Assembly: GCA_036769985.1 (NCBI GenBank)
Contig: DAIPKA010000033.1
Coordinates: forward strand, 8,900 to 72,899
Origin: Candidatus Hydrogenedentota bacterium
GTDB taxonomy: Bacteria > Hydrogenedentota > Hydrogenedentia > Hydrogenedentales > SLHB01
DNA length: 64,000 nt
Reading direction: 5' to 3'
The position numbers and the translations under genes were made by a program. This document shows, in pieces, positions 1 through 64,000 of the stretch. How positions within the stretch are numbered: the stretch's first letter is position 1; each line of letters opens with the position of its first letter. The notes below the pieces were generated by a model. It had not been told where the DNA came from. It searched no databases and saw nothing but the letters and a program-made list of their open reading frames with translations.

Positions 1-1242
1 GTCGACTTCGGATCGCGTGATGTGCGCGTCCTGATTGCTCGGAAAGAGGGCGAGACGATTGCCGTGACCGGCCACGGCACGGCGCCGGCCCGAGGATGCG
101 TTTCCCGGGGCGTCGTGCAGGATCTGAGCGCGGCCGAATCGGCCCTGGGCAAGGCGCTGGCCGAGGCGGAAGATCGCGCCCATGCCCACATGAGTACGCT
201 TTTCTGCGGGATCAATGGCACGAAGGTCGACAGCTCGATCCGCGAAGGAAAACACACCCTTACCCACGAGCGGGTTGACCGCGAGGATATGAAGCAGGCC
301 CATGAGAACGCCGCCACGGAGGCCGCCGAGGCCGGCAAAAGGATCGTTTCGTCCATCAGTGCTCAGGAGTGGTTTGTAGACGGCCTTCGTGTAGCCAACC
401 CTTTGAATATCCGAGGTCAGGTGCTGAAGACGCGCGTCCACTTGGCCCAACTTCCGAGCGTCATCGTCGACAACCTGGCCGCGTGTGTCCTGTCCCAACA
501 TCGTCGGATCGAGGACATGATATTCCTGCCGGTAGCCAATGCCCTGGGCTGCCTCACGCCCGAGGACATGGAATTGGGCGTGGCTGTGCTCGACCTTGGG
601 CACAACACGACCGGCATGGCGCTGTATCGCGGCCGGAGCATCCTGGATACCTTTGTGATCCCTGTGGGGGGCAACGATATTGTGAATGATGTGGCCGGCG
701 GCCTGAGCACCTCGTTTCTGGAGGCGGAGGAACTGGTTCTCGAGTACGGTGTGCCGGACGCCCTTATCCGGACGGATGGCGAGGCCGGTCCCGAGGGGGC
801 TCCAGGACGCGACGTGAATCCCTTGATCAAGCTGCATCATGCCGTTCGAAGCGCCCGCGACAGCGTCGAGCGGGGCGCTTTAGACCGGATCATCTATCTG
901 CGCGCCAAAGAAATCCTGACCAAGATGCGCCAGCATTTGCACAAGAAGGACCTCATGAACAACCTGGTCCGGGGAATTGTGCTGACCGGGGGGGGCAGCA
1001 TGCTGAAGAACCAGGTCGCTCTGGCCGAGTCCGTGTTCGAGGTGCCATGCCAGGTCGGTTTGCCCGAGAACATCAGCGTTCCTAAGGAAATACACACGCC
1101 GGAGTTCGTGTCGGCGGTCGGCATCGCCCACCACGCCTTCGAGTTCCGCAAGGCTGTCCGCGAGAAGCGGATCGACAGCGCCAACACAAGTCCATCCGGA
1201 ATCCGGATGGTGCTGGACGCCATCCGGCAGCTCTTCTTCTAG
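1..1242 (+). CDS. ftsA: Cell division protein FtsA (actin-like ATPase), 5' end truncated by the window edge
   Basis: The reading frame is open from nt 1 (VDFGSRDVRVLIA resembles the FtsA N-terminal LDIGTSKI region). It has actin/HSP70-fold motifs (VLDLGHNTTGMAL, VIPVGGNDIVNDVA, IVLTGGGSML). The extreme C-terminal amphipathic helix (IRMVLDAIRQLFF) matches the FtsA membrane-targeting sequence. The length, about 410 aa, fits FtsA rather than PilM. Confidence 0.85.
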   Translation, partial: VDFGSRDVRVLIARKEGETIAVTGHGTAPARGCVSRGVVQDLSAAESALGKALAEAEDRAHAHMSTLFCGINGTKVDSSIREGKHTLTHERVDREDMKQAHENAATEAAEAGKRIVSSISAQEWFVDGLRVANPLNIRGQVLKTRVHLAQLPSVIVDNLAACVLSQHRRIEDMIFLPVANALGCLTPEDMELGVAVLDLGHNTTGMALYRGRSILDTFVIPVGGNDIVNDVAGGLSTSFLEAEELVLEYGVPDALIRTDGEAGPEGAPGRDVNPLIKLHHAVRSARDSVERGALDRIIYLRAKEILTKMRQHLHKKDLMNNLVRGIVLTGGGSMLKNQVALAESVFEVPCQVGLPENISVPKEIHTPEFVSAVGIAHHAFEFRKAVREKRIDSANTSPSGIRMVLDAIRQLFF

Positions 1243-1401
1243 GTAGCCTTACGGCAACCCAACTCATTCGTGCGCGGCCCTGTATCTTCTCCCGGTCGGT
1301 CCCGTTCGGGAAGGGGTCTAAAGCTCATTCGACAAGATGCCGATACATGAAGCGGAACGGCGAATGGGACGCCGGACGGATGACAGACGAGGAGAAGTCC
1401 A

Positions 1402-1707
1402 ATGGTTGGCATTCAGGGCATTAACGAAATCTACAAGCCGGCCAATCTTGGATCCGAAGTGGCCGATGGGGAGGTCCGCTCGGATCTCTGCCTGACGGCA
1501 GGCGACGATCTTGCGATCAGCAACGAGGCGCAGAAGGCCTCCAAGCTCTCCGAGCTCTTCAAGCTTTCTGAAGAGCAGGCAAAGCGGCGTGAGGAGGAGA
1601 TTGCGCGCGCGCAGGAGAACCTCAATCGAGGTACGTACCGAGTCCAGCGCGTGGTGCTCCAAGTGGCGGCGAGACTGAGCGCCTATGTGGCAGTCTCGAT
1701 GGAGTAG
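1402..1707 (+). CDS. Hypothetical small protein (101 aa) with a predicted coiled-coil segment
   Basis: A GAGGAG Shine-Dalgarno sits 6 nt upstream of the ATG. A charged heptad-like segment (SELFKLSEEQAKRREEEIARAQENL) is present. An intrinsic terminator lies immediately downstream. No recognisable family. Confidence 0.35.
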   Translation: MVGIQGINEIYKPANLGSEVADGEVRSDLCLTAGDDLAISNEAQKASKLSELFKLSEEQAKRREEEIARAQENLNRGTYRVQRVVLQVAARLSAYVAVSME

Positions 1708-1736
1708 AAGCTAGATTCGCGCGGCGACTCAATGGG

Positions 1737-1780
1737 CGTGTCCACGCAGTGGGTGGACACGTTTGTTTTTTGGGTCTTTT
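1737..1780 (+). terminator. Rho-independent terminator (9-bp stem cgtgtccac/gtggacacg, 7-nt loop, followed by tttgttttttgggtctttt)
   Basis: A perfect inverted repeat followed by a long T-run, directly after the stop of ORF 1402..1707 and the ftsA transcription unit. Confidence 0.65.
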
Positions 1781-1800
1781 GCGCGTTGATGGGACAAAGA

Positions 1801-1833
1801 GAACCGCCCTCGCGCGGAGCGCGAGGGCGGTTC
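1801..1833. terminator. GC-rich hairpin (13-bp perfect stem gaaccgccctcgc / gcgagggcggttc); candidate terminator for the convergent porin gene
   Basis: A perfect 13-bp inverted repeat lies between convergent genes. The minus-strand side is followed by tctttg, a weak T-run. Confidence 0.45.
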
Positions 1834-1857
1834 GATTTCGACTCTAGCTCGTAGACC

Positions 1858-3228
1858 TTAGAAGCAGATCTTGGTCTGCAAGAAGAGGTAGTCGGCGTCG
1901 TCGTCGTCCGTGCCGACAGCGGTCGCGAAACCGTTGTTCACGACGTAGTTGCCGATGAAGCGGTGGAAGTTGTCTTTGCTGACGCCTTCACCCGTGAAGA
2001 AGTGAGACCAACCGGCCTCGAAGGTCAGGTCCTCGCTGTAGTTGTAGGTCCCATACAGGCCGAGTTCCCAGCCGAGTTCGTCGTCGAGGTCTTCGGTTTC
2101 CCACGGCCAGAAATGCACGCGGGTCTCGAGGGCCTCTTCCGGCAGCATGTACGCGCCGCAGAGCATCAACTCGACGTTTTCGGTCGGCATCGCGCTGGCA
2201 CCCGCGCGGAACACCCACGCATTGCTCAGCTCGGTGGCATCCAAGAACTCGCTGTACTCCCAGTTCGAGAACAGGCGGTTGAAGGCCAACGCATCATCTT
2301 CCGCGCCTTCCAGATAGGCAGCGCCCACGAAGAGGCGGGGCGTCATCTGCATGTCGAAAGTGTATCCGACTTCAGCGTTGCCGCCGAAGGCGTCCACATC
2401 GGTGCCGTCCCAACGCTCGAAAACGTTGGCGGTCGTGAGCGGGCCAAGGCGATCCGCATTGCCGAACTGATAGGCGACTTCCGCCTCGAAATCGAAGGCG
2501 GCAACGTTACCGGCGGCGCGCAGGCCGATCGTGTGCAGGGTCGTGACGTCCCAGTCCTTGAGGGGGCAGAGCGGGACCAGACCACGCGCATCGCGCACGA
2601 ACAGCCAGTAGGCATCAAAGGTCATGTCCTCGACACCGAGGTAGCTTCCGTACACGCCGTACAGATCGACGTCGCCATCCTGCTCCAGCGGGCTCAACTC
2701 GGCCAGCTTGGCGGTGAAGGCATCGATGCTGACCATGTCGGTCGCGTAGGTCAAACGAACACCGTCGAAGGACAGGCCCGTGTACAGCGAGGACGTGTCA
2801 TTCACGCCCACGAGCCACTGGCTGCCCAGCGCAAGCTCTTGACGGCCGACGCGCAGGCTCAGGGGCTGGCCCCACATCTCGTCCGCCTGAACGTAGGACT
2901 GGTAGACTTCAACATCATCCGCCGTCGCCGCAGCGCGGTCAACGCCCGTGATGTAGTTCGAACGGAAATCCTGGCCCCACGTATCGTAGCTGTCCAGCTC
3001 GATGAACGCGCAGACCGAATCCGTGAAGTCCGCCTTCACATTGAGGCGCGTGCGCTGCTCGACGAACTTGATGTCGTTGCCGACGCTGTCGTCCCACGCA
3101 TTCACCTCATTGAAATACCAGTTGCCACGAATCCGCAGCGAACCGCCGACTTCGACGTTCTGCAGTTCGGCAACTGCCAACGGGGCGACCATCGCCACCG
3201 CGACAAGCACAAACATAATCTTACGCAT
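1858..3228 (-). CDS. Outer-membrane beta-barrel protein (porin-like; alginate-export/AlgE-like family is possible)
   Basis: It has an N-terminal signal peptide (MRKIMFVLVAVAMVAPLAVA). Composition is rich in alternating aromatic/Gly/Asp beta-strands. It ends in a C-terminal Phe (..QTKICF), typical of OMP barrels. AAGGGAGAA RBS upstream. Confidence 0.6.
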   Translation of the reverse strand: MRKIMFVLVAVAMVAPLAVAELQNVEVGGSLRIRGNWYFNEVNAWDDSVGNDIKFVEQRTRLNVKADFTDSVCAFIELDSYDTWGQDFRSNYITGVDRAAATADDVEVYQSYVQADEMWGQPLSLRVGRQELALGSQWLVGVNDTSSLYTGLSFDGVRLTYATDMVSIDAFTAKLAELSPLEQDGDVDLYGVYGSYLGVEDMTFDAYWLFVRDARGLVPLCPLKDWDVTTLHTIGLRAAGNVAAFDFEAEVAYQFGNADRLGPLTTANVFERWDGTDVDAFGGNAEVGYTFDMQMTPRLFVGAAYLEGAEDDALAFNRLFSNWEYSEFLDATELSNAWVFRAGASAMPTENVELMLCGAYMLPEEALETRVHFWPWETEDLDDELGWELGLYGTYNYSEDLTFEAGWSHFFTGEGVSKDNFHRFIGNYVVNNGFATAVGTDDDDADYLFLQTKICF

Positions 3229-4059
3229 GGAGCGTATTCTCCCTTATTTCTTCCCGGTGGTCCCGGGTAGTATTCGTGTCGTTTACCTGTGAAACAGAAA
3301 CAGCTCTGTTCACTCTTCTTCCGTAACACTTCGCTGGGCCCAATCGCTCGGCCCTTTCTCTATAAGCCTCATCAAGGTCTAGCGGTTCTCGAGGGTGTCG
3401 CTCTTGCGGCTTCTTGCATCCCTCCTTTCGGCCCTCAAAATTACAGAACCACTAACGATGGTACTGTCTACGCTGGATTCCCGGTGCGCAACGCACCCCA
3501 GAATACACAACTCCTCCTTGAAGAACGATGTCAGTATAACAAAGGCCCGGTGGGAAGTCAAGACGTTTTGGGGGACTTTGTCAAGTGAATTCTTCCCGGC
3601 TCAAACGAATCGTTGCGGGCATCCGCCATCGGCCCGGTTCGCTGCCGACCCCGCCCTTCTGGCCCCATATATTGGGCATCACATCCGGAGACTCCCTGTA
3701 TTCGGTATGGACGCCCGCCTGCGAAAGGCGTCTCGGTCTGTTCGCATCCCCGGCCCAAGAGGATGAGCACGAGGGCTCGGCGGGAGCGGTCCAATCATAG
3801 TGATTTTTATGATAATATCACGTAATATTCTGCCGCAGAACTGCCGTAACCCTTTCCATTCTTGAAGCGGATGATGGTCTTCCTGCATGATTACCCCATT
3901 AAGAGAAGCCCATGCGGAAAGGGTTGTCGCGTTGAGTCGGGAACTCTGGGCAAGACAGCATTCGGCCAAAGGGGTGTTTTGGCCGGAAGGGGACGCGAAT
4001 CTTTGGGCGCGGCCCTCGACATTCTGGACCGGTGTTTCGCGACTTTGGAGAAGGAACAG

Positions 4060-5085
4060 ATGCTGTTGTTGGGGATTGGCTGCTCGATTACCGGTCCTCC
4101 TGAGAGCGCGTGGGCCGTTACCGATACCGGTCCGGGACTTGGCGCTCAACTGTTCCGGCTCAGCGTGTTCGTCGTCCTCGTGGTCCTCGTATACTACTTG
4201 GCCATCCGTTGGTTGTGGGTTCGGCGGCGCCGCGCATCGTCTCCCGGAAGCCGCGTTGCGCGCTGGTTTCGCAGTGGCCGGGCGGGGGCGGCGATTCTTG
4301 GCGTGGCCGGCCTTGGCTTGCTGTGCATTATCTACGGTTGTACCTTGGCGCCGGATCGATTGACCGTTCGGCGATACACCGTAGCCACGGCGAAACTCGA
4401 ACCGGGCGAGCACGTCCGGATCGTCCATCTTTCCGACCTACATGTTCGGGCGAAGGGTCACCGCGAGCGGACGTTGCCCGGTATTGTTCGGGATCTCAAA
4501 CCCGACTTGATCCTCCACACCGGCGATCTGTTTGGCTTGGGGCACAAAGAGGCCCTCGTCACCGCGCTCTTGCGCTCTTTCGACGCGCCGCAGTTTGTGT
4601 CGGAGGGTAACCTCGATGTCCTAGGTGACTATGGGGGCGTTATACGGGAGACGGGACTCCATGCCTTGAGCGGCGATACGGCCGCCGTGGAGATCCGGGG
4701 CGTCGGACTGAGCATCAGCGGGTTCGCTTCCGGCATGGAGGACACCATGCGGCCGGTTCTCGATAGGCTTTCGGATGAGACGTTCAACATCGTGCTGTAC
4801 CATCACCCGGAAGGGTTTCCGCAGACCTGGGATACGCCGGCCGACCTGATGCTGGCGGGCCATACGCACGGCGGCCAGGTGTGCTTGCCGTTCTACGGCG
4901 CGATCATCACGCTGGACCGCTATGGGAAGCGTTGGGAATCAGGTCAGTTCTACGAGCATGACACGCACCTCATCGTTTCGCGCGGCGTGGGCTGTGAACC
5001 GGTGACGCCTGAGTTACGGTTCTGGTGTCCCCCGGAGGTCGTGGTCGTCGATCTTGTCGGCGCGGAGCCTGCGGCTCCGGGATAG
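4060..5085 (+). CDS. Membrane-anchored metallophosphoesterase (calcineurin-like, YkuE-like)
   Basis: Motifs LSDLHV, GDLF and GHTHGGQV are present. There are N-terminal TM helices. The start was chosen at the ATG with a GGAGAAGGAACAG RBS; the upstream in-frame extension of ORF 3862..5085 looks non-coding. Confidence 0.75.
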   Translation: MLLLGIGCSITGPPESAWAVTDTGPGLGAQLFRLSVFVVLVVLVYYLAIRWLWVRRRRASSPGSRVARWFRSGRAGAAILGVAGLGLLCIIYGCTLAPDRLTVRRYTVATAKLEPGEHVRIVHLSDLHVRAKGHRERTLPGIVRDLKPDLILHTGDLFGLGHKEALVTALLRSFDAPQFVSEGNLDVLGDYGGVIRETGLHALSGDTAAVEIRGVGLSISGFASGMEDTMRPVLDRLSDETFNIVLYHHPEGFPQTWDTPADLMLAGHTHGGQVCLPFYGAIITLDRYGKRWESGQFYEHDTHLIVSRGVGCEPVTPELRFWCPPEVVVVDLVGAEPAAPG

Positions 5086-5169
5086 GCCACTTCGATCGGC
5101 CGGAGGTCGTCCTGGGCGGGGGCGGCATGGATCACGGGCTCTCAAGCGAGTGGACATTTGCGCTTTCCG

Positions 5170-5198
5170 TTGTACGAGGCCTGTTCATGTGCTATGAT
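5170..5198 (+). promoter_or_regulatory. Sigma-70-like promoter candidate upstream of ftsH (TTGTAC, 17-nt spacer, TATGAT)
   Basis: Hexamers read directly from the sequence with a 17-nt spacer, about 150 nt upstream of the ftsH start codon. Confidence 0.4.
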
Positions 5199-5350
5199 CT
5201 AGACTGAGAAGGGTATAGGAGCAGAAAGGCTGATGACGCGCTCGGCGTCCGTCCCCGTCGAGTCAAGGCAGTGCAGCGGAATGCGCGTTCGGGCGCCGCT
5301 GTTCCGGCGTGGTGGGACATGTCGAGGAGAGAGTTGGCGCAGCGAATACC

Positions 5351-7324
<1,974 letters not shown>

Positions 7325-7328
7325 GTTC

Positions 7329-8162
7329 ATGGCGGCCCCCGCGCTAGTCCGAGCGGCCGATCGGACGCTGATCATGGGCGTGATCAATCCCACTCCGGAC
7401 TCGTTTTATGATGGCGGTCGGATCCAAACCGTCGAGGAGGCATTCCAGTATGCCCGCGAGGCCGTGGCCCATGGGGCCGATATCCTGGATATCGGGGGCG
7501 AGTCTTCGCGACCGGGGGCCGATCCGGTCTCGGCGGACGAGGAACAGCGGCGGGTCCTTCCGGTGATCGAGCACGTGGCGGCGTTGGGCGTTCCGGTATC
7601 GGTGGACACGTATCGCGCCGATACGGCGCGCGAGGCCTTGCGTTGCGGGGCGACCGTTGTCAACGACATTACGGCGTTGCGCGGCGACCCGGAAATGGCC
7701 GCCGTTCTGGCGGAATCGGAATGCGCCTGTGTCCTTATGCATATGCGCGGAACGCCGAAGACCATGCAGCAAGCGCCGCACTACGCCGACGTGGTCGATG
7801 ACATCGCCGCCTTCTTTGATGAACGCCTGAGCTTCGCCGTGCGTGCCGGTATCGCCGAAGAGCGCGTGTGGCTGGATCCGGGCTTCGGTTTCGGCAAGCG
7901 TGTGGAGCACAATCTGGAAATCTTACGGCGACTGGACGTCTTCCAGCGGTTCGGACGTCCCGTGCTCGTCGGCACATCGAACAAGTCGACCATCGGGGCG
8001 GTGCTGGATCTGCCGGTGGATGAGCGTTTGGAAGGGACGGCGGCCACCGTCGCCGTAGCTATCATGCGAGGCGCCGATGCCGTGCGCGTGCACCAGGTGA
8101 AAGCGATGGCGCGAGTCGCACGAATGACCGACGCCATCATGGGGAAGCGCAGCTATGCCTAG
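7329..8162 (+). CDS. folP: Dihydropteroate synthase
   Basis: Pterin-binding domain motifs are present (IMGVINPTPDSFYDGG, DIGGESSRPGA). Position follows the conserved ftsH-folP-glmM synteny. Confidence 0.9.
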   Translation: MAAPALVRAADRTLIMGVINPTPDSFYDGGRIQTVEEAFQYAREAVAHGADILDIGGESSRPGADPVSADEEQRRVLPVIEHVAALGVPVSVDTYRADTAREALRCGATVVNDITALRGDPEMAAVLAESECACVLMHMRGTPKTMQQAPHYADVVDDIAAFFDERLSFAVRAGIAEERVWLDPGFGFGKRVEHNLEILRRLDVFQRFGRPVLVGTSNKSTIGAVLDLPVDERLEGTAATVAVAIMRGADAVRVHQVKAMARVARMTDAIMGKRSYA

Positions 8163-9504
8163 ACAGCAACGACTCTTTGGAACGGATGGAATCCGCGGTC
8201 AGGCGAACACCTATCCGATGACGACGGAAATGGCGTTGCGCGTAGGCCGCGCCGCGGGCTATGTGTTTCGCAAGGAAGACCGACCTCACTCGATTCTCAT
8301 CGGAAAAGATACCCGGCAATCGGGCTACTTGATTGAGTATGCCCTAACGGCAGGCATCTGCTCGGTGGGCGTGAACGTGTTGCTCGTCGGCCCGCTTCCG
8401 ACGCCGGGCGTCTCCTACATCATGCGCAGTCTGCGGGCCGACGCCGCGATCATGATCTCGGCGTCTCACAACATGTTTGAGGATAACGGCATCAAGCTGT
8501 TCGCCCGCGACGGATTCAAGATTCCCGATGAAGTGGAGGACGAAATCGAGCGCCTCATCAACTCGAGCGAGATCGACGGCGTTCGTCCGACCGGCGAACA
8601 CGTCGGGATCGCCCGCCGCATCGATGACGCGGTCGGTCGCTACATCGAGTTTGCGAAGGCCTCGTTCCCCAAGGGCATGCGGCTGGATGGACTGCGGATC
8701 GTCTGCGATTGCGCGAACGGGGCGGCGTACAAGGTGGGTCCCTTCACGCTGCGGGAACTCGGGGCCGATGTGATTCCTATCGCCGACCGCCCCGACGGGC
8801 GCAACATCAACGCGGGCTGCGGCTCCGTTCATCCCGAGGAGATGCGTGCCCGCGTGATCCGTGAGCGGGCCGACTTGGGCGTGGCGTTTGACGGCGACGG
8901 CGACCGGATCGCCATGGCGGATGAGGAGGGCCGCCTGCTGGACGGGAACGCCCTGCTGACCATTCTGGGCGTCGATATGCTGGACCGCGGAGACCTTCCC
9001 GAGAAGACGCTTGCGACTACCGTCATGGCGAACGGCGGCCTCGAACGCGCCATCGAGGCCCATGGCGGTCAAGTCCTGCGGACGTCCGTGGGCGACCGGT
9101 ACGTGGTCGAGGCCATGCGCGAGCACGGACTCCTGCTCGGCGGTGAGTCATCGGGGCATATTGTGATGCTCGAACACAACACGACCGGCGACGCGTTGAT
9201 CACGGCGCTTCACGTGCTGGCCACCATGATCCGGAACAACCAGCCGTTGTCTGTTCTAGCCCATGAGTATCAGCCCATGCCCGAGGCGCATACGTCGGTG
9301 CCGGTGCAGCACGGCAAACGCCCGTCTGAAGAACAGATCAATACGATTACGCGCGAGGCGGAGGCTCTGCTGAAGGGATCGGGGCGTGTCGTGATCCGGC
9401 CCTCCGGCACCGAGCCCATCATCCGCGTTATGGTTCAGCACGGGGCGGTCCGCGAGGCCGAACGTCTGGCCAAGAAGCTTGCGGAGCAGATCGCCGCGCT
9501 ATAG
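8155..9504 (+). CDS. glmM: Phosphoglucosamine mutase
   Basis: N-terminal LFGTDGIRG motif. The active-site Ser loop ISASHNMFEDNGIK and the C-terminal phosphate-binding loop (RPSGTEP) are present. It overlaps the folP stop by 8 nt. Confidence 0.9.
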   Translation: MPRQQRLFGTDGIRGQANTYPMTTEMALRVGRAAGYVFRKEDRPHSILIGKDTRQSGYLIEYALTAGICSVGVNVLLVGPLPTPGVSYIMRSLRADAAIMISASHNMFEDNGIKLFARDGFKIPDEVEDEIERLINSSEIDGVRPTGEHVGIARRIDDAVGRYIEFAKASFPKGMRLDGLRIVCDCANGAAYKVGPFTLRELGADVIPIADRPDGRNINAGCGSVHPEEMRARVIRERADLGVAFDGDGDRIAMADEEGRLLDGNALLTILGVDMLDRGDLPEKTLATTVMANGGLERAIEAHGGQVLRTSVGDRYVVEAMREHGLLLGGESSGHIVMLEHNTTGDALITALHVLATMIRNNQPLSVLAHEYQPMPEAHTSVPVQHGKRPSEEQINTITREAEALLKGSGRVVIRPSGTEPIIRVMVQHGAVREAERLAKKLAEQIAAL

Positions 9505-9526
9505 GTGCGTTGCCTCGATTCGAGCG

Positions 9527-10282
9527 CTACTTCTCGGACGTGAAATCCAAGGTGTTGAGAAAATCGTTGAGTGCGCTCTGTTCCTTCTTCGAGATATCGA
9601 CGAATTGCACGCCGCACGCAAAGGCGCCCTTCTCGGGGATTGCCTTTACCCATCGCACGGCGCCGTTGGCGCGAACCATGGCCTTGTTCGGCAGGGCGAT
9701 CTCGAGTCGGAGGTGCTGCGATGTCTCGAGGGGCTGCCGGGTGGCCAACGCGGCACCCCCGTGACTCAGATCCATCAGGCGCCCTTTCACCTCAAACTCA
9801 TCCACCGCCCAATCGTTCGAGTAGCCGGCCGAGGATCCGATCACGAGCTTGATCACCACGCGGCAGTTGTGACGGATCAGATGCCGGCGCTCGCGTTTGA
9901 CCTGACTGCTGTCCGAGGTCTTCAGGCGTTCGATGAGGGCTTGTTGCTCGCGGAGGCGCTGCAACAACTCCTTGTCGGCTTGACGCCGAACCGTTTTTCG
10001 TCGTTCTATCAATGGGCCACCTCGTGTCGAGCGGTAGGCGTTTCCGCGCGCCACTCGCTGTGGGAACGAACGCTTGTCTTCCCGACGCCGCGCTTCTCTG
10101 GCGGCCGAACCGGGCTTGCCGTAGCGCACCCATTCTGCCCGAAGCGCTCGCGATATTGCAATCATCTCTCGATAGGGGCTCTCCATCGGCGCGGCCCTGT
10201 GGGTGCTGCCGACAACCCGCGAGAAGGCGTGGCCGTTCTTCGGCGCCGGATACTCGTCAAAATGGACAAATAATTGACACAA
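9527..10282 (-). CDS. PilZ-domain c-di-GMP receptor protein (start uncertain: TTG at 10282 or ATG at 10186)
   Basis: C-terminal PilZ signature RRxxxR (RERRHLIRHN) and D-x-S-x-GG (MDLSHGGAA). Transcribed divergently from the pilus ATPase cluster. Confidence 0.6.
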   Translation of the reverse strand: MCQLFVHFDEYPAPKNGHAFSRVVGSTHRAAPMESPYREMIAISRALRAEWVRYGKPGSAAREARRREDKRSFPQRVARGNAYRSTRGGPLIERRKTVRRQADKELLQRLREQQALIERLKTSDSSQVKRERRHLIRHNCRVVIKLVIGSSAGYSNDWAVDEFEVKGRLMDLSHGGAALATRQPLETSQHLRLEIALPNKAMVRANGAVRWVKAIPEKGAFACGVQFVDISKKEQSALNDFLNTLDFTSEK

Positions 10283-10305
10283 AAGGATTTATGGAGCGTA
10301 TTCAC

Positions 10306-10335
10306 TTGACGGAGAGTTCGCCCTGGTGATAGAAT
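10306..10335 (+). promoter_or_regulatory. Sigma-70-like promoter candidate (TTGACG, 18-nt spacer, TAGAAT) for the MshEN-DnaA fusion / pilB / pilT operon
   Basis: Good -35/-10 hexamers in the divergent intergenic region, about 130 nt upstream of ATG 10463. Confidence 0.4.
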
Positions 10336-10462
10336 CGACACTGGTGTATGCTACACTGGCATCGTCGTTTCGTCGGCGCAGGATGACAGGCGCGAGGGTC
10401 CCCGGCTCCGGGGACACGGGCGAAGGCGGCGGCCATGACGTAGGCCAGGAACGAAGAGAAGC

Positions 10463-12337
10463 ATGCTGGGTTATCACCGATACAAAAAACAGAGTGGCGA
10501 GACGGAACCGGCCGCGAGTGATGCCTCCGCGAACGCCGCGATGACGCCCACTCCGCATGCCCAGGTGCAAGGCCTCGGTGAGGCCCTGGTGGCCCACGGA
10601 GTCATCTCGCAGGCACAGCTCGACCAAGCGTTGGCGATCCAACAGAAGCAGGGCGGCTTCGTGGGCCAGATCCTGGTCGACCTTGACCATGTTAAGCAGG
10701 ACGCGATTGTTTCGTTTCTCGTCAAGGAGTGCAAGATCCCGCATCTGAGTCTGCTCGACTACGATGTGAGCGACGACCTCATGCACCTGATTCCGATGGA
10801 GTTCTGTCTCGAGCACCACCTGCTTCCCATTGACAAGCTGGGCAAGATTCTGACCGTGGCCATGGTGGACCCCTTGGATTCGGCCACGCTGGACCAGGTT
10901 CGGGAGTTGTGTCCGGACCTGCGCATCAAGCCCATTCTGTGCAACTGGCGGCACTTCGAGACGGTGGCCCACAAGTTGTTCGGCGTGCAGGCCGGGGTTT
11001 CGAACGAAGTCACGGCGGACAGCCTTGGCCTGCCGAAGCTCCGCACTGCCCCGAAGGCGCCGTCTCCTTCCGAAAGCCCGGAGGGCGCGGAGGAAGCGGC
11101 ACCGGAAGCACTCGAGGAGGTGGTTGCCAATCTGGCTGCGGGTGCGGCGGAGACCGCAGCGGCCGCGGCGGGTCCCGAGGTGCCCCCACAGCCCCGTGGA
11201 CACGTCGCGGTGCCCGGTGACGCAACCGGGCCGGAGACAAGCGCCGCGCCGGTGGAAGAGGCCCCGTCGGCGGCGATCAGGGAGCCCGAGGCGCCTCCGC
11301 CGCGGCGGCACGAAGGCGGCGAGGGCCGTGGCGTCGAGGATGCGGCGGCTGCGCCGCTGGTCGCGGCGGTGCGTGAAGCCGTGCGCGAGGCGTCCGAGAA
11401 CCTGCTTCGGGCGGTGCCGTCGCTCCATCTCGCGCAGGCCGAGTCGGCGGCGGTGCGTGAGGCCGCCATGCGCGATCTCGTCGAGGCGGGTGAGAAACGC
11501 CAACGGGTTCAGCACGCATCGGTGCGGCCGTTCCGCCCCGATAGGGGCGCGCTGGGCCCGGAGATGCAGGAGGATGATCGGCACGTGATGGACGCCATGG
11601 CGTCTGAGACGCCGCTGGCGGGATTCACCTTCGAGACGTTCTACGCCGGAAAGGTCAACGAGTTTACATACAAGCTGGGACAGGCCGTGTCTGCCAATCC
11701 GGGCGGCGAATACAATCCTTTCTTTCTCTACGGCAATGTCGGGCTCGGGAAGACTCACCTCATCAACGCCATAGGGAACGCGATTTGTGAGTCGTCGCAC
11801 AACCGGCGCGTAGGTTACGTGTCGGCCAGTCACTTCGCGCGCAGACTGGCGGAGGCGCTCCAAGGGCATGCGCTCGAGATGTTCCGTCAGAACTACTGCC
11901 ATTGGGACGTTCTGATTCTGGACGACATTCAGTTCATGGGCGGGCGCATCGAGGCGCAGGAGGAGTTCTTTCACATCTTCAACGTGTTGCACCAGGAGGG
12001 ACGCCAGATTATCATTGCCGGAGACAAGGCGCCGGAGAAGCTGGGTCTGCTGGAACAGCGGCTCGTATCGCGTTTCGCCGGCGGCATTGTGGCGGAACTC
12101 AGGCCGCCCGAAATGGCCACGCGCCTGGCCATCCTGCGGCACTTGCTGAACGAGGCGAAGGCGGATATTCCGGAGGAGATCATTTCCGTCATTGCCATGC
12201 GCGTTCCGAACGACATGCGCATGATGGTCGGGGCGTTGCGGAAGATCATCGCCTTCGACAAGCTGATCGATCAGAAAATCACGTACGAGATGGCCAACGA
12301 GATTCTGAGCCATCTCGGTGTGGTCGAAGCGGCATAG
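10463..12337 (+). CDS. Fusion protein: GspE/MshE-type N-terminal (MshEN-like, candidate c-di-GMP-binding) domain, a low-complexity Ala/Pro/Glu linker, and a DnaA-type AAA+ domain III. There is no DnaA domain I and no DNA-binding domain IV.
   Basis: aa 37-160 are a T2SS/T4P-ATPase N-terminal domain, including a 24-residue MshEN-like motif (LGEALVAHGVISQAQLDQALAIQQ). aa about 385-624 align motif-for-motif with E. coli DnaA domain III:
- TFETFYAGKVNEFTYKLG vs TFDNFVVGKSNQLAYAAA
- Walker A: GNVGLGKTHLINAIGN
- Walker B: LILDDIQF
- sensor I: IIAGDK
- box VII with both Arg: EQRLVSRFAGG
- box VIII: NDMRMMVGAL
The frame is continuous with no stop, and the ORF ends right after domain III. Confidence 0.8.
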   Translation: MLGYHRYKKQSGETEPAASDASANAAMTPTPHAQVQGLGEALVAHGVISQAQLDQALAIQQKQGGFVGQILVDLDHVKQDAIVSFLVKECKIPHLSLLDYDVSDDLMHLIPMEFCLEHHLLPIDKLGKILTVAMVDPLDSATLDQVRELCPDLRIKPILCNWRHFETVAHKLFGVQAGVSNEVTADSLGLPKLRTAPKAPSPSESPEGAEEAAPEALEEVVANLAAGAAETAAAAAGPEVPPQPRGHVAVPGDATGPETSAAPVEEAPSAAIREPEAPPPRRHEGGEGRGVEDAAAAPLVAAVREAVREASENLLRAVPSLHLAQAESAAVREAAMRDLVEAGEKRQRVQHASVRPFRPDRGALGPEMQEDDRHVMDAMASETPLAGFTFETFYAGKVNEFTYKLGQAVSANPGGEYNPFFLYGNVGLGKTHLINAIGNAICESSHNRRVGYVSASHFARRLAEALQGHALEMFRQNYCHWDVLILDDIQFMGGRIEAQEEFFHIFNVLHQEGRQIIIAGDKAPEKLGLLEQRLVSRFAGGIVAELRPPEMATRLAILRHLLNEAKADIPEEIISVIAMRVPNDMRMMVGALRKIIAFDKLIDQKITYEMANEILSHLGVVEAA

Positions 12338-12356
12338 CCGCATAGGAGGAAGCGTT

Positions 12357-14087
12357 ATGCCTCCACGAGCAACCCGGCGCCGGTTGCCGGATATGCTTCT
12401 CGAGCAGGGACTCGTCACTGAGCGAGAACTCGAGGAGTGCATGGCAATCCATCGTGCCACCGGACAAGGTTTGGCCGACATCCTCGTCGAGAGAAACTAC
12501 CTTTCGGAAGAGGATCTCGTGGTCACGCTCAGCGAACAACTCGGCATTCCGCACATGCGCGTCGGCCACTACAACGTTCCCAAAAGCATCCTGGACGAGA
12601 TTCCCGAGACGCTCGCGCGCCAGTACATGATGCTACCGGTCTCGTTGACCGGCGACGTATTGACGATTGCCATGGCCGACCCGCTCAATATCATGGCTCT
12701 CGACGATCTCCAGATGCTGACAAGCTACGAGATTGAGCGCGTCGTCGCCATCCGCTCGGAACTGGCCGCCGCCATCGACAAGAACTATGGCGGCGGCAAG
12801 GCGGATGAAATGCTGGACGAGTTGCTCGGCAAGCAGGACGCCGAGCAGGCGAAGATCCAGGAAGTCGAATCCAAGGGAGAGGAGATCGAGGACGTCAGCG
12901 CCCTCGAGGCCGGGTCGGAGGACGAGCCCGTCAAGAAACTCGTCCGGCTGGTCGTCTTCAACGCCTTGGAGGTGGGGGCCAGCGACATCCACCTCGAGCC
13001 CTTCGAGAAGGAAATGCGGCTACGCTACCGGATCGACGGTTCGCTCGAAGAGGCCAAAGGTCCACCGAAGTCTCTACAGACCAAGATCATCGCGCGGCTG
13101 AAAATCCTGGCCGGCTGCAAGATCGACGAGAGCCGGCTGCCACAAGACGGCCGGTTCCGCATGCGATACAAGGGCAACGATATCGATTTTCGTGTTGGTT
13201 TCCTGCCATGTCGGTACGGCGAGAAGGTGGTGCTTCGCGTGCTCGACAAGAGCAGTCTCACGCTCGACCTTGACAAGATGGGGTTCGAAGACCAGCCGAT
13301 GGATGCCTTTCGGGAGGCGCTCGATCGCCCCAACGGCATGGTGTTGATGACCGGACCGACCGGGAGCGGCAAGACGACGACCCTCTACAGCGCCCTGTTC
13401 AAGCTGAACAAGGTGGACGTCAACATCGTGACCGTCGAGGATCCCATCGAGTACGAGCTCTACGGGATCAACCAGGTCCAGGTGCACGCCCGCATCGGCC
13501 TCACCTTCGCCGACGCGTTGCGCCAGATCTTGCGACAAGACCCGGACATTGTGATGCTGGGCGAGATCCGTGACAGCGAGACGGCCGACGTCGCCGTCAA
13601 GGCAGCGCTCACCGGACACCTCGTGCTCAGCACGCTCCACACCAACGATGCCGCCGGCGTGTTTCCCCGTCTGATCGATATGGGCGTGGAACCATTCCTG
13701 GTCCAATCGTCCGTCGTCTTAGCTGCGGCGCAGCGTCTGCTCAAACGCATCTGTGCCAGCTGCAAGGAGCCCATCCGTGTTCCGGCGGATGCGCTCGAAC
13801 GGATCCAGTTCAGGCCGGACCCGGGATCTCCGCCAGCCGAATTTGCTCGGGGACGAGGTTGCGCCAAGTGCAAGAATAGTGGCTACAAGGGCCGGCTGGC
13901 GACCATCGAGGCCATGCCGTGTTATCCGGAAGTGCAAGACCTCATCATGCAACAGGGATCCGGCAACATTATCAAGCGAACGGCCATGGCCTGCGGCATG
14001 CGGTCGCTCCGCCAGAACGCCTTGTCGAAGGCAGCCCGCGGCTTGACGACCATCGACCAAGTGCTTGAGCATACGATCGCAGACTGA
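12357..14087 (+). CDS. pilB: Type IV pilus assembly / type II secretion ATPase (PilB/GspE family)
   Basis: It has a GspE_N domain and Walker A (GPTGSGKTTT). The Asp box, Walker B and His box (LSTLHTND) are present, as is a tetracysteine Zn motif (CASCKEP..CAKCKNSG). A strong AGGAGG RBS precedes the start. Confidence 0.85.
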   Translation: MPPRATRRRLPDMLLEQGLVTERELEECMAIHRATGQGLADILVERNYLSEEDLVVTLSEQLGIPHMRVGHYNVPKSILDEIPETLARQYMMLPVSLTGDVLTIAMADPLNIMALDDLQMLTSYEIERVVAIRSELAAAIDKNYGGGKADEMLDELLGKQDAEQAKIQEVESKGEEIEDVSALEAGSEDEPVKKLVRLVVFNALEVGASDIHLEPFEKEMRLRYRIDGSLEEAKGPPKSLQTKIIARLKILAGCKIDESRLPQDGRFRMRYKGNDIDFRVGFLPCRYGEKVVLRVLDKSSLTLDLDKMGFEDQPMDAFREALDRPNGMVLMTGPTGSGKTTTLYSALFKLNKVDVNIVTVEDPIEYELYGINQVQVHARIGLTFADALRQILRQDPDIVMLGEIRDSETADVAVKAALTGHLVLSTLHTNDAAGVFPRLIDMGVEPFLVQSSVVLAAAQRLLKRICASCKEPIRVPADALERIQFRPDPGSPPAEFARGRGCAKCKNSGYKGRLATIEAMPCYPEVQDLIMQQGSGNIIKRTAMACGMRSLRQNALSKAARGLTTIDQVLEHTIAD

Positions 14088-14139
14088 AGAACGTTCGGGG
14101 ACTTCGCTGAGGAACTACTCACGGGAGGACGACGACACT

Positions 14140-15213
14140 ATGGTGCCAAGTTGCAAGGAACTCCTGACCAAGATGATCAAGGAGGGCGCCAGTGATATGC
14201 ACATTGTCGTCGGCGCGCCGCCGACGATTCGAGTCCACGGTAGTCTCGAGCCGCTGCCCGGCTACGACCCGTTGACGCCTGATGACACCCAAGAGATCAT
14301 TTACACCGTGATGACGGAAGAGCAGATCGCGGAGTTCGAGTCCGAGTTCGAGTGCGATCTCTCGTTCGGCATCGAGGGTCTCAGCCGATTCCGGCTCAAT
14401 GTCTTTCGCGACCGAGGCAGCACCGTCGCGGCGTTCCGCGCGATCCCCTTCGAGATCCTCTCGTTCCAGGACCTAGGCTTGCCTCAGGTGGTCTCGGACT
14501 TTGCCTACCGCCCGACGGGTCTCGTGCTGGTCTGCGGCGCCACGGGCAGCGGCAAGTCCACGACGTTGGCCGCCATCATCGGCAAGATCAACGCGGAGCG
14601 CGCCGTACACATCATCACCGTCGAGGACCCCATCGAGTTCCTCCACTCGCACAACCGATCCATTATCAACCAGCGCGAGGTCAATGCCGACACCAAGAGT
14701 TTCGGTGCGGCGCTCAAGCGGGTGTTGCGCCAGGATCCCGATGTGATTCTGATTGGCGAGATGCGCGACCCGGAGACAATTCAGGCTGCGTTGACGGTGG
14801 CCGAGACCGGCCACTTGGCCTTCGCCACGCTGCATACCAATGATGCCCTTCAGACCATCAACCGTATCGTGGACGTGTTCCCGTCCACCCAACAGGAGCA
14901 GATTCGGACCCAGCTTTCCTTCGTGCTCGAGGGCGTGGTGGTGCAGCAGTTATTGCCTCGCGCGGATGGTCTTGGGCGCGTGCTCGGACTCGAGATCATG
15001 GTGCCGAATCCGGCCATCCGCTCTTTGATCCGCAGTGAGAAGCTCGAGCAAATCCCATCGATGATCGAGATCGGTACGAGCGAGGGCATGATCACGATGA
15101 ATCAGTCGCTGTTTCGTCTCGCTCGCCGGGGGCTCATCACGACGGAAGTGGCCATGACGCGGAGCCCCAACCAGGAAGGCCTTGAACGGCTCATGGAAAA
15201 GGGACGTGAGTAA
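14140..15213 (+). CDS. pilT: Twitching motility (pilus retraction) ATPase PilT
   Basis: Walker A GATGSGKSTT. PilT-specific AIRNLIRE-like motif (AIRSLIRSEK). His box ATLHTND. About 357 aa. GGGAGG RBS. Confidence 0.9.
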   Translation: MVPSCKELLTKMIKEGASDMHIVVGAPPTIRVHGSLEPLPGYDPLTPDDTQEIIYTVMTEEQIAEFESEFECDLSFGIEGLSRFRLNVFRDRGSTVAAFRAIPFEILSFQDLGLPQVVSDFAYRPTGLVLVCGATGSGKSTTLAAIIGKINAERAVHIITVEDPIEFLHSHNRSIINQREVNADTKSFGAALKRVLRQDPDVILIGEMRDPETIQAALTVAETGHLAFATLHTNDALQTINRIVDVFPSTQQEQIRTQLSFVLEGVVVQQLLPRADGLGRVLGLEIMVPNPAIRSLIRSEKLEQIPSMIEIGTSEGMITMNQSLFRLARRGLITTEVAMTRSPNQEGLERLMEKGRE

Positions 15214-16837
15214 GACGAGCCTGGATCACAGGCGACCCGTTTCGGAGAGTCACGGCGGTGTGCCGTGGATCATCGGCATCACGCGCGTGGCGGTGCTGAT
15301 TGTTGCGGCCTTCGGCCTCTACTGGTTTGGTGAGCTCTTCATCAGCCGGGGCGGCGTCTATCGCCTCGCGGTCCCGCGCTACATCGTCATCTTTCTGGTG
15401 ACGCTCTACGCCTTCAATCTGATCACCGGTGTGGTCTACCTCGGCGTGCTGCACCGCCATCGGGCCGCCACGGCCATCATGACCTGGACACAGGTCCTCC
15501 TCGATTTCAGCGTGGTGGTGAGCACGATCAGTGTCACGGGCGATAGCAACAGCGTGTTCACGGTGCTGTTGGTCATTGTCATTCTCGAGGCCGGGCTGTT
15601 GTTGGGACTGCCGCAAGGTTTTCTGTTTGCCATGCTGAGCATCGTATACGTGGCTGTTCAGGCATGGCCCAGCGATAGGGCCCAGGTGCCTCCTGAGCTC
15701 TGGTACGATATCCTTATTCAGAGCCTTGCCTTTCTCTTCACCGCCTTCATCAGCGGCTACTGGAACAACCTGATCTTCCGGCTGCGCTCGTTTCAGCGCG
15801 AGATCCTGGACAACCTGAGCAGCGGGTTTCTGATCACGGATCGCACGGGCGTCATTTCGGCTCAAAACCGCGCGGCCGATGAGATGCTGGGCCTGCCGGA
15901 CGGAAGCGCGCTGGGCCGTTCCGCTATCGAGATCCTCAGGCCGGAGTCCGGCGGCGAGTGTCCCATTATGACGGCGCTCCGGTCGGAGCGCGATTTCACG
16001 TCGTTCGAGTTCCACGCGGTGACTCATTCGGGGGGCTCCAAGCTGCTCGGACTCAGCACAAATCGCATCTACGACAAGCGCCACCGGCTCACGGGTTTGA
16101 TTGCGTCGTTCGCCGATATGACGGAAGTCGACACGATGCGTCAGGAGCTGCACCGGCAGGATCGCCTGGCCGCCTTGGGCGAGTTGGCCACCGACGTCGC
16201 GCACGAGATACGCAACCCGGTCGCCGTCATCCGTAGCGCGGTGGAAGAGTTGCAGAACAGTATCGAGTCGCCGGAGAAGGTCCGGAAGTTGGCGGCGCTG
16301 GCTCTGCGGGAATCGGATCATCTCAATCGGATCGTCCGCAGTTTCCTTGACTTCACGCGCAATCCCGTCCGCAAGCATGACGTGTTCGACGTGTGTGCCT
16401 TGTTGCGGGAGGTGGCCGATTCCCTACGGCATCAGTACGCCGACGCGTCGGCGCTCTCCGTCGAGCTCCGGAACGATGATCTCTCGTTTTCGGTTGCCGG
16501 TGACGCGTCGCAGATTCGGCAGGTGTTCATGAATCTGGGCACGAACGCGGTGGAAGCCATGGATAGGCGTGGCCTGCTGGCGATTATCGTCGCGCCTGCG
16601 GGACGATCGATCGAGATTCATTTCGACGACGAAGGCAGCGGCCTCGCGCCGGATCAGGTTGCGCGCATGTTCGAGCCTTTCTATACTACGAAGCAGTCGG
16701 GCGTAGGCATGGGCCTGGCCATCTGCATGCGGATTGTCACGGCCCACGACGGCACGCTGCGCGCCGTGCCGCGGGAGCAGGGGGGGACGCGGATGACGGT
16801 GCGATTGCCGGCTGCCCGCAACCCGCAGACGGAGTAA
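15182..16837 (+). CDS. Sensor histidine kinase, PilS-like (multi-TM N-terminus, PAS, HisKA, HATPase_c); start approximate
   Basis: Six predicted TM helices, a PAS-like segment, an H-box (ATDVAHEIRNPV), and N/G1/G2 boxes (NLGTNAVEA, DDEGSGL, GVGMGLAI). Confidence 0.8.
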   Translation: MNGSWKRDVSKTSLDHRRPVSESHGGVPWIIGITRVAVLIVAAFGLYWFGELFISRGGVYRLAVPRYIVIFLVTLYAFNLITGVVYLGVLHRHRAATAIMTWTQVLLDFSVVVSTISVTGDSNSVFTVLLVIVILEAGLLLGLPQGFLFAMLSIVYVAVQAWPSDRAQVPPELWYDILIQSLAFLFTAFISGYWNNLIFRLRSFQREILDNLSSGFLITDRTGVISAQNRAADEMLGLPDGSALGRSAIEILRPESGGECPIMTALRSERDFTSFEFHAVTHSGGSKLLGLSTNRIYDKRHRLTGLIASFADMTEVDTMRQELHRQDRLAALGELATDVAHEIRNPVAVIRSAVEELQNSIESPEKVRKLAALALRESDHLNRIVRSFLDFTRNPVRKHDVFDVCALLREVADSLRHQYADASALSVELRNDDLSFSVAGDASQIRQVFMNLGTNAVEAMDRRGLLAIIVAPAGRSIEIHFDDEGSGLAPDQVARMFEPFYTTKQSGVGMGLAICMRIVTAHDGTLRAVPREQGGTRMTVRLPAARNPQTE

Positions 16838-16843
16838 ACCTCG

Positions 16844-18250
16844 ATGATCGCTAAGCAACGGGTGTTGGTTGTCGACGACGAAATCAACATGCGCGAACTG
16901 CTCGAGATCATTCTCGATACGGACGGATACGAAGTGGTGTCAGTTCCCGACGTGCCGTCGGCTATTGAGGCGTGCAACGCTACGGTGTTCGACGCGGTCC
17001 TCACCGATCTCCGCATCGGTAACGAGAAAGAAGCCGGCATGGAACTCCTGACGTGGCTCAGCGAGAATGCGCCGACTACACCGGCCATTATGATGACGGC
17101 CCACGGATCCGTCGAGACGGCCATCGAAGCCATGAAGCGCGGGGCCGACGACTACGTTATGAAACCGTTCAAAAACGACGAAATCCGGCTGCTGATTCGC
17201 CGCTCGATCCAGCAACGCAATATCCTTCGAGAGAATGTCGCGCTCCGTCGTGACCAGGTGGCTCGGGGGAAGATCACCAACATCATCGGCAACAGCCACG
17301 CTATCGAGGAAGTCAAGACCATGATCCGGCGCGTGGCTATGCTTCCCAGCACCATCGCGATCCACGGGGAAAGCGGCGTCGGAAAGGAAGTCGTGGCCCG
17401 CGCCATCCACACGCTCAGTGCCCGGGCGGACAAGCCCTTTGTCGCCATCAACTGCGGCGGGATCCCCGAGCACCTCCTCGAGAGCGAATTATTCGGCCAC
17501 AAGCGCGGATCGTTCACCGGCGCCGTAGACGACAAGGAAGGTCTGTTCGTGGTGGCGCACGGAGGGTCCTTGTTTCTCGACGAGATCGGCGAGATGCCCC
17601 TCAGTCTCCAAGTCCGTCTCCTGCGCGTCCTCGACAACAACAGCGTGATGCCCGTGGGCGGAACGTCCCAGATCAAGGTCGATGTACGCATCGTTTCGGC
17701 CACGAACCGCGACCTCGAGAAGATGGTGGCCGACGGCACGTTCCGCAAGGATTTGTTTTATCGCCTGAACGTGATTCCGGTGTATGTGCCGCCGCTCCGC
17801 GACCGGGCGGATGACATTCCGCTGCTGGCGCGGCATTTCATCGAAAAGCACGCCTCGAAGATGGGAAGGCAGCGCCTAGGCATCTCGAAGGCCGCAATGG
17901 CGGCCCTGCAGCGCTTCGCCTGGCCCGGCAATGTTCGTGAGCTCGAGAACGTCATGGAGCGCGCGGTGGCCCTGTGCTCGAGTGAGGAGATCAACGTGGA
18001 CGATCTACCTCAAAACGTGCGCAATTTCATGGCCGAGCCGGCAGAGTGCATGGTCGAGCTTCCCCCCGGGGGCCTCGATCTCGAGGCCCGCATGGACAAG
18101 ATTGAGTCGGCCATGATTGGCCAAGCACTCGAGCGCTCCAAGCACTCGCAGAAGCGTGCGGCCCAACTCCTCGGTCTTACGCCGCGCTCATTGCGGTACC
18201 GCCTCAAGAAGCACGGGCTCGAAACCGACGCTTCCGACGAAGACGAGTAG
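16844..18250 (+). CDS. Sigma-54-dependent response regulator (NtrC/PilR family)
   Basis: REC domain with DD..D..K. AAA+ sigma-54 activator domain (GESGVGKE, GSFTGA variant of GAFTGA, ESELFGH). C-terminal Fis-type HTH. Confidence 0.85.
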   Translation: MIAKQRVLVVDDEINMRELLEIILDTDGYEVVSVPDVPSAIEACNATVFDAVLTDLRIGNEKEAGMELLTWLSENAPTTPAIMMTAHGSVETAIEAMKRGADDYVMKPFKNDEIRLLIRRSIQQRNILRENVALRRDQVARGKITNIIGNSHAIEEVKTMIRRVAMLPSTIAIHGESGVGKEVVARAIHTLSARADKPFVAINCGGIPEHLLESELFGHKRGSFTGAVDDKEGLFVVAHGGSLFLDEIGEMPLSLQVRLLRVLDNNSVMPVGGTSQIKVDVRIVSATNRDLEKMVADGTFRKDLFYRLNVIPVYVPPLRDRADDIPLLARHFIEKHASKMGRQRLGISKAAMAALQRFAWPGNVRELENVMERAVALCSSEEINVDDLPQNVRNFMAEPAECMVELPPGGLDLEARMDKIESAMIGQALERSKHSQKRAAQLLGLTPRSLRYRLKKHGLETDASDEDE

Positions 18251-18258
18251 CCGGCGGT

Positions 18259-21200
18259 CTACAGGTAGCCGAGCGCCTCGAGTTGCTTGCGCGTGTCGCC
18301 CGCCGCGTCCTTGCCGAGCGCCGGCTCGGCGGCATTCTCGCGAATGTGCAGGCCCATGTCGTTGAGGAGACGATCCAACTCCTCCTCATCGTTCTTGCGC
18401 GGATTCTCTCCGCCGGCGATGTTGGTTTGCTCGCCGGGATCGGTCGCAAGATCATAGAACGCGACGGGGGCGAATCCACGCGGATTATCCTCGTTGGCGT
18501 GGACGATCTTGGCGCTCGTCGTGCGGACGGCCTGCAGATCGTTGCCCTCGAAATCCACCTCGGCGTAGACATATGCCGTATCGGCGTTGACGTCGTTACC
18601 GGAACGATCGACGAGGGGTTTACCGGGCATGGCGGCAGGCTTTTCGAGGCCGGCGTATTCAAGGAAGGTTGCCGGGATATCGATGTGCCGCGCAAAGTGC
18701 GCATTGGTCTCGCCGGCGCGGCCATTGGCCGGTAGCTTGACGATCAGTGGCACATGCATGAGCTCGTCGAATAGGGTCTGACCGTGCCACCACCCCTGGT
18801 GATCGTAGAACTCCTCGCCGTGGTCGGCCGTGAATACAATCAACGCGTCATCGTAGAGACCGCGATCGCGCAACCCCTGGAACAACTCGCCGAGATACTT
18901 GTCCATGTACTCGATGTCGTCGTTGTAAGCCTTCTTCATGGGCTCGGCCATCTTCGGGTCGGGATCGCCCATACGCGCGCGGGCGTAGCCGACGCCAGGT
19001 TTGTCGTGGTCCATGAAGGGATCGTGCGGATCCATGTAGTGCAGGAAGAGATAGAACGGCGTGCCTTCCGGTACCGCGCCGGCATCGAGCCATGCCAACG
19101 CGTCGTGGGTGACGACGTCCGCCGGCTGATAGAACTCGGTTACGTCGAGCTTGTTCGAGATCTTCGATGCAACCTTCTGTTTGCCGTGCCGAAGCACCTC
19201 GTAGAGCGAGAGTTTCGAGGCCGAGGGCGTTGCGCCGAAATAGTAGACGCTCGGCTTGAGGTCGGTGTAGTCGACGAATCCCTGGTCGAAGCTCCAAATG
19301 CTCATGATGTTCGGATTGTTCGACAGGCCCTTCGTGTAATAGCCGCCGTCGCGGAGCACCTCGGCTACGGTCTCTACCTCATCCGGCAGCGACGAGGTCT
19401 TCGTGGTGGCGGTATGCGATTCGGGATACAGTCCTGTGAAGAGGGTGGCGAAACTGGGCTTGGTCCACGTTGACTGGGCGAAGCAATCCGCGAAGAAGAG
19501 GCCGTCCTTCTTGAGCGCATCAAGGTTGGGCGTTTCGGCGGCGGCGGCGTCCGAATACATTCTCAAGTAGTCCGCCCGGAGCGCATCCGCCGCCACCAGG
19601 ATGATGTTCGGGCCGTGGACGCCGGCGGTTGGCTCGAACGGCGCCGCGGCTACCGGCGCCGGTTTCATGGCCGCACTGAGTCCGACACCGACGACGACGA
19701 GCACTCCGTACGCCACGGCGCCGGCCACGAGGCCTTTCATACGCCCGCCGCCCACGATCCAGAGGATGACGCCGACAACCAGGGCTGCCGCCAGTCCGAT
19801 GCCGAGGGCCGCGACCAGGATCTGGCCATTCTGGCTCATGGTAGGCGCGTGGCCCTCGAGCACGTCTCGTTGGAACCGGAACCGGCCTATCACGAGTACG
19901 CCTGCCGCCAACACACCGCCCAGGCTAAGCGCAAAGGTGGTGCGGCCGCTGGCGAACCGGTCCACGAGCAGGTAGAAGAATGCCAGCGCGCCGGCCACGC
20001 CGAGTCCGACCAAGGCGAACATGACCCCATAGGCCAGCGGCCCCCACCAGAACAGGCCGAGCTCCTGAAGGCCCTGTACGGTGCGGACCACCCAGCCGGC
20101 CTCGGCCAGGGCGATCACGGCGCCGCCGAGCGCGCCACCGAACAGGCCGGCCAGCACACAGCCGATCAGGCTACACCGGTACCTCTGCACGGCTTCCGGC
20201 GCCAGATGCAGGTATTCCTCAGTCTTGGCGGCGGCCGCTTCGCGGCGCGCCTGAGCCAGTTCCGCTTGGAGTTCCATCTTGCCGGGCCTCTTGCGCGCGA
20301 CATAGATGGGCAATCCGATGAGGAATGGAATGACGTCGCCTATCCACCACCCGAGGTGCGCGAAGGTGGCCGCCGCCGCCGCGCCGCTCTTAGCGCTCAA
20401 CAAGGTGACAAACACGATCTCGCGAATGCCTTCGCCCCCGATGGACGGCCCGAGCACCGTTCCGTAGATCATGAGCGGACTGGCGAACAGGATGTCGAGG
20501 AGATCGGTGTTGGTGGCGCGGATGGCCATCATGGTGCCAAAGTACATGATGCACGTGCCCACATGCACCAGAAAACCGAAGAACACCGCCAGGAGCAGAT
20601 CCCACCGGTTTCCGCTGTACGCCGTCGCGGCCGCGCCCAGCTTGAGAAGCTTATTCCGCACGAAGCCCGGTGTCGGCACCACAGACACGAGCACCTGAAT
20701 CACCCGAGGGTTCAGCAGCAGCATTAGGAACACCGCCACCATGCCGCCGAGAACCGCCAGAATGACGGCCAAGACCGGCACGTTGATGTTCAGCAAACGG
20801 AATCCGAGCGGAAACGTCAGGAAGACGAGGCCCGTCAGCGCGATGAAGCCAATGAGCTTCTCGACAGCGATCACGGTGACGCACTTGATGACCTCGCCGG
20901 TGTACCGCGAGGAATCGTAGAGTCGGTAGCCGTCCAGACCGATGGTTCCCGGCAGGAAGATGCCAATCGTGCGGCCCACGAACCAGCTCTGGACCAAGTA
21001 CCAGAACGGAATACTCAGGCCTTGCCCGTGGAGTAGAAGTCGCCACCGGAGCACTCCGCACAGCATGCCGACTAGCTTCACGACCAGCGCAAAGGTCAGC
21101 CAGAACGCGACCGCATGCGCCTGCGACTCACGAATCTCGCGCATCATGTCGGCCGGGCTGATGTCGCCAAACCGGTCGGAGGGAAGCCCGAACGTCTCCG

Positions 21201-21384
21201 GTCGGAACAACAGCAGGAAAAGACCCGCCGTCACCGCAAGTTTGATCACCCACCCAACCGACTTCTTCACAGACACAGTTTTTCCTCCGGTGCGCCGCCG
21301 CTCTATCGAATAGTCAGCATTTCCCGTTCGGGAGAGTACCATAGACTTCTCTGGCCTCACAACCTGGCGAGTGCTCGGTCCCAA
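18259..21384 (-). CDS. Polytopic membrane protein: MprF-flippase-like (UPF0104 / LPG-synthase-TM-like) domain fused to an alkaline-phosphatase-superfamily LtaS/phosphotransferase-like ('sulfatase' Pfam) domain
   Basis: About 14 predicted TM helices. The N-terminal third resembles UPF0104 flippase-like proteins. The C-terminal about 450 aa has the sulfatase-fold signature (LVAADALRADYL ... TKPSFATLFTGLYP). Thr replaces the FGly Cys/Ser and there is no Arg at +4, so it is a Thr-nucleophile LtaS/EptA-type enzyme rather than a true sulfatase. Confidence 0.7.
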   Translation of the reverse strand: MGPSTRQVVRPEKSMVLSRTGNADYSIERRRTGGKTVSVKKSVGWVIKLAVTAGLFLLLFRPETFGLPSDRFGDISPADMMREIRESQAHAVAFWLTFALVVKLVGMLCGVLRWRLLLHGQGLSIPFWYLVQSWFVGRTIGIFLPGTIGLDGYRLYDSSRYTGEVIKCVTVIAVEKLIGFIALTGLVFLTFPLGFRLLNINVPVLAVILAVLGGMVAVFLMLLLNPRVIQVLVSVVPTPGFVRNKLLKLGAAATAYSGNRWDLLLAVFFGFLVHVGTCIMYFGTMMAIRATNTDLLDILFASPLMIYGTVLGPSIGGEGIREIVFVTLLSAKSGAAAAATFAHLGWWIGDVIPFLIGLPIYVARKRPGKMELQAELAQARREAAAAKTEEYLHLAPEAVQRYRCSLIGCVLAGLFGGALGGAVIALAEAGWVVRTVQGLQELGLFWWGPLAYGVMFALVGLGVAGALAFFYLLVDRFASGRTTFALSLGGVLAAGVLVIGRFRFQRDVLEGHAPTMSQNGQILVAALGIGLAAALVVGVILWIVGGGRMKGLVAGAVAYGVLVVVGVGLSAAMKPAPVAAAPFEPTAGVHGPNIILVAADALRADYLRMYSDAAAAETPNLDALKKDGLFFADCFAQSTWTKPSFATLFTGLYPESHTATTKTSSLPDEVETVAEVLRDGGYYTKGLSNNPNIMSIWSFDQGFVDYTDLKPSVYYFGATPSASKLSLYEVLRHGKQKVASKISNKLDVTEFYQPADVVTHDALAWLDAGAVPEGTPFYLFLHYMDPHDPFMDHDKPGVGYARARMGDPDPKMAEPMKKAYNDDIEYMDKYLGELFQGLRDRGLYDDALIVFTADHGEEFYDHQGWWHGQTLFDELMHVPLIVKLPANGRAGETNAHFARHIDIPATFLEYAGLEKPAAMPGKPLVDRSGNDVNADTAYVYAEVDFEGNDLQAVRTTSAKIVHANEDNPRGFAPVAFYDLATDPGEQTNIAGGENPRKNDEEELDRLLNDMGLHIRENAAEPALGKDAAGDTRKQLEALGYL

Positions 21385-21512
21385 AGCGCGCGGACCTCGC
21401 CGTCTCCTCGTCTCGTCCTTTCCGGCAGGCCTTGCATTTGCCTATCGCCGAGGTCACACTGGCGTTCGGAACGCGGTCACGACCATTCAGAACGTCCTGA
21501 CGAGGAGGCACC

Positions 21513-21926
21513 ATGAGATTCGCCACCGAATACCTTTGGTTTGAGACCAAGCGAAAGCGCGAGTACATCAACATGACGGACACCGTCGAGGGTATCGTCG
21601 AGAAGAGCGGTATTCGTGAAGGCATGGTGTTGGTCAGCGCGATGCATATTACCGCGGGCGTCTATGTCAACGACGCGGAGTCCGGCCTGATCCAGGATAT
21701 CGACGAGTGGCTCGAGCGGCTTGCGCCCTTCAAGCCCGATTACCGGCACCACCGAACCGGCGAGACCAACGGCGACGCCCATCTCAAGAATCTGCTTGTC
21801 CATCACGAAGTGGTGGTGCCCATCACGGACGGACGCCTCGACCTCGGTCCGTGGCAGCAGATCTACTACGCCGAGTTTGACGGCCTGCGACGCAAACGCG
21901 TCGTCGTGAAGGCTATGGGCGACTAG
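21513..21926 (+). CDS. yjbQ: YjbQ/UPF0047 family protein (secondary thiamine-phosphate synthase-like)
   Basis: Full-length similarity to the YjbQ family ([29 protein letters not shown]). GAGGAGG RBS. Confidence 0.8.
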
Positions 21927-21994
21927 CGGCGGCGGCACCGGATTCTGCTATGATAGCCCTCTTCTCGCGTTGAAACCGTTGTGGGATTGACAAC

Positions 21995-23365
21995 ATGAAC
22001 GATTCAGTATCGTCCGTCAACTCGCGAGGGCAGTCGGTCTCGTGGAGTCCGGATTCGTGGCGCGCAAAAGAGGCGTTACAGCAGCCGGAGTACGACGACG
22101 CCGAGGCTGTGGCCGCCGCCCTACACACGTTGCGTAACAGGCCACCGCTCGTGGCGCCCGGCGAAATCGAGCGGCTGCGCCAGGCCCTGGCCGAGGCGGC
22201 CGAGGGTCGCCGTTTCGTGCTTCATGGAGGGGACTGCGCCGAGCGGTTCACCGATTGTACCGGCGCGGCGCTCAAGACGAAGCTTAAGGTTCTGCTCCAG
22301 ATGAGCGTCGTGCTCACGTACGGCACACGAAAACCCATCGTACGCATCGGTCGAATGGCGGGGCAATACGCCAAGCCTCGGAGTCAGGGTTTGGAACACG
22401 TTGGGCATCTTGAGGTGCCGGTTTATCGCGGCGACCTGATCAACGGCATCGAGCCCAACGCCGAGTCGAGAAAGCCCGATCCGCAACGGATGCTGGAGGG
22501 ATACAACCATGCCGCGGCGAGCCTGAACTACATCCGGGCGCTCATCGAGGGCGGATTCGCCGATCTTCACTATCCGCGTCAGTGGGATCTGGCATTCATC
22601 GACAGCAGTCCTCATCGCGAGGCGTATCATCAGGCCGTCGACGCGATTATCGATGCGATTGCCTTCATGGAGAGCATTGGTGCGGCCGGTATGACGCATT
22701 ACCTCCAGCGCGTCGACTTCTACACGTCGCACGAGGCCCTGCTGCTTCCCTACGAGGAGTGCCTGACGCGGGCGCACGATGATGGCCGCGTGTACAACCT
22801 CGGTGCCCATTTCCTTTGGGCCGGTTACCGAACGGCCGCCGTTGACGGCGCGCACATCGAGTATCTGCGCGGGATCCGCAATCCTATCGGCGTGAAAGTC
22901 GGTATCCATACGGGCGGCGAGGACTTGGTGCACCTCTTGCACGCCCTCGATCCGCGCTGCGAGCCGGGGCGCGTTACGCTCATCACCCGTTTCGGGGAGC
23001 GGCACGTCGCGGAACACCTGCCGCGCCTGGTGAGGGCCGTGGCCGGCGGGCGGCATTCCGTCGTGTGGAGCTGCGATCCGATGCACGGAAACACCGAGAC
23101 CGCGCGCGACGGACGCAAGACGAGGCGAATCGACGCGGTGTTCTCGGAACTCGAGCAGACCTTCGACCTGCACGCCGGCATGGGCACCTCGCTCGGCGGT
23201 GTGCATTTCGAACTCACCGGCGATCCGGTGACGGAATGCATTGGCGGATCAGCGGGCGTTGCCGAGAGCGACCTGGATCGGTGCTACGAAACGGCGTGCG
23301 ATCCTCGTCTGAACGGGGCCCAGGCCCTCGAGTTGGCGTTTCTTATTGCGCGGTTGCTGCGGTAG
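21995..23365 (+). CDS. aroG: 3-deoxy-D-arabino-heptulosonate-7-phosphate synthase, class II
   Basis: About 455 aa with class II DAHP synthase motifs (VLHGGDCAERF, GQYAKPRS). Confidence 0.85.
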   Translation: MNDSVSSVNSRGQSVSWSPDSWRAKEALQQPEYDDAEAVAAALHTLRNRPPLVAPGEIERLRQALAEAAEGRRFVLHGGDCAERFTDCTGAALKTKLKVLLQMSVVLTYGTRKPIVRIGRMAGQYAKPRSQGLEHVGHLEVPVYRGDLINGIEPNAESRKPDPQRMLEGYNHAAASLNYIRALIEGGFADLHYPRQWDLAFIDSSPHREAYHQAVDAIIDAIAFMESIGAAGMTHYLQRVDFYTSHEALLLPYEECLTRAHDDGRVYNLGAHFLWAGYRTAAVDGAHIEYLRGIRNPIGVKVGIHTGGEDLVHLLHALDPRCEPGRVTLITRFGERHVAEHLPRLVRAVAGGRHSVVWSCDPMHGNTETARDGRKTRRIDAVFSELEQTFDLHAGMGTSLGGVHFELTGDPVTECIGGSAGVAESDLDRCYETACDPRLNGAQALELAFLIARLLR

Positions 23366-23393
23366 CCCCCGCGCGTGAAGGAGCGAGGCAGGC

Positions 23394-24455
23394 ATGTACA
23401 CGCAGGTTCAGGCCCGTGCCGTTGCCCGCCACGGCAAGGCCGTGGAGCTTCGGAGCGACACGTTCACGGTGCCGACCCCGGCCATGCGCGAGGCCATGGC
23501 CAATGCGGCCGTCGGCGATGATGTTTATGGCGAAGACCCAACGGTTAGGGCGCTCCAATCGCGCGCGGCCGAACTCATGGGCAAAGAGGCCGCGCTATTC
23601 TTGCCGTCGGGAACCATGGCCAACCTCGTGGCCATCCTGGCGCAGACGCGTCCCGGCGACAGTATCATTCTGAGTCGCGAAGCGCATCCCATCAACTACG
23701 AATCGGGCAATGTGGCCATGGTGGCGGGCGTGTTGCCGAGGCCGGTGATCGCCGAGTATGGGATTCTGAGCGCGGATGACATTGCGCCGTGGATCGTCCC
23801 GCGCGACGCCGACCATCATCTCGCGCCGACGACGTTGGTCTCGATCGAGAACACGTCCAACCGGGGCGGCGGCGCCGTCTATCCCATTGAGACGGCGGCG
23901 GCCATCGGCGATCTCGCCCACCGGCACGGCCTGAGGGTGCACTGCGATGGCGCGCGGATCTTCCACGCGGCCGTGGCGTCGGGCGTGCCGGCGATCGAGT
24001 ACGCCTCGCATACGGACACGATCAGCTTCTGTCTTTCCAAGGGCCTTGGCGCGCCGGTGGGTTCGGTGTTGGCGGGTGATGCGGCGACCCTCGACGTAGC
24101 GCACCGGTTCCGGAAGATGCTGGGGGGCGGCATGCGACAGGCCGGCATCCTTGCTGCGGCGGGTCTGTTTGCCCTCGATCATCACATCGGGCGACTCCGC
24201 GACGACCACCGGCGAGCCCGGCGCTTCCGGGAACTGGTCGAAGGAACGGCCGGCGTCTCGTTTCCCATGCCATCGCCGACGAACATGGTGTATTTCGAGG
24301 TGGCCGATGGGCCGGGCACGGCGGCGCGACTCCGGGAATTGGGGGTGTACGTGGGCGTGACGGCCGGGCGGCTACGGGCCGTGTTTCACCTCGATGTTTC
24401 GGACGAGGATGTGGAAATCGCCGCGGACGCGGTCAGGCAGGTGCTGCAGCCTTAG
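23394..24455 (+). CDS. ltaE: Low-specificity L-threonine aldolase
   Basis: PLP-dependent Beta_elim_lyase family (LRSDTFTVPT, DDVYGEDPTV, SKGLGAPVGS). Confidence 0.8.
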   Translation: MYTQVQARAVARHGKAVELRSDTFTVPTPAMREAMANAAVGDDVYGEDPTVRALQSRAAELMGKEAALFLPSGTMANLVAILAQTRPGDSIILSREAHPINYESGNVAMVAGVLPRPVIAEYGILSADDIAPWIVPRDADHHLAPTTLVSIENTSNRGGGAVYPIETAAAIGDLAHRHGLRVHCDGARIFHAAVASGVPAIEYASHTDTISFCLSKGLGAPVGSVLAGDAATLDVAHRFRKMLGGGMRQAGILAAAGLFALDHHIGRLRDDHRRARRFRELVEGTAGVSFPMPSPTNMVYFEVADGPGTAARLRELGVYVGVTAGRLRAVFHLDVSDEDVEIAADAVRQVLQP

Positions 24456-26097
24456 TCGCCGCGGATTCCGCCGGTTCGGCCGCCGGTTCGTCCGGGCACT
24501 CCAACGTCAGTTCGCCGGTGATTTCGCCGTCTTCATGCGCGATCAGGAGCGACACCTCGCGCATTGCGGAGACGCGTTCAGACCAGGGCGCAAGAGCCTC
24601 GTCCAGCGTTGCAGACGTGTAGCCTCGGAGCATACCGCTCTTGGCCCATTCCATGGCCAGGGCACGGACGGCCTCGATGCACGGTCCCGGCTTGATGCGC
24701 ACGTATACGTTGCCGGGCACGTCCAGGCGGGTCTCCGATACACCGCCGGCCAGAACGGCCTCGAGGGCCGTCCGACTGGTGCTCACGAGCAGACCGGTAT
24801 CCCACGGAACGGCCGTAGGCTCGATCGATGGGCCTCCAATCATCGGCAGCCACGCTCGGCCCAGCTCCGCGTCGTAGCGCGGAAACGTATCCCAGGGATA
24901 CAACCCTTCCGGCGTTGTCGGGATTGACGCCAGCGTAGCCGCGATGGCCTCGCGCTCGCCGCCGAATACGCCGACGAACTCTGGAACTGGCACCATTTCA
25001 TTCACGTCAACCCCCCGCCAACACAGGGCGAAACCCGGGCCGAGGGGCGCCACGAGGCCGGCCAGAAAGCGGCGGGCCAAGTCCCCCGTCGTCGGCTCGA
25101 TGTCCTGCGGTGTCCACGCGCCGATGAGATCGTCCAATGACATCTCCGACTCGAAGGCCTCGGCCACCTCCGACCAGAGCGCCTGAACGGAGACACCGAG
25201 GTCGGCCGACAACTCGATGAGCCCCTCGGGCGGGACTTGCAGTGGTCGTGGTGCGCTTGCTGAGAGCACGCCGGAAAAGCGCTCTTGCCATTGGGGCTTC
25301 AGCGCGGCGCGGTAACGCAGGCAGGCTTCGGACGCATCGATGCGCACCGCAAAGCTGAACGAGGCCAACATGGTGCCGGCGCGTCCCCACGCCGACGAGA
25401 CCGGCGTGTCGGGCGGCGGCGTGTCGGGAAAGCGGATGGCGCCGTGCAGGTCTTCGCCGCCGAAGGCTTCAGCGGTTTTCGCAAGCTCCTCACGCGTCAT
25501 GGCCTCATCTTCGGGCAGCGTCAACGCGCGGATCAGGGCGTCGCGCGAAGGACTGGCCGCCAGCACGCGGCCGCGGACGGCATAGTAGACGCCGAGCTTC
25601 TCGACGCGGCGCACGTTGAGACCGCCGGCCTCGTCTTCTTCAATGCCCGGCACGAATCGTCGGAGCTTCTCGGCGAGGCAACCGATTCGCCTCATCTTGG
25701 TCACAAATAGGATGTCGCTGAACTGCTCGGTGTCGTTGCCGGAGATGTGGCACACGGTGCCGATCAGGTTGTTGATGACCCACTCCGGGGCGCCCAAGTC
25801 GCCGCTCAAACGCGCCAACGCTTCGCCACCCCAGGACTCCGGCAGCGCGTCCCACACGTGTGACGTCGCCAGCTTCGCACGCCTGTCGAGCAAGTTGCTT
25901 GCCGAGATCCGGAAGGCCTGCTCCCTGGGAATGATACGACTGACGGCGCACGAGTCGCGACTCGCCCAGACCCCGTAAATCAGGACGGCCAACACCATCA
26001 CGGCGCCATACGCACAACCGCGCCGTCCGCGGCCTCGAGGCACCGCCGACTGAATGGGTCGCCGCGATCGCGGATATGTCCTGAGTGCCTCGCTCAT
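24433..26097 (-). CDS. Hypothetical protein (554 aa), N-terminal TM/signal anchor; translationally coupled (ATGA) to the upstream ceramidase-like gene
   Basis: Long ORF in the operon frame with a 4-nt start/stop overlap with the upstream gene. No recognisable domain. Confidence 0.5.
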   Translation of the reverse strand: MSEALRTYPRSRRPIQSAVPRGRGRRGCAYGAVMVLAVLIYGVWASRDSCAVSRIIPREQAFRISASNLLDRRAKLATSHVWDALPESWGGEALARLSGDLGAPEWVINNLIGTVCHISGNDTEQFSDILFVTKMRRIGCLAEKLRRFVPGIEEDEAGGLNVRRVEKLGVYYAVRGRVLAASPSRDALIRALTLPEDEAMTREELAKTAEAFGGEDLHGAIRFPDTPPPDTPVSSAWGRAGTMLASFSFAVRIDASEACLRYRAALKPQWQERFSGVLSASAPRPLQVPPEGLIELSADLGVSVQALWSEVAEAFESEMSLDDLIGAWTPQDIEPTTGDLARRFLAGLVAPLGPGFALCWRGVDVNEMVPVPEFVGVFGGEREAIAATLASIPTTPEGLYPWDTFPRYDAELGRAWLPMIGGPSIEPTAVPWDTGLLVSTSRTALEAVLAGGVSETRLDVPGNVYVRIKPGPCIEAVRALAMEWAKSGMLRGYTSATLDEALAPWSERVSAMREVSLLIAHEDGEITGELTLECPDEPAAEPAESAATKAAAPA

Positions 26098-28622
26098 TCG
26101 TTCTCGCCTTCCGACGCACTATCGACATGGATCTCGAAAAACTCGCCTGGCACGCCATCCTCCCCGGCAAAGCCGATGCGCACAAGACGTCGGCTCGGCA
26201 GGAACACGACGCCGAAGTCTGTCTGCTCACTCCAAACGCGCGTCGAGTCGGCCATCAGGGGCTCCGTGTCGCGGAGGGCGCGCTCCAGTTCAGCCGCCGA
26301 GATGATGTGCTCTTCCTCGAGCAACTCGGCTACGCGTCGGTGTCGCGCGCAGGCGACGGGATCGGCCTGTGACGCATCGGTGGCCACGCCTAGGAGCACG
26401 TCGTTCTGCGGCAGGCGCACCTGGGGCATAGGGCCGCACTCGAGCACGCACGCCCGGTCCCGCTCCGTCTTCTTCGCGGGCGTGGCCAGCATCACATGGT
26501 AGCCGGCTAGTTCCGGGATATCCCGGATCTGGGCCAGGGCGCGATCCAGACCGTCCGTGTCTTGCAGGATGCTTCGGAGCACGATGCCAAGCGGTGGGCC
26601 GGCCACGGGACGCGGTTCCTTCTCGGATTCATCGGCCAACATGGCCGCCAGCGATGGGACGTCGATTCCGGAAACGGGAGTGGTTGATACCGGCGCCGCG
26701 CACAACACGAGGCCGGAATCGTTCATGCCGGCGAAGGTTCCCATACTCGTGGTGGAACTCACCGCGACGAACCGATGCCCTTCCTTTGGCGCGACATCCG
26801 TAACGAGCATCGCTCCGAGGCCGTTCGCGGCGCTATTGAACCCCACGAGTAGATCATCCGCGCCGGCCCGTTCTCCGAGCGCCGCGAACAGCGTGCCGGC
26901 CAGTGGCCCGGCTGCCGGCGCCGACGGCTGCGCGCTCTCGAGAAGCCATAGGGCGTCGAAGGGGAGGCCGAGGACCTCCGCCTGGCCGGCGAGGCCATCG
27001 ATCACGTGCTGAGATACGCCGTACAGGCGAGGCCGCGCCTTGATCGCCGAGGCCGGCAAGAGCAGCGGCGTCGGATCGAGGTATCGCCCTAGGAAACGGC
27101 CCAGTCCGGTTTCGGGGATCATCTTCGCCTCGGCGATGCTCGCCACCACCCGGTCCTTGTACGCGCGCTCCATCTCGTCGCGGAAAGCCAGGGCGCGCTG
27201 CGCGCCCATGGCGAAGTCCGTTCCGCGCAAGGTCACCCACCGTGCCCCATTGTGCGTTTCAACGGCGGGCGGCTCCTCGGCTTCAGCCTCCTCGTCTTCA
27301 CCATGCGGTGCCCGACTGGTGAGTAGGGCCAGCTGAACGTAGAGCCACTGCGCGATATGGGGTCCGAAGAAGTTCATCGAGGCTTCATAGGAGGCGGTAC
27401 CGTACAGGTCCACGGGGGCGAAGTATCCCAGGAAATCGTTCGCCAGGCCCACGGTGAACTGGGCCGCGTAACCCCATTCCGCCGCGCGTCGGCGGAGTTC
27501 AAGTCCGATCTGCACGCACGGCTCGCCAGGCAGGAAATGAACGGCGAGCGTTTCAGGGGGGGGCGTTTGTGCCGTTTCGCCGGGTGCCGCGCTCTGGACC
27601 TCGACCTCGAGCACCTGGAGTATCCCTTCCCTCGGGAGAAGGGCGTCCGCCAAGGATCGCGGAAGACTCGGCGCCGCTTGGGCTACCCGCAAAGCCGCAT
27701 CCCCGCAGACGACACTGCCCGCGACTTCCCACGTGCGCTCGCCCAATAGCCGGCCGAGCGATTCCGTTCGCTCCCATCCTTTCTTGGCTTCGGGATTGCC
27801 CGGTCCCTGGTTTCCCTCGGCCCCGTTCAGGAAGAGCGCGATGGTGTCGCCGCCGGCGAGGGTCTCGATCGTCGCACAACAGTAACCAGGGAAATCGGCG
27901 GAGATCGAGAATAGATCTGGACCGTCAATGGTCGTGGGATGCATGGCGAAGTTGGCCACGACCGCGATCGGCACGCCATCGGCATTCTCAACGCGAATGA
28001 CCCCCAACTGCGTATCCACGGGTCCACCGTCCTCTTGGCGGTTGACGGACAGGCCTTCCGCGACGCCCGCCGCAAAACCCACGGCGGCCCGCTGATGGCT
28101 GGCCCGCGCACTTTGCATAGCCTGGACGAAGGCCTGGGCCGTCGCGTCCAGTACCTCGGGCATGAATCGGCCCGAGACCGCCCGGAACGGCAATGCGCTG
28201 ATCATGCCGCCTTGGCCGCTGTGGGTGTGGGTGGCCGTCAAGATGATGAATCGAGGGCGATCTGTTTCGGTGGAAGAACCGTCGCGTAACGAGGTCGCGG
28301 CGAGTTGGTGGATGCGCTCGCGAAGCTCCGGGTTGATCAAGCACAGATCCGCGCTGAGGAGGAACACTTCCGTCTTGCCATCGTCGAGGTACAAACAACG
28401 CACCCAGAGCGGATCGTGCACATCCCTTGACTCGCGGCCCAGTCGCGCCCCATAGCCGTTGAGCGGCGTGCCCACGGGTGGGGTGATCGCGACCTTCGCG
28501 GCGCCGGCCTCGATCGCGCTCGCCGCGTGATCGGCGCCCAAGCCGCCCACAAACGCCAAGGCGAGGATCGTCGCGAACGCGCGCCGACGCGCCGAATATC
28601 GCCATCGGTTATTCATACTCAT
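26094..28622 (-). CDS. Neutral/alkaline ceramidase-like secreted hydrolase with a C-terminal extension
   Basis: RR-containing signal peptide. The N-terminal domain matches the neutral ceramidase family (GYGARLGRESRDVHDPLWVRCLYLDDG, LSADLCLI, ILTATHTHSG). Confidence 0.65.
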   Translation of the reverse strand: MSMNNRWRYSARRRAFATILALAFVGGLGADHAASAIEAGAAKVAITPPVGTPLNGYGARLGRESRDVHDPLWVRCLYLDDGKTEVFLLSADLCLINPELRERIHQLAATSLRDGSSTETDRPRFIILTATHTHSGQGGMISALPFRAVSGRFMPEVLDATAQAFVQAMQSARASHQRAAVGFAAGVAEGLSVNRQEDGGPVDTQLGVIRVENADGVPIAVVANFAMHPTTIDGPDLFSISADFPGYCCATIETLAGGDTIALFLNGAEGNQGPGNPEAKKGWERTESLGRLLGERTWEVAGSVVCGDAALRVAQAAPSLPRSLADALLPREGILQVLEVEVQSAAPGETAQTPPPETLAVHFLPGEPCVQIGLELRRRAAEWGYAAQFTVGLANDFLGYFAPVDLYGTASYEASMNFFGPHIAQWLYVQLALLTSRAPHGEDEEAEAEEPPAVETHNGARWVTLRGTDFAMGAQRALAFRDEMERAYKDRVVASIAEAKMIPETGLGRFLGRYLDPTPLLLPASAIKARPRLYGVSQHVIDGLAGQAEVLGLPFDALWLLESAQPSAPAAGPLAGTLFAALGERAGADDLLVGFNSAANGLGAMLVTDVAPKEGHRFVAVSSTTSMGTFAGMNDSGLVLCAAPVSTTPVSGIDVPSLAAMLADESEKEPRPVAGPPLGIVLRSILQDTDGLDRALAQIRDIPELAGYHVMLATPAKKTERDRACVLECGPMPQVRLPQNDVLLGVATDASQADPVACARHRRVAELLEEEHIISAAELERALRDTEPLMADSTRVWSEQTDFGVVFLPSRRLVRIGFAGEDGVPGEFFEIHVDSASEGENE

Positions 28623-28671
28623 TCCGTATTATGTCACCCACGCGCCGGCTCCGGCACGCGTATTCTGCCCA

Positions 28672-29456
28672 TCACTGATGACTGAATCTCGGTTCCCGTT
28701 TCTCGAGGAACGCGGTGATTCCCTCGAGGGCATCCGGGCTCTTCGACACCGCAAGGAAGGCGTCACCTTCAACGGCCACGCCTTGCGACGTATCGTAGGC
28801 GCGCGCACTCAACGCGCTCAACGTGGCCCGGACGGCACTCGCCGGGAGCTTTGCCAGATCGGCCGCCAACGCCTTGGCCGTATCCATCAACTGCTCGGCC
28901 GGGACCACTGTGCTCACGAAACCCATCTCGAGCGCTTCCGGCGCCGTAAACGTCCGGCCCGTCAACAGCAGGTCGGTGGCGCGGGCCTGCCCGATAAGGC
29001 GAGGCAGCCGAAACGTGCCGCCCCAGCCCGGAATGATGCCCAGCTTGATCTCAGGCTGTCCGAAGACGGCGGAATCCGCGGCGATACGAAGGTCGCAGGC
29101 GAGCGTCAGTTCGCAACCGCCGCCCAGGGCCATACCGTTGACCACCGCGACCACCGGCTTCGTGCACGCCTCGACGGCGTTCATGGTCTTCACGCCTTCC
29201 GAGAGCAGCCCGCCTTCGACGAAGGGGTCCGCCAACATAGACTGGATGGTGGGCACGTCTGCGCCGGCGCTGAAGAACCGACCACTGCCCGTGATCAGCA
29301 CGCACCGAACCGACGCGTCCTGTTCGAGCTCCTCGAGGGCCGCCCGGATATCCAGAACCAAACCCAACGATAAGGCGTTTGCCTTGGGACGATTCAACGT
29401 GATGACTCCGTACGCCTCACCCTTGTTCACCAACACATTATCATAGCTCATGTCCA
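28672..29456 (-). CDS. Enoyl-CoA hydratase/isomerase (crotonase family)
   Basis: Crotonase fold motifs (ITLNRPKANAL, ITGSGRFFSAGADV). GAGGGAGG RBS before the MDMSYD start. Confidence 0.8.
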
Positions 29457-29666
29457 TTCCTCCCTCAATTCCCGGATATCCGGACTCCTTTCCCTTGAGT
29501 GCTCCCCAGGATGCGTGCCGACACAAGCCCTGACGAACAGGCCCCATCGTCTTGTCTGCCTGCCGCAACCCTCGACTACATGGTACCGACCCCGTTCGGG
29601 CCAGTCAACTGACCGCGGGTAGCGGGCCGTCGGGGGCCGATCACACCGGCTGGAGGCTACGCCCGC

Positions 29667-30917
29667 CTAGACCAGGCGGTGAATGACCGCACCCGAGGGA
29701 AGCTTGGGGAAGAAGTACGTGGCCTTCTGCGGCATCGTGTCTCCGGCTTCGGCACACGCCGCCACGTCCTCCGGCTGCGAGGGCTTGAGCAAGAACGCCA
29801 TGTCGAACCGGCCTTCGCGAACGGCGCGGATGGCCTCGGCGGCGTTGCATTCATACTCGAAGGGCGTATCGGCCCCCAACCCTAGGATGCGCTCGAGGAT
29901 GCCCCGATGGAGTACGGCCACGTCCAGATTGCGCCAAGCCGGCCCGTGATCGTTACCCAAGAGCGCGACGCGGTCGATAGGACGCAACCGGAGCAGATAC
30001 TGGCCAATGCCGTCGAGAATCAGCCCGATGGCGCAGCCGCTCTCCGCCCGGACGCGCCCCGGGAGGTCATCCACGTAATGCACCTCGAACCAGGGCTCGA
30101 GATCGGCCAGGAACCGGCGTTCGTCGAGGCGATGTCCGAGCGAGACCATTCGGTGCGGCGGATAGATGCGCAAGCCCGGATCCTGGAACGCCACGAATCC
30201 CATCAACACGTAGTCGTAGGGCCGAAGACCGTCAGGCCGCTCGATCGCGCGCTGTTCGTCCCGGTAGAGCATCGCGGTGCGGAATCGGTGATGCCCGTCG
30301 GCAATATACAGCTTCTTGTCGGCAAAGAATCGGGTGATGGTCGGTTCGTCGGGCGTGATCCACACCCGATGGATCACGCCGTCGTGCGTCCGGGCCTCGA
30401 AGGATGGCGAGGATGCGTTTGTTCCTTCCAGAAAACTGGACAGGGCGCCCGCCGAGTCGTCGTACAGCACGAAGACCGGGCCGAGGTTCGCCCGGGTCGC
30501 CCGCGTGAGGCGCAGCCGGTCATCGACCCGCACGTCGAAGGTGCGTTCATGTCCCAACACGAAGGATTGACCGGGCTCGGGAAGGCGCGTTACCGCGAAG
30601 AAACCCCGGCGTCGCTGAACGTAGCCTTCCCCATCGGCAAACTCCTGCTCGAGCAAGTAGAAGCACGGCGTGTCTTCCTGCTGGAGAACGCCGCGGGCAA
30701 TCCACTCCTCGATTCGCCGTCCTGCCGCGTCGGCCGGCATCTCCTCCGCGTCCGGCTGAGGCAGGATCAGATGCACCATGTTGTAGGGATTGCGCTGGGC
30801 CAAGGCCGCGCGGTGCTCCGGGCCGATGACGTCCCACGGGGGGGTGATTACGTCGTCCAACAACCCCGCGAGGGAGGGGTCGAAACGATGCGCTCGGAAT
30901 GGTCTCACTTCAAGCAT
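29667..30917 (-). CDS. DUF1015 family protein
   Basis: Conserved DUF1015 core (YIADGHHRF). About 417 aa. Start taken at MLEVRPF. Confidence 0.65.
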   Translation of the reverse strand: MLEVRPFRAHRFDPSLAGLLDDVITPPWDVIGPEHRAALAQRNPYNMVHLILPQPDAEEMPADAAGRRIEEWIARGVLQQEDTPCFYLLEQEFADGEGYVQRRRGFFAVTRLPEPGQSFVLGHERTFDVRVDDRLRLTRATRANLGPVFVLYDDSAGALSSFLEGTNASSPSFEARTHDGVIHRVWITPDEPTITRFFADKKLYIADGHHRFRTAMLYRDEQRAIERPDGLRPYDYVLMGFVAFQDPGLRIYPPHRMVSLGHRLDERRFLADLEPWFEVHYVDDLPGRVRAESGCAIGLILDGIGQYLLRLRPIDRVALLGNDHGPAWRNLDVAVLHRGILERILGLGADTPFEYECNAAEAIRAVREGRFDMAFLLKPSQPEDVAACAEAGDTMPQKATYFFPKLPSGAVIHRLV

Positions 30918-31286
30918 GGTATGGTGTCGGTTCGTTCCGCGAATTGAACAGGGCGAGGTTGCGTCACTGAGCAGGAGGATCATACCGTCCGGAACTCAGA
31001 GGATCAAGTTCATGGAGACCGTTTCATGGCCCTGAACGTTGGGCGAAACAAGAAAGTCCTGTTGTTAATAGAATTCATAGATTTCGATACAATGTGGCCG
31101 GTTTTTTCTTGACTTGTGCGCGGGCACTGGTGTACAAAAGGATTGGCTATACATAGTGTCTGGAAAGCCTGTTGCGAACGGGTGGCGTGTGTCTTGACTT
31201 GGGAGAAGGACGGAATGGTTGTTCTCGGCAGGGTCCACGCCGCACGATCCCGACTGGCCGGGCGGTGCTTCTTCAGGAGAGGGTGA

Positions 31287-34200
31287 ATGCGAGCACAAGT
31301 TATTCTGCCCTGGGTCGTTCTGTGCCTCTGTCTGCTTCCTCTGGCATCGTTCGGTGCGCCGGAGGCGGATCACGAGGATCTGAACAAGGTCTTGAAGACG
31401 CTCCATGCGCCCGCCGCCCAGGAGGCGCCGCGTCTACTCACCACCGACGAAGGATTCCTGCGCTATCTCGGCGCCCCACCCGGCGGGGAGTTCGATGTCC
31501 CCCGCGAACCGGGCAAGGCACTTGATCCCGTACAGCGTTCGAATCAGTTTCTGGTGGACCACGGTCGGGCGTTCGGCATCCTGAGTGCATGCGTCGACTT
31601 TCGACTTGATCGCGTCACCGCCGGTACCAGCCAATCGTATGTGCGACTGCAGCAGACCTATGACGGCGTCGACGTATTCGCCGGGCAGGTCGTGGTGCAG
31701 GTCGATGGCTCGGGGGGCATCAACAGCGTGCTGAGCGATATCCTCCGCGACACCGAGGCGTTCGACGACGGCGCGATCGATACCCTTCCCGAGGTCAGCG
31801 CGAAGGACGCGCGCACCTTGGCCGGAAAGGCCGTGGCCAACGAATCGCCCAGCCACGGGATCGGCGATCTCAAGGTCATCGCCGGCCCAACGCTCGTGAT
31901 CTACAGTCCGGCCGTCCTGGGCCTGGACGGCGACGCGGCCCTCGCGTGGTACGTCACGGTGGCCAGCCTCTACGACGCACAACTGTGCAAGGACGTTTTT
32001 GTGGACGCCCATAGCGGCGAAGTGCTCCTCCAATTCAACACCATTCCCGAGGCCCGGTATCGCGAGGTCTACGATGCCGCGAATATGTACGACACGGCAG
32101 GTGATCTGGCACGCAAGGAGGGTGATCCGCCGTCCGCCGTCGTCGATGTGAACGATGCCTACAACCACCTCGGTGACACGTACGATTTCTACTATGAGCA
32201 ACATGCGCGTGATAGCATCGACGGCCTAGGCATGACGCTGACCGCTATCGTGCGGGTATGCAGTATCTACTATGGATGCCCGATGCAGAACGCGTTCTGG
32301 GATCCGCAGGCCAAGCTGATGGCTTTTGGCGAGGGTTTCGCCTCCGCCGATGACGTGGTGGGCCACGAGTTGACCCACGGCGTGACGCGCAACGAGTCCA
32401 ATCTCATCTACATGGGCGAATCGGGCGCCATCAACGAGACCTTTTCAGACGTCTGGGGCGAGTTTGTCGATCTCACCAACGGCCGAGGCAACGACACGGA
32501 AGAAGTCCGGTGGCTCGTGGGCGAAGACCTTCCCGAGAGCATCGGCGTCATACGCAACATGGCGGATCCGCCGGAGTATGGCCTTCCGGATCGAATGGGG
32601 AGTCCGTACTGGAGACCTACAGACTGGATTTGGGACGACCAGGGCGGCGTGCATACCAACTGCGGCGTGGGCAGCAAGCTGTGTTATCTCTTGACCGATG
32701 GCGACGATTTCAACGGCTACCGCATTGATCCGCTGGCCGAGGAGTCGGATGCGAGCATTGCCCGCGTGGCCGATCTGTTTTACGAACTCCAGACGAAACT
32801 GCTCACGCCGGCCTCCGACTACAACGACATGTACATGCAATTGGCTCAGGCGACTATCAACCAGGGGTACACCTTCGATGAACGCCTGAACGTCCGCGCC
32901 GCGGGCCTGGCGGTGGAGATCGCCCCGTTGGGGTCGGGCCGCGAGTTGGACCGGTTCCGCGTCATGCCCGCCTACGACCGCGCGGCCAATCCCGTGGTCG
33001 TGCTCACCTGGGGGAATCCGAAGACGACGGACTTCATCGGCGTGACCGTAGTCCGGAATCTCTACCGGTTCCCGCTGGACCAGGGTGACGGAGTCGTTGT
33101 CTACTCGGGCAAAGCGGAGAAGGCGCTGGATCGAGACGTGGTCAAGAACACGGAGTATTACTACGCGATCTTCGCGGACTTCAAAAAGGACTTCCCGCAG
33201 GTGCTCTATGGCCGTGCGACGGCGGGCACCGAACCGCCGAACATGCTGAGCGAGGCCTTCGACATGAATCTGGCCGGCGAGGTGGGCTTGAAGATCGACC
33301 TGGACGAGTTCATCGATCTGCAGTTCCAGCAGTTGCTGTTTACGCCCGTCGGCCCGCCGGAATCTGCCCTGGGTGGTGACGAGGGATACGCCGACTATTT
33401 CAACTACGAGGCGACGAACACGCCCGGTGTTGTTGAGCTTCCCGTGCCTCGGCACGACAGTCAAGGAACGGCGTATGGGATTCCGTTGAACGACGACAGC
33501 TTCATCGCGTTTAGGTTGGACGACCCATTCCCGTTCTTCGGCAAGGAGTACTATACGTTGTATCTTGCGGCGAATGGGTACATCGCTCTCGAGCCTCCCA
33601 GCTACGACGAGAACTTCCCGTCGCTGGCGGCGCATTTCGCCTCGCCTCGGATCTCGTTCCTGTTCGGCGACCTCTCGCCCCAAAGCGGCGGGGAGGTTTG
33701 GGTGCGCGACTTGCCGGACCGCGTCGTGGTCACCTTCGACGGCATCCTCGAGTACAACGAGTCGATGTTCCTGCCCCCGGCCTCGTGGCGGAGCACGGTT
33801 CAAACGGAGTTGTTCTACAACGGCCAGATTCGGATCACCTATCTCCAGGTCTACAATGTGGGGAGCATCGTGTGCGGTATCTCCGATGGCCGCGGCGTTC
33901 CCATCGACCCGAGCGAGCTATTCCCGGATCTCGTCGAGGTGGATTACACGACGGACCTCTCCGACTTGCCGAACGACCGCACGCTCCTCAGCATCGATCC
34001 CGTCGCGCCGCAGTGGGTTTTGGCCGGCCAACCCGTGAGTTTTGCCGTGACAACGCACTCGCCGGCCGGCGTGCCACGCCTCCTCGCTCAGTGGGACGGC
34101 CCCTTGGCTGTTCCGCCGTTCGCGGATAAGGGGGATGGCACCGGCGTATTCTACTGGAGGACGGTGCTCGGCCAAGAAGGGATCTACACGTTGCGCGTGA

Positions 34201-35039
34201 CCGCGGCCCTGGGCGAGGAAGGCGCATATCAGGACGTCCGGATCCATGTCGGCGATCCGTCGCCCAAACCCGAGGCGCGGGACCTGCGCCTGCGATCGGC
34301 CAACCCCACCGAGGATCCCACGGAGGATCGGCCGGTCGACGGCCAGTCGCCCCTTATGGCCGAATATACCTACTACCACCCGCTGGCCGATAAGGATCCC
34401 GACCTCTATGGCGAGAGCATCCCGCTTCTTTACTGGGTGAGGAACGGCGGAGCGGTGGCGGCGCTCGATAACGCGTGGCAGGTGCCGCCGAAGTTCACGA
34501 GGGCGGGCGACAAGTGGTTCTTCGTTGTGACGCCGATGACCAAGCAGGGCGTCCGGGGCGAGCCGGCACGTTCGTGCACCGTCACGGTGGTATCCATGCC
34601 GACGATCACCAGCGCCACGCCGGCCACCGGACCCAGCACGGGCGCGACGACGGTTCTACTCACGGGCACCCGGCTGAGCAATCCGAAGAAAGTCACCTTC
34701 GGTTCAATCCCCGTGCAGAACATCCGATGCCTGGGTGATACGCAACTCGAGGTGGTTAGCCCCGCGCATGCGCCCGGCGTGGTGGATATTCTCGTCACCA
34801 CCGCCGAGGGCACCGGCTATCTGCTCGGCGGTTACGCGTTCGTCGATCTCGGGGCGACCATCGTCAAGGCCGACGTCAATCGCGACGGGCGGACGGACGC
34901 GCTCGACGTGCAACTGGTTGTTAACGTGGTGCTGGATCGCGTCGGCGCCAAGGCCGGCGTCGATGCCGACGCCAACCGTGACGGTGCCGTGAACGCGGGC
35001 GACATCCAGGCCGTTGTGAACGTGGTCCTGAGCAAGTGA
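31287..35039 (+). CDS. Secreted M4 (thermolysin-like) zinc metalloprotease with beta-rich middle domains, an IPT/TIG domain and a C-terminal dockerin type-I module
   Basis: Signal peptide. VVGHELTHGV (HExxH) plus GESGAINETFSD closely match thermolysin VVAHELTHAV / NESGAINEAISD. IPT-like segment at aa about 1090-1170. C-terminal dockerin repeats DVNRDGRTDALDVQLVVNVVL and DANRDGAVNAGDIQAVVNVVL. Confidence 0.8.
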   Translation: MRAQVILPWVVLCLCLLPLASFGAPEADHEDLNKVLKTLHAPAAQEAPRLLTTDEGFLRYLGAPPGGEFDVPREPGKALDPVQRSNQFLVDHGRAFGILSACVDFRLDRVTAGTSQSYVRLQQTYDGVDVFAGQVVVQVDGSGGINSVLSDILRDTEAFDDGAIDTLPEVSAKDARTLAGKAVANESPSHGIGDLKVIAGPTLVIYSPAVLGLDGDAALAWYVTVASLYDAQLCKDVFVDAHSGEVLLQFNTIPEARYREVYDAANMYDTAGDLARKEGDPPSAVVDVNDAYNHLGDTYDFYYEQHARDSIDGLGMTLTAIVRVCSIYYGCPMQNAFWDPQAKLMAFGEGFASADDVVGHELTHGVTRNESNLIYMGESGAINETFSDVWGEFVDLTNGRGNDTEEVRWLVGEDLPESIGVIRNMADPPEYGLPDRMGSPYWRPTDWIWDDQGGVHTNCGVGSKLCYLLTDGDDFNGYRIDPLAEESDASIARVADLFYELQTKLLTPASDYNDMYMQLAQATINQGYTFDERLNVRAAGLAVEIAPLGSGRELDRFRVMPAYDRAANPVVVLTWGNPKTTDFIGVTVVRNLYRFPLDQGDGVVVYSGKAEKALDRDVVKNTEYYYAIFADFKKDFPQVLYGRATAGTEPPNMLSEAFDMNLAGEVGLKIDLDEFIDLQFQQLLFTPVGPPESALGGDEGYADYFNYEATNTPGVVELPVPRHDSQGTAYGIPLNDDSFIAFRLDDPFPFFGKEYYTLYLAANGYIALEPPSYDENFPSLAAHFASPRISFLFGDLSPQSGGEVWVRDLPDRVVVTFDGILEYNESMFLPPASWRSTVQTELFYNGQIRITYLQVYNVGSIVCGISDGRGVPIDPSELFPDLVEVDYTTDLSDLPNDRTLLSIDPVAPQWVLAGQPVSFAVTTHSPAGVPRLLAQWDGPLAVPPFADKGDGTGVFYWRTVLGQEGIYTLRVTAALGEEGAYQDVRIHVGDPSPKPEARDLRLRSANPTEDPTEDRPVDGQSPLMAEYTYYHPLADKDPDLYGESIPLLYWVRNGGAVAALDNAWQVPPKFTRAGDKWFFVVTPMTKQGVRGEPARSCTVTVVSMPTITSATPATGPSTGATTVLLTGTRLSNPKKVTFGSIPVQNIRCLGDTQLEVVSPAHAPGVVDILVTTAEGTGYLLGGYAFVDLGATIVKADVNRDGRTDALDVQLVVNVVLDRVGAKAGVDADANRDGAVNAGDIQAVVNVVLSK

Positions 35040-35119
35040 TTTCACCGGAGTGAACGCACGCCGCTGCGCTCTTGTGCGTGGCGGCGTTGTTATTGTCGGC
35101 CGGCCAAGGGTATCCAACC

Positions 35120-36220
35120 ATGTGCGGCACAGTCGTACTCATAGGCGCGGTTTCCCTATTGCTCGGGGGAACCAGCGGACAGATCGCCTACGTCTCCGGT
35201 ACCGAGCAGGAAGACCACTGCGTGTGCATCCTCGACCTCGCCAACGGTGCCGTCCGCCGTATCGGCATCGGCAAGTGCGACGGCGCACCGTCATGGTCGC
35301 CCGACGGCGAATGGCTGGCCTTCACGACGGGATCCGCCGAGGGTCTGGCCGTGGCCGTCGTGCGGGCGGATGGCAGCGGCCTTCGAATTGTCTCGCAACG
35401 GCACGGCTGGAACCTCTGGCCGCGGTGGTCGCCCGACGGCAAACGGCTGGCCTATGCCGCTGCAGAGTGGGATGCCTTCGAGACGCGCATCATCGTGTGC
35501 GATCTCGAAACCGGGGTCGAGTCGGAATGGGGCGAGGGGAAGACGGGCCTGATGCGCCCGGTGTGGCTGAACGGCGTCAAGCTGCTCTACAGTCTCAAAC
35601 AGCGCGAGGAGGCGCTGTACGGCGCGTCGGCGATGAACGACGTCTTTCGCGAACTCGAGCAGCTCAATGCGGTGGTTGCTGTCGGCACGGTCGGCGCGCC
35701 CGGCGCCTTCTCGACCGATCTGTTCATTGTCACGGCGCGCGCGACTATTCCCCTGGTGCCGAGAGATCTCAACACGGGGTCTTACTTCGAGTGGATCGTC
35801 GAGCTCAGCGATCGGGGCAGTATGATTGCGGTCGAGTCCAACGACGGCGGCGATCGCGAGATCTTCGTTTACTCGAAGCGAGGGATGGCCGACGTCACCA
35901 ACCATCGCGAGGCCGATTGGAATCCGGTGTGGTCGCCGGACGGCCAGTGGCTCGCGTTCGAGTCCTTCCGGAGCGGCCGCCGAGGCGTGTACCGCGTCTA
36001 TCCGGAAACCACCCGCGTCTTTCCCGTCGCCGTCGCCGCCGATCACGACAACTGGGCGCCAACGTGGTCGCCCGATGGGCAATGGATTGCCTTCGTGTCT
36101 GACCGGACGGGCGATCCCGAAATCTACTTCACGGATGCCTCCGGCAACGAGTGCCACCGCGTGACAGACCATTGCGGCGGAGACTACGCGCCCGCGTGGC
36201 GGCCGGAGGTCGATGAATGA
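35120..36220 (+). CDS. TolB-like PD40 beta-propeller repeat protein
   Basis: Repeated WSPDG(x)WLAF / SPDGKRLAY PD40 motifs. N-terminal signal/anchor. Confidence 0.7.
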   Translation: MCGTVVLIGAVSLLLGGTSGQIAYVSGTEQEDHCVCILDLANGAVRRIGIGKCDGAPSWSPDGEWLAFTTGSAEGLAVAVVRADGSGLRIVSQRHGWNLWPRWSPDGKRLAYAAAEWDAFETRIIVCDLETGVESEWGEGKTGLMRPVWLNGVKLLYSLKQREEALYGASAMNDVFRELEQLNAVVAVGTVGAPGAFSTDLFIVTARATIPLVPRDLNTGSYFEWIVELSDRGSMIAVESNDGGDREIFVYSKRGMADVTNHREADWNPVWSPDGQWLAFESFRSGRRGVYRVYPETTRVFPVAVAADHDNWAPTWSPDGQWIAFVSDRTGDPEIYFTDASGNECHRVTDHCGGDYAPAWRPEVDE

Positions 36221-37239
36221 GACGCAGCGCGCTATGCATCCTGTGCGGGCTGATGGCGGCCTCGGCCGCGGCGCGCCAACCCGACGGTACGCTCGGTGCC
36301 GTGATCACGCCGAACAACGGCGTGCCGGCGGTCCAATGCGCCGGGGGCCTCTTCGAGGTGGTCATTGCCGACCATTCGAACCTCTCGATCCATATCGCGT
36401 CCGCCGACGGGACGCGACACGCCGTCGAGATCGCCGGGCGGTCCGAGTCGGCCCACGGCCGGACGCGTCTCGAGTGTCGTATCCCGCCCGACGTGACGCC
36501 CGGAACCTACGCCGTTGAAGCCCGCGACGACGCGCGTACCGTCGATCGGACAGCGCGCGCCGTCCACGTGCTCGACGCGTTCCCCGAGCAGTACATCGTC
36601 GCGCATATCTCCGACACCCACATCGGGAAGGAGCAGACCGACCGTCCACCGGCCGACGTGTTCCGGGACGTGCTCGCATCCATCAATGAGTCCGAGCCGG
36701 CCTTCGTACTCGTCACCGGCGATCTCACCGAGGGCGGCGCCATCGAGCAGTTCCAGCGCTTCCTCGATGTGTTGGACACGTGCCAGCGGCCCACCTTCGT
36801 ATGCCCCGGAAACCATGATCGCCTCGCCCAACACTACGAGCATTTCTTCGGCCCCCTGACGTACACCTTCCGGTTCGGCCAGGATGGGTACCTCGCCTTC
36901 GACACCAAGGACTACTGCCCCGCCGACGAGCTTGGGCGCCAAGACGCCGATCTCGAGATCGCGCGCCGCGCCATCAAGCGCGCCCGGTGGTCCATCGGTT
37001 TCACGCATCGCTACGAACCCGGCATGGGGATGCGTAGCCAGATTACCCTCTTCGTCGACAATCCGCTCGACTACCTCTTGTTCGGCCACTGGCATCGCGC
37101 CAACACCGAAGACGAGAAGACTGTGCCGTGGGGATTCACTCGGATCTCGGTGGTGCCGGCCGCGTTTAACGGTCACCTCCAACTCATCGATGTCGCCCCC
37201 GCAGGAATCCGGCCCCGCCCTCCGGAGAAGGTGGACTGA
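36217..37239 (+). CDS. Secreted metallophosphoesterase (calcineurin-like); ATGA-coupled to the upstream PD40 gene
   Basis: Signal peptide. Motifs HISDTHIG, GDLTE and GNHD are present. There is a 4-nt overlap with the upstream gene. Confidence 0.75.
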   Translation: MRRSALCILCGLMAASAAARQPDGTLGAVITPNNGVPAVQCAGGLFEVVIADHSNLSIHIASADGTRHAVEIAGRSESAHGRTRLECRIPPDVTPGTYAVEARDDARTVDRTARAVHVLDAFPEQYIVAHISDTHIGKEQTDRPPADVFRDVLASINESEPAFVLVTGDLTEGGAIEQFQRFLDVLDTCQRPTFVCPGNHDRLAQHYEHFFGPLTYTFRFGQDGYLAFDTKDYCPADELGRQDADLEIARRAIKRARWSIGFTHRYEPGMGMRSQITLFVDNPLDYLLFGHWHRANTEDEKTVPWGFTRISVVPAAFNGHLQLIDVAPAGIRPRPPEKVD

Positions 37240-37491
37240 CGCGCCCGGGCCTTGGAGACGGCTTCACGAGGTCGCCCGGATCCGGCGTGCTCACGCTCTG
37301 AGCCAAGCCATGGGCAAGATGCCCGTGCCACGTCACAGGAAGCCTACCTCGGCTACCGGAGGCGGTTGCCGGAATCCGGTAGCCTGAGGTCGGAAACGGG
37401 AGTCTGCCTTGTTGGGCGGAAAACGGGCGCGGACCGTGACCCAGTCTTCTGGGACGACGGTGTGCGCCTGTCTTCCTCGATCGTGCTGTGC

Positions 37492-38892
37492 TCATGCCTC
37501 TTGTGCGGCGACGATGTATTCGGGGGCGGTAGCGTCTTCAGGATAGGCCTCGATGCCCATCTCGCTCTTGTCGAGGCCGATGAACTCTTCTTCGGGCGTA
37601 ACGCGCATGCCGACCAGGGCTCTCGTCAGTCCCCAGAGGATGAAGGACGCCGCGACGGTGAACGCGGCGACGGCCAGCACGCCGATAGTCTGGACGATCA
37701 ACTGGTTGACGCCGTGGCCGTAGAAGAGGCCCGCGTCGACGCTGAACAGACCGACGGCCAACGTGCCCCAGATGCCGTTGACGAGGTGCACAGAGAGCGC
37801 ACCGACGGGATCATCAAGGCGCAGTTTGTCGAAAGTGAGTACGGCCTCGATGACGAGCACGCCGGCCACGAGACCGATCGCCACGGAACCGAAGATGCTG
37901 ACTGCGTTGCAGGGCGCCGTGATGGCCACCAATCCGGCAAGGCAGCCGTTGATGATCATGCTCAGGTCGGGCGTGCCGATACGAATCCACGCATAGGCGG
38001 TAGCGGCAGCGACCCCGGCCGCGGCGGCCATCGCGGTCGTCACGGAGATGTGGGCTATGGCCGCGCCGTCCGCCGCCATGGTGCTGCCCGGATTGAATCC
38101 GAACCAGCCGAGCCACAGGACGAGCCCGCCCAGGGTCGCCAAGGCGATGCTGTGGCCCGGAATGGCCCGAATGCTGCCGTCCTTTCCGTACTTGCCGAGC
38201 CGGGGGCCGAGAATGATGACGCCGACCAGGGCGGCCCAACCGCCAACGCTGTGGACGACCGTCGAGCCGGCGAAGTCGCCGAAGGCCGTGCCGCGAATAT
38301 CACTCAACCAACCGCCGCCCCAGATCCAGTGGCCCGTCACCGGATACATGACCGCCACCAGCAGTCCGGAGAACAGGATATATGCCTGAAACTTGATCCG
38401 TTCGGCGACGGCGCCCGAGACGATGGTGGCCGCGGTGCCCGCGAACACGAGCTGGAAGAAGAACTTCGCCTCGAGCGGGATACCCGTCCAGTTCAGGGCG
38501 CCGTACACGCCGGCATACGCGTCGCCCATGGCAGGGCTGTTGTCGGCCCCTGCCAGAAACAGGCCCTTCAGTCCGATGAGGCCCGAGCCGTCGCCGAACA
38601 TCAGGGCGAAACCCGACGCCCAGAAAGTCAGACAGGCGATGGCGAACACAATGAAATTCTTCGCGAGGATATTCACCGTGTTCTTCGATCTACAGAATCC
38701 GGATTCGACCAGGGCGAAACCGGCATTCATGAAGAACACCAGGAATCCGGCAATCATCACCCACATCGTGTCGACCATCACCTGGAGGTCGCCGCCGGAC
38801 GGCCCGTCTTCCTGGGCGGCCACGACGGGCGCCAGAATCGCCAACGCCATGATCGCCAAAAGGGCGATTCGAACTGCATTGTGCTTCAACAT
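37492..38892 (-). CDS. amtB: Ammonium transporter
   Basis: Amt family signatures are present. It has 11 TM helices and sits immediately downstream of glnK. Confidence 0.9.
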   Translation of the reverse strand: MLKHNAVRIALLAIMALAILAPVVAAQEDGPSGGDLQVMVDTMWVMIAGFLVFFMNAGFALVESGFCRSKNTVNILAKNFIVFAIACLTFWASGFALMFGDGSGLIGLKGLFLAGADNSPAMGDAYAGVYGALNWTGIPLEAKFFFQLVFAGTAATIVSGAVAERIKFQAYILFSGLLVAVMYPVTGHWIWGGGWLSDIRGTAFGDFAGSTVVHSVGGWAALVGVIILGPRLGKYGKDGSIRAIPGHSIALATLGGLVLWLGWFGFNPGSTMAADGAAIAHISVTTAMAAAAGVAAATAYAWIRIGTPDLSMIINGCLAGLVAITAPCNAVSIFGSVAIGLVAGVLVIEAVLTFDKLRLDDPVGALSVHLVNGIWGTLAVGLFSVDAGLFYGHGVNQLIVQTIGVLAVAAFTVAASFILWGLTRALVGMRVTPEEEFIGLDKSEMGIEAYPEDATAPEYIVAAQEA

Positions 38893-38947
38893 CGTGCTAT
38901 TCCTTCTTCTCGGGGGCGCCATGGGCGCCGATGCTTGTCCAGTCGCC

Positions 38948-39436
<489 letters not shown>

Positions 39437-39698
39437 TTACGCGTGCTGCGAAGAGGGAGCGCTCGAGTGCATGAATTATCGAGAAACGCCACGTGCGCGT
39501 ATGCCTCGGGATCCGAAACTACATTCGCGTAGGAATCCCGGAACCACCATTACGGTGGGGGATCGCGCGGCTGAGCTCACGCCGCATCAGGTGAGTATTG
39601 GTTCAGGTTCAGTTGTCTGAAGATTGTGCCAAGGCGAAGTTGAGGAAATGGTGATTTTCTGGCATCATCGTTGAACAGGACCGCAGAGGAGGAAAGCC

Positions 39699-40283
39699 AT
39701 GACGGAAGAGAATCGGCTTGGCGCTAGGATCCGGCAGTTGCGCGAAGCCCGAGATATGTCTGTCCACGATCTCGCTGAACGCAGTCAGACGCACGAGGAG
39801 GCCATCGAGCAACTCGAGGCGGGCGAGTTAGTGCCATCACTCGCGCCGCTGCTCAAGATCGCGCGGGGGCTGGACGTCCGCTTGGGGACTCTGCTGGACG
39901 ACGATCCGCACGCCTCGCCCACGGTGGTGCGCGCGGGTCAGTCCGAGGCAGTGGTGCGATTCTCGGGCCTTGGGCCGACGTGCCTGAGCACGTTGGATTT
40001 CTTTGCCCTGGCCCAGAACAAAAAAGACCGCCACATGGAACCGTTCATCATCGACGTGCATCCGTCCGTCGAGGAGGAGTGCACCTTTTCGTTCCACGAA
40101 GGCGAGGAGTTCATCTACGTTCTTGCCGGCCAGATCGAGGTGTCCTACGGCAACGATCGGTACCTTCTTGCCGTCGGCGACAGCATCTACTACGACTCGA
40201 CGACGGCGCATCAAGTCAAAGCGGCCGGGGAATCCGACGCCCGGATCCTGGCGGTGGTCTATACGCCTTTCGTGGATGCCTGA
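39699..40283 (+). CDS. XRE-family HTH plus cupin-domain transcriptional regulator
   Basis: N-terminal HTH_XRE ([23 protein letters not shown]). C-terminal cupin_2 barrel. AGGAGGAAAG RBS. Confidence 0.75.
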
Positions 40284-40423
40284 GCGTCGCATCGCTGGCG
40301 CGTGCGTCCTTCGAGACAAACCTGCTATGCTCTCATCCGGCTGCGGAGCATGCCTTCGGCCAATCACGCATGATGTTCTTCGACGGGGCAAGCAGTCTCC
40401 CGTCGTCGAGAAAGGAACCCGCC

Positions 40424-41692
40424 ATGACTACGGACGCCACGGTTCAGAAGGCCTATGATCTCGCCCGAGCGCACTACGCCGAATGGGGCGTCGATACGGA
40501 CGCGGTGATGAGGCGCCTCGAAGGAATTCCGGTGTCGATGCACTGTTGGCAGGGCGACGACGTCGGTGGGTTCGAGTGCGTTGAGGCCGTGGATGGCGGC
40601 GGCATTCAGGCCACGGGAAACTACCCCGGCAAGGCGCGCACGGCCGATGAACTCCGCGCCGACGCCGAGAAGGCCTTCCGTCTAATCCCAGGGCGGCATC
40701 GCTTCAGCCTGCACGCCTGCTATGCCGAGACCGGCGGCGTGCGCGTCGATCGCGACGCATTGCAGCCCGAGCACTTCGCCGCGTGGATTGATTGGGCGAA
40801 GGCCGTCGGGATCGGTATCGACTTCAACCCGACATTCTTCGCCCATCCCAAGGCCGATGGCGGATTCACGCTGGCCAGCTACGACAAGGGCATCCGCGAC
40901 TTCTGGGTCGAACACGGCATCGCCTGCCGCAAGATCGGCGCACATATCGGCCGGGCCCTGGGGAGTGCCGCGGTCACCAACGTCTGGATTCCGGACGGTT
41001 ACAAGGATATCCCCGTGGACCGCCGGGCGCCGCGCGAGTTGCTCCGCGATTCCCTCGATCGGATATTCGCCGAGGATATCGATCCGAGGTACAACCTCGA
41101 CGCCGTCGAGAGCAAGCTGTTTGGCATCGGCTCGGAGAGTTACGTGGTCGGGTCGCATGAGTTCTACCTCGCGTACGCCGTCCAGCGCGGCAAGCTGCTT
41201 TGTCTCGATGCCGGACACTTTCATCCCACCGAGGTCATCTCCGACAAGCTCTCGGCCGTGCTCAGCTTCCTGGACGAGGTCTTGCTCCACGTGAGTCGGG
41301 GCGTACGGTGGGACAGCGACCACGTGATCATCCTCTCCGACGAACTGCGCGCTATCGCCCAGGAACTGGTCCGAGGCGACTATCTCGATCGGGTCCACAT
41401 CGGCCTCGATTTCTTTGACGCCAGCATCAACCGGATCGCGGCATGGGTTATCGGGACGCGCAACATGATCAAGGCGCTCCTGCTGGCCTTGCTCGAGCCA
41501 ACGGATCGGTTGCGGCAACTCGAGGTGGGCGGCGATTTCACCTCGCGGCTGGCCCTGCTGGAGGAACTGAAGACCTTGCCCGCCGGCGCGGTCTGGGATT
41601 TCTACTGCGCGCAGCACGGGGTTCCCGCCGGCGCGGCCTGGCTGGACGAGGTCAAGCGGTACGAAGCAGACGTGCTGTCCGCGCGCGGATGA
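40424..41692 (+). CDS. rhaA: L-rhamnose isomerase
   Basis: Strong full-length similarity to E. coli RhaA ([30 protein letters not shown]). 422 aa. Confidence 0.9.
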
Positions 41693-41722
41693 CGTGCGCG
41701 AAGGCGCGGGAGAGGACACGCG

Positions 41723-42625
41723 ATGTACGAAGAGGCTATTCGCATTGGGACCTTGGTATCCGGCGGCGACGGCGGCCGGAACACCGCCGGCTACATTCGG
41801 CAAATCCTGCCGCACGGATTCGAGTCGTTCAGCATCACCTTCTGGCAGGTGCTCGGGCCGGTCGACCTTGATCGGCTCGCCGACGAGGTGCGCGGCGTCC
41901 TGGCCGATAGCGGCGCCGTGATCAGTAGCCTCGGTATCTTCGGCAATCCCCTCGAAACGAACGAGACGGCCGAAGCCACGCGCGACGGCTGGCGTCGCCT
42001 CATCGACGCCGCGCCGAGGTTCGGGTGCGATATCGTGGCGGGCTTTGCCGGGCGGCTGGTCGACCGGCGCATCGACGAGAGCGTGCCTCGTTTCGTTGAG
42101 ATCTTCATGCCGTTGGCTGAACGGGCCGCCGAGAAGGGCGTTCGTTTGGCATTTGAGAACTGCGATATGGGCGGCACCTGGGAGCGGGGCGACTGGAATA
42201 TGGCCCAGATCCCGGCCGCCTGGGATCTCATGTTCGAGGCCTTGCCGATGTCGAACATCGGCCTCGAGTGGGAGCCGTGTCATCAGATGGTCAAGCTGAT
42301 CGATCCGATGCCTCAACTGCGCCGCTACGTCTCGCGCATCTTCCACGTCCACGGCAAAGACGCCACCATCCTCTGGGATGTCGTACGCGAGCAGGGCATC
42401 TTCGGCGGCCAACCGTTCGCCTTTCACCGGACCCCCGGCTTTGGCGACAGCAACTGGGCGGACATCATCTCCGAACTGCGGCGCGGTGGATTCCGCGGCA
42501 GCATCGACATCGAGGGATGGCATGATCCCGTGTACCGCGAGGCCCTCGAGATGACCGGACAGGTGCACGGGCTCAACTACCTCAAGCGATGTCGCGGCGG
42601 CGACTACGTGCCCAACCCGTCTTGA
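41723..42625 (+). CDS. Sugar phosphate isomerase/epimerase (xylose-isomerase-like TIM barrel)
   Basis: AP_endonuc_2-like motifs (FENCD, HVHGKD, IDIEGWHD). Confidence 0.7.
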   Translation: MYEEAIRIGTLVSGGDGGRNTAGYIRQILPHGFESFSITFWQVLGPVDLDRLADEVRGVLADSGAVISSLGIFGNPLETNETAEATRDGWRRLIDAAPRFGCDIVAGFAGRLVDRRIDESVPRFVEIFMPLAERAAEKGVRLAFENCDMGGTWERGDWNMAQIPAAWDLMFEALPMSNIGLEWEPCHQMVKLIDPMPQLRRYVSRIFHVHGKDATILWDVVREQGIFGGQPFAFHRTPGFGDSNWADIISELRRGGFRGSIDIEGWHDPVYREALEMTGQVHGLNYLKRCRGGDYVPNPS

Positions 42626-42638
42626 TCCGATTCCGGCT

Positions 42639-44846
42639 ATGGATGACACATCGCGAACGTTGCGCGGAAACAGCGAATGCCCTGCCGGGCGTGGACGTCT
42701 TGTGCGACGTCTCGTCGAGACCGTTGTCGTTCTGACGATCACCGTGGGGCTGCTGGCGGCGCTCGAGGTCGGGCTGCGGCTGGCCCGGTTCGGGTACCCG
42801 ACCTCGTTTGCGCTCGAACAGCCTGTCCAGGGCGAGGCCGCGTACGTCAACAACGTGCGTTTCACTTGGCGGTACTTGCCCAAGGCGATGGCGCGCGAGT
42901 CGTGGCCCTTCACGATACCGGTGCGCAAAAGCGAGCGGACGTGCCGGGTCTTCGTTCTGGGGGGATCGGCCGCCCACGGCACACCCGCGCCCGCCTTTGG
43001 CTTGGCGCGTATGCTCAATGCCCAACTTGAGGCCGAGTTTCCGGACGTCCGGTTCGAGGTGGTGAACGCCGCCCTCGTCGCCGTCAACTCCCATGTGGTG
43101 CTGGATATTGCCCGCGACTGCGCCGAACTCGATCCCGACCTGTTCGTCGTCTACCTCGGCAACAACGAAGTCGTTGGCCCCTTCGGCGCTGGCACGGTGT
43201 TCGATCCCCTGGTGTCGAGTCGGACGTTGATCCGTGCGCGGCTTCTCGCAACGGCGACGCGTGTCGGCCAGTGGCTCGACACGCTTCGCGACCGCGCAGG
43301 TCATTCGCCGTCGGGGCCGTGGCGTGGTATGCAGATGTTTCTCGACCACCAAGTGCCGGCCGATGCGCCCGCCCTCGATACGGTGTACCGCCATTTCGAA
43401 GAGAACCTTGACGCCTTGTGCGCCTTGGCCGAACGACAGCGTATCCCAACGCTGCTGTGCACGGTAGCCGTGAACCTCCGCGACTGTCCGCCCTTCGCCT
43501 CGCAACACAAACGAGGTCTGGCCGCCGATGCCGAGGCGCAGTGGAATGCCCTTTATGAACAGGCGACGGCGTGCGAAGCCTCCGGCGACTCTGCGTCGGC
43601 GGTGGATCGCTGCGGCGAGGCGCTCGAGATCGACGCCGCGCACGCCGCGCTCCAGTTCCGCATGGCGCGCGCCCTTTCGAGTCTCGGCCGCGACGAGGAG
43701 GCCGGCGATCATTTCCGCCAGGCGCGTGAGCTCGATACCCTCCGATTCCGGGCCGATGCGCGCATCAACGCGATCATTCGAGCTGCTGCCGCGCGCGAGA
43801 GAGGACATCACGTGCGCCTCGTGGATGTCGAGGACGCCTTCGGTCAGGCCAGTCCTCACGGCCTGCCGGGCAACGAGTTCTTCCACGAGCACGTTCACCT
43901 CAACCTTGCGGGAAACCACCTCCTGGCGACAACCATCCTCGGGGAGGCCGTGGACGCGCTGCGCGATCGGTTCGGCACGGAGACCGGTGTGATCCTCGGC
44001 GTCCATGCCTGCGCCGAACGCCTCGCGTACACACAATGGGACGAATACAACGTGCAGGAGTTCATGCTGAACCGTTTCCTTGCGCGTCCTCCATTCACGA
44101 ACCAAATCGATCACGAGGCCCGTCTGCACGAGCGACTCGTCGCCTTCGCCGATCTCTGTAACACAATCACGCCCGACGTCGTCCAGGGCATCGATGAGCA
44201 ATACAAGCAGGCCGTCGGTGAATACCCCAAGGACTGCGACATCCGGTGCAACTATGCCCAGTTCCTCGATACTGCCCTGGCGCGGTACGAGGACGCCTGC
44301 GCACAACTGACCCGGTCGCTCGTGGCGCGTCCCAACGATGTGGCGGGCCTACATCTCTTGGCCGGAATCCTGCTACACGCCGGGCGGCCGGTCGAGGCCG
44401 TGCAGGCCGCCGAACGGGCAGTATCGCTACGGCCCTACGACGCGGAGGTCCGTCAAGGGCTGGCCCTGGCCCTGGCGCGTTCGGGCGAGACCGAGCGAGC
44501 CATCTTCGCGTTCCGCGAAGCGCTCCACCTCGATCCCGAGTACGTCGACGCCCACGTGAATCTGGGCATTGCCTTGGCCAAGCAAGGCCGTCACAGCGAG
44601 GCCGTTGCCGAGTACCAAGCCGTACTGGAATGGATGCCGGAGTCCGTGGACGCCCTGGTGTATTGCGGTCTATCGTTGCGGGAGCTCGGGCGATTCGACG
44701 AAGCGATCCAGTCCTTCCGGCGGGCGCTCGAACTCAATCCGGCCCATCCCACCGTGCGCGTCGATATGGATAAGACGCTCGAAATGGTGCACAATAGCGC
44801 GACTCCGAACGCGTCGAGTCCGGAGCACCCAACCAACCCTGACTGA
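42639..44846 (+). CDS. TPR-repeat protein with an N-terminal membrane anchor and a possible SGNH-hydrolase-like domain
   Basis: N-terminal TM helix. Block VFVLGGSAAHG ... YLGNNEV is GDSL/SGNH-like (tentative). At least six TPR units in the C-terminal half. Confidence 0.65.
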   Translation: MDDTSRTLRGNSECPAGRGRLVRRLVETVVVLTITVGLLAALEVGLRLARFGYPTSFALEQPVQGEAAYVNNVRFTWRYLPKAMARESWPFTIPVRKSERTCRVFVLGGSAAHGTPAPAFGLARMLNAQLEAEFPDVRFEVVNAALVAVNSHVVLDIARDCAELDPDLFVVYLGNNEVVGPFGAGTVFDPLVSSRTLIRARLLATATRVGQWLDTLRDRAGHSPSGPWRGMQMFLDHQVPADAPALDTVYRHFEENLDALCALAERQRIPTLLCTVAVNLRDCPPFASQHKRGLAADAEAQWNALYEQATACEASGDSASAVDRCGEALEIDAAHAALQFRMARALSSLGRDEEAGDHFRQARELDTLRFRADARINAIIRAAAARERGHHVRLVDVEDAFGQASPHGLPGNEFFHEHVHLNLAGNHLLATTILGEAVDALRDRFGTETGVILGVHACAERLAYTQWDEYNVQEFMLNRFLARPPFTNQIDHEARLHERLVAFADLCNTITPDVVQGIDEQYKQAVGEYPKDCDIRCNYAQFLDTALARYEDACAQLTRSLVARPNDVAGLHLLAGILLHAGRPVEAVQAAERAVSLRPYDAEVRQGLALALARSGETERAIFAFREALHLDPEYVDAHVNLGIALAKQGRHSEAVAEYQAVLEWMPESVDALVYCGLSLRELGRFDEAIQSFRRALELNPAHPTVRVDMDKTLEMVHNSATPNASSPEHPTNPD

Positions 44847-44855
44847 GGACCTGCA

Positions 44856-45899
44856 ATGAAGGCATACGGAATCACGCTGAATTGGCTTGCGGCGATCGGC
44901 GTAGCGATGTGTGGCGCGGCCTGTGCCCAGGACGCGGCCGAGCAAGCGCTCCGCGACGAGCTGCGCGCCGTCTCGCACCGGATCCTGTTCGAGCGCTACG
45001 ACGACAACAACTGGGAACTGTACATCATGAACGCGGACGGATCCGATGCGTTCAACCTGACACAGACGCCGGATAGCCACGAGCTGTATCCACAAGCCTC
45101 GCCCGATGGCCGGCGCATCTGCTTCCTCTTGGATGTCGAGCGCGCCGGCGACACGATCCGGAGCGTGTATTACATGAACGCGGACGGATCCGGCCGCACA
45201 TGCGTTGCCGAGAAGGTGCGGCAGCCCTGCTGGAGTCCGGACGGCAAAACGATCGCCTTCGTGAAACAGGAGTTCGATCGGTTCAAGACCACGGACTTCG
45301 CCAGCAAGCGGCTGTATCTCTACGACCTCGAGAGCGGTGCGACCACCGAGCATCCCAACGCGGCGATTGAACATCTCTACAATCTGTCCTGGGCGGCCGA
45401 CGGCCGCTGGATCGTGTCGACCGTGCACGCCGGGATGGGGCTCAGCCACGGCATCGTGGCCATCGAGATCGGCGGCATGCGTGTCGTGAATCTGAATGTC
45501 GGCGGATGCCGCCCGTGTGTGAGTCCTGACGGCAGCGCCCTGACGTGGAGCACCAACGACCACACGATCGAACGGGCCAGCATCGATTTCGGCGGCGATG
45601 AGCCCAAGGTGAGCAACCTGGCCGACGTGTATCACGAGGAAGAGACGCACCTCTACCATCCGGACTTCTCGCCCGATGGAAAGTATATTACCTTCAGCGG
45701 GGGACCGGGCGGGCGCATGCCGGCGGCAGGCCCCGGAACCCATGTCGACGTCGCCGAGATGGTTGGCGTGTGCGGCGTGTGGGACGTTTACCTCAAGCGG
45801 GCCGACGGCACGGGTCCCGTCATCCGCCTCACTCAGGAGCCTCGCAAATCGAACAAGGAATCGGAATGGCTGCCCGGCCGCACGGGAGATTCGAAATGA
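44856..45899 (+). CDS. TolB-like PD40 beta-propeller repeat protein (secreted)
   Basis: Signal peptide. Repeated ASPDGRRICF, WSPDGKTIAF, FSPDGKYITF motifs. Confidence 0.7.
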   Translation: MKAYGITLNWLAAIGVAMCGAACAQDAAEQALRDELRAVSHRILFERYDDNNWELYIMNADGSDAFNLTQTPDSHELYPQASPDGRRICFLLDVERAGDTIRSVYYMNADGSGRTCVAEKVRQPCWSPDGKTIAFVKQEFDRFKTTDFASKRLYLYDLESGATTEHPNAAIEHLYNLSWAADGRWIVSTVHAGMGLSHGIVAIEIGGMRVVNLNVGGCRPCVSPDGSALTWSTNDHTIERASIDFGGDEPKVSNLADVYHEEETHLYHPDFSPDGKYITFSGGPGGRMPAAGPGTHVDVAEMVGVCGVWDVYLKRADGTGPVIRLTQEPRKSNKESEWLPGRTGDSK

Positions 45900-46771
45900 C
45901 GCGGCTCGCATTCATCCTGACCTGCGCGGTCACGCTGGTATCGTGCGGGAAACCCGCTCCCTTCGGATCCACGCATGCCGCCCCATCGAAAACGCAACGC
46001 ACAGAGATCACAACCCCGTCCGGCGTGCCGATGATCCTCGTGCCGGGCGGTGCGTTCACGATGGGTTCAACCGAGGGCGCCGACGACGAGGCGCCGCCGC
46101 ATACCGTCTCCGTGTCATCCTTCGCCATGGACACGTATGAGGTCACGCAAGACCAATTCGCCAACGCGCAGGAGCCTAATCCGTCGCACTTCAAGGGGCC
46201 GCGGCGGCCCGTCGAGCAGATCCGGTGGTCGGACGCGGCGTTGTTCTGCAACATCCGCTCGCGCATGGACGGTCTCGAACCGTGCTACGATGAGTTCTCC
46301 TTCGAGTGCCACTTCGACGCCAGTGGCTATCGCCTTCCCACGGAAGCCGAGTGGGAGTACGCCGCGCGCGCCGGCGCGGACACCGTCTACGATTTCGGCA
46401 ACGACGCTCGCGAGCTCAAAGCCTACGCGTGCTACGCGAACAACGCCACGGAAAAGACCGACGAGTCCGGACGCAAGCGCCCCAATCGTTGGGGCTTCCA
46501 CGATCTCTACGGAAACGTGGCCGAGTGGTGTCACGACGCGTACAGCGCCACGTACTATGCCGAGAGTCCCGAGACAGATCCCCGTGGACCGGATGAGGGT
46601 GTCAAGCGTGTGATGCGCGGCGGCGCGTGGAACTCGGGGGCCGACGCGTGCCGCGCCACGGCGCGTGCCGCCGAGTCGCCGGGAATCACGGATGCGTGTT
46701 TCGCGCGCGACACGTTCGGGTTCCGTTGTGTCCGGCGCATTAATGAGGACGAAGCGGCCAAGATCCGCTGA
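45896..46771 (+). CDS. Formylglycine-generating-enzyme (FGE/SUMF1) family protein, lipoprotein; ATGA-coupled to the upstream PD40 gene
   Basis: Lipobox LVSC. FGE-sulfatase domain motifs (MILVPGGAFTMGS, YRLPTEAEWEYAARAG, RVMRGGAWNS). Confidence 0.8.
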   Translation: MTRLAFILTCAVTLVSCGKPAPFGSTHAAPSKTQRTEITTPSGVPMILVPGGAFTMGSTEGADDEAPPHTVSVSSFAMDTYEVTQDQFANAQEPNPSHFKGPRRPVEQIRWSDAALFCNIRSRMDGLEPCYDEFSFECHFDASGYRLPTEAEWEYAARAGADTVYDFGNDARELKAYACYANNATEKTDESGRKRPNRWGFHDLYGNVAEWCHDAYSATYYAESPETDPRGPDEGVKRVMRGGAWNSGADACRATARAAESPGITDACFARDTFGFRCVRRINEDEAAKIR

Positions 46772-46865
46772 TGCGTCGTGGCCAACCGGTTGAATCCATA
46801 GGCGAGGACAACCACAATCGAGCGAACCGACGGGTGGTCTGCAACATCTGAGGGAGAACGCATCC

Positions 46866-47723
46866 ATGGTATCCGCGATGAATCGTCGATCATTCATGAA
46901 GGCCGCCGGCACGGTAGCCGCGGCCACCGTCGCTGTGAGCGCGGCGAGCCCGGCCACCTCGGGCGAGTTCACGGGCCAGATCAAGAAGGCCGTGAAATAC
47001 GACATGATCCAAGGCGACTTCTCGGTCGTCGAGAAGTTTCAGTTGCTCAAAGACATCGGCTTCGATGGCGTCGAACCCAGCGTCCGCGAGAAGGTGGATC
47101 CTGAAGAGATGCTGGCGGCGAGCAAGGCCACCGGATTGCCGATTCACGGCGTCGTGAACGGATCGACCGCAGACCTCCGCGCCGCCGTCGACCGCGCCAA
47201 GTGCTACGGCGCCAGCAGCGTGTTGGTCGTGGCGGGGCGCGTCAACGAGGAAATGTCGTACGCGGACAACTACACGGCCACTCAAGCGACGATTCGCGAG
47301 GCCATTCCCTACGCCGAGGCGAATCAGATCATGCTTCTTGTGGAAAACGTCTGGAACAACTTCCTGCTGAGTCCGCTCGAAATGGCGCGGTACATCGACG
47401 AACTCGAGAGCGAGTGGGTGGGGGTGTATTTTGATGTCGGCAACGTGGTGCGCTTCGCCTGGCCCGAGCATTGGATCCCGGTGTTGGGAAAGCGGATCCG
47501 CAAACTGGACATCAAAGAGTACAGCCGGCAGAAGCAGAATGACGAGGGGCTCTGGAAGGGGTTTAACGTCGAGATCGGTGAGGGAAGCATCGACTGGACC
47601 GCGGTGCGCCGCGAGTTGAAGAAGATCGGATACTCGAGCTGGGCCACGGCCGAAGTGGGGGGCGGCGGTCGCGAACGTCTCGAAGACATTGCGCGCCGTA
47701 TGAATCAAGTACTCGACCTATAG
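46866..47723 (+). CDS. Tat-secreted sugar phosphate isomerase/epimerase family protein
   Basis: Twin-arginine signal RRSFMKAAG. Xylose-isomerase-like TIM barrel. Confidence 0.7.
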   Translation: MVSAMNRRSFMKAAGTVAAATVAVSAASPATSGEFTGQIKKAVKYDMIQGDFSVVEKFQLLKDIGFDGVEPSVREKVDPEEMLAASKATGLPIHGVVNGSTADLRAAVDRAKCYGASSVLVVAGRVNEEMSYADNYTATQATIREAIPYAEANQIMLLVENVWNNFLLSPLEMARYIDELESEWVGVYFDVGNVVRFAWPEHWIPVLGKRIRKLDIKEYSRQKQNDEGLWKGFNVEIGEGSIDWTAVRRELKKIGYSSWATAEVGGGGRERLEDIARRMNQVLDL

Positions 47724-47732
47724 CCAAACGAA

Positions 47733-47774
47733 GCGCCCCGCCAAACCGCCACACGTTCGGCGGGGCGCCTTTTC
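47733..47774. terminator. Intrinsic terminator hairpin (gcgccccgcc ... ggcggggcgc followed by cttttct) between convergent genes
   Basis: A 10-bp GC stem and a T-run, immediately after the stop at 47723 and before the convergent stop at 47782. Confidence 0.5.
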
Positions 47775-47781
47775 TCGGCGG

Positions 47782-50700
47782 TTACGACCTCTTGCGACGC
47801 GCGACCGCGGCCCCAACCAGCGCGGTCAACCCCGTCAGCAGACCCACGGCGAGTCCGCCGGCCGCCGGCACCTCCGGGATGACCGACAACTGGAACCGAG
47901 GCGACGAGTACTGCGTCTCGGTAACGTCCCAGACCTCGCAGTAGTACTCGCCCTCATCGTAGGGGCCGATATTGATGATTTGCAGGAGCGGTCCCGTCGC
48001 CCCGGGAATCGGCATGGCATCATCCGTCAGCGAGTCGAAGAACCATTGGTAATGGATAACGCCTGTGTTTCCGGTCGCGACGACCTCAAACTGGCACGAT
48101 TCCTTGACGCCTCGGGACACCGCCGTGTCGCCCAACAGGGTCACCTCGATCGGTTCGGTGTCCAGGATGATGCTGTCGGCGAAGGGCGTTGTCGTCACGA
48201 GTCCGACGCCGTCTTTGAGTTGACCACGAACGACACGGATGCCGTCCCCAGTTCCGAGATCCCACGCGGTGCTCGTCGAGAACGGCTGCCACGGACTCCA
48301 GGTAGCGCCGCCGTCATTGCTGAAACGCATCTCGGAGGCACCCGAGCCCAGGTCGCCGTCGGTCAGGCCGAGCGTCACGGCCGTGCTCGTGGCTATCGCC
48401 GTACCACCGTCGATGATCAGCGTGCCCGTGGGCGGGGCGGTGTCGTACCTAACCTGGCCGTCCTCGCTTGTGGAGGCCGCGCTGGATTTCCCGGCGAGGT
48501 CTTGCGCCGCAGCGGCCCCGACGGCCGCCGTGATCGTGCCGTCCGCCCCTACACTGTCGATCTGGATGGTGTACAGTGCCCCGGAACCGCTCACGTGGTA
48601 CGTGACACCGGTCGCACTGCCGCCTATCTGGACGTCACCGTAGGCAAAACCGTCCACGAGTTCGGAGAAGGTCACGTCGAAGACAATGGGCAGGCTCCCG
48701 GCCGGATCGCTCTGTCCTGCGCCCTGCTCGACCGTGACGGTGGGCGCCGAGGCCTCATAGGCGACGGAGTTATCGACGCTGGCCGATGCCGCGTTCCCGT
48801 TACCGGCGGCGTCGTGAACCGCGTCTTCCGCGATAACCGGAACGATAGTGCCATCGTTCGCGGAGACAACGCGCAACGTGTAGACCGGCCCGGTCCCGAT
48901 GATTTCGAAGACGACGTTCCGCGCCGTGCCGGTATTCGTTACAGACGCCGCAGCGAAGTCCACGACTTCCTCCGAGAATGCCACGTCGAACGCGATGGGC
49001 AGTGAGGCGGTGGGATCCGATTGGGTGCCGCCTTGCTCGATGGTCAGCGTCGGTGCCGTGGCATCGTAGCGCACAGCCCCATCGGGTCCTGTGGCCGCGG
49101 AGTTGCCGTTCCCGGCCGTGTCGTGCCACACGCCGGCCGCAATCACGGGCACGATGGTCCCATCCGTGGTGGCGGTGGCTTCAACGGTGAACTCCACATC
49201 GCTGATCGGTACTAACGAGAACACCACGCCCGAGGCCGTACCCGCGTTCGTGATGTCGGCCACGTCCAGATCGACAACCGGATCGGACAACGTCATGTCG
49301 AACACGATGGGCAGTGTCCGGGCCGGATCGCCTTGGCCGGCGCCCTGCGTCAAGGTTACGGAAGGCGCTTGCGCGTCGTAATCCACGCGGTTATCGAGAC
49401 TGGTCGAGACATGGTTGATCTCGTTCGACATGTCCATCAACACACCCTCGGGAATACTGGGGATGACCGAACCGCTATCGGCCACATCCGTGACCCGGAT
49501 CTCGTACCTGTCTCCAGGGAAAGGCCCGACGAGATCGAAGTCGAGAATGATGGCCGTACCGCTGAACACGATATCGCCCTCGCCAAATCCCGTAACCGGT
49601 TCCGAAAACTCGACATCGAACACGATGGGCAACGTGCCTGTCGGATCCCCTTGGGCCGCGTGTTGCTCGACGCTGACGGTCGGGCGGATCGTGTCCACCG
49701 TGATGATGTTGTCATCACTGGTCGATGCCAGGCTCCAGTTGAAGAACATGTCTCGGGCGGCATTGGCCAACACCGAAGCGGTTACGGTGCCATCGGCACT
49801 GGCGAGTTGGACCTCGATCCGGTATTCCGACGGGCTGACGGTCATCACGGTGTAGCTGTCCACCGTGGCCGTGCCCCCTATGAACACATCGCTGTGCCCG
49901 AAGCCCCACACCGGCTCACTGAACACGACGTCGAAGTACAGCGGCGCCGTGCTGGTGGGGTCGCGCTGCGTGGCGGCCCGGTTGACCGTGACCGTGGGCG
50001 GAGACACATCGTACGCGACCACGTTGTCGCCGCCGCCGTCCGACGAATCGGTGATGCCGTTCCCGGCCACGTCCTCCACGCTGCCCGCCGGAAGGAACGG
50101 CTCGATGGTTCCATCGTCCACGGCTGAGTCTATCTGGATGTCCCAGGTGATGCTATCAGTGGTGTTCAGGGTGATGCCGAGGCCGGACGCCGAACCGAGG
50201 TTGACGACATCGCCCGCTTCGAATCCGTACGCCGGTTCCGAGAAGACCGCCGTGAAATGGATAGGCAGGTTCTCGGTGGGGTCTTCCGTCTGCGTGGCGG
50301 CCTGATTGACCGTCGCCGAAGGAATGGATCGCTTGAGGGTGATGCTCGCGCTCGCCACATCCGATTCGTTCTGCGCAGCGTCGCGCACTCTTGCGTAGAT
50401 CGTGTGTTCTTCATCGCTGTCCGGCAGTTCGAAGGAGGTCGTGTCCACCCATGCTGTCCACGGATCGAAAGACACACCATCCAAGCTGAACGCCATCTCG
50501 ACGAGTCCCGACGCCGAACCCTCCGGTACGTCGGGATCCTCCGCATCTAGCGTCAGCGTGACGTTCCGGTCGGTGGCATACGTGGCCCCGCCGTTGATAC
50601 TCAGCGACGACACAAGCGGTACAGAACGATCGATGCGGACGGCGCCCGTCGCGCTCCACGTCAGGGAGTTCCCCGCGACATCGCGGATGCTCGCACCCGT

Positions 50701-52893
50701 TCGGGCCGACAACGCGAGCTGGCCGGCCCCGACGATGTTCATCGCCGTCACCACATAGTTCCGGCCGGCGCCGGCGATACTGGCCCCTCCGTGGGCGACA
50801 GAGCCGGATTCCGTGAAGACGAGAGCGGTGACCACGTTGTTGAAGCCCGTTACCACCTCATTGAACTGGATATCAAAGGTGACGGTGGATGCCTTGGACG
50901 GGCCGACACCGTCTCGAGGCGCCACAATGAGGGCCGCCGGTGGCGAGAAATCGAAGGTGATGGCGTTGCTGGTGGCGCTGGTGGCGAGGGCATTGCCGGC
51001 CAAGTCCCAAACGTGTTCGCCGGTTTGCACGGCCAGGCTCAAGGTGCCGTCGCCGTAGATCTCCTCGACCGTGACCGCATAGAGTTGCGGCCCGCCCTCG
51101 ATCACCACGTCGCCATAGTGCGTCAGGCTCCCCGTCTCGATCACCACGAGGTCATACAGGGCATTGTTGAAGTTCATGACCGGTTCGCTGAAGTGCACAT
51201 CGAAGGTGACGGTGCGCGCATTCGTGGGACCCGTCCCGCTTCGCGGCGTGATGGGTCCTGCCGTTGGGGCCGTGGCATCGAAGATGACCGGCGCGCTTGT
51301 CACGCTGGCCGATAGGTCGTTGCCCACGATATCCTCCACGCCCGGGCCCATGGCCACGGCCAAGGCCAGTGTGCCGTCGCCGGACAGGCCGGTGAAGGTG
51401 ACCACGAAATCCTGCGCACTTCCCGAGATCGCGACGCCCGCATAGGCAACGCTACCCGTTAACGTGATGTCGAGATCGGATGGCTCGGTGAACCCGAACA
51501 CATCCTCGCTGAAGTGGATGGCAAATACCGCCGTCGGGTCTTGCGTAGGGCCGTATCCCGTCTGCGAGACGATGCTCTGCGCTTGCGGGGCGATCGCGTC
51601 AACGGGGAAGCTGCGCGAGGCCCAGCCGCTGACATTGTCCAGGTTGTCTCGCGCGAGTACCTGAAGGTGGTACGTCCGGCCGTGCTGCAGCCCGGACACC
51701 GTATGGGATCGGCTCGTGCTGCTTGCCGCCCAGTACATGTCGTTGCCCCCCAAGGTGGATCCGACGCGAACGTCATAGCCCTTGATACCTGCGCCCGGTT
51801 CGAAGTCGGACCCAACGGGATCGATGGAGGCGTCCCATGCGCATACGACGGTCCCCGGACTCAGTTCCGGCAGGGGACTGGTGATTTCCGGGACCGAGGG
51901 ACCCACGGTGTCGTATGTCCTTGACAGGGGCTCGGCGGCGGTGCTGGGGTTGCCCGCCCCGTCGGTGGCTGCGTTGGCCGGGATGCTCACGGTTACGGCG
52001 CCCTGCCACTCCGGCTGGACCGTGAACCAGTAGGATGAACCGCTGCCACCGAAGCTACCGGACACCAGGGAACCATGGCCCAACACCAGGTCCGAGGAAT
52101 CGAAGCCTGTTACCGACTCCGTGAAGGCGACGGTCACGGGTACGCTCATGTTGGTTGGGTTGGGGGCCGTTGAGCTCAAGACTACGCCGGGCGGGGTCAT
52201 GTCGACCGTTACCCCATCGCTCAAGAGCGACCACGGGCCCGTGTTGCCCGCCGCGTCTCGAGCATAGAGCCTGGCAACGTAGGTCCGGCCATCCACGCCG
52301 CCCGAGACCGTCTTGTGGTTCGGCGCCGAGCCGAGCCAATTCGCGAAAAGGAACACGGGGGATGCCTCGGTGGAGCGGACCTCAAGATAGTAGTCCGCGA
52401 TCCCGCTGGGCCCCTGGTCGTAGGCGTGGGTCCAGTTGAACGTAATCGTTGTGCTGGTGCTATACGCCCCCTCGGCGTACCACGGCTTGCCGGGCGCACC
52501 GGGGCTCAGACTGTCGTAACCTATCGTGTCTTCCATCGCAGGACCCGGATCCGCGCCGCCCGCGTGGGCAAAACGCACCCGAGCCTTGTACGTGGATCCG
52601 GAGACGGGCGAGAGGTCCACCGTCAGCGTGCCTTGCCAGTGATTGGCGGGATTCGGCAACGCCTGCCAAGGTCCCCAACTCCCGGTGTCCGTGGGGCCCG
52701 TCCATAGCTGCCACGTCTCGAGGAGGTTCGCGGGGGGCGAGAGCGTGCTCTGTACATCGCATGTGATCGGGACCGTGTACAGTGTGTTGGTCCACGCCGC
52801 CCCGTCCATCGCAATGACCGACCCGGTCGTGTTGGCACGAGCCGCGGAACTTATTCCGATCACGACGAGCGCGACAAGCGCAACACGGCACAT
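47782..52893 (-). CDS. Giant cell-surface adhesin-like protein (about 1700 aa) with tandem Ig-like/cadherin-like repeats and a C-terminal PEP-CTERM-like anchor
   Basis: Signal peptide (MCRVALVALVVIGISSAARA). At least 8 tandem ~105-aa repeats (pattern TVTVxQGAxQxDPTxxLPIVFDVxFSE...). The C-terminus is VIPEVPAAGGLAVGLLTGLTALVGAAVARRKRS: a PE-P-like motif, a TM segment and an RRKR cluster. Confidence 0.75.
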   Translation of the reverse strand: MCRVALVALVVIGISSAARANTTGSVIAMDGAAWTNTLYTVPITCDVQSTLSPPANLLETWQLWTGPTDTGSWGPWQALPNPANHWQGTLTVDLSPVSGSTYKARVRFAHAGGADPGPAMEDTIGYDSLSPGAPGKPWYAEGAYSTSTTITFNWTHAYDQGPSGIADYYLEVRSTEASPVFLFANWLGSAPNHKTVSGGVDGRTYVARLYARDAAGNTGPWSLLSDGVTVDMTPPGVVLSSTAPNPTNMSVPVTVAFTESVTGFDSSDLVLGHGSLVSGSFGGSGSSYWFTVQPEWQGAVTVSIPANAATDGAGNPSTAAEPLSRTYDTVGPSVPEITSPLPELSPGTVVCAWDASIDPVGSDFEPGAGIKGYDVRVGSTLGGNDMYWAASSTSRSHTVSGLQHGRTYHLQVLARDNLDNVSGWASRSFPVDAIAPQAQSIVSQTGYGPTQDPTAVFAIHFSEDVFGFTEPSDLDITLTGSVAYAGVAISGSAQDFVVTFTGLSGDGTLALAVAMGPGVEDIVGNDLSASVTSAPVIFDATAPTAGPITPRSGTGPTNARTVTFDVHFSEPVMNFNNALYDLVVIETGSLTHYGDVVIEGGPQLYAVTVEEIYGDGTLSLAVQTGEHVWDLAGNALATSATSNAITFDFSPPAALIVAPRDGVGPSKASTVTFDIQFNEVVTGFNNVVTALVFTESGSVAHGGASIAGAGRNYVVTAMNIVGAGQLALSARTGASIRDVAGNSLTWSATGAVRIDRSVPLVSSLSINGGATYATDRNVTLTLDAEDPDVPEGSASGLVEMAFSLDGVSFDPWTAWVDTTSFELPDSDEEHTIYARVRDAAQNESDVASASITLKRSIPSATVNQAATQTEDPTENLPIHFTAVFSEPAYGFEAGDVVNLGSASGLGITLNTTDSITWDIQIDSAVDDGTIEPFLPAGSVEDVAGNGITDSSDGGGDNVVAYDVSPPTVTVNRAATQRDPTSTAPLYFDVVFSEPVWGFGHSDVFIGGTATVDSYTVMTVSPSEYRIEVQLASADGTVTASVLANAARDMFFNWSLASTSDDNIITVDTIRPTVSVEQHAAQGDPTGTLPIVFDVEFSEPVTGFGEGDIVFSGTAIILDFDLVGPFPGDRYEIRVTDVADSGSVIPSIPEGVLMDMSNEINHVSTSLDNRVDYDAQAPSVTLTQGAGQGDPARTLPIVFDMTLSDPVVDLDVADITNAGTASGVVFSLVPISDVEFTVEATATTDGTIVPVIAAGVWHDTAGNGNSAATGPDGAVRYDATAPTLTIEQGGTQSDPTASLPIAFDVAFSEEVVDFAAASVTNTGTARNVVFEIIGTGPVYTLRVVSANDGTIVPVIAEDAVHDAAGNGNAASASVDNSVAYEASAPTVTVEQGAGQSDPAGSLPIVFDVTFSELVDGFAYGDVQIGGSATGVTYHVSGSGALYTIQIDSVGADGTITAAVGAAAAQDLAGKSSAASTSEDGQVRYDTAPPTGTLIIDGGTAIATSTAVTLGLTDGDLGSGASEMRFSNDGGATWSPWQPFSTSTAWDLGTGDGIRVVRGQLKDGVGLVTTTPFADSIILDTEPIEVTLLGDTAVSRGVKESCQFEVVATGNTGVIHYQWFFDSLTDDAMPIPGATGPLLQIINIGPYDEGEYYCEVWDVTETQYSSPRFQLSVIPEVPAAGGLAVGLLTGLTALVGAAVARRKRS
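48650..51400. repeat. Intragenic tandem repeat array, period about 315 bp, encoding the Ig-like repeats of the giant adhesin
   Basis: Recurrent DNA blocks (gtcgaaSRcRatgggcag...ggatcSSc...) occur at about 48670, 48985, 49300, 49615, 49930 and 50245. More diverged copies follow upstream. Confidence 0.6.
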
Positions 52894-53819
52894 CGTGCTG
52901 GACAGAGACAGGCTTGTCGGAACGATTTCTCCCGTTCGGTTCTTCACGCGTGACATACTCCGGTTACTCCTTCTTGAACCTTAGGCATGAATCCACGATG
53001 GACCTCGATCTCGTCATCCATGGGCATAGCGATACCGGGGTCTTCAATAGAAATGCCAAGCGGATCCCTGCCTTTCCCCCGCCCCGGTCCCCAAATGCTG
53101 TGGGGCGACAAGAACCCACGGCCTCTGCTCCCTGTGCGGACGCCCGCCCTGGGTATCACCCTTCACGCGGCGAACGCCTACCTCCGTTGCCGTCGATACC
53201 CGCCTCCGGAGAACACCCCCGAAACGCGAATACGAAGGCACGAGTCACCTATCTGCACCGAACACGGAAGCGGCCATCGCACGCTCCGTTTCCGAAGAAC
53301 ACCCATCCCCAAGAAGCCTCGGCGCAACCACGGCGCCACAGGGCCCCAGAGCGATGCACCATAAGGAATTATAGCACTTCGACCACGAGAAGGCCAAATG
53401 GAGACAGCACGGCGATACCAACCCCGGAATGCGCGGAACACATGGCGCAGCCGAGCCGCAACCAAACCTTGCGAGGCCCACATACCCTTTCTTTTGCTAC
53501 AGGACATACGCGAGAAATCCCTGCTTCCTGCAGATGGGCTCTCGTCTATGCTCAACGGCGGAAACAAAATATCCGATCCCTGCAAAGCTCGGTTGAGGCT
53601 CCGCTCCGCCGTGCGTTCGGCGCATTCCGAGGCCCGTTCACAGCCCGACGAGGAAACGACGAACGAAGGCGGCAAAAGGACTCACAGGCGAGCATTCGAC
53701 CCAGACGTCGACGACGAGAAGTCGCCGGTGTGGTCGCTGACCACCCTCCCCTCTCTCTGTTTCGAACGCCATGGTTCCGTTCAGCGCGAAGAAGGAACCA
53801 TCTGACGCCGCTGCGTCCA

Positions 53820-55652
53820 CTAACGTGGTCGGCCATGGTAGGTCATCGTGAACCGGACTTGTGTTTCGGGGGCGGGATCGAGGTCCAACGTGATTCGAGT
53901 CAGCATGCCCGATTTCTGGTTGTCGCGGCAGGCCTGCTCGAGGCGCTCGGTCTTGAAGACCCCGCGGTCCGCCGCGATATCGAGATGGCCCTCGGACGAG
54001 TCAACGCGCGCGGTATTGCCCTCGACGGTCACATCGAGCCAGGTGATGAACGCTTCCTCGACCGGCATGCCGCCGCCTGTGAAGGCGTAGCGGTCTTCGA
54101 GCGTGACCATGCCGCCCTCGGCACCGAGCATGCGACTAGCGGAGGTGAGCTCTTCGATGCCGTAGGCATCTTGGAACACGATCGTCGCCTGGTGGCCGCC
54201 ATCGGCCTCGAGGGTGCCGCGGTACTTGGAGCCGGTCTTTTGGAGCTGGCCGTTGACGCGTGGCACGCTGTGGCCGTAGGAGTTTGCGAACACGTTCTCA
54301 TAGCGCTTGCTCGAGAAGTAGTCCTTCGAGTAGAGCCCGCCGCCCGGATCGCAAAGGTACGTCTGGTTACCGATACGCAGGATGAAGCTGCCGACATCGT
54401 TGTTGTTGTGCGGCTCGCCGTTATGGCCGGCCTTCGCCATGAGCACCAGCGGCCCCTCGCCCACGGTGTCCACAATGCGCACGATGCCCGAAACGGGCAA
54501 CACCGCGTTGTCGAGGGCCGAGAACGGCGTGACGCGGCCATCCCACCAGATCAGATTCCGGATCACGGTGGTCACGCGCCAATCCGTGGTGCCGCCGATG
54601 AGCGGCAATAGCGTGCTTGCGCCGACCCGGTCGGCAAGCCGCGAGGCCAGGAACGGCCGGACCGAGGATGCCTCGTGGCTGTCGGCGAAGCTGGCATACA
54701 CCTCCGGACCCATGACGACGCAACCAGGGTAGCGGGCGATGGATTTCAGTTTGTCCTGGGCCAAAAGATCGATGGCGCCTTCGGTGCGCGCGCGCAACAT
54801 CTCGGCGAAGGCGACATAGTGGATTAGGCCATAGTTCCAGTAACCGATGCCCTCGAGGCAACCGCCATCCTCCTCGAAGCCATACTCGATGAACCTATCC
54901 AACTGCTCGAGCACAAGCGCGAGCGCCGCGCACGTCCGGTCGAGGTCCGGTTCCATCATGAGGAACACCTGGCCGATGGAGCCCGCGCACACGCCGGTCC
55001 AGTTATTCCGGCCGGCAACCCACCAGTATTCCTCGCCATGCTCGAGGTAGCGATCCATGATCCGGGTCTTGATCTCCGCGACGACACGGTGGCGGACTTC
55101 TTCCGGAAGCCGGTCTCCCACCAGCAGGAGCACGTGCGCCAGTTCGACCGCAGTCTCGGATGCGAACAGGTCGATGGTCCATTCCGTACGCTCATGCGCA
55201 GGAAGCACCCAGGTGGTCTCTTCACAAATGCTCCAAAGAACATCGTTGATGCGCTCGACCCGCGCGGCCTCGTCGCCCAGCCACAAGGCGATCACTTCCT
55301 GCGTGAGCAGCGTCCGCTTCCCGAAATAGGGCGCCTCGTAGGGCCGTCGAGCGCCAGTCCGTTGGTACTCCCGGTACAGCGAGTACGTCGTCTCCGGTAT
55401 CGCGGGGGTCTCCCGGCCCGCAGCCGCCCACTCCAGCACGGGTTTCGCAAGGGGATGCGCCGCGATTGCCGACGGTGTGCGCGCCGCCAACTCGGGCAAC
55501 AGAGACGACGCGCGAGCCTTCTCGAGAAGGGCGCGCAGCACACTGGGAGATGGGGACGAAGGCATGGGATCGTTCTCCAGGCAGGGGGCGGTCGTGCAAA
55601 ACACCAGCAGGACGCCGATCAACCCCATCCAGGCAGCTCTTGTCTGGTTCAT
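53820..55652 (-). CDS. Heparinase II/III-like family polysaccharide lyase (secreted)
   Basis: Signal peptide. Conserved family block KAGHNGEPHNNNDVGSF. Confidence 0.75.
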   Translation of the reverse strand: MNQTRAAWMGLIGVLLVFCTTAPCLENDPMPSSPSPSVLRALLEKARASSLLPELAARTPSAIAAHPLAKPVLEWAAAGRETPAIPETTYSLYREYQRTGARRPYEAPYFGKRTLLTQEVIALWLGDEAARVERINDVLWSICEETTWVLPAHERTEWTIDLFASETAVELAHVLLLVGDRLPEEVRHRVVAEIKTRIMDRYLEHGEEYWWVAGRNNWTGVCAGSIGQVFLMMEPDLDRTCAALALVLEQLDRFIEYGFEEDGGCLEGIGYWNYGLIHYVAFAEMLRARTEGAIDLLAQDKLKSIARYPGCVVMGPEVYASFADSHEASSVRPFLASRLADRVGASTLLPLIGGTTDWRVTTVIRNLIWWDGRVTPFSALDNAVLPVSGIVRIVDTVGEGPLVLMAKAGHNGEPHNNNDVGSFILRIGNQTYLCDPGGGLYSKDYFSSKRYENVFANSYGHSVPRVNGQLQKTGSKYRGTLEADGGHQATIVFQDAYGIEELTSASRMLGAEGGMVTLEDRYAFTGGGMPVEEAFITWLDVTVEGNTARVDSSEGHLDIAADRGVFKTERLEQACRDNQKSGMLTRITLDLDPAPETQVRFTMTYHGRPR

Positions 55653-55865
55653 ACGCCCTAGTATACGGGATGACCGTCGCCGGGTCCAAAACGACCTCCC
55701 TGAAGCGCAATCCGGCTACCAATGGCGTCGGAAACGAGGATAGGTCTTGCATATAGGTGGCGTTCGTGGTAGGATTTGCATCAATATATTGTATCCTTCG
55801 GGACTTGTAGCCCATATTTTGTGGTTGGCCGGATCTGCTGGCATGGTCCGTGTGTGGGAGAGCCT

Positions 55866-57572
55866 ATGAGTATTCGCTGTCTCTTGATCCGCTTGCCCGG
55901 TCCTCCGTTTACCCTGGAGACGTTCATGCCGGAAGGCCGCCTGGCGAGCACGGCGGCCTGTCTGGTCGGCCAAGGGCACTCCGCCCGGATCTGGGATTTC
56001 GGCACCGCCGAGGCGTTTGACGAGCTGTTTCCCGGCGATTGGCGCGAAAGGTTTGCGCCCCTTGCTGCGGTTCTGCTCGACGAGCCGGAGCGCGCGGGAG
56101 GTCTTCGCGGCGAACTGCAGCGCCGAATACGGCCCTTCGCCCGGATCATGGACGGACGTCTCACGGCGCGGGTCGAGCGTGTGGCAGGGCGTGTGGCCTC
56201 CCTTCCCGATCTGGGTCTAGTGGTGTTTCACGTGGGCCGACGCGAAGACTTGCCCATGGCGAAGGCCGTGGCCGCGTCCTTGCGCGAGAAGTGTCCCGAT
56301 GTGCGTCTGGTTGCGGTGGGGGCGTGGATCGACGTGTACGGCGAGTTGCTGGCGCGCCACGGGGCGGTGGACACGTTCGATGCGTTGTGCGTGGGCGACT
56401 ACGAGTGGGCGCTGTGTGAGCTTGCCGGGCGTCTCGCAAAGCCCGAGACGTGGCTGATGATACCGAATCTGGTGCTGACATCGATCGCCGCGCGGCGGGT
56501 GACCGTGCGCCGTTCGGACTATGGCCTCGAGGGTCTTCCTCTTCCTCGGTATGACGCGGACACCTATCCCGCATTTCATGACTCGACGTTGGCCAGAGTC
56601 GTTGGCATCGAGATGAGCCGAGGATGCGATCGTAACTGCCACGCGTGCCCGCTGCCGACCTTGAGTGAGAGACGCGTCCGTCTGGCGCCCGTGGATCATA
56701 TTCGCCGGACGATGAGCCACCTGGCGCGCACCTATGGCCTGCGGACCTTCCGCTTCACGGGGCCGGGAACGCCGGCCTTCCACGCGGAAGCCGTGGCGCA
56801 CGGGATTCTGGCAGCCCGCATGTCGGTGGCGTACAGCCAGACCTTTCCACCGAATTACGCCGAACCGGGCATCGCGGCGGTGCTGCGCGAGTCGGGATGC
56901 GAAGCCTGCGCCGTGCGTCTGGACTCCGGGAGTCAGCGGCTTCTGGACGACTACTACGGCCGGGGATTCGGTGTGACGGAGGTCGAGCAGATGCTCCGAG
57001 CCTGCGTGGCCGAAGACATCTTCACGGAAGCCCGAATCATGTATCCCAGTCCGCGAGACGATTACAACTCGCGGGCGGAAACGCTGCGCATTGTGAATCG
57101 GGCGCGCCCGCATACGGTTACGGTAATTCCTCCCGAAGCGCCACCCGGTTCGGACTGGCACTGCTGGCTGGACGAGTTCGGTTTCTCGCTTCCCGAGAAA
57201 CCCTACAGCCGATGGATCGCCGGCGAGGATGACCTCGAGATGGCCTGCGCCGGTCGGGGCGAAGCTTCGCCCATACGCGTCGGCCCTCGTCTACTGCGCA
57301 AGACCGAACGGGAATATGCCGAGATCGTGGCGGAACTCCGCGAGACCGGCGTGAACACGACGGTCTCGGCCGAGGTCGCGCTGCTCGCACGCGTCGCCGA
57401 CTACGGCGGCCGTGAAGCCGAATTCCAGCGCGCGATTCGTCGCGCGATTCTGTCTGGCGATGCCCTCGCGCTCGCCTCGGCGCTCGAGGGCTTTAATCGG
57501 CGTGCGTGCGTACCTCCTCACACGATAGTGTGCAGGCCCTTCACGCCGGTCCTCGCCGCTGTCGGAAACTGA
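55866..57572 (+). CDS. B12-binding-domain radical SAM protein
   Basis: CxxxCxxC cluster (GCDRNCHAC) after an N-terminal Rossmann-like B12-binding-type domain. Confidence 0.65.
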   Translation: MSIRCLLIRLPGPPFTLETFMPEGRLASTAACLVGQGHSARIWDFGTAEAFDELFPGDWRERFAPLAAVLLDEPERAGGLRGELQRRIRPFARIMDGRLTARVERVAGRVASLPDLGLVVFHVGRREDLPMAKAVAASLREKCPDVRLVAVGAWIDVYGELLARHGAVDTFDALCVGDYEWALCELAGRLAKPETWLMIPNLVLTSIAARRVTVRRSDYGLEGLPLPRYDADTYPAFHDSTLARVVGIEMSRGCDRNCHACPLPTLSERRVRLAPVDHIRRTMSHLARTYGLRTFRFTGPGTPAFHAEAVAHGILAARMSVAYSQTFPPNYAEPGIAAVLRESGCEACAVRLDSGSQRLLDDYYGRGFGVTEVEQMLRACVAEDIFTEARIMYPSPRDDYNSRAETLRIVNRARPHTVTVIPPEAPPGSDWHCWLDEFGFSLPEKPYSRWIAGEDDLEMACAGRGEASPIRVGPRLLRKTEREYAEIVAELRETGVNTTVSAEVALLARVADYGGREAEFQRAIRRAILSGDALALASALEGFNRRACVPPHTIVCRPFTPVLAAVGN

Positions 57573-60097
57573 TGGAAACCGCACTGGCCACCGGCACGCT
57601 CTTGGCGGTTGCGGCGTTGGACCTCTGCTTCGGCGCGGTCATCCTGCTCCGTAACCCCGCCAAACCCGTGAACCGGGCGTTTGCACTCTTGGCGCTGGCC
57701 GTCGTCCTGTGGTGTGTCGTGATACTCCTTTCGCTGCGCTCCGACACCGACGCCGAAGCGCGCTTCTGGCTGCTTGCGCGCGGCGCGGCCGGCGTTCTGA
57801 TTGTGCCGGCGCTTCTGGTCTTCGTGACCCTGTTTCCGCAGCACCCCTTCCGGTGCAATCGGGTCTTGTTCGGCCTCATTGCCGCGAGCGTGCCGGTGAT
57901 GGCGTTGAGCGGCCTCACGCGGCTATTCGTCCGGGAGGTTCATCTTGAGCCCAACGGACGCCTGGAGATCGCGCACGGACCCTTAGTGTACGGCATCCTC
58001 GCGTGGCTGCTCCTGGTGATCGCGTATATCGCCGTCAACCTGGCCATCAAGCATCGCCACGCGGCCGGTTCGGAACGACGGCAGATCGAGCACGTCTTCA
58101 TCGGCACGTTGATGACCACAATCCTTGTTGTGCTCACGAACGTCGTCGCGCCGCTGTTGGGCGAAAAGCAGCTCTATGTGTACGGCCCGATCTGGACGCT
58201 CATTCTCGTTGCCTGGGTGGCCTACTCGATGGCCCGGTACCAGTTGCTGGGCGTTCCGGAACTGCTCTCGAGAACGGTGCTGTATACCGTGTTGACGGTC
58301 TTCGTCGCCGCGACTTTCCTAGGCACCGTCTTCCTTGTGGATGTCCTCTTCCAGACGTGGTGGCTGGGGCGGCGTCTCGTGCCGACGATTCTGGGCGCCC
58401 TGGTGATTGTCATGCTGCTTCAGCCGCTGAAGGAGCGCCTGCAACGACTTCTCGAGCGTCGGCTGCTCAAGCGCCGCTATGACATCAGCCGGCTGCTCGG
58501 CCGGATCAGCTCGTACGTGGCGGAACTGGCCGATCTCGATGAGATGATCGGGGCGGTAGCGCGCGATATCCAGGACGCCGTCGGGGCCCGCACCATTCGC
58601 GTGCTCCTTGTCAGTGAACGCGCGCCGGGCGCCGTGACGATTCAGTACTCGTCGGATGGCGCTGAGGCGGGGCGGGAGGTTATGCAGTATGCCGACCTGG
58701 TCCGGTATGCCGCCAACCAGGCCGAGGCCGTGCGTCTCGATCAACTGGTACAGGAACCGCCCAGCGACCAACGCGTCCACATGGCGGCGCTTCTCGCCGA
58801 GGCCGAGATCTACGTATGCGTCCCCTTGCGCCAGACGCGCCGGCTCGTGGGGTTCTTGGCGTTCGGCCCCAAGACATCTCAGGACATCTACTCGGCAGAC
58901 GACATGGCGGTGTTCGCCGCCGTTGCCGGTCCTTGGGCTACGGCCATTGAGAACGCCCGGTTGTACCGCCAACTGGAAGAAGCCCATGTCCACCTGACTC
59001 GATTGCTCGAGAGCATGCGCGGGGCCGTCGTCGCCGTAGATGAACGGGGGACGGTGACGACGTTCAATCGCAGTGCGGTGAGGCTGTTGGGACCGCTGAT
59101 GGTGGGCCAACCCGTGGATTCCCTGCCCGAGGAAATCCGTGAAGTCATCGAGCATGCCATCGAGACCGGCCGCGAGACGCCGGAGTTCGAGACGGCCACG
59201 CGCGGCTCCGACGGCACGGCGATCCCCGTGGCGATCGCCTCGACCTGCCTCGCTACGCCCGAGGGCGAACGCTCCGGGGCCATGGTGATGATCTACGACC
59301 TGAGTCGACTGCGCCGACTCGAGCAACACGTCCAACGCGCGGAGCGTCTCTCGTCGGTGGGCCTACTGGCCGCGGGCATGGCCCACGAGATCAAGAATCC
59401 CCTGGTGTCCATCCAAACCTTCGCGCAGCTCCTGCCGACCCATTTCGACGATGCGGACTTCCGCCAGACCTTCGCCGAGGTCGTGCCCGACGAGGTGGCG
59501 CGCATCAACGAACTCGTGGGGCAGATGCTGGATCTCGGCCAGCCCCGGCCGGTGGTGCTGGAACCAGTCGCCCTCGAGCCCGTACTCGAGGGCGTTCTCA
59601 AACTGCTCGGCAGCCAGGTGAAGAAGGCCAACGCCGTCATCCAACGCGTTTTCGACGGAACGGGGACGCCGGTCATAGGTGATTCGCGGCAACTGCACCA
59701 GATCTTCTTCAATCTCTTGCTGAATGCACTGGACGCCCTGAAGGGTACCGGCGGCGAACTGTGCGTGGCCGTCGAGAACACGCGCAAGCACCTCAAGCGC
59801 GACGTACTGGTTCCCACGCGCGAGACGCTGTGCCGGCAGGTTACGATCCGCGATTCCGGTTGTGGAATCGCCCCGGAACACCTGGACCAGCTCTTCACAC
59901 CGTTCTTCACTACCAAGGTCGAGGGACGCGGTTTGGGCCTGGCCGTCGTGTACGGTATGATCACCGAGATGGGCGGCGAAATCGACGTGTCAAGCGCGAT
60001 CGGCGTGGGCACCACCGTGACCGTGTCCATCCCCGTAGCGAATGTGACCGAACCGACGGAGCCGCGTGAAGAGGCCGCGGACGCATCGCACGCCTGA
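57572..60097 (+). CDS. Multi-domain sensor histidine kinase (7TM-like N-terminus, GAF, PAS, HisKA, HATPase_c); no cognate response regulator nearby
   Basis: H-box GMAHEIKNPL. N box FFNLLLNALDA. G boxes DSGCGI and GRGLGLAV. Its start overlaps the stop of the radical SAM gene by 1 nt (TGATG). Confidence 0.85.
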   Translation: METALATGTLLAVAALDLCFGAVILLRNPAKPVNRAFALLALAVVLWCVVILLSLRSDTDAEARFWLLARGAAGVLIVPALLVFVTLFPQHPFRCNRVLFGLIAASVPVMALSGLTRLFVREVHLEPNGRLEIAHGPLVYGILAWLLLVIAYIAVNLAIKHRHAAGSERRQIEHVFIGTLMTTILVVLTNVVAPLLGEKQLYVYGPIWTLILVAWVAYSMARYQLLGVPELLSRTVLYTVLTVFVAATFLGTVFLVDVLFQTWWLGRRLVPTILGALVIVMLLQPLKERLQRLLERRLLKRRYDISRLLGRISSYVAELADLDEMIGAVARDIQDAVGARTIRVLLVSERAPGAVTIQYSSDGAEAGREVMQYADLVRYAANQAEAVRLDQLVQEPPSDQRVHMAALLAEAEIYVCVPLRQTRRLVGFLAFGPKTSQDIYSADDMAVFAAVAGPWATAIENARLYRQLEEAHVHLTRLLESMRGAVVAVDERGTVTTFNRSAVRLLGPLMVGQPVDSLPEEIREVIEHAIETGRETPEFETATRGSDGTAIPVAIASTCLATPEGERSGAMVMIYDLSRLRRLEQHVQRAERLSSVGLLAAGMAHEIKNPLVSIQTFAQLLPTHFDDADFRQTFAEVVPDEVARINELVGQMLDLGQPRPVVLEPVALEPVLEGVLKLLGSQVKKANAVIQRVFDGTGTPVIGDSRQLHQIFFNLLLNALDALKGTGGELCVAVENTRKHLKRDVLVPTRETLCRQVTIRDSGCGIAPEHLDQLFTPFFTTKVEGRGLGLAVVYGMITEMGGEIDVSSAIGVGTTVTVSIPVANVTEPTEPREEAADASHA

Positions 60098-60122
60098 TGC
60101 GCTCGAAACAGGAGTGGGGTCA

Positions 60123-61019
60123 ATGGATGTTGCTGTGGTCGGATCGGTTGCGCTTGATACCGTCGAGACGCCATGGGGCCGAAACGAGGACGGCCTCGGC
60201 GGTGCGGCTACCTACTTCTCCCTCGCGGCGGCGCCCTACGCGCGCGTGCATCTCGTGGGGGTGGTAGGAGACGACTTTCCCGAGGGTCACATGGCCCTGC
60301 TCCGGGATCGGGGCGTTGTGTTGGACGGGCTCGAACGGGCTTCCGGGAAGACCTTCCGGTGGAGCGGGCGCTATCACGAGGACGTGAACGTGCGCGACAC
60401 GCTGGACACCCAGCTCAATGTCTTCGAGCAATTCCATCCGAACCTGTCCGACGGCGCGCGCAACGCCCCCTACATGTTCCTCGGTAATATCCACCCGCGA
60501 CTGCAACTTGAGGTACTCGAACAGGCACGGCCGAAGTTCGTCGGTCTCGATACGATGAACCTCTGGATCCAAACGACGCGTAAGGATCTTGACGAAGTCC
60601 TCAAACGCGTCGACGCCATCCTCATCAACGATTCCGAAGTGAAGGAACTCACCGGCCACGCCAGTGTCGTCCAAGGCGCTCGCGCCGTCCAGGCGCTCGG
60701 ACCGCGCATCGTGCTCGTGAAGAAGGGCGAACACGGCTGCCTGCTGGTGACCCCTGAGGATGTCTTTGCCGTGCCGGCCATTCCGCTCGACGATGTACGA
60801 GACCCCACCGGCGCAGGTGACAGCTTCGCGGGCGGATTCATGGGCTTCATTGCCGCCCAGGATCGCTCCGACGACGGGACCTTGCGCAAGGCCGCCGTCC
60901 ACGGCAGTGTCGTGGCTTCGTTCACGTGTCAAGCTTTCGGCACCGACGGGTTGGCCCGTATCGGCCAAGACGACATCGCCGAGCGCTATCAGGCCTTCGG
61001 CCGCCTGGTTCGATTCTAG
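60123..61019 (+). CDS. PfkB-family carbohydrate kinase
   Basis: Ribokinase-like fold with the C-terminal [13 protein letters not shown] motif. AGGAG RBS. Confidence 0.8.
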
Positions 61020-61149
61020 GGTTGTGGCGGCTCTTCATGGGTGCTCCCGCCGCGCGTGTCCGTGGTACAATGCCCCACGGAAGGGCGCAGTGGCGCTGCT
61101 GCGCTCCGTGCTCTTATCGGCCGTGAGCAACGAGAAGAGGAGATGGGCC

Positions 61150-62055
61150 ATGAAGAAGCCTGGTTTCACACTGATTGAGCTCCTCGTGGTGATTGCGATC
61201 ATCGGGATTCTGGCGGCAATTCTGTTGCCGGCGCTGGCCCGGGCCCGCGAGGCGGCCCGGCGCTCCAGTTGCGCCAACAACCTCAAACAAATGGGTATCG
61301 TGTTCAAGATGTACTCGGGTGAAGCCGCGGAACTCAAGTTCCCGACGCTTCAGATCGAGACGGCCGTGGAGGTCGGCGGCGTCAAGAACATGGCCTGCCA
61401 GACCGGCTTCGACGGTATGCCCAACGGACGCTCGATCTATCCCGAGTACTTGACGGATGAGAACGTGCTGGGATGCCCGTCCGATGCGGATTTCGACAAA
61501 CTGCAGGGCGGTCGTTGGCACGAAGCCGAGGATCCGGGGCGGCCCGTGAATCCGTGCGCGTTCGACAGCCTGTCTTACCTATACCTGGGCTGGGCGTTGC
61601 TTCCTCAGCACTACCTCCGCGCCGGCGTCGGAGAGAACCAGCCCGACTATACACTGGCCAGCGATTTCTCGGGCCAGTTCATCGCCCAGCTTGTTTGGAT
61701 CATCGCCGCCGTCGAGGCCAAAGACCAGGAGGCCCTGCTGGCGCTTGTCGACAACGACATCCCGTTTGTCCACGAAGACCGAGGTCCCATGACGGTCTTC
61801 CGCCTGAGGGAGGGCGTCGAGCGATTCATGATCCAGGACGTGGCCAATGCCGGTGCCAGCTCGGTTTCCCAAAGCGAGATTCCGGTCATGTCGGACATTG
61901 CCAGTCCCAATGTCCAAGATTTCAACCATGCGCCCGGCGGCTCGAATGTCCTGTACATGGACGGCCATGTGCAGTTCGTCAAATATCCGAGCACGCATCC
62001 CGTGAGTGGGGCGCTGGCGTATATCTGGAACATCATTGAGAGCGGCGAGCTATAG
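61150..62055 (+). CDS. DUF1559 protein with a prepilin-type N-terminal cleavage/methylation domain
   Basis: [25 protein letters not shown] class III signal. C-terminal DUF1559 signature ([18 protein letters not shown]). GAGGAG RBS. Confidence 0.8.
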
Positions 62056-62087
62056 AGCGTGGCCCTGTCCGCAGTGGGCCGCGCGCC

Positions 62088-64000
62088 TCAGTCCAGCGCC
62101 TTCGCGATGATGCCGAGGTCGCCGGCCTTCGCCTTACCCGATGGCGCCCCGCACAAGACCTTCAGCGCCGGCTTCATTACGGCCAAAGGATCCGAGCCGC
62201 CGCCATACGCCTTGAGGTTCTCGCGCAACCATCCGAGAATCGTTGCCGCATCCGATGCGGCCAGTTCCGAGGCGCGTCCGAGGAACGCCGGCGTGAACGT
62301 TTTGTCGAAGGCCTGTTTGAGATCCGTCTCGACGTGATCCGGAATCCGACCGGCGGCCTTCGAGAGCGAGTAGCCCAGGCGTTCGAGGCAGACGCCATAC
62401 ATCTCGGTCGCCAGGCCGTAGGCGCGGGCCTTGGCCTCGGCGCGGCTCGCGCCCGGCGCCTCTGCTTCGGCGTAGACCTTCACCTTGGGCTCGGTGCCGG
62501 ACGGGCGGATGATCGTCCGCGCCCCGTCGAAGCGGAACATGAGCAGGTTGCTTGACTTGTCCTCTGACGACACGATCTCGACATCCGGCCATCCCGGCGT
62601 CTGGCCGATGGGTCGCTCGCCCAGGAAATCGCGGAACTCGACGACGTCGCGGTCGCCCACCCGTTTGGGCGGATCGGCGCGCAACGAGAGCATGAGCGCC
62701 TTCATCTGATCCGAGCCCTTCATGCCGCTCATGAGCACCGAACGGATATCGTTTCCGAAATTGCCGGAGTTGGCGGCCACCTCGTCCACATAGTCGAGAA
62801 TGGTTTTCCCTTCGGCGGCGAGTTTGACCACGAGGTCGGCAAGTACCAGCGCGGCGCCGGCCGCGTCCTTATCGCGGATCTTCGGTGTCAGCAAGAATCC
62901 GTGGCTCTCCTCACAGGCGAGGATGAGGTCCTCGGCGCGGCCGTCGACGTCGTGGTAGCGGCCGTCGAACTCGAGGCCGTGGAGCACGTGGGCGATATAC
63001 TTGAAGCCCACCAGCAGGTCACTGACGATCGAGCAGCCGCCGTTGCGCGCGATGCGTTCGATCATCCCCGTCGTGACGGCCGTCGTGATGACGATGCCCT
63101 TTCTGCGCGGGCCGCGCTCCGCGTCGATGACGAGATAATACGCGAGAATCGACGCGATTTCGTTGCCGTTGAGATGAACCCATCGACCGTCGGCGCCTTT
63201 GGCGATGAGGCCGAGCCGGTCGGCGTCGGGATCCGTCGAGATCACGATGGACGCGCCGCACGCGTCCGCCGTCTCGGTCGCCGGCCATGGGGCCTGTGGC
63301 ACTTCGGGATTCGGCAGCCGGAACGGGATGGTATGGAAGGTCCCGTCGAACGTGGCCTGCGGCTCGTGAAGAACGAGGTTGTGCCCGGCCGCCCGGAGCA
63401 CTTCGGCCACGGTGGTCAGGCCGGTGCCCGAGAGCGGCGTGTAGACAATAGGCGGCGCCTGCTTGCCCAGGACGGGCAGCGTGCCTCGGCGCAATTCGAG
63501 ACTCGATTCGAGATATGCCGTGTGGCCTTCGGGGGAAATCCCCCTGATCAGGCCACCCGCTACGCCGTCCGCAAACGGCATGCGTTTGATCGCGCCGGGA
63601 CCGTTCATGAAATCGGCCAGTTCCTCGTCATGCGGCGGCACGTCCTGGGCGCCGTCCGTGTTGAAGAACTTGTAGCCGTTATCGTCGGGATGGTTGTGCG
63701 AGGCACTGACGTTGATGCCGCCCAGGGCGCCGAGATGGCGGATCAGAAACGACAGTTCCGGTGTGGACAGGTAGCCTTTGGGTTCGCCCGGCTTCACGAA
63801 AAAGCACATGACGCCGTTGCCGGCATAGATCTCGGCGGCGATCCCGGCGAGTATCCGCGACGAGAGATCTAACATGGGATTGTCGTCGAGGAAATCATAC
63901 GTGCCGCAAATATCCTTGAAGATCCGCACATCGCACGCAATGACCACGGTCTTCTCGCCCGACATCCGCTCGATCAGGTAGTTGCAGTGACCTTGAACGG
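62088..64000 (-). CDS. Phosphoglucomutase/phosphomannomutase-family protein with a C-terminal extension; N-terminus runs off the window end
   Basis: SASHNHPDDNGYKF active-site loop. RPSGTEPKVKVY phosphate-binding loop. The frame is open through nt 64000 upstream of the first ATG. Confidence 0.8.
   Translation of the reverse strand, partial: VQGHCNYLIERMSGEKTVVIACDVRIFKDICGTYDFLDDNPMLDLSSRILAGIAAEIYAGNGVMCFFVKPGEPKGYLSTPELSFLIRHLGALGGINVSASHNHPDDNGYKFFNTDGAQDVPPHDEELADFMNGPGAIKRMPFADGVAGGLIRGISPEGHTAYLESSLELRRGTLPVLGKQAPPIVYTPLSGTGLTTVAEVLRAAGHNLVLHEPQATFDGTFHTIPFRLPNPEVPQAPWPATETADACGASIVISTDPDADRLGLIAKGADGRWVHLNGNEIASILAYYLVIDAERGPRRKGIVITTAVTTGMIERIARNGGCSIVSDLLVGFKYIAHVLHGLEFDGRYHDVDGRAEDLILACEESHGFLLTPKIRDKDAAGAALVLADLVVKLAAEGKTILDYVDEVAANSGNFGNDIRSVLMSGMKGSDQMKALMLSLRADPPKRVGDRDVVEFRDFLGERPIGQTPGWPDVEIVSSEDKSSNLLMFRFDGARTIIRPSGTEPKVKVYAEAEAPGASRAEAKARAYGLATEMYGVCLERLGYSLSKAAGRIPDHVETDLKQAFDKTFTPAFLGRASELAASDAATILGWLRENLKAYGGGSDPLAVMKPALKVLCGAPSGKAKAGDLGIIAKALD

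Follow-up and report, generated by a model that had tools for sequence, protein, structure and literature searches.

An MshEN-DnaA domain III fusion encoded directly upstream of pilB in Candidatus Hydrogenedentota, a candidate cofactor of the type IV pilus motor

To our knowledge, the AAA+ module of DnaA is regarded as dedicated to origin opening, and its known offshoots, Hda, DnaC/DnaI, and IstB, are all strongly diverged. In the motifs of MshEN domains, the glycine and hydrophobic residues are the most important according to the MshEN paper, which reports effects of less than 5-fold for R9 and Q32. The c-di-GMP-linked cofactors of the pilus extension ATPase PilB are separate proteins that are encoded with or near the motor and that relay second-messenger input to PilB or control the access of PilB to the machine (PMC11656802). 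The window described here, a 64,000-nucleotide stretch of a Candidatus Hydrogenedentota contig, harbors a gene for a nearly canonical DnaA domain III with intact catalytic residues that is fused to a c-di-GMP-receptor-type domain and is locked to pilB across an uncultured phylum.

The complete gene lies at 10463..12337 on the plus strand (ATG at 10463, TAG at 12335-12337) and encodes 624 amino acids plus stop, with no break in the reading frame over the 624 codons. In the protein, an Ala/Glu/Pro linker connects an MshEN/PilB-type N-domain (aa 37-176) with a DnaA domain III (aa 388-618), and the model reaches a pLDDT above 90 in both domains. Pfam assigns MshEN (PF05157) to aa 91-176 (E 1e-16, 61 bits against a cut-off of 23.1) and Bac_DnaA (PF00308) to aa 388-544 (E 1.8e-55, 188 bits), and at E ≤ 0.01 it detects neither Bac_DnaA_C (domain IV, PF08299) nor DnaA_N (domain I, PF11638). 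The NCBIfam DnaA model TIGR00362 aligns aa 365-618 with profile positions 99-338 of 437, that is, with domain III only, at 281.2 bits, which is under the equivalog cut-off of 343.9. According to Pfam, the fusion lacks the T2SSE ATPase domain (PF00437), which is encoded by the downstream gene pilB. A sequence-only reading of the same DNA had described this three-part architecture without DnaA domains I and IV and had expected PF05157 and PF00308 without Bac_DnaA_C; the Pfam and NCBIfam profiles establish that the architecture is real. The coding frame has a GC3 of 77-83% in each of the three segments. The window is 63% GC and carries long shadow ORFs, for example an antisense ORF of 730 aa at 10289-12481.

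The N-terminal region takes on the two-part organization of MshEN domains. MshEN_N (10571..10729, plus strand; NF053729 and alignment to 5HTL) consists of two c-di-GMP-type motifs of 24 residues each (aa 37-60 and 66-89), with a spacer of 5 residues between them, and it is followed by the MshEN_C or GSPII-type alpha-beta subdomain (aa 90-176; 10730..10990, plus strand; PF05157, pLDDT >90, Foldseek matches to PilF GSPII-A and MshE), in which C90, H94, C115, C150, and C160 are family-invariant columns. Alignment and Foldseek identify the N-domain as a homolog of those of PilB, PilF, and MshE. The MshE-type c-di-GMP_motif model NF053729 covers aa 38-86 with 50.2 bits (cut-off 38), and the N-domain is in register with the Vibrio cholerae MshE structure 5HTL. 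The motif residues L38, G39, L53, L57, Q60, V67, G68, I82, and L86 are kept in the window protein, and the equivalents of all eight MshE residues L10, G11, L25, and L29 as well as L39, G40, L54, and L58 are compatible in it and highly conserved in the family. The critical glycine and hydrophobic residues are kept in both motifs throughout the family, with the glycine at motif position 3 present in 112 of 121 members in motif 1 and in 114 of 121 in motif 2. The window protein itself deviates at G37, D75, and E89, where the family usually has Arg, Gly, and Gln; in place of R9, R38, and Q61 of MshE it carries Gly, Phe, and Glu, and Gly10 of motif 2 is replaced by Asp. The 24-residue motif that had been recognized by the sequence-only reading sits at aa 38-61 and is in register with 5HTL. 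In this particular protein, the c-di-GMP motif is partly eroded.

The fusion N-domain and the N-domain of the adjacent PilB share only 29% identity and are therefore old paralogues; a recent duplication of the 5′ end of the neighboring pilB is rejected on the same grounds. The window's PilB has a Pro at the Gly11 position and an Ala at the Gly40 position of its own MshEN motif. Among the cognate PilBs, the critical Gly never occurs in motif 2 and Pro occurs in motif 1 in about two-thirds, and the same "SLP" change is also found in a distant lineage. A delegation of c-di-GMP sensing from PilB to the fusion is nevertheless uncertain, because the window's PilB still scores above the NF053729 cut-off (47.3 vs 38).

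The two domains are connected by an Ala/Glu/Pro-rich linker (aa 177-350; 10991..11512, plus strand; 24% Ala, 14% Glu, 11% Pro) that is mostly predicted to be disordered. Close to its start lies a conserved S-L-G-L motif (aa 187-190; 11021-11032, plus strand), which reads S-[LF]-G-L across the family. The window protein contains a single degenerate copy of an amphipathic helix (aa ~297-318) that relatives repeat up to seven times. No Pfam family matches these repeats above its cut-off, and in the AlphaFold model of a family member with two repeats they appear as isolated long helices only (pLDDT 55-75). A conserved pre-AAA+ segment with the family motif H-A-S-V-x-P-F (aa 351-387; 11513..11623, plus strand) leads into the C-terminal domain.

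The AAA+ domain (plus strand throughout) is built from a core, DnaA domain IIIa (11624..12094; PF00308, 188 bits), and a lid, domain IIIb (12095..12316). The core holds Walker A (G424-T431; 11732-11755), the initiator-specific two-helix insertion (aa 455-479; 11825-11899), Walker B (aa 484-488; 11912-11926), sensor I (D521), and box VII with R533 and R537 (12059-12073), and the lid contributes the sensor II residue R586 (12218-12220). Walker A and B, sensor I D521, R533/R537, and R586 are invariant in the 121 members compared, the arginine finger R537 included, and no catalytic or oligomerization residue of the AAA+ domain has been lost. The alignment to the DnaA proteins of Bacillus subtilis, Thermotoga maritima, and Aquifex aeolicus is gap-free, and the AAA+ model superposes on the DnaA domain III structure 8bv3 in Foldseek (TM 0.86, E 1.6e-20). 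Canonical DnaAs are 43-54% identical to each other and 40% identical to the fusion AAA+, and 50 of the 60 positions that are invariant in four canonical DnaAs are kept. The sequence-only reading had favored a DnaA-type domain over IstB/DnaC, which is borne out by the scores of Bac_DnaA (188 bits) and IstB_IS21 (33.5 bits); NF038214 likewise reaches 54.6 against a cut-off of 200, and an IstB/DnaC identity is rejected.

The family-specific replacements V229W, R270K, D280Q/K, and N332D at canonical-invariant positions, together with the loss of the AID-1 arginine, argue for a diverged interface. T402, C479-H480-W481, K522, and D584 are new invariants of the family, and the initiator-specific helix has gained two arginines (460-461) in the Hydrogenedentota family. 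In Escherichia coli DnaA, V211, K243/R245, and R227 are the residues for ssDNA binding and origin unwinding. In the family, the V211 position varies (A/S/K/G/T), a Glu replaces R245 in 115 of 121 members, and a Cys replaces R227 in 111 of 121, which leaves the K243 equivalent as the only one of these residues staying basic.

The protein ends six residues past the lid with the tail G-V-V-E-A-A (12317..12334, plus strand). Of the 121 relatives, 109 end in Ala-Ala, which is kept in 33 of the 42 members in which pilB lies at least 30 nt away. The ending does not depend on the distance to pilB, and since it is retained at such spacings, its origin as a by-product of the pilB ribosome-binding site is rejected.

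As the sequence-only reading had stated, the fusion is the first gene of an operon with pilB and pilT. The gene for the extension ATPase PilB (12357..14087, plus strand; Pfam, NCBIfam) has its ribosome-binding site AGGAGG at 12344..12349 (plus strand), 7 nt before the ATG at 12357; with this likely start, 19 nt separate the two genes, where the ORF list had suggested an overlap. It is followed by pilT for the retraction ATPase (14065..15213, plus strand; TIGR01420, 469.6 bits), whose real start is probably downstream of 14065, as homology in relatives begins near aa 25-30. Genes for a PilS-like PAS histidine kinase (15182..16837, plus strand) and a PilR-like sigma-54-dependent response regulator (16844..18250, plus strand), both assigned by Pfam and NCBIfam, come next. 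A scan for terminator-like sequences before pilR gave no convincing plus-strand site, the sole match being a weak stem of 5 bp within pilT, at 14383. Upstream of the fusion, a putative sigma-70-like promoter with a TG extension (TTGACG-18 nt-TAGAAT; 10306..10335, plus strand) is proposed from its consensus match only (10 of 12 positions). The Rfam scan of the 5′ leader (~120 nt) and intergenic region at 10200-10520 returned no element and no c-di-GMP riboswitch. A sigma-54 promoter was rejected: the pattern TGGCAC-N5-TTGC has 55 matches where 60 are expected, and the weak site at 10357 is attributed to chance. The divergent gene on the minus strand (9527..10282) encodes a PilZ domain with RxxxR and DxSxxG motifs (PF07238, E 1.7e-12) and has its probable start at Met33, nt 10186. 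This PilZ neighbor, which the sequence-only reading had pointed out, is present upstream in the window but was not found upstream in related loci; the same applies to the window's GlmM, FolP, and FtsH neighbors, and a conserved PilZ partner is thereby rejected. The best-conserved upstream cluster of the related loci occurs in only 13 of them.

The architecture recurs in 134 species genomes and in more than 120 protein clusters, nearly all of them from Candidatus Hydrogenedentota, and the proteins are auto-annotated as "DnaA/Hda family protein." In all 77 informative loci (80 species genomes), pilB is directly downstream; pilT is next after pilB in 56 of 67 loci, and pilT-pilS-pilR usually follow. 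The database search for architecture and synteny that the earlier reading had proposed thus recovered a phylum-wide arrangement. With regard to its reservation that the architecture might be common and already characterized, it is not rare within the phylum, and no paper describing an MshEN-DnaA domain III architecture was found in the literature searched, which included the MshEN paper and its supplement. Pairwise divergence is correlated between PilB and each of the two fusion domains (r 0.49 and 0.65), which is consistent with vertical co-inheritance of the fusion domains and PilB. Related versions include tandem forms and giant forms of 2,000 residues with two DnaA modules, and these recur in motility and signaling clusters. 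A short MshEN-DnaA precedes PilB-PilT-PilS at one locus (L086), four MshEN paralogues lie ahead of PilB within a PilD...PilC cluster at another (L081), a PilT-like ATPase comes after two giant forms at a third (L082), and at a fourth (L085) the gene lies between PATAN genes and adjoins a Roadblock/LC7 gene. A tandem DnaA domain III protein is encoded in a CheA/CheW/CheC cluster, and another beside a PATAN-TPR gene. A distant relative shares 55-60% identity with Clostridia DnaA and retains the ssDNA residues; the equivalents of V211, K243, and R245 are kept by the distant giant protein of L081.

Several readings of this gene have to be weighed. An artefact (a chimeric assembly, two genes fused by a frameshift, or a shadow ORF in high-GC DNA) or an ordinary misannotated gene, namely the DnaA of the organism, could be suspected in a GC-rich window (63%) with long shadow ORFs such as the antisense one at 10289-12481, and relatives are named "chromosomal replication initiator protein DnaA" in some databases. 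The probability of this reading is negligible, and it is already refuted by the comparative data. The split-gene, frameshift, or assembly error that the sequence-only reading had allowed for is excluded because more than 120 homologs have the same uninterrupted architecture (~100 clusters at 50% identity); the in-frame GC3 throughout and the well-modelled domains also speak against an artefact, and the absence of domains I and IV and the TIGR00362 score below cut-off against a plain DnaA. Type IV pili drive natural transformation, and a role in DNA uptake would have the PilB-like N-domain tether the DnaA-type domain to the base of a competence-type pilus, where it would form an ATP-dependent filament on incoming ssDNA. 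DnaA domain III is an ATP-dependent ssDNA binder with 3r8f among the fold matches, the L081 giant protein keeps the ssDNA residues, the initiator-specific helix has gained its two arginines, and a PilB cofactor for DNA uptake exists in CpiA (PMC11656802). Such a role is nonetheless very unlikely, with a variable and small or polar residue at the hydrophobic ssDNA-contact position and a conserved Glu for R245 in the window protein's own family, no com genes (comEA, comEC, dprA) seen in Pfam-annotated neighborhoods, and tandem and PATAN-linked relatives in signaling rather than uptake clusters.

A further reading is a coupling to replication. The protein would then be a domain-III-only DnaA decoy or cap that co-assembles with chromosomal DnaA or inserts an Hda-like arginine finger into DnaA-ATP, and pilus-operon expression, c-di-GMP binding, and proteolysis would tie initiation to surface behavior. 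In Caulobacter, pilus and surface sensing reportedly feed via c-di-GMP into cell-cycle initiation. The AAA+ domain is DnaA-proper (TIGR00362 281 bits, compared to 100.6 for Hda and 54.6 for IstB), is 40% identical to the four canonical DnaAs with both faces of the nucleotide site invariant, and has one relative that reaches 55-60% identity to Clostridia DnaA. The analogy to Hda drawn by the sequence-only reading fails, however: the fusion is not an Hda because it lacks a motif for binding the sliding clamp and falls short of the Hda cut-off (TIGR03420, 100.6 vs 194.8). The beta-clamp motif was found in none of 121 members (regex QL.L.[LF] or Q[LM][SDPEN]L[FPLM]), and the conserved S-[LF]-G-L motif of the linker lacks the Gln of the clamp motif (QL[SP]LPL / QLxLxL). 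Neither the window nor the DNA up to 10 kb from the gene in 86 related loci (1.53 Mb; tblastn for domain I) contains a coding sequence for DnaA domain I or IV, the contexts found are all pilus, polarity, or chemosensory clusters and never replication genes, and the nearest canonical DnaA in the representative library is Clostridial and not visibly the phylum's own. The replaced canonical positions and the lost AID-1 arginine point to a diverged interface here as well. Replication coupling in general is thus considered unlikely. The earlier proposal that surface sensing controls replication initiation is not favored, given the lost equivalents of V211, R245, and R227 and relatives in pilus, PATAN/Roadblock, and chemosensory clusters. 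Its most specific form, a pilus-operon DnaA "half-initiator" that is gated by c-di-GMP, proteolysed, and co-assembles with or caps the chromosomal DnaA filament, is rather unlikely.

The position of the fusion directly upstream of pilB throughout one phylum points to an unstudied regulator of pili or motility and not to a replication protein. We put at roughly an even chance that it is a c-di-GMP-responsive, ATP-dependent oligomerizing cofactor of the type IV pilus motor. The fusion would be the founding gene of the conserved operon fusion-pilB-pilT-pilS-pilR in Candidatus Hydrogenedentota and an accessory motor regulator assembled from two borrowed modules. Its N-domain, the old paralogue of the PilB N-terminus, could sense c-di-GMP, dock at the sites used by PilB N-domains (the PilM/PilC platform or PilB itself), or both. 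The flexible linker with its variable number of amphipathic helices may provide reach and multivalency. The DnaA-type AAA+ would act as an ATP-driven head-to-tail oligomerization switch, an exapted initiator module like DnaC and IstB, with the oligomeric state setting the strength of engagement with the motor, and the conserved Ala-Ala at the C-terminus hints at turnover by a protease of the ClpXP type. Binding of c-di-GMP, ATP-dependent self-assembly, action on PilB, and proteolysis are inferred only. Several points count against the pilus-cofactor reading: gene neighborhood is association and not mechanism, the mode of action of a helical-filament-forming initiator AAA+ on the hexameric PilB is a difficulty, and the window protein has three deviations in its predicted c-di-GMP motifs. 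Selection may also still act on interactions of the DnaA kind, be it with DNA or with DnaA itself, because the AAA+ is about as near to DnaAs (40%) as they are to one another and a distant relative keeps the ssDNA residues.

If the pilus role is true, an initiator-type ATP switch operates in type IV pilus regulation and is new both as a class of PilB cofactor and as an output of MshEN signaling. If the replication role is true instead, initiation is wired directly to pilus and second-messenger signaling; in the half-initiator form, surface behavior or pilus activity would directly set the frequency of replication initiation through a one-protein link from second messenger to initiator that is conserved across the whole phylum. 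The proposals can be tested in vitro even though the hosts are uncultured, because both domains are soluble, well-understood folds.

Among the known systems, DnaA domain III (8bv3/8btg from B. subtilis, 2z4r from T. maritima, 1l8q/2hcb/3r8f from A. aeolicus) is the closest to the C-terminal half and shares the fold, all nucleotide-site motifs, the R281/R285 equivalents, and the initiator-specific two-helix insertion. The fusion lacks domain I, the DnaA-box-binding domain IV, and a domain II of the DnaA type, and it differs further by the family-wide loss of the V211, R245, and R227 equivalents, and by its N-terminal PilB-type domain and pilus-operon location. In DnaC/DnaI and IstB, a DnaA-clade AAA+ that carries the initiator-specific insertion has been reused beyond origin recognition, for helicase loading and transposition, as an ATP-dependent oligomerizing adaptor, which makes them a precedent, but the fusion is not diverged as they are and scores far better as DnaA. 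Hda/HdaA, the factor of regulatory DnaA inactivation, is likewise a DnaA paralogue with an AAA+ domain, a conserved arginine finger, and no domain IV. The fusion is far closer to DnaA (Hda fold matches at E ~1e-11 and 21-23% identity), has no beta-clamp-binding motif, carries an extra N-terminal region of 380 residues, and sits in a pilus rather than a replication gene context.

On the N-terminal side, the fusion shares the two 24-residue motifs, the 5-residue spacer, and MshEN_C with the MshEN (GSPII) domains of MshE, PilB, and PilF and scores above both the Pfam and the NCBIfam cut-offs. Its output domain is a DnaA AAA+, whereas theirs is a T2SSE secretion ATPase. Residue 1 of motif 2 is Phe in the fusion family (116 of 121) instead of the Arg in MshE, four invariant cysteines mark its MshEN_C, and a DnaA-type partner is absent from the MshEN fusions listed in the MshEN paper and its supplement. 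The likeness to FimX-PilZ-PilB in Xanthomonas and Pseudomonas, to FimW, and to CpiA lies in the proposed working logic only and is a functional analogy. FimX, FimW, and CpiA have no sequence relationship to the fusion and employ EAL/GGDEF, PilZ, or small inhibitor folds, none of them with an AAA+ ATPase such as the one that the fusion carries.

The fusion is encoded by a single uninterrupted ORF on the forward strand (ATG at 10463, stop codon at 12335-12337; 624 residues), with an in-frame GC3 of 77-83% over its entire length. Pfam places MshEN at residues 91-176 (E 1e-16) and the Bac_DnaA ATPase domain at residues 388-544 (E 1.8e-55, 188 bits), while the same scan gives no match to DnaA_N or Bac_DnaA_C. 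The DnaA equivalog of NCBIfam aligns residues 365-618 with profile positions 99-338 of 437, which is domain III and the lid alone, and scores 281 bits, below its cut-off of 343.9. The MshE-type c-di-GMP motif model of NCBIfam matches residues 38-86 above cut-off. Among solved structures, the N-terminal part aligns with the N-domains of PilF, PilB, and MshE, and the whole C-terminal half with domain III of DnaA from B. subtilis, T. maritima, and A. aeolicus. The AlphaFold model contains two confident domains (residues 38-175 and 385-620, pLDDT >90) that are separated by a mostly disordered segment rich in Ala, Glu, and Pro. Foldseek ranks DnaA domain III (DnaA-III) first (E 1.6e-20, TM 0.86), followed by Hda (~1e-11), the GSPII domains of MshE/PilF (~5e-8), and IstB (~1e-7). 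The AAA+ module is thus of the DnaA type rather than IstB, which reaches only 33.5 bits in Pfam. Since domain, fold, and GC3 data agree, every element of the three-part protein described in the sequence-only reading is confirmed at the coordinates given there, including the absence of the DNA-binding domain. An antisense ORF of 730 aa (10289-12481, reverse strand) covers the entire fusion gene; it was rejected as a gene and regarded as a shadow ORF typical of 63% GC DNA.

The architecture search proposed in that reading shows that the fusion recurs. More than 120 clusters combine PF05157 with PF00308 in a search space of 5.8 billion proteins (548-1042 aa, 42-71% identity), and the named ones belong to Candidatus Hydrogenedentes/Hydrogenedentota. 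When representatives at 50% identity are searched exhaustively with HMMER, ~100 clusters are recovered, and a scan of one genome per species finds a relative in 134 genomes, the best 80 of which are nearly all Hydrogenedentota. The fusion is a conserved gene family and not an artefact, which rules out an assembly or frameshift error. Several bins with the Hydrogenedentota-type operon carry record titles of Nitrospirales/Nitrospiraceae, ‘Candidatus Bathyarchaeia’ or ‘FCB group’ (loci L001-L003, L007, L010, and L056); these labels probably reflect placeholder taxonomy or mis-binning. Public annotations of the relatives read ‘DnaA/Hda family protein’, ‘ATP-binding protein’ or ‘chromosomal replication initiator protein DnaA’, the last of which is wrong.

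A consensus-like sigma-70 promoter is predicted at 10306-10335 (forward strand), leaving a leader of ~120 nt before the start codon. The leader holds a GC-rich hairpin (10398-10418, GTCCCCGG-CT-CCGGGGAC) with no match in Rfam. The pilB gene probably starts at ATG 12357, 19 nt after the fusion stop and behind an AGGAGG site, rather than at the GTG given in the ORF list (12318). On the same strand follow pilT, a PAS kinase, and a sigma-54 response regulator, with no convincing terminator between the genes from pilB to the regulator in the window. In all 77 informative loci of related genomes, the gene directly downstream of the fusion is pilB, with pilT next in 56 of 67, in agreement with the proposal that the fusion heads an operon with both. 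Both fusion domains diverge in step with PilB (mean pairwise identities of 56% for either domain and 70% for PilB), a sign of vertical co-inheritance. The genes upstream of the fusion differ between loci. The divergent PilZ gene noticed earlier is present in the window and carries RxxxR and DxSxxG motifs, but it is not conserved in related loci. The window opens with an FtsA-like gene (22-1242), and a conserved ftsH-folP-glmM block (5309-9504) borders the PilZ gene on the upstream side; the related loci do not share this arrangement. Convergent with the 3′ end of the pil operon is a gene for a 1041-aa protein (18259-21384, reverse strand) that joins a membrane region of the lysyl-phosphatidylglycerol-synthase type to a sulfatase/phosphodiesterase domain.

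The AAA+ module shares 40% identity with domain III from each of four canonical DnaAs; the four domains are 43-54% identical among themselves (all but the E. coli sequence were taken from PDB alignments). Fifty of the 60 positions invariant in these four are near-invariant among the 121 aligned family members, including K430/T431, D487/D488, D521, R533, R537, and R586. The two-helix insertion specific to initiators is present and aligns without gaps. Different residues occupy the positions of E. coli V211, R245, and R227, on which the binding of single strands and unwinding depend: the first is variable and small or polar, the second is Glu (115/121), and the third is Cys (111/121). Only the equivalent of K243 is still basic among the ssDNA/unwinding positions of E. 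coli. The family has gained two arginines (460-461) and an invariant C-H-W triplet that closes the initiator-specific insertion (479-481, window 11897-11905), which canonical DnaA lacks. The protein stops six residues past the lid and ends on Ala-Ala in 109 of 121 members (last two codons, 12329-12334). This ending is retained in 33 of the 42 members whose pilB is at least 30 nt away, so the constraint acts on the protein; the distant paralogues of L081 and L082 do not have the Ala-Ala ending. The ssrA-type and CtrA-type C-terminal signals are precedents for ClpXP-type turnover, and by analogy the terminal Ala-Ala may be such a degradation signal.

The N-domain is in register with V. cholerae MshE, with G37 and F66 at the positions of R9 and R38. 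Motif 1 departs little from the published consensus: of 121 members, 79 have R, 106 L, 112 G, 117 L6, 113 L17, and 105 Q24. Motif 2 retains G3 (114), L6 (114), L21 (113), and Q24 (104) and begins with Phe instead of Arg in 116 members. According to the MshEN paper, the hydrophobic residues and G11/G40 are critical for MshE, whereas changes of R9 or Q32 cost <5-fold. The window protein retains the critical positions; because G37, D75, and E89 deviate, c-di-GMP binding by the window protein itself is plausible but uncertain. In the cognate PilB (window 12357-12590 and L001-L080; 79 loci), the motif-1 Gly is Pro in about two thirds, a change that recurs in a distant lineage, and otherwise Gly. 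The motif-2 Gly is P/A/Q/S in PilB and Gly in none of the 79; the fusion retains both glycines. With these substitutions, PilB of Hydrogenedentota may itself bind c-di-GMP only weakly or no longer, although the window PilB nonetheless passes the NCBIfam motif model. The two N-domains are only 29% identical, which makes that of the fusion an old paralogue. Its MshEN_C part is the best-conserved stretch of the family alignment and harbors invariant C90, C115, C150, C160, and H94 (window 10730-10942), which are missing from PilB; only C90 and C160 are common to the distant paralogues. These residues, or the C479-H480-W481 triplet, could possibly form a metal or redox site.

The linker ranges from 105 to 559 residues across the family. 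It contains a conserved S-[LF]-G-L motif (residues 187-190 in the window). An amphipathic unit of ~32 residues (…ELAxxIRDSVGGAMQEALAxxxVQLRA…) occurs in the linker of 85 of the 121 members, from once to seven times; it has no Pfam family above cut-off and is modelled with moderate confidence as isolated long helices. The window protein has one degenerate copy only.

Below the core family, the exhaustive search finds further non-canonical proteins. One architecture has MshEN and DnaA-III, then a long spacer and another DnaA-III (1248-1990 aa). Two have DnaA-III in tandem: the first lacks both MshEN and domain IV, and the second includes domain IV (673 aa in one example). In the fourth, from Candidatus Auribacterota, proteins annotated as DnaA carry DnaA-III at the extreme N-terminus and ~400 residues without Pfam match behind it (the last two architectures are seen among P0213, P0225, and P0230). 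In the pilus cluster L081 (GCA_030620115.1, JAUXFG010000024.1, 2359-13973), PilD is followed by four consecutive MshEN paralogues, three of them with DnaA-III, and then by a TonB_C protein, PilB, PilT, PilC, and PilS. The paralogues are an MshEN-DnaA of 983 aa, MshEN alone (436 aa), an MshEN-DnaA of 398 aa in which the linker is nearly missing, and a giant of 1990 aa (MshEN-DnaA-spacer-DnaA). In this giant, the first DnaA module shares 55-60% identity with Clostridia DnaA and retains the ssDNA residues; other paralogues are degenerate. PilB of this locus is only 51% identical to that of the window, which marks a more distant lineage. Two giant forms precede a PilT-like ATPase in L082 (1990-12882), and a short 442-aa MshEN-DnaA precedes PilB-PilT-PilS in L086. 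Tandem DnaA-III closes a CheY-CheA-CheW-CheC-TPR-PATAN cluster in L083 (84-10067) and adjoins a PATAN-TPR gene on the contig of P0197 (JGI 3300056388). The 495-aa MshEN-DnaA of L085 (4068-9366) has a PATAN gene on either side, with a Roadblock/LC7 gene and an AAA_22 gene alongside. These contexts agree with one another, being pilus, polarity, and chemosensory clusters.

Functional statements on the fusion draw on sequence, structure prediction, and gene neighbourhood. Three findings suggest that the fusion works at the type IV pilus motor or helps to control it: the invariant pilB linkage, an N-domain of the PilB type, and DnaA-III-only proteins that recur in pilus, polarity, and chemosensory clusters. 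The AAA+ module would act as an ATP-dependent oligomerisation switch rather than as an origin opener, which fits its intact catalytic and arginine-finger residues and the loss of the origin-unwinding residues. We give an even chance to the fuller proposal that the fusion, as a multivalent protein responsive to c-di-GMP and switched by ATP, is a PilB cofactor or a platform competitor.

The unusual similarity of the AAA+ module to real DnaAs would also suit a protein that still talks to DnaA. In the Hda-like form put forward by the sequence-only reading, this fails on two counts, as the Hda model of NCBIfam scores 100.6 with a cut-off of 194.8 and the clamp motif is missing from all 121 members; communication with DnaA in general appears unlikely. 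Weaker still, and rather improbable, is a role in handling incoming DNA.

The sequence-only reading did not recognise the architecture from described systems, and full-text literature searches found no published description of an MshEN-DnaA fusion, but the architecture is widespread. DnaA is not among the partners of MshEN named in the MshEN paper and its supplement, which are REC, HD-GYP, CheA, CheX, cyclase, kinase, glycosyltransferase, and AAA_31. The PilB cofactors reviewed in PMC11656802 are PilZ, FimX, FimW, CpiA, and phage peptides. In kind, the protein is both an MshEN-output fusion and an exaptation of the DnaA clade.
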